Part shown: positions 1 to 19,137 of the stretch, one piece after another
Layout: every line of letters begins with the position of its first letter
How positions within the stretch are numbered: position 1 is the first letter of the stretch
From: Octopus sinensis
Lineage: Eukaryota
Length of the DNA: 19,137 bases
Reading direction: 5' to 3'
Assembly (NCBI RefSeq): GCF_006345805.1
Contig: NW_021824353.1
Location: forward strand, 1 to 19,137
The notes under the pieces: generated by a model
The model's input: the letters and a program-made list of their open reading frames with translations, nothing else
Told to the model about the DNA's origin: nothing
Database searches by the model: none
Made by a program: the position numbers and the translations under genes

Positions 1-88
1 ATCATATATATATGTATATCTATATATCTTATTATAATATATATGTATATCATATATATATATATTGTAATCATATATATATATATAT
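1..88. repeat. (TA)n-rich microsatellite
   Basis: Interrupted ATATAT runs seen directly. Confidence 0.9.
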
Positions 89-463
89 GTGTATATGATG
101 CATGTACGCATGTTTATTATATATGGATGTATATATCTACATGTGTGTGTTCGCACGTGCGTAAGGGGGGGGTGTTGTGACAAGTTCCATTGTGTAGAAC
201 CGGAAGTTCCTACACCACCCCCATCAATACACCTTCACCCAACTGAGTGCAGCATTTCTCCCACGAAGTATGTCGTGCACTGAAGCTGCAACACTGCACT
301 GAAATGCACACATTGCATATTAAACCACGTGCACGCGCGTACAGAAACACACAGATGTTTTATATGCGTTATTTTCATTAACGCTAATGAAAATTTTTAT
401 CATTGTGGTTTTAATGTCAATTGATGAGAACTTTTCAGCTCACCATGTTAACAGCAGTAGCCG

Positions 464-487
464 TAGATAGATGGGTAGGTAGGTAGG

Positions 488-560
<73 letters not shown>

Positions 561-615
561 CGATATAGATAGATAGATCGATATAGATAGATAGATGGGT
601 AGGTAGGTAGGTAGG
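464..615. repeat. (GATA)n/(GGTA)n compound tetranucleotide microsatellite
   Basis: Long AGAT run flanked by GGTA runs; source of the YLSI-repeat ORFs. Confidence 0.97.
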
Positions 616-664
616 CAAGTACCCACGCATACCTATCTATATACATGTACGCATAAGTATATAT

Positions 665-1090
665 CTCCTTTACTCTTTTACTTGTTTCAGTCATTCGACT
701 GCGGCCATGCTGGAGCACCGCCTTTGGTCGAGCAAATCGACCCCAGGACTTATCTTTTGTAAACCTAGTACTTATTCTATCGGTCTCTTTTGCAGAAACG
801 TTAGGTTACGGGGACGTAAACACACAACCATCGGTTGTCAAGCGATGTTGGGGGACAAACACAGACACACAAAATAAACACATATACACACACACACACA
901 TATATATATATACATATATACGGTGGGCTTCTTTCAGTTTCCGTCTACCAAATGCACTAACAAGGCTTTGGTCAGCCCAAGGCTATAGTAGAAGACACTT
1001 GCCCAAGGTGCCACGCAGTGGGAATGAACCCGGAACCATATGGTTGCTAAGCAAGCTACTTACCACACAGCCACTCCTACGTGTGTGCCT
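665..1090 (-). mobile_element. tRNA-derived CORE-type SINE, family A, full length
   Basis: The minus strand reads a tRNA-like head with an A-box-like TGGCTGTGTGG and a B-box-like GGTTCATTCCC. Then come CORE-like CACCTTGGGCAAGTG, an internal TA/TG microsatellite, body, a CAGTC-N4-GACTG stem-loop and a GTAAAAGA-type tail. More than 10 homologous copies lie in the window. Confidence 0.9.
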
Positions 1091-1140
1091 ATTACATATT
1101 TTGTGTGTGTATTTACGTGTGTATGTGTCTTTTTCTCAGA

Positions 1141-1365
1141 AGGGTTCCGAGCTGCCCGTATCGTTAGTTTATCGGACAAAATTCTTGGTGATGTTTCCTC
1201 TGTCGCTTTACTTTCAGATTTCAAATTCCCCCGATGCCGAGCTTTGTCTTTTAGCCTGTGAGGCTCGATAAAATAATTACCATTGGAATATTGGGGTTGA
1301 TAAAATAACCTTTTTCACTCTCCCTAAAATTGCTGACTTAGTTCCAACAGATGAAATAATTATTA
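1141..1365 (+). mobile_element. Degenerate tRNA-derived SINE, family B
   Basis: Alignable by eye to the reverse complement of 16679-16916 and 5255-5430 (GAGCTG..ATCGTTAG, TTCAAATTCC B-box, TCGATAAA..TACCA). Confidence 0.65.
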
Positions 1366-1580
1366 TAATTATTATTGATATTATATAATAATAAAATCCT
1401 GTTTCATGAATCTTGATTCGCCGAACCGATTACTCAAACAACTGAAGTTGTGAAGCAAAATTATTAGCCAAAAATTGGTAAAATGTATCACATAAACTTG
1501 TGTTTCTGATAAGGTGGTCTCCAATCTTTGCTACATATTTCAAGCACTTGTGTCGAATATCTAATTTTGGATCAATGTCG

Positions 1581-1581
1581 T

Positions 1582-1622
<41 letters not shown>

Positions 1623-1665
1623 TATATATTATATTATATATATAGTATAATATATATATATATAT
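1581..1665. repeat. (TA)n microsatellite
   Basis: Seen directly. Confidence 0.95.
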
Positions 1666-1796
1666 CTTGTACTTTGTTCAATCGTTAGGACTGCTGCCAT
1701 GTTCGGGCACTGCTTTTTTAGTCCAACGAATTGACCCTAGTACTGGTGTATATATGCTATTGTTCATTTTTGCCGAACCGCTTGGTTACAGAGACA

Positions 1797-1834
<38 letters not shown>

Positions 1835-2018
1835 ACACACACACACACACACACCACACACACACTGTGCTTCTTTCACTTGAAGTCTACCAAAACCACT
1901 CACAAGTCTTTGGTCGGCCCGACACTATAGATCTACCCAAGGTCTGCCGCAGTGGGATTGAACCCGGAGCCATGTGGTTGGGAAGTATGCCTCTTACCAC
2001 ACAACCATGCCTGCGCCT
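1666..2018 (-). mobile_element. Family A SINE, diverged, with internal (CA)n expansion at 1800-1865
   Basis: Same module order as 665-1090 (GCCGAACCGC, CACTCACAAG..TTTGGTCGGCCCG, CCCAAGG, TTACCACAC..CCTGCGCCT). Confidence 0.85.
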
Positions 2019-2075
2019 ACATGTATGCCTTTGTCTTTTCTAGTGTGCACGTGTGTGTGTGTGTGCGTGTGTGTG

Positions 2076-2140
2076 TGAAGGTGCGTTTGCTTAGTAGTTA
2101 AGGGTGATGGATTCACGGCGTTCTTCAGTTCAGTCACCTA
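2076..2140 (+). mobile_element. Truncated tRNA-like SINE head (family C/D type)
   Basis: TGAAGGTGCGTTTGCTTAGTAGTTAAGGG resembles the heads at 9681 (+) and 6013 (-). Confidence 0.5.
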
Positions 2141-2887
2141 AAGACGAATACGAGCAAGAGTTAGCGAATTTATATACTCTGTCGGATTAGCGTTCCATTC
2201 AGCGGTGGTGACCGTATTGTACTTATACGTCGCTAAAACAGCAACAACCGGCGAGTTAGGGATTAGCGTCTCGTTCAGATGTGAACTTGGGGAATTGTAC
2301 TTGCGGCCGAAAATCGCGAGAAACTGCGGCCCAGGGAGCCTCTCATGTCGAAACAGACCTAAGCACACACACACACTAGTGCTAATTGTGTGTACATGTA
2401 TGTATGTGTGTGCATTTATAGGGATTGGTGTATCTTGTTTACAAATGAAGAAATATTTTCATTTGTAAACACACGCATTGAATCTAACACACACACACAC
2501 ACACACACACACATATTGAGGATTTCCGAACTAGTGAAGCATTCACAAATACTCATTCTATCACGCCATCTCCCCCCACCATTGTGTGTGTGTGTGTCTA
2601 AAGTTGATGAGGATGCAACTTCATTTTGTGTTCCTTTAAAAAAAACACCACAAAGCTGATGTGTGTGCGTGTGAGCGCACGCACACACACACACACACGT
2701 CTACATATCTATATAGCTTAGATTACATATTATTGATTTAAAAGATAGATATATTCGTTTTTTAATTTTTCAAAATTCACTTTTACTTGATATAGCTTAC
2801 ATTTTTGCGGATATATATATATAAATATATATTATGCATTATGTATTATATATCTTCGTGTGTTTTTTGTGCATACGTTTCATGTTA

Positions 2888-3025
2888 TACTCTCTTTACT
2901 TACGCAACATCTCTGAAATCGCAAAACAATTTTTTTTAGTGAGATTCTATGTATTTGTCTGTATGACTATTTCTGTCTCTTTTCCCCTCTCTATTTATCT
3001 GTGTATCTCTTCCGTCCATATAATT

Positions 3026-3076
<51 letters not shown>

Positions 3077-3258
3077 TATATATATATATATATAGTCTGC
3101 AGCCTTCGAGCTGCAGTATTTTGTCTCAGAAAAGCGTCTCAAAAAGACTTACGTTTTAAAATCAACAGGCTTTACTCAGAATTCCGGCGGTCGGGCCAGA
3201 CACTGCGTTTCGACAATATTTGATCGCCTCAGTGATAAATATCCCGTAACGTTCTGAG
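2888..3258 (+). repeat. Unclassified ~350 bp repeat, copy 1 (contains (TA)n at 3030-3093; no SINE insertion)
   Basis: Colinear similarity with 4521-4587 plus 4989-5227 (CAACATCTCTG..GCAAAACAAT, GAGATTCT, CAGA.AAGC.TCTCAAAAA, GCCAGACACTG). Confidence 0.8.
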
Positions 3259-3679
3259 CTAAGCTCACTATCGACTGTTCTGTTATTGAAATCGATACCG
3301 ATAGCATTTGCAGATTTATTTCATTCCACCTTTGCATCCTACGAAGCTAAGTACCTCGGATATTCTTGGTTCAATAATTTTATATGGTTGACGCAATTCG
3401 TATCTTTACAATATCTTCCAAAAATTCTTTACTAAATCATGTAAGATAAGTTATATAAACTTAGCAAGAAGTAGCTTATAGCAATTACATTATTTCTAAA
3501 GAGAATCAATGAATTTGTGTAAGTATGTGTGTGTGTAAGACGTTAAAAGGCCGGTACTCCAGAAGGGAGGTGGCCCTTTTATGTTACTATCCATAAAATG
3601 TCAAATGGTGCTAGAAAATCAAGGAGTTATGGAATTGGTAAGAATCGAAATACAAGAGTACACACACTTCAAATACACA

Positions 3680-3721
3680 CACGTATGTGTATGTATATTT
3701 ATGTGTGTATATATGTATATA

Positions 3722-3769
<48 letters not shown>

Positions 3770-4090
3770 TTAGTAGGAATTGCTCACGTTTCTTCCAACA
3801 TGACGGATATAATTTTTACATGCATGCATTCATGCTTGCAATATGTGTATATACGTATGTATACATATATGTGATGTGTGTGTATATATTTTAAGGTGAT
3901 GTGTGCGTGTATGTAGATGTATCTGCGTACATATGTATGCAACTACGTAAATATATATGTGTGTATGGTATGCATATACATATGTCTATATACATATCTA
4001 TATTTAGGTATGCATGCATATAGGCAGGTATGTATGTATATAGTCATAGATGTGAGTAGGTATATATATATATATATGTGTGTGTGTGGG
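3680..4090. repeat. TG/TA/TATG low-complexity tract with pure (TG)n at 3724-3766
   Basis: Seen directly. Confidence 0.9.
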
Positions 4091-4439
4091 TATAGAAATT
4101 GTCATAACTGTTTCGTGACTCAATTTCTAAATAAATATCACTAATTACATTTGTTTTAATTAATTTTTAAAATATTTTACAATTTCAATGGATTTAGCAA
4201 AATAATTAACTTTATCATTACTAAGCTGGTACCGGGGACCTAATTAAATCAATGTTCTCAAAAGAAAAAAAGGTGGGGAGTGAGTTTAGTATTTAATTAA
4301 TTTCCACACACTTCCCTCCCCTCCTTGGTCTCTCGGCACGTTACAGTCATTAGGGCGTCGTCGTGGAAGACGGTGGCGCCTGTAATTTATCAAATGTGAA
4401 AACAGTTGATTTCTTTGAAGAAAAGAAACGGGGAGAGAA

Positions 4440-4510
4440 GAATCGACCTCCAGAATTAGGCTGGTCGTTCGTACAGTGACCCCGAAAGGATGAAAGGCAA
4501 TTTTGTCTCC
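4440..4510 (-). mobile_element. Family B SINE fragment
   Basis: GACCCCGAAAGGATGAAAGGCAA is identical in core to 16795-16820 and nearly identical to 5323-5345. Confidence 0.7.
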
Positions 4511-4520
4511 TGCTCTGATG

Positions 4521-4798
4521 TACTCTTTTACTTTTCACAACATCTCTGGAATTGCAAAACAATATTTTTTTTTTTCCCCGAGATTCTTCTCTTTTACTTG
4601 TTTCAGACATTTGACTGCGGCCATGCTGGAGCACCGCCTTTAGTCGAGCAAACCGACCCCAGAGCTTATTGATTGTAAGCCTAGTACTTATACTATCGAA
4701 CTCTTTTGCCGAACCGCGAAGACACAGGGACGTTAACACACCAGCATGGTTGTCAAGCGATGTTGGGGGGACAAACACAGACACACAAACACACACAT

Positions 4799-4831
<33 letters not shown>

Positions 4832-5227
4832 CATATATACATATAAGTACGGGACGGGCTTCTTTCAGTTTCCCTCTACCAAATCCACTCACAAGGCTTT
4901 GGTCGGCCCGAGGCAATAGTAGAAGACATTTGCTCAAGGTGCCACGCATTGGGAATGAACCCGGAACCACACAGCTACTCCTACGCCTATTCTGTGTATT
5001 TACTTGTGTGTCTGTCTATCTCTGTCCCTTTTACCCCCTCCCTCCCTCTCTCTCTATCTGTACATCTCTCCTGCAATGCTCAAACTGCAATATTTAGTTT
5101 CAGAGAAGCATCTCAAAAATGTTTGTTTTAAAAAGAATAGGTTTCACTCAGGACCCCTGTGGATCGCCAGACACTGTTTCGCATGATTCAGTCTCCTCAC
5201 TGACAAGCACCCACGTATGTTCCGAGT
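4521..5227 (+). repeat. Unclassified ~350 bp repeat, copy 2, interrupted by a family A SINE
   Basis: Homology to 2888-3258 stops at 4587 and resumes at 4989. Confidence 0.75.
4588..4988 (-). mobile_element. Family A SINE, near full length, with 5-bp target-site duplication ATTCT
   Basis: Well-preserved copy. ATTCT at 4583-4587 and 4989-4993; the paralogous empty site has one ATTCT at 2944-2948. Confidence 0.9.
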
Positions 5228-5254
5228 ATATCAGAGAGTATTTGAGCGCAGGAA

Positions 5255-5430
5255 TGTTGGTTTCAAATTTTGGTACAAGGCCAGCATTTTCGGGGGAGTA
5301 TTGAACTGGCACTTATTTTATCGACCCCGAAAGGATGAAAAGCAAAGTCGACCGCAGCAGCATTTGAACTCAGAACGAAAAGCAGCTAAGAATTTGCCTG
5401 GGGGCTAACGATTCTGCCAGATCGTCGTCT
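5255..5430 (-). mobile_element. Family B SINE, internally deleted
   Basis: TATCGACCCCGAAAGGATGAAAAGCAAAGTCGAC...TTTGAACTCAGAACG...GCTAACGATTCTGCCAG matches 16790-16916. Confidence 0.85.
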
Positions 5431-5439
5431 TATATCCAC

Positions 5440-5575
5440 GACGGGCTTCTTTCAGTTTCCGTCATCCAAATCCATTCACAGGGCTTTGGTCGGCCCGAGG
5501 TTATAACAGAAACACTTGCCCAAGGAATCCGGGATGAATATTGCAAGGCATGGTTTCCAACAGGCTCTCAACTTT
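5440..5575 (-). mobile_element. Family A SINE, 5' (head/CORE) fragment
   Basis: GACGGGCTTCTTTCAGTTTCCGTC...GGTCGGCCCGAGG...CACTTGCCCAAGG. Confidence 0.85.
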
Positions 5576-5693
5576 CTCAGCTCATCCCTTTATAAAACAC
5601 GTTTTATTTTTTACGATAAAATCAGAAGGGAGTTCAGTAATGTAGTTTTCAATCCAGAGGGATTAATTAAGGAAACTTCATTAGTATATACGC

Positions 5694-6013
5694 CGGCACT
5701 CTGTCGGTTATGACAACGATGGTTCCAGCGGGATCTGATCAACAGAACAGCCTGCTCGTGGAATTAACATGCATGTAGCTGAGCACTTAATAGTCATGTG
5801 TAGCGTTAAGGTTTTTCTCAGGAAAATTCAGCATGAAAACAGAGTGTGACAAAGCCGGCCCTTGGAATTGCAGGTACAGCTAATTTTTGCCAACTGAATG
5901 GACTGGAGCAACGTGAAATAAAGTGTCTTGCTCAAGGACATAGCGCTTTGTATTGAACCTACGACCATACGATCGTGAGCCAAACACCTGAACCACTTAG
6001 CAACGCGCCTTCA
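5694..6013 (-). mobile_element. tRNA-derived CORE-type SINE, family C
   Basis: The minus strand starts TGAAGGCGCGTTGCTAAGTGGTT, has B-box-like GGTTCAAT and CORE-like GTCCTTGAGCAAGACACTT. Homologous to 16289-16589 and 16599-17149. Confidence 0.85.
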
Positions 6014-6139
6014 TTACAGGTGAGAGAGAGATGTGAGGTCTTTGAAAGCTTTTGGTCCAATGGAACCAGAGTTGTTCTGGAACTACTAAATAACTACTGA
6101 GGACTTCAAAACGAATTGTACAGCAAAAGAACAGTTGTA

Positions 6140-6675
6140 ATCCACCCGTGACCGTCCCTTGTGTTACTCAGACATAGTGTATCTAGGACTACATTATCTA
6201 ATGTATAATATAGCAGTTAGTATTAGGAACTGTAATTATTGTTGTTTAGCCCCAGGTCAATCTTGATCCAGCAAACCTATGATCAAAGATGTTCCAGCTG
6301 TGACCATCCCAACTGTTATTCAGACATAGTCCATCTAGGAATACACTATCTAATGTATAGTGTAGTAGTTGATATTAGTGGCCATAGTTGTTATTTAACC
6401 CCAGGTCAACCATGATCCGAATGACCTACAATCAAAGACGTTCCAGTTGTGACCATCCTATCTTTTATTGAGGAATAGTCTATCTAGGATTGCAATATGC
6501 AATGTACTGTAGAGTACTTTTGTTGTACTTGTATAGCCCTTGGTCAACCCTGATCCAGTAGACCTATGACCGATGATGTTCCACTTGAGGCCACCCCACC
6601 TAAAGAATATTAAGAGGGCAGCGTATGATTTGCTGTTATTTCTAGCAAATCGACCGACCAGGTAGTGGTTTCCTT
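6140..6675 (+). repeat. Left arm of foldback: ~3.5 tandem ~140-150 bp units plus terminal module
   Basis: GTGACC(A/G)TCC at 6148, 6300, 6449 and degenerate ~6586; CCCCAGGTCA, TGATCC and ATCTAGGA recur. Confidence 0.85.
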
Positions 6676-6680
6676 CTCAC

Positions 6681-6771
6681 CTCGTATTGCAGTATCGGCT
6701 GCTGCTGTTGGTGCTGGTGGTGTTGGTGCCGTTCCTGCTGCACCTGGCTGTAAATTGCTGATTGATCAAAT
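6681..6771 (-). CDS. Candidate 91-nt internal exon, Q/H-rich (FDQSAIYSQVQQERHQHHQHQQQQPILQYE); host gene unknown
   Basis: Minus-strand acceptor TGTGTTCTAG and donor GAG|GTGAGA bound an open frame with mixed CAG/CAA/CAC codons. A plus-strand alternative (6693-6749) also exists, so this is ambiguous. Confidence 0.3.
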
Positions 6772-6893
6772 CTAGAACACAGCATTACAACAACTTCAGC
6801 AGCTGTTGTTGTTGTTGTTGTTGCTGCTGTTCCCAGCCTTTGAAGTAGTAGCATGAACAACAGTGACGGCAACAAACGCAGACACCAACCACT

Positions 6894-7468
6894 GAGTGCC
6901 TCTACCTGGTTGATTAATCTGCTAGAAACAGCAGTCAAATCTTTTATGTCTTTACACAAAGCTCAATCTTTGAGGTAGTGTAGTCCTAGATACACATGTC
7001 TGGGACATCTTTTGTCATTGGTCTCAGTTGGATCAGGACAGACCTTGGGCTAAATAAACAACTACTAGTACTAACTAGTAATATTATACATTGAATAATG
7101 TAGTCCCAGATGCACTATGCTTGAATAAAAGACAGGATGGTCACTGTTGGAACATCTTTGATCATATGTCTACGGGGTTAGGACTGACCTAAGTCCACTA
7201 ATACTAACTACTATACTATAAATAAGAAAATGTAGTCCTAGATAGGATGGTCACGGCTGGAACGTCTTTGATCATAGGTTTGCTGAATCAGGACTGACCT
7301 GGGACTAAACAATTTATGCAAACTAATACCAACAGCTACACTGCACATTAGATAATGTAGTCCTAGATACACTATGTCTGAACAAAAGATGGGACGTCAC
7401 AGCTAGAACACCTTTGATCATGGATCTGCTGGATCAGGATTGTCCTGGGGTTAAACAACAACAATAAA
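6894..7468 (-). repeat. Right arm of foldback: terminal module plus 4 tandem units, inverted relative to 6140-6675
   Basis: TAGTCC(T/C)AGAT at 6981, 7101, 7233, 7358; GGATGGTCAC at 7135 and 7245. The reverse complement of 7324-7467 aligns closely with 6236-6378. Confidence 0.85.
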
Positions 7469-7841
7469 CCTCCACATATCCTACTCGACTCTCGTGCTGC
7501 CTGTAGATAGGGGGACCATTGTTGGATGAAGGCTCGACCCTTGCTTGTTAGGGTTATGCTGGATATATGGGGTCCCTCGCCTGACCCTAATTGCATCCTG
7601 CCTTATTTCTTCCATATCCACGTAATATTTTTTCTGTATTATGGATGCCTTTCCTCTTACTTCTCCCTCATATGACCCCCGTCTTCTTTCCCCCTTTTTT
7701 ATATAAACCCCCGCTCAACAAATTACCCTGCTAGGGTAAGGTCGCCCTCACTGGGTGCTCTTTTGGAAAGCGTAAATCACATTTGTCCGTTTGATTCTGA
7801 CGATCTATAGTTCACGCACACACAGACACACACACACACAG

Positions 7842-8345
7842 AGGCGCAGGTGTAGCTGTGCGGTATGAAGTTTGCTTCCCAACCACATGGTTCCGGGTTC
7901 GATTCCACTGCGTGGAACCTTAGGCGGGTGTCTTCTACTATAGCCCCGGCCCGACCAATCTAAGCCATCGCCCGAGGATTGCTTCGCTGGTTGAAACTTC
8001 GAAGACACTGTCAGCATTCTTGTATAATAAGAATAATAAATCTGTACTCTACAAAAGTACAGGACTTTTGTAGAGTACAAATCTATGTAAAATTGTTATA
8101 ATTGAACATAAGTACACACATATACAAATGTGTGTGTGTTTGTCCCCTACTACTGCTTGACAGTCGACGTTGGTTTGTTTACGTCCCGTAGATTAGCGCT
8201 TCGGCCTTAATGACTGATAGAATAAGCAACAGGCTTTAATAAAAACAATAAGTACCGGGATTAATTCTTTCGACTGACAAATTCTTCAAGGCGGTGCCCC
8301 AGCATGGTCGCAGGCAGTCAAATGACTGAAACAGGAAGAATATAA
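7842..8345 (+). mobile_element. Family A SINE carrying an internal insertion (~7965-8120)
   Basis: Head AGGCGCAGGTGTAGCTGTGCGG..GGTTCGATTCC; body resumes ~8130; stem-loop CAGTCAAATGACTG at 8315-8328. Confidence 0.85.
7996..8083. mobile_element. Palindromic MITE-like element fragments (right half, then start of the next left end)
   Basis: Perfect 16-bp inverted repeat TGTACTCTACAAAAGT (8043-8058) / ACTTTTGTAGAGTACA (8064-8079); homologous to 8688-8778. Confidence 0.55.
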
Positions 8346-8485
8346 AAAGAAACGTGTGCGCGCGCGGGCGTTAAGTGTTACGTACGTCTCTTCGACTTGT
8401 TGGCGGTTGGCTGGCCGGTGTGTCGGCTGGCGTTTAATGGCTGACTGCTATAATCTCGTTTGAAGTGATTGTGTTTTGTCAACAG

Positions 8486-8488
8486 ACG
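8486..8488 (+). other. Candidate 3-nt microexon (ACG)
   Basis: GTGTTTTGTCAACAG|ACG|GTGAGA, with branch-point-like CTGAC at 8441-8445, in a non-repeat island. Confidence 0.2.
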
Positions 8489-8595
8489 GTGAGAGCTTGG
8501 ATGGCAGGCAGGTTGGCTGGCTGGCTGGCATCTTAAAGAGAAACTAGAATATTTGGTTGCAAAGAATACACGTTCCTCTGTATGTATGTGTGTAT

Positions 8596-8626
<31 letters not shown>

Positions 8627-8687
8627 ATGTTTGCTTTTATATTTGATTGTAATAAAAACAGTTTTTCATTCATGCTTTTCATCTATG

Positions 8688-8778
8688 CTTTTGTAGAGTA
8701 CAAATTTCTTCTTAGAAAAGAATGTTGACAGTGACTTCGAAGTAACTGCAGCAACATTCTTGCATAAGAATAATAAAT
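8688..8778. mobile_element. Palindromic MITE-like element, truncated at right end
   Basis: CTTTTGTAGAGTACAAAT end; hairpin AAGAATGTTG (8718-8727) / CAACATTCTT (8752-8761) around the central palindrome ACTTCGAAGT (8734-8743). Confidence 0.55.
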
Positions 8779-8809
<31 letters not shown>

Positions 8810-8810
8810 C

Positions 8811-9193
8811 ACTCTTTTACTTGTTTCAGTCATTTGACTGTGGCCATGCTGGAGCACCGCATTTAGCCTAGCAAATAGACCCCCGGACTTATTCTTTGTA
8901 AGCCTAGTACTTATACTATCGGTCTCTTTTGCCAAACCGCTAAGTTAAAGGGACATGAACACACGAGCATCGGTTGTCAAGCAATGTTGGGGTGGGACAA
9001 ACACACACATATATACATATGTATATATATGACGGGCTTCTTTCAGTTTCCGTCTACCACATCCACTTACAAGGCTTTGGTCAGCCCGAGGCTATAGTAG
9101 AAGACACTTGCCCAAGGTGCTACGCAGTGGAACTGAACCCGGAACCATGTGGTTCGTAAGCAAGCTACTTACCACACAGCCACTCTTGCGCCT
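8811..9193 (-). mobile_element. Family A SINE, full length
   Basis: High similarity to 665-1090 and 4588-4988; all modules present. Confidence 0.92.
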
Positions 9194-9287
9194 ATATAGG
9201 GAGAATTCACAAAAAAAAAACGCGAAGATAGGTGGTGTAGACAACAAACATGTATTAGTTTAATGCTCGGCAAGTGAAAAAGTCTTT

Positions 9288-9655
9288 GGCACGCAGGTGT
9301 AGATCTGTGTTATAAGAAGCTTGTTTCAGAGTCATATAGTTCCGCGTTCAATCCCACAGCCTGGCACCTTCGGTTGTGTCTTCTGGTATAGCCTCGGGCC
9401 GGCCAATGCCTTGTCAGTGAATTTGGTGGACGGAAATTGAAAGAAACATTGTGTTTGTGTGAGTATCCTCCACCACCGCTTCACAACCGGTGTTGGTGAA
9501 TTTATGTCCCCCTAAGCTATCGGTTCGGTGATAGAGACCGATGGAATAAATACCAGGCTTCCAAAAAGTACTGGAGTCGATTCATTCGACGAAAGTTCTT
9601 CCAGGTGGTGCCCCAGCATGGCCGCATTCTAATGACTGACACAAGTAAAACATAT
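9288..9655 (+). mobile_element. Family A SINE, diverged, full length
   Basis: Head, GGCACCTT..GTGTCTTCT, GACGGAAATTGAAAGAA, body and GGTGCCCCAGCATGGCCGCA tail. Confidence 0.85.
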
Positions 9656-9680
9656 AGGATATATGTATGTGTTTGTGTGC

Positions 9681-9945
9681 GAAGGTGCAGAGCCCAATGG
9701 TTGGGTCATTGCACGCACGATCGGTAGATCGTGGGTTCGATTCCCAGCCTGGATGTCGTGTTGTGCTCTTGGGCAAAACACTTCATTTAACGCTGCTCCT
9801 GTCCACTTGGCTGTGGGCCTTCCGATCAGGGATAACGTTGGCCTGTTCGCTTCGCCGGAAGGGTGACATCATTCGAAAGCTAAAACCATGCGAAGCGCAT
9901 TGTGACCAGTGATATAGAACATCCGATACTCTGGTCGATACTGTG
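9681..9945 (+). mobile_element. tRNA-derived CORE-type SINE, family D (C-like head, different tail)
   Basis: B-box GGTTCGATTCCC, CORE-like CTCTTGGGCAAAACACTT; tail 9892-9939 is shared with the reverse complement of 17216-17263. Confidence 0.75.
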
Positions 9946-9967
9946 TCTTTGACTTCTGTATTTTATG

Positions 9968-10320
9968 CTTTTCTTTTTGTTTTAGTCATTGGACTGCGCC
10001 CATACTGGGGCACTGCCTTGGAGGGTTTAGTCAAACAAATCGACCACAGTACTAGTCTATTGGTCTCTTATTCCAAACCGCTAAGTTATGAGAACACAAG
10101 CAAACCAACACCTGTTGTCAGGAGGTGGTCGGGTGGACAACCATGAAGACACACACACACACACACATATATACATATGGCGGGCTTCCTCACAGTTTCC
10201 GTCTACGAAATTCACTCAAAGCATTTGTTGGCCTGGGCTATAAAAGAAGACAGTTGCTGAAGGTGTCACATATTGACGCTGAACTCAAAATCACGTGGTT
10301 GGGAAACAAGCTTCTAAAGT
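9968..10320 (-). mobile_element. Family A SINE, diverged
   Basis: TAGTCATTGGACTG, AAATCGACC, AACCGCTAAGTTA, GGCGGGCTTC..CAGTTTCCGTCTAC. Confidence 0.85.
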
Positions 10321-10324
10321 AGAT

Positions 10325-10488
10325 ACTTACTCTGTCGGTGCCTATTTGCCTATCTGTAAAGTTATCGAGGTATAAACAAACCAGCAACCATTGTCAGGCT
10401 GGTGAGAACCAAAAGCTCACACGTGGATTCACTCACAAACCCGGGGCTATAGTAGAAGACACTTGTCTGAGGTGCCACGCACTAGGAC
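10325..10488 (-). mobile_element. Family A SINE, highly degraded
   Basis: GGCTATAGTAGAAGACACTTG..AGGTGCCACGCA is clear; upstream body degenerate. Confidence 0.7.
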
Positions 10489-10664
10489 TGACAACCGATG
10501 TCGGTATGTTTACGTCCCCGTAACCTAGCGGTTCTGCAAAAGAGACTGATAGAATAAGTACTAGGCTTGCGAAGAATAAGTCCTGGGGTCGATTTGTTTG
10601 ACTAAAGGCGGTGCTCCAGCATGGTCTCAGTCAAATGACTGAAACAAGTAAAAGAGTAAAAAGA
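10489..10664 (+). mobile_element. Family A SINE, 5'-truncated, well preserved
   Basis: Near-identical to the reverse complement of the tails at 665-850 and 8811-8990; ends GTAAAAGAGTAAAAGAG. Confidence 0.9.
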
Positions 10665-10705
10665 GTATATGTGTGTGTTGTATTTGTGTGTGTGTGTGTG
10701 TGGCA

Positions 10706-10908
10706 TAACAGGGGTTACGAAAAAGTTATCGCAGAAGGCCTGGTTGGAGGTCCAACGTTCCGAATTCTTTTACAGGGCTTAGAAAAACTGAAGGACCACT
10801 GCAATAAGTCTGTGGATCTGAGAGGGGAATATGTTGAACAAAATCATAATTAACTGATCCTCCTCTATTTCCTTTTTCTAAAGGCAGGAACTTTTCAGCA
10901 CACCCTTA
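10706..10908 (+). mobile_element. Mariner-derived non-autonomous element (MITE), copy 1
   Basis: Right TIR GGAACTTTTCAGCACACCCTTA; degenerate left TIR. Interior encodes LLQGLEKLKDHCNKSVDLRGEYVE, resembling the mariner transposase C-terminus (..G+.KL..RW.KC+...G.Y.E). Confidence 0.8.
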
Positions 10909-10910
10909 TA

Positions 10911-11030
10911 GATTAAGTACTGGGCTTACAAAGAATAAGTCCCGGGGTCTATTTGTTCGACTAAAGGCGGTGCGTGCTCCAGCATGGCCGCAGTCAAATG
11001 ACTGAAACAAGTAAAAGAGAGAAAAAGAAA
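10911..11030 (+). mobile_element. Family A SINE 3' tail fragment
   Basis: AAGAATAAGTCC..GGGGTC..CGACTAAAGGCGGTGC..CAGTCAAATGACTGAAACAAGTAAAAGAG. Confidence 0.9.
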
Positions 11031-11039
11031 AGCAAGAGA

Positions 11040-12543
11040 TATATATATAAAGATCCTATATTTGAATTTTGTGTGTATAAGCATTCGGCTCTGTCTATGT
11101 ATGTCAGCATGATTATGGTGTGTGAATCTGTGCTAATTTGTATATGGAGAATGTGTGTGTGAGGCCGCGTAATAATTGCTCCGAATGCATGTATTGTATG
11201 TAGGAATCTCTGCGCATATTTTTATAAAGTGCAGTGTATGCGTATATGGATGTGTATATGCCTCAATCTATACATGTGTCAGCGCGATTTGCTGTCTGGA
11301 TCTGTGTGTGTATATATATATATATTTTGTGTGTGCGTGTTAATCTCTCCATGTATGCGTACTGGCGTGTATATGCATGTATGTACGGATCTCCGTATAT
11401 ATATTTGTTGTCAGTGTGTTGTGTGTGTTAATCACATTGTAAATATGTGTATATATATATATATACGGAACTGTATATTAATATCTCAACGTGCTGTGTG
11501 TGAGAGATTGTGGGTGTATATATCTGGCTCTATTTACATGTGTCAGCGTAATTCGGTGTGTGTGTGTATGTGTAAAGCTGTGTGCATGTATGTTTTGAGT
11601 ATATATATGCATGTTTGTGCATTATTCACTCCGTGTGAGTGTGTAATATATGTCAATGAGCTGTATATGTGTGTGTGTGAATCTGCGTGTATATATGCTA
11701 GTTGAATGTGCGATGTATGCATGTATATGTATGTGTGTGCATGTTGAATGTACGTAAATGTGTGTATATGGCTGTGTATGTGTATGTATAATGCACATCG
11801 TATGTGCATGCGTATATAAACATATCTGTTTATATGTCAATGTGTGTTTATATCCGTGTGTGTGTGTGTGTGGTTCCGTTTATGTGTGTCTGCGTATTTT
11901 GGTCTGTGTGTATCGAGTTCTGTGTATACATGTGTTGCATGTATATTTAGGTGTGTGTGTGTGTGTGTGGTGTGTGTGTGTTAAGCATTCCGTGTGTGCG
12001 TGCGTGCTTAACTGTTTGTGTCAGCGAAATTCGATGCGCACGTGTATGTGTATATATGGATCTGTGTGTATATATATGTCCCAGGTGTTCTGTGTAGGCG
12101 CGTATGGCTCCATGTGTGTAGCGTGTGTTTGCTGTTACGTTTGTATGTATGTGCATTTGGTGTATGCATGTGTATGCGTGTATGTGTCTGTCGACGTTAT
12201 ACCGCACGTGTATATGTGTATATACGCTTGCCTCTGTGTATGTATGTGCTGCGCATTTTCTAATGTGTGTGTTTGTGTACGTTTGTGTACACACATACTT
12301 ATATAATAATATACATATATGTGTATATTTGTGTAGGTCTGTGTGTGTGTTTGTGTGTGTGAAACTATGTATACATGCTTCAGTGCTCTATGTGTGTATA
12401 TATTTATGTGTGTGAATCAACGTGTGTGTGTGTTATATATATGTATAGGCGTGTGTATTTGTGTCAGTCTGTCTGTATGGCATAATGTATATATGTATAT
12501 ATGTACGACTGTTTGTGTGTGCATATGTATTTATCGATATGTG

Positions 12544-12574
<31 letters not shown>

Positions 12575-13288
12575 TATCGTACAGGCTTTAGTTCTGTTCG
12601 GTTGTGTATGCAGGTGCGCGTGTATGTTTGTATATATGTAATCTCATTTTCGTGTGTTCCTATGCGTTGCGCATGCATACCTGCCGTCGTGTGTGTGTGC
12701 GTGTGTGATGTGCATGCACTTTTGGCGTAGTGTAAGAGTGTGTGTGTGTGTGTATGTGCGTATATTTATACATGCGTGTGTGGGTGTTTTCGCGCGCTTC
12801 CAAACTGTGACAGCGCAGCAATAGTTGCCTCTATTACGCATGCGCAGAACCAACGCCACTGCGTCTCCATGTATTTGTGTTTGTATACGTATCTATATGT
12901 GTGTGTGTGTGTGTGTATAATATAATGTGTGGTGTATATTATATAGGTTGTATCTGCAGTCAGGCATATATATATTTATGATAAAGAAAACAAACGCAAC
13001 CACATATTTACACACACGCACACACACACACACACATGCACACATGCACACACACACACACAGACACACACACATATGCAAATTTATACGTACAGAAAGT
13101 GGCACATTTTCTTTAATGTACGTACACTGTGTTCAACCGATGTGTACGAATTTGTATATTGTATGTATATGCCTGCGTACATATATGCATGTATAAGTGT
13201 GTATATGTGTATGTTTTTATGTATGTAGTTATGTGTATCTATGCATTATATGTATGTATTTATGTATGTGTGTATGTATGTATGTATG

Positions 13289-13319
<31 letters not shown>

Positions 13320-13466
13320 GAATCTATGTTTGTGTGTATGTATATGTATGTATTTATGTATGTATGTATGTATATGTATGTATGTATGTATGTATGTAAT
13401 GTATGATGTTAGGTATGTATGTATTTATGTATGTATGTATTTATGTATGTTTGTATGTATTATATG

Positions 13467-13497
<31 letters not shown>

Positions 13498-14730
13498 TGT
13501 ATGTATATGTATGTATGTATGTATTTATGTATGTATGTATGTATTTATGTATGTATGTATTTATGTATGTGTATGTATGTATGTATGTATGTATATATAT
13601 GTATGTGTGTATGTATGTATTTATGTATGTATATGTATGTATGTATTATGTATGTATATGTATGTATATATTTGTGTATGTATTATGTGTATACATATAT
13701 GCATGTATTTATGTGTGTGTATATATTTATGTATTATTTATATGCATGCATGAGTGCGTAATATTCATACACATACGTTTGTGTGTGTGTATATATATAT
13801 TCGAATCTACACTCGGTAAATGTATCTCATTGTATCTCTATCGACATAAGTACGCATTCACACTCACATATATACACATACACATACACACTCAATATAC
13901 ACATACGCACACGCGCACGCATATCATCTCAGCGACTGACACGCACCTGTATGTATATCACACACACATGCATTCATACGCAATTGCGAACACACGCACC
14001 TGCGCGCGCATGCACGCGCATACATGCGCGCGTACACACCTTCACGTCTCTCAGAAGCGACGTATTTCCACCGTGCAGTGTCTTGTATCTTTATAATGCA
14101 TTTTACATAGATGTACGTCTGAGGAGTCCTTATTCAATTTTAAGCTTTGAGTATGTCAAAATTGCACAAGGTCTTCGCAATGACCTTGTGTGCGTATGTA
14201 TACACACGCACACGTGCTCTAATTTCTACTGTCTCATTCTCTTTCTGTCCCTCTCTCTTCCTCCCTCCCTCTCTCCTTCCCTCCCCCTCTTTCTCTCTCT
14301 CTCTCTCTCAAATCGGATATGTGTATTTCACTTTGTATGCGTATGTGAAGCAAGCGCATAGACATACCTGTGTGTGTATGTATGTATATATTTATGTGTG
14401 TATGTATATATATATATATAATGTATATATCTGTTTGTGTATGCATACATTTATGTGTGTGTATATATATATATATATATATTATGTATGTGTTTGTGTA
14501 TATGTAATGTATGTATATATGTGTATGTATATATATATATACGTGTGCATGTATGTGTGTATATATATATATATATATAATATATATATAATATATATAT
14601 ATGAAAGTAAACAAAGATATATACACATACACACCCGTACAATCGATCACCGACTTCTCTGCTCGCATACATGTGTGTGAGTGTGTGGTGTGTGCGTGTG
14701 TGTGAGTGTGTGTGTGTGCGTGTGCGTTAG
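11040..14730. repeat. ~3.7 kb compound low-complexity block: degenerate (TG)/(TA), (TATG)n core ~13190-13750, CA-rich segments ~13000-13080 and ~13860-14040, (CT)-rich 14230-14310
   Basis: Seen directly; source of all YV/CV/MY/HT-repeat ORFs. Confidence 0.95.
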
Positions 14731-15004
14731 GCCAGCCCTAACCCACAAAACTTTTAACTAAACATTAAAGGTGCTTCAGCACCCGTGAGTGTGTGAGGGT
14801 GTGTGAGTGTTCGAAAAAACTGAATAGAAATGGTTTTTCTGATAATTCTTCCACTTTAATAATTAGATATTTACAAATTATAATAAACGTATTATAAGCC
14901 CCTAATTATTAAGGACGAAAAATGCGAAAAAAATATTTCTATTCTTTTATTTGTGTTTTCAAATATATAATTATATAATACTGTACCATGTTTTTAATTC
15001 TATT

Positions 15005-15075
15005 AATATATATATATTAATATATATATATATATATAATATATTAACATATATAATATATATATTAATATATAA
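15005..15075. repeat. AT-only low-complexity tract
   Basis: Seen directly. Confidence 0.9.
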
Positions 15076-15077
15076 CA

Positions 15078-15125
15078 GCGGTGGTGCCCCAGCATGGCCG
15101 TGGCCTTCGGGCTAAAACATTTTTG
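15078..15125 (+). mobile_element. Family A-related SINE terminal fragment
   Basis: GGTGGTGCCCCAGCATGGCC matches 9603-9625. Confidence 0.55.
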
Positions 15126-15269
15126 AAGGATTTATATACATACATATATAATAGACATACATCAGAGATAGTCGCTTATGAATATACATACGCACACACG
15201 CGCTCGGCCACCAACTTACGCAAGCTATACTTACAATACAACTTAAAGACATGCGACAGTTTGAAAGTC

Positions 15270-15410
15270 AGCGCAATGTAGTGCGCTGCGCATGCGCTCA
15301 TGACATTTTACTTTCACTTTCATTTCGCTTAAGTACTGTAATGTCACTTGACGTAGGAATCATGTTACGTCACACCACGTTGTAGCATCACATCTCGTAA
15401 TTGACGTCTA
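15270..15410. promoter_or_regulatory. Candidate cis-regulatory module (NRF1-like, IRF-E/ISRE-like and CRE-like motifs)
   Basis: TGCGCATGCGC 15287-15297; ACTTTCACTTTCATTTC 15310-15326; TGACGT 15349-15354; TTACGTCA 15365-15372; TGACGTC 15402-15408. Motif match only. Confidence 0.35.
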
Positions 15411-15427
15411 TATATCGTGTGATATAT

Positions 15428-15700
15428 AGGCGTGGCTGTGTGGTAAGAAGCTTGCTTCCAATCAACATGGCTCTGGGTTCAGTCCCTCTGCGTGGCACCT
15501 TGGGCAAGTTCCTTCTACTATAGCCTTGGGTTGACCAAAGCCTTGTGAGTGGATTTGATGGATGGAAACTGAAAGAAACCCGTGTATGTGTTTGTCCCCG
15601 TCGCCATCACTGCTTGACAACCGGTGTTAGTGTGTTTACGTCCCAATAACTTAGCAGTTCGGCAAAAGACATCGATAGAATAAATACCAGAATAAGTACC
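15428..15700 (+). mobile_element. Family A SINE lacking the 3' terminus
   Basis: TGGCTGTGTGGTAAG, GGGTTCAGTCCC, CACCTTGGGCAAG; body to GATAGAATAA. Confidence 0.9.
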
Positions 15701-15794
15701 CTTCCGAGGCACTCGATGTGTAATTCGATGTGTAATTCTCTAACCAAATATATTGCGCTCTGATGAAGCTATAACGTGTATATATATATACACA

Positions 15795-16000
15795 AACGGG
15801 GTGCTGAAAAGTTCATAAGGCTATCGCGAAAAGTTTGGTTGGAGGCCCAAACTTTCTGAATTCTTTTACAGGGCTTAGAAAAACTGAAGGACCGCTGCCA
15901 ATAAGTGTGGGAATCTCAGAGCGGTATATGTTGAGTAAAATCATAATTAACTGATTCTCCTGTATTTTCTTTTACCCAAAGCCAAGAACTTCAACATACA
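15795..16000 (+). mobile_element. Mariner-derived MITE, copy 2
   Basis: Left TIR GGGGTGCTGAAAAGTTC is complementary to the right TIR of copy 1. Interior GAATTCTTTTACAGGGCTTAGAAAAACTGAAGGACC is identical to that of copy 1. Confidence 0.8.
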
Positions 16001-16148
16001 CACACACACACACACGCACACGCACACGCACATAACACACACCACACACACACACGTTTCATTGTATCTCTCTTCGGGATATATCTTCCAATGTGACAGA
16101 TTTGTCAGTATGCTATGCAAAGTTTCATTTCTGCAATTCCTTCTCTAG

Positions 16149-16160
16149 GGTGTGTGTGGG
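16149..16160 (+). other. Candidate 12-nt microexon (GGTGTGTGTGGG)
   Basis: TTTCATTTCTGCAATTCCTTCTCTAG|GGTGTGTGTGGG|GTGAGT: strong pyrimidine tract, consensus donor, frame-preserving length, stop-free in all frames. Confidence 0.35.
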
Positions 16161-16288
16161 GTGAGTCCATGACACGTGGTGCGATGGGAGTGGCATGGTG
16201 GGGGATGTTTTAGGAAATCTGCTAAGCTTCCTGATTAGCCTAGATGTGATACTGATGTGATGAAACATTGCTCCATTCTTCAAAAACC

Positions 16289-16589
16289 GGCGTCACTCTG
16301 TCGGTTACGACGACAAGGGTCTCTGTTGATCCGATCAACGGACCAGTCTGCACGTGAAATTAACGTGCAAGTGGCTGAGTACTCCACAGACACGCATATC
16401 CTTCATGTGGTTCTCGGAGAGATTCAGCGTGACATAGTGTGATAAGGCTGGCCTTTTGAATTACAGGTACAACTTATTTTCGCCCGCCGAGTAGACTGGG
16501 GCAAACTGAAATAAATTGCCGCTGGGAATTGAACTCGGAGCCTTAGAATTGTGAGCTGGTTACGCGATCCACTAAGCCACAGGCCTTCA
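16289..16589 (-). mobile_element. Family C SINE
   Basis: Colinear with 5694-6013 (CACTCTGTCGGTTA, GAAATTAACGTGCAAGTGGCTGAG, CAGGTACA, CCACTAAGCCAC..GCCTTCA). Confidence 0.85.
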
Positions 16590-16598
16590 CTAAAAAAT

Positions 16599-17149
16599 GG
16601 CACTCCGTCCACTACGGCCATGACCATTCCAGTTGATCCAATCAATGGAACAACCTGTTCATGAAATTAACATACACACATACCTATTTCTTTATTACCC
16701 ACAAGGGGCTAAACACAGAGGGGACAAACAAGGACAGACAGACGAATTAAGTCGATTACATCGACCCCAGAGCGTAACTGGTACTTAATTTATCGACCCC
16801 GAAAGGATGAAAGGCAAAATCGACCTCGGCGGAATTTGAACTCAGAACGTAACGGCAGACGAAATATGGCTACGCATTTCGCCCGGCGTGCTAATGTTTC
16901 TGCCAGCTCGCCGCCTTAATGTACCCTTAATGTAGTTCGCAGGGCGAATCAGCGTTATACAAAACGTGCTAAGGCTGAGCCTTTGAAATTCAGGTATAAC
17001 TCATTTTTTGCCTCCATTTTTTTCCAGCTGTGTGGACTGAAGCAATGTGGAATAAAATATCTTGCTGAAGGACACAACCCGCCGACGGGAATCGAACTCC
17101 TGATTTTACGACTGTAATACGAACAACTGAACCAGTGGACCATCCTTCA
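16599..17149 (-). mobile_element. Family C SINE, diverged, split by a nested family B insertion
   Basis: C tail at 16599-16672; C body and head resume at 16917-17149. Confidence 0.75.
16679..16916 (-). mobile_element. Family B SINE, full length, well preserved
   Basis: Minus strand AGGCGGCGAGCTGGCAGAAAC...GAGTTCAAATTCC (B-box)...GCCTTTCATCCTTTCGGGGTCGATAA...tail. Confidence 0.9.
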
Positions 17150-17199
17150 AGTGACGTATATCGCTTATTAGTGTCACTCTGGGTCCACACAGATACATA

Positions 17200-17430
17200 T
17201 CACCGTATCGCCTCCATCGACCAGACTTTCAGATGTTTTACATCGCTACTCACAGAGCGCTTCCAACTCTTTCTTCTTTGCGCCAGCCTTTTCCATGTTG
17301 ACCCAAATTGCTTCACTAAACCCTCTTCTCATTGTCGTGGGAGACTTCTGAAGTGGCCTTTTCCGATTTCTTGGTAGCCCCTTGGCGACTGGACACGTTG
17401 TTGATCATGTTGTTTACTCCACTTCGTTCT
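17200..17430 (-). mobile_element. Probable 3' end of a non-LTR retrotransposon ORF2 (RTE-like), degenerate
   Basis: One minus frame reads ...SLPRQ*EEGLVKQFGSTWKRLAQRRKSWKRSVSSDVKHLKVWSMEAIR*, resembling the RW.D.....G..W.R.AQDR..W terminal motif of RTE-type ORF2. Confidence 0.5.
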
Positions 17431-17489
17431 CGAATCACCTTGTTTCGGGGTTACATTGACAACATTACCAGTTATCAAGCAGTGAGGAT

Positions 17490-17660
17490 CACACACACAC
17501 ACACAACACACCACAACACACACACACAACACACACACACACACACAACACACACCATATAATATATATATATATATATATATATAATATAATATATATA
17601 TCTATATATATATAATATATATATATTAATTATATCTATAGTGTGTGTGTGTGTGCGTGC
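17490..17660. repeat. (CA)n-(TA)n-(TG)n compound microsatellite
   Basis: Seen directly. Confidence 0.9.
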
Positions 17661-17699
17661 ACGACGCATATTTCCCCTCCACCAATACTCTCACATGGT

Positions 17700-17752
17700 T
17701 TTTTGTTAGACCCTAGGCTATAATAGAAGACACTTGCCCAAGGTGCCACGCC
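17700..17752 (-). mobile_element. Family A SINE CORE fragment
   Basis: GGCTATAATAGAAGACACTTGCCCAAGGTGCCACGC. Confidence 0.8.
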
Positions 17753-18355
17753 TATAACTTTTTTCAAAACAAAAAAATGAAATAAGCAAGCAAAGGGAAA
17801 TAAATCAAACGAGCCAAAGACATGCAATTCGATGAATACGATAACAAACAACCCCAGCATCACCACCATCACTACTGAAATGATTTACACGAATAATTAT
17901 CAGTCAATTTACACCTTCCGTCTTAGAGAGAGAAATATAGAACGAAGTCGTAGCTGTTAGAAACTGTTACAGATAATTTCAAGAAATTAAGCGTTAATTT
18001 CACAAAATTTATTAGCAGTTGAGGTGAAAATTTGATCTTGCCTATCTAGCTATCGAAATGATGGATATGTATGAAAGCTAAAGACATACTTAGCCGAGAA
18101 TTGCTACATGTACTTTTATTGTGTGTGCATACAAACATGAAGAGTTTCATGGCGTATAATCGTACATATAAATACGTAAATTGCGTATATGTTTGGTAAA
18201 TATTTACAATACACTGCGTGTTAGTACATAACTAGGTATGTTTCTTGTGTCTGTATATATGTGTTCTGTCTTGTAAAAATCCTCGACGTGTAGTATATTT
18301 GAGGATGTGTGTGTGCATATATATGTATGTCTGCATATGTATGTTTGTATGTATA

Positions 18356-19137
18356 CAGGGTGCGGTGAATAAAGCTGTCGTCTAAATTACGCAAAAATGA
18401 AAATAACACTGATGTCTGTCTCATTTTAACAGATATATTTACCAAAATTACATGAAAATACCTTAAAATACTAAAGAGTAAATTTATTCAATAAAATCGC
18501 CACTAGCTTCAACCACGGTCTCCAGTGGCCTTCGGAATCTCCTGCAACTTTTCTGGACGGCCACCTTGTTTAATTTGGCGAATGCCGCCACAATCCTTGC
18601 TTTCAGTTCATATTTTGTGTGTTACAAGGAGTTTTGTGGGTCTCTTGCTCAACAGCGCCCCACACATAATAATCTAGGGGGTTACAGTCTGGGGAGTTAG
18701 GTAGCCAGATGTTAGGGGTGATGTGGTTGCAGAAATTGTCTGACAGCCATAACTGGGTACTCTTGCTTGGGTGGCATGGAGCAGAGTCCTGTTGCCAGAC
18801 ATAGGGTCTTCCAGCAGCCACCCTCTTGACCCAGGGGAACACTACCTCCTCCAAGCACTTGATATATGCCTTCATGTTGAATCTGAAGCCGTGTGGGAAG
18901 ATGAATGGAGACATAACATTGCCATCACTAGTGATCACTCCAAACACCATAATGTTGACTGGGTGTTTGATTTTTATCACTCTCGGTACATGTCCTCAGA
19001 TTGACACCTAAACACTCTGAAATGTTCGTACCGGAGCTTCAGGCGCGAATACCAAACTGTACATCATGTCGTTTCCAAATTTCTGGCAGTCTGAATTGTG
19101 TCTTGATGCCGTTTTTACTCACAGACGTCCCAACTGA
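18356..19137 (-). mobile_element. Tc1/mariner superfamily DNA transposon, DD37D (maT-type), internally deleted; other TIR lies beyond the window
   Basis: TA at 18354-18355 then TIR-like CAGGGTGCGGTGAATAAAG; transposase remnant inside. Confidence 0.88.
18484..19090 (-). pseudogene. DD37D transposase pseudogene
   Basis: KHPVNIMVFGVI..WQQDSAPCH..SPDCNPLDYYVW, with 37 residues between the 2nd and 3rd catalytic Asp. A frameshift near 18615 leads into YELKARIVAAF..SGDFIE* (stop 18484-18486). The N-terminal remnant (PEIWKRH..IRA*SS..CLGVNLRT) is fused directly to the catalytic region near 18990. Confidence 0.88.

What the first reader, a model, noticed from the sequence alone, without database searches (positions are those of the whole stretch)
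6140..7468. ~1.3 kb foldback: inverted arms made of tandem ~120-150 bp units around a 210-bp loop
Seen: the left arm (6140-6675) has ~3.5 units and the right arm (6894-7468) has 4 units in reverse orientation. Both end inward in the same module (GATTTGCTGTTATTTCTAGCAAATCGACCGACCAGGTAG versus CTACCTGGTTGATTAATCTGCTAGAAACAGCAGTCAAATC). Outer units 6236-6378 and 7324-7467 align closely as reverse complements. Established: foldback transposons have long TIRs built of tandem subrepeats; long intronic duplexes are ADAR substrates and can drive exon skipping or back-splicing; coleoids edit RNA extensively. Inference: either a foldback-type element that captured a sequence, or two inverted arrays forming a ~500-bp RNA duplex whose tandem units allow several pairing registers.
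Basis: partly seen in the sequence, partly recalled or inferred. Interest (0 to 1): 0.7.

Follow-up and report, generated by a model that had tools for sequence, protein, structure and literature searches.

The report
Inverted pair of octopus repeat copies
The 1.3-kb foldback is real, but it is most likely two old, decayed copies of a common non-coding octopus repeat lying tail-to-tail, an ordinary arrangement in this repeat-rich genome rather than a foldback transposon or a demonstrated RNA device.

Summary
Arms 6141-6668 (+) and 6899-7477 (-) align collinearly at 78.5% identity. Each has about three 150-bp tandem units plus a unique inner module, and they flank a 230-bp spacer. As RNA the region folds far below shuffled controls (z -24 to -32).

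The foldback-transposon reading is not supported:
- The outer ends share no terminal domain.
- No target-site duplication exceeds chance.
- The spacer matches no protein.

The window is octopus DNA. In 20 kb of Octopus vulgaris fetched for comparison, four distant relatives (~70% identical) of the unit-plus-module element occur. All are unpaired or in direct orientation. Their homology to the arms ends close to where the two arms stop matching each other. So the family's own 3' ends face inward, and the "loop" is DNA between two repeat copies.

Arm divergence (K2P ~0.25, roughly 35 My), 113 unaligned bases and symmetric G·U versus A·C mismatches (24 vs 27) give no sign that pairing is selected. 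Two SINE copies build an equally stable hairpin (z -24) 2 kb away.

Transcription, editing and back-splicing could not be tested. Whether the pair arose by two insertions or one local inverted duplication is unresolved. Interest is low.

The parts
6141..6668 (+). Left arm: one copy of the repeat in element orientation. It holds three ~150-bp tandem units plus the 3' module, and is truncated at its outer (5') side.
   Evidence: Collinear inverted alignment with the right arm. Unit profile hits at E 1e-36 to 8e-45. No significant unit homology left of 6141.
6148..6299 (+). Unit L1
   Evidence: Best partner is R1: 88% by ungapped-column count, 84.8% in the alignment.
6300..6448 (+). Unit L2
6449..6586 (+). 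Unit L3, with an ~11-14 nt deletion
6587..6668 (+). Left inner (3') module, ending ...ACCAGGTAGTGG. It contains the hairpin GATTTGCT-N9-AGCAAATC at 6627-6651.
   Evidence: (I16). The same module is found in four O. vulgaris copies.
6669..6898 (.). Spacer ('loop') between the two copies. About 25-45 nt at each side is probably the weakly conserved 3' region and G/T-rich tail of each copy. The non-palindromic core is about 6741-6857.
   Evidence: Homology of all copies drops after ...TAGAGGC. Inverted 32-nt match 6707-6740 / 6858-6889 and direct 50-nt repeat 6686-6735 / 6784-6833. No protein or Pfam match. No Rfam match above noise.
6899..7011 (-). Right inner (3') module. It is preceded in element orientation by a 31-nt unit fragment at 6971-7001 and holds the hairpin CTGCT-N6-AGCAG.
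   Evidence: (I16).
7012..7145 (-). Unit R3
7146..7255 (-). Unit R2, with about 40 nt deleted
7256..7400 (-). Unit R1
7401..7477 (-). Half unit R0 (7401-7468) plus about 9 nt of the element's 5' region (ATATGTGGAGG). Both are shared with O. vulgaris copy B but absent from the left arm.
   Evidence: Unit profile positions 82-148, E 1.7e-13. The alignment to L001 copy B runs to 7477.

Best explanation
**What it is.** The foldback is a tail-to-tail inverted pair of two old copies of a dispersed, non-coding octopus interspersed repeat.

**The element (5' to 3').**
- A short head.
- A ~150-bp core, present once in the relatives seen elsewhere and tandemly amplified to about 3.5 copies in this subfamily.
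- An ~80-110-nt 3' module with a small conserved hairpin (CTGCT-N6-AGCAG), ending ...ACC(A/G)(C/G)(A/G)TAG(A/T)GG(C).
- About 25 weakly conserved bases and a G/T-rich simple tail.

**How the copies lie.** The 3' ends of the two copies point at each other across about 170-230 bp. The 'loop' is therefore inter-element DNA plus tails, not the middle of a transposon and not a captured gene fragment.

**Shown versus inferred.**
- Shown: the anatomy, the hairpin-forming potential, the existence of unpaired relatives, and the coincidence of the arms' inner boundary with the family terminus.
- Inferred: the pair is a neutral by-product. It arose either by two insertions of an array-bearing subfamily (my slight preference, about 0.4) or by one local inverted duplication of a resident copy (about 0.35). 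One locus cannot separate these.

**What it does.** By design, nothing. Its physical consequence is a ~520-bp imperfect duplex (78% paired, helices up to 37-41 bp). If the region is transcribed in one piece, that duplex would be a good ADAR or Dicer substrate. As DNA it could extrude a cruciform.
For: **The arms belong to a dispersed family.**
- A SINE-derived ORF from the window hits an Octopus vulgaris protein. Its 20-kb locus L001 shares the window's SINE family.
- A module profile built from the two window arms alone picks four L001 sites as its four best hits, all on one strand (E 0.001-0.033). With the L001 copies A and B added, the held-out copies score E 5e-11 (C) and 1e-5 (D).
- Unit-like sequence lies upstream of modules A, B and C, in the same order and strand as in the arms. 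Local alignment scores are 58 and 61, against a maximum of 43 in 200 shuffles and 45 in 51 control segments. nhmmer gives E 2e-4 to 0.07, with none in a shuffled control.

**The family terminus sits at the arms' inner boundary.**
- In a six-way alignment all copies share GATTTGGCTGCTGTTTCTAGCAG...CCACATAGAGGC and diverge just after it. That is where the two arms stop matching each other (6668 / 6899).

**Relatives are not paired.**
- They are solo (C, D) or head-to-tail (A-B), never inverted.

**No transposon boundaries.**
- No outer shared domain, no TSD beyond chance, no subterminal inverted repeats.

**Neutral decay.**
- 78.5% identity, K2P 0.17-0.35 with no significant heterogeneity (p = 0.13), 113 unaligned bases, G·U 24 vs 27 on the two strands.

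**Base rate.**
- Two SINE copies 2 kb away form an equivalent hairpin (z -24.1).
- The genome is about 66% repeats (PMC13282606).
Against: - Only one extra locus (20 kb) of octopus DNA could be examined.
- The relatives there are distant (~70% identical), carry a single unit, and may belong to another subfamily or species.
- The abundance and usual arrangement of the array-bearing subfamily are therefore unknown.
- Both arms carry the same number of full units, and about 25 nt past the family end are similar between them. This fits one duplication event at least as well as two insertions.
- The element's 5' end, its superfamily and its mode of transposition were not established.
- Transcription was not tested, so a function of the hairpin is not excluded.
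Confidence: 0.7

Rival explanations
1. **Local palindromic duplication.** A single resident copy of the repeat had its core tandemly amplified in place. It was then copied in inverted orientation together with its tail, by snap-back priming or template switching at a break or stalled fork, leaving a ~120-230-bp spacer.
For: - Both arms have three full units plus the module in the same order.
- All seven units are about equally diverged from one another: 76-88% both within and between arms. Amplification and arm separation were therefore close in time.
- Inverted similarity continues about 40-70 nt past the canonical end, to 6740 / 6858. Its last ~25 nt are not shared with the O. vulgaris copies.
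- The relatives seen elsewhere have one unit only.
Against: - The arms' mutual homology drops close to where the homology of the L001 relatives ends. A duplication junction has no reason to fall there. The weak extension could equally be a subfamily-specific tail.
- No private indel is shared in register between the arms.
- Inverted pairs of abundant repeats arise readily by insertion, as the SINE pair shows.
Confidence: 0.35
2. **True foldback transposon.** A non-autonomous element of the FB / Tetris / Galileo type. Its long terminal inverted repeats are built of tandem subrepeats plus an inner domain around a variable, possibly captured, middle domain. It is mobilised by a transposase encoded elsewhere.
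For: - The architecture of tandem-repeat domain, inner domain and non-coding middle mirrors the scheme described for Tetris (PMC4079207).
- Arm lengths may differ in such elements.
- Decay (~25% divergence) could have erased TSDs.
Against: - No shared outermost flanking domain. The right arm carries a half unit and head that the left lacks.
- TSD candidates are at chance level: one 6-mer and a few 5-mers among 3,800 boundary pairs.
- The family's conserved termini face inward.
- Four relatives in O. vulgaris are unpaired or in direct orientation.
- The middle has no protein similarity.
Confidence: 0.08
3. **Functional hairpin-RNA locus.** The inverted arrays are maintained because the transcript's long duplex is used. 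It could serve as an ADAR substrate or sponge, as a source of endogenous small RNAs, or as intronic pairing that loops out the spacer for exon skipping or back-splicing.
For: - Very stable predicted duplex on either strand (z -24.5 / -32.3).
- Perfect helices of 37-41 bp.
- Several possible registers.
- On the + strand the spacer has an acceptor-like TTTCCTTCTCACCTCGTATTGCAG at 6669-6692. Its complement reads as a donor-like GAG|GTGAGA on the - strand (my reading).
- Repeat-derived dsRNA is the main editing target across metazoa (PMC5625713, listed but not read; from my own knowledge).
Against: - No evidence of transcription was obtainable.
- The spacer encodes nothing recognisable and matches no Rfam family.
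- Mismatches are not biased toward G·U on either strand (24 vs 27), and 113 nt are unpaired through indels.
- Divergence equals that of neutral SINE copies.
- An equivalent hairpin arises from two SINEs nearby.
Confidence: 0.07
4. **Assembly artefact.** A chimeric long read produced a false palindrome.
For: Foldback chimeras do produce inverted duplications (general knowledge).
Against: Such artefacts give near-identical arms. These arms are 78.5% identical, with many private indels and different outer ends.
Confidence: 0.01

Closest known systems
Inverted pairs of interspersed repeats (e.g. inverted Alu or SINE pairs) forming long imperfect dsRNA
   Same: - Two diverged copies of a dispersed non-coding repeat lie in opposite orientation a few hundred bp apart.
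- They are predicted to fold into a long imperfect duplex.
- The arrangement is expected from insertion alone in a repeat-rich genome. The window holds a SINE-built example at 8786-9679.
   Different: - The arms are longer (~520 bp) and internally tandem, so several pairing registers exist.
- The two 3' ends face each other.
- Transcription and editing are untested.
Foldback transposons: Drosophila FB, Tetris (D. virilis), Galileo (P superfamily)
   Same: Long inverted arms containing tandem subrepeats (Tetris: ~220 bp), an inner domain and a non-coding middle domain (PMC4079207).
   Different: - No outermost flanking domain shared by the two ends.
- No 7-10-bp TSD.
- Conserved family termini face inward.
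- Relatives elsewhere are unpaired.
Tandem-repeat-bearing non-autonomous elements of molluscs: Cg_HINE (Helentron derivatives) of Crassostrea gigas; DTC84 and pearl-type MITEs
   Same: - Short arrays (mostly 5 or fewer) of 140-180-bp monomers are carried inside a dispersed non-coding element.
- The array is followed by a short right-hand module with a palindrome near the 3' end.
- No TSD (PMC7492417; PMC4067079).
- Copies A and C in L001 are preceded by TA/TG microsatellite.
   Different: - No 11-13-bp subterminal inverted repeats.
- 17-45 nt follow the palindrome.
- No left flank with a microsatellite next to the window arms.
- T-flanks are inconsistent.
- No link to a Rep/helicase partner.
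Drosophila hairpin-RNA (hpRNA) loci that yield endogenous siRNAs, some with tandemly repeated arms (from my own knowledge; not checked here)
   Same: A long inverted repeat with repeated units that could be transcribed as one hairpin.
   Different: - hpRNA arms stay highly complementary and target specific genes.
- Here the arms are 78.5% identical with no sign of maintained pairing, and no target or small RNA is known.

Membership tests
Foldback transposons (FB / Tetris / Galileo type) | Long inverted arms containing tandem subrepeats | tested here: met
   Arms of ~520-580 bp with three to four ~150-bp units.
Foldback transposons (FB / Tetris / Galileo type) | Conserved outermost terminal (flanking) domain present at both ends in inverted orientation | tested here: not met
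   Left outer flank 5980-6140 against the reverse complement of 7469-7640 scores 20, against a shuffle mean of 19.6 (132 of 300 shuffles score as high). The right arm has a half unit and head with no left partner.
Foldback transposons (FB / Tetris / Galileo type) | Target-site duplication (7-10 bp) flanking the whole element | tested here: not met
   The best candidates are one exact 6-mer and a few 5-mers among 3,800 boundary combinations. About 0.9 and 3.7 are expected by chance. Decay of ~12% per copy limits the power of this test.
Foldback transposons (FB / Tetris / Galileo type) | Other genomic copies share the paired architecture, with family termini pointing outward | tested here: not met
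   Four relatives in 20 kb of O. vulgaris are solo or head-to-tail. Family homology ends at the arms' inner boundary. The sample is small and the relatives are distant.
HINE / Helentron-derived non-autonomous elements (mollusc Cg_HINE) | Central short array of 140-180-bp tandem repeats | tested here: met
   Units of 138-152 bp, three to four per arm.
HINE / Helentron-derived non-autonomous elements (mollusc Cg_HINE) | Right flank of about 60 bp after the last repeat, with a palindrome at the 3' end | tested here: inconclusive
   A module of ~80-110 nt with a hairpin is conserved in five of six copies. However, 17 nt of strongly conserved and ~25 nt of weakly conserved sequence follow the hairpin.
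HINE / Helentron-derived non-autonomous elements (mollusc Cg_HINE) | 11-13-bp subterminal inverted repeats at the 5' and 3' ends | tested here: not met
   No 11-mer with at most one mismatch links either outer flank to its inner module.
HINE / Helentron-derived non-autonomous elements (mollusc Cg_HINE) | Left flank with a microsatellite; T-rich insertion site; no TSD | tested here: inconclusive
   L001 copies A and C are preceded by TA/TG microsatellite, but the window arms are not. The bases after the end are T, A, T, C, T in five copies. No TSD was found.
SINE / LINE-mobilised retroposon | Pol III-type head (tRNA, 5S or 7SL derived) | tested here: not met
   ARAGORN finds no tRNA-like sequence. 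Rfam finds nothing at gathering score or at E <= 1 apart from noise.
SINE / LINE-mobilised retroposon | Defined 3' end with an A-rich or simple-repeat tail; variable 5' truncation; flanking TSD | tested here: inconclusive
   G/T-rich tails follow three of five copies, and A7 follows one. The left arm is shorter at its 5' side. No per-arm TSD was evident by eye; the programmatic TSD scan covered only the outer boundaries of the whole structure.
Functional long-hairpin RNA loci (hpRNA; ADAR or circRNA-promoting intronic duplex) | Both arms transcribed in one RNA; editing, small RNAs or back-splice junctions observed | not testable with these tools
   No expression data were available. Exact-ORF look-ups in public assemblies found nothing.
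Functional long-hairpin RNA loci (hpRNA; ADAR or circRNA-promoting intronic duplex) | Pairing maintained by selection | tested here: not met
   Identity is 78.5% with 113 unaligned nt. G·U-compatible transitions number 24 (+) against 27 (-). Divergence lies within the range of SINE copies in the window (67-89%).

The most novel reading that the evidence does not exclude
The array-bearing subfamily might be a genuine mobile or selected hairpin unit of octopus genomes. That could mean a foldback-like element that transposes as an inverted dimer. It could also mean a conserved long-hairpin RNA locus whose slippable ~150-bp registers feed ADAR or small-RNA pathways in a lineage known for heavy RNA editing. 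The present evidence covers one locus plus 20 kb of a related genome, with no expression data. It disfavours this reading but does not exclude it.
Probability: 0.07. Interest if true: 0.55.

Novelty: new member of a known kind. Interest (0 to 1): 0.2.

Why it matters
As it stands, little. The result removes a tempting 'foldback transposon with captured cargo' reading. It also shows that long hairpin-forming inverted repeat pairs are commonplace in octopus DNA, with two in this one 19-kb window.

Two by-products may be useful:
- A sketch of an apparently unclassified octopus interspersed repeat: a ~150-bp core that can amplify in tandem, a 3' hairpin module and a G/T-rich tail. Its architecture recalls the tandem-repeat-bearing elements of bivalves.
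- A reminder that such pairs form the pool of long dsRNA that ADAR and RNAi machinery would meet if the region is transcribed.

If expression data showed heavy editing or small RNAs here, the tandem-register feature would become interesting.

Tried and rejected
**Searches for other copies of the unit family**
- Two exact-pattern scans of JGI metagenome contigs with conserved unit motifs found 0 hits.
- A protein-level search with the longest unit ORF found no candidates.
- A concatenated query of all spacer and arm ORFs found nothing at E <= 0.01.
- A control with a SINE ORF found only two proteins. The protein collection therefore barely samples octopus non-coding DNA, and these negatives say little.

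**Exact-ORF look-ups to locate the window or transcripts**
- Six look-ups all came back 'not on record'.

**Known RNA families**
- Rfam and ARAGORN on the window and the arms gave nothing beyond microsatellite noise.

**Ideas tested and dropped**
- A CACTA-like terminus: the left arm ends ...TAGTG. I rejected this as a chance pentamer. The right arm reads CTCTA, and these ends face inward.
- A canonical Helitron end: there is a hairpin, but no CTRR terminus in any copy.
- A degenerate extra unit left of 6141: the best alignment, 6029-6099 against a unit, reaches only p of about 0.03. The profile search does not find it, so it is left as uncertain.
- A shared 5' 'head' motif in both outer flanks, seen by eye: not supported statistically.
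- A gradient of arm identity from outside to inside (85%, 77%, 76%, 73%): not significant (p = 0.13).
- The spacer as an exon or captured gene fragment: no protein or Pfam support. The splice-like motifs there are my reading only.

**Literature**
- Searches for foldback elements in octopus or cephalopods returned no papers.
Full report

Yes. The repeat finder, a self-BLAST and a Smith-Waterman alignment all show two inverted arms.
- 6148-6668 on the + strand aligns collinearly with the reverse complement of 6899-7400.
- The two best inverted BLAST alignments have E = 3e-53 and 4e-52 within the 19-kb window.
- Nothing else in the window resembles the arms.

Cutting the arms at a recurrent GTGACC motif gives the units.
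- Left arm: L1 6148-6299, L2 6300-6448 and L3 6449-6586, followed by a unique inner module at 6587-6668.
- Right arm, read on the - strand: a half unit R0 (7468-7401), then R1 7400-7256, R2 7255-7146 (about 40 nt deleted) and R3 7145-7012. A 31-nt unit fragment and the inner module follow (7011-6899).
- A profile of the six full units finds exactly these copies (E 1e-25 to 8e-45), plus R0 (E 2e-13) and the fragment. It finds nothing to the left of 6141.

Two details differ:
- The spacer is 230 nt (6669-6898) rather than 210.

Off-register pairings of 71-89% complementarity confirm that several registers are possible.

**2. Folding**

- As RNA, 6141-7468 folds to -597.2 kcal/mol on the + strand and -615.5 on the - strand.
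- Dinucleotide shuffles give about -350 +/- 9, so z is -24.5 and -32.3.
- The minimum-energy structure has 359 left-arm to right-arm pairs, 24 of them G·U.
- Uninterrupted helices reach 41 and 37 bp, and the longest exact complement is 37 nt.

The arms are far from identical: 357 of 455 aligned positions match (78.5%), with 51 transitions, 47 transversions and 113 unaligned bases. This rules out a chimeric-read assembly palindrome.

**3. What organism and what surroundings?**

The window is microsatellite-rich eukaryotic DNA with no tRNA or Rfam hit. It carries at least ten copies or fragments of a ~400-bp SINE.

An ORF read through that SINE matches a 'hypothetical predicted protein' of Octopus vulgaris. 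The 20-kb locus around that protein is L001, on chromosome record OX597840.1 of GCA_951406725.2. It holds the same SINE family at up to 89% identity. The window is therefore octopus DNA, although the species is not established.

**4. The key result: the arms belong to a dispersed repeat family**

Weak hits of the unit profile and of BLAST clustered in one part of L001, so I followed them up.

*Module hits.*
- A profile of the inner module built only from the two window arms returns four L001 sites as its four best hits. All are on the same strand: C 12338-12298 (E 0.001), A 14785-14745 (0.007), B 14444-14400 (0.025) and D 884-848 (0.033).
- With A and B added to the profile, the held-out copies C and D score E 5e-11 and 1e-5.

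*Unit hits.*
- Upstream of A, B and C, on the same strand and in the same order as in the arms, lies unit-like sequence.
- Local alignment scores of the right arm against A and B are 61 and 58. The maximum is 43 in 200 shuffles and 45 in 51 control segments.
- nhmmer with single arms gives E 2e-4 to 0.07, with no hit in a shuffled control.

*Shape of the relatives.*
- A, B and C align with each other over 265-358 nt at 68-71% identity.
- They are single-unit elements of about 330-350 nt.
- A and B abut head-to-tail. C is 2 kb away and D is 11 kb away.
- None has an inverted partner.

*Where homology ends.*
- In a six-way alignment of the 3' regions all copies share GATTTGGCTGCTGTTTCTAGCAG, about nine variable bases, then ACCACATAGAGGC. 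In the window the last motif reads ACCAGGTAG(T/A)GG.
- The copies lose clear similarity just after it.
- That point is where the two window arms stop matching each other (6668 and 6899).
- About 25 more bases are weakly similar among copies (...AGT..TTGGRTG). G/T-rich simple sequence follows in three of five.

The arms are therefore two copies of an interspersed repeat whose own 3' ends face each other. The 'loop' is the DNA between them plus their tails.

**5. Tests of the foldback-transposon reading**

The scheme described for Tetris and other foldback elements has an outermost flanking domain, a tandem-repeat domain and an inner domain. These surround a non-coding middle, and the element is bounded by 8-10-bp target-site duplications (PMC4079207). 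The window reproduces the tandem-repeat, inner and middle parts, but the rest fails:
- The outer flanks share nothing. The alignment scores 20 against a shuffle mean of 19.6.
- The right arm has a half unit and about 9 nt of element 'head' that the left lacks.
- Direct repeats at candidate boundaries are at the chance level: one 6-mer and a few 5-mers among 3,800 boundary pairs.
- The conserved family ends point inward.
- The spacer has no protein or Pfam similarity, so nothing supports capture of a gene fragment.
- The spacer holds a 50-nt direct repeat (6686-6735 / 6784-6833, 37/50 identical) and a 32-nt inverted match (6707-6740 / 6858-6889). Both are made of (GYT)n-like sequence.

**6. Comparison with tandem-repeat-bearing mollusc elements**

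Oyster Cg_HINE elements carry short arrays, mostly five or fewer, of 140-180-bp monomers. The array is followed by a ~60-bp right flank with a 3' palindrome, and the elements create no TSD (PMC7492417; PMC4067079).

The octopus element resembles this in several ways:
- the unit size;
- the array length;
- a hairpin in the 3' module, which varies in sequence but is present in five of six copies;
- microsatellite upstream of copies A and C.

But I found no 11-13-bp subterminal inverted repeats. 17-45 nt follow the hairpin, and the flanking bases are not consistently T. I therefore do not file the element as a HINE.

A SINE-type origin is also unproven:
- There is no tRNA, 5S or 7SL-like head.
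- The simple-repeat tails and the 5'-shortened left arm would fit retroposition.

**7. Is pairing maintained?**

No sign of it.
- In-register identities are 84.8%, 76.6%, 76.2% and 72.8% from outside to inside. They are not significantly heterogeneous (p = 0.13).
- Transitions that would still give G·U number 24 for a + strand RNA and 27 for a - strand RNA.
- All units are about equally diverged from one another, whether within or between arms (76-88%). Only L1-R1 stands out.
- No indel is shared in register.

The units were therefore nearly identical when the arms separated, and they have decayed independently since.

Pairwise distance is about 0.25. A published octopus calibration equates Jukes-Cantor 0.09 with 25 My and 0.2 with 56 My to consensus (PMC13282606). 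Half the pairwise distance then corresponds to roughly 35 My. This is an inference. SINE copies in the window are 67-89% identical to each other, so the arms sit within the neutral range.

**8. Base rate**

Two kilobases downstream, two SINE copies in opposite orientation form a hairpin (8786-9200 and 9290-9679). Its energy is -432.7 kcal/mol against -245 +/- 8 for shuffles, z -24.1. That equals the focal structure on the + strand.

The genome is about 66% repeats, and relatives of the arm family occur four times in 20 kb of L001. Inverted neighbours of this kind are therefore expected in large numbers without any special mechanism.

**9. How the pair arose**

Two routes remain, and one locus cannot separate them.

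*(a) Two insertions of an array-bearing subfamily, tail to tail.*
- Both arms end at the family terminus.
- The outer extents differ.
- Such pairs are commonplace.

*(b) One resident copy whose core was amplified in place and which was then duplicated in inverted orientation with its tail.*
- The number of full units is equal in both arms.
- The units show a star-like relationship.
- About 25 nt of similarity lie beyond the family end.
- The known relatives have a single unit.

I lean slightly to (a), about 0.4 against 0.35. A true foldback transposon gets about 0.08. A selected hairpin-RNA function is not exclusive of the origin question and gets about 0.07.

**10. Limits**

- No octopus genome or transcriptome could be searched directly.
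- The metagenome scans and protein searches that returned nothing have little power, because even the very abundant SINE finds only two proteins in that collection.
- The family picture rests on one additional 20-kb locus with distant relatives.
- Transcription, editing, small RNAs and splicing are untested.

**11. Verdict**

The structure is real and statistically striking. It is best read as an ordinary inverted pair of decayed repeat copies. It is a new example of a known kind, built from an octopus repeat family that may not yet be classified. Interest is 0.2.

Noticed in passing
window 8786-9679: A second foldback: two copies of the abundant ~400-bp SINE lie in inverted orientation (about 8786-9200 on +, 9290-9679 on -). 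RNA folding energy is -432.7 kcal/mol, z -24.1, as extreme as the focal structure on the + strand.
   Followed up: yes
window 668-1081, 1793-2062, 4587-4969, 7842-7958, 8118-8350, 8801-9198, 9290-9679, 9977-10315, 10489-10693, 10905-11030, 15423-15690, 17672-17751: At least a dozen copies or fragments of one ~400-bp SINE-like repeat, 67-89% identical to each other. The same family fills the O. vulgaris locus L001. An ORF through it matches a 'hypothetical predicted protein' of O. vulgaris, which suggests that gene model is repeat-derived.
   Followed up: partly
window 18603-18980 (- strand): A 125-aa ORF that looks like a relic of a Tc1/mariner-type DDE transposase. It matches the catalytic domain of Sleeping Beauty SB100X (5cr4_A, E 1.7e-7). 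Pfam and NCBIfam scans were silent.
   Followed up: partly
window 6686-6735 and 6784-6833; 6707-6740 and 6858-6889: The spacer of the foldback is not random. It holds a 50-nt direct repeat (37/50 identical) and a 32-nt inverted match. Both are built of (GCT/GTT/GGT)n-like sequence, possibly the tails of the two repeat copies plus a third tail fragment.
   Followed up: partly
window 6669-6692: TTTCCTTCTCACCTCGTATTGCAG reads as a good 3' splice acceptor on the + strand. Its complement CGAG|GTGAGAAGG reads as a 5' donor on the - strand. This is by eye only, with no exon evidence.
   Followed up: no
window about 11000-13100 and 13200-13734: A 2-kb G/T-rich block with strong GC skew (+0.3 to +0.5), followed by a 535-bp (TGTA)n array. 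The window also holds many other dinucleotide microsatellites.
   Followed up: no
window 8036-8058 / 8064-8086: A short near-perfect palindrome: 23-nt arms, 91% complementary, 5-nt spacer.
   Followed up: no
window 5691-5925 and 16288-16518; 5304-5432 and 16776-16918: Another, unidentified repeat family, present just upstream of the foldback and again 10 kb downstream (74-77% identity, same strand).
   Followed up: no
L001 14382-15060, 12275-12600, 848-909 (O. vulgaris OX597840.1, about 30.83-30.85 Mb): Four single-unit relatives of the arm element, all on the - strand. A and B abut head-to-tail at 14713/14711. A and C are preceded by long TA/TG microsatellite. A, B and C lie within the range of a gene called on the - strand (11480-20324). 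D lies within the range of an Ig-domain gene on the + strand.
   Followed up: partly
window 6029-6140: Possible degenerate extra unit at the outer side of the left arm. The best alignment of 6029-6099 to a unit gives p of about 0.03, and the unit profile does not find it. It abuts the end of a SINE copy at about 6019.
   Followed up: partly
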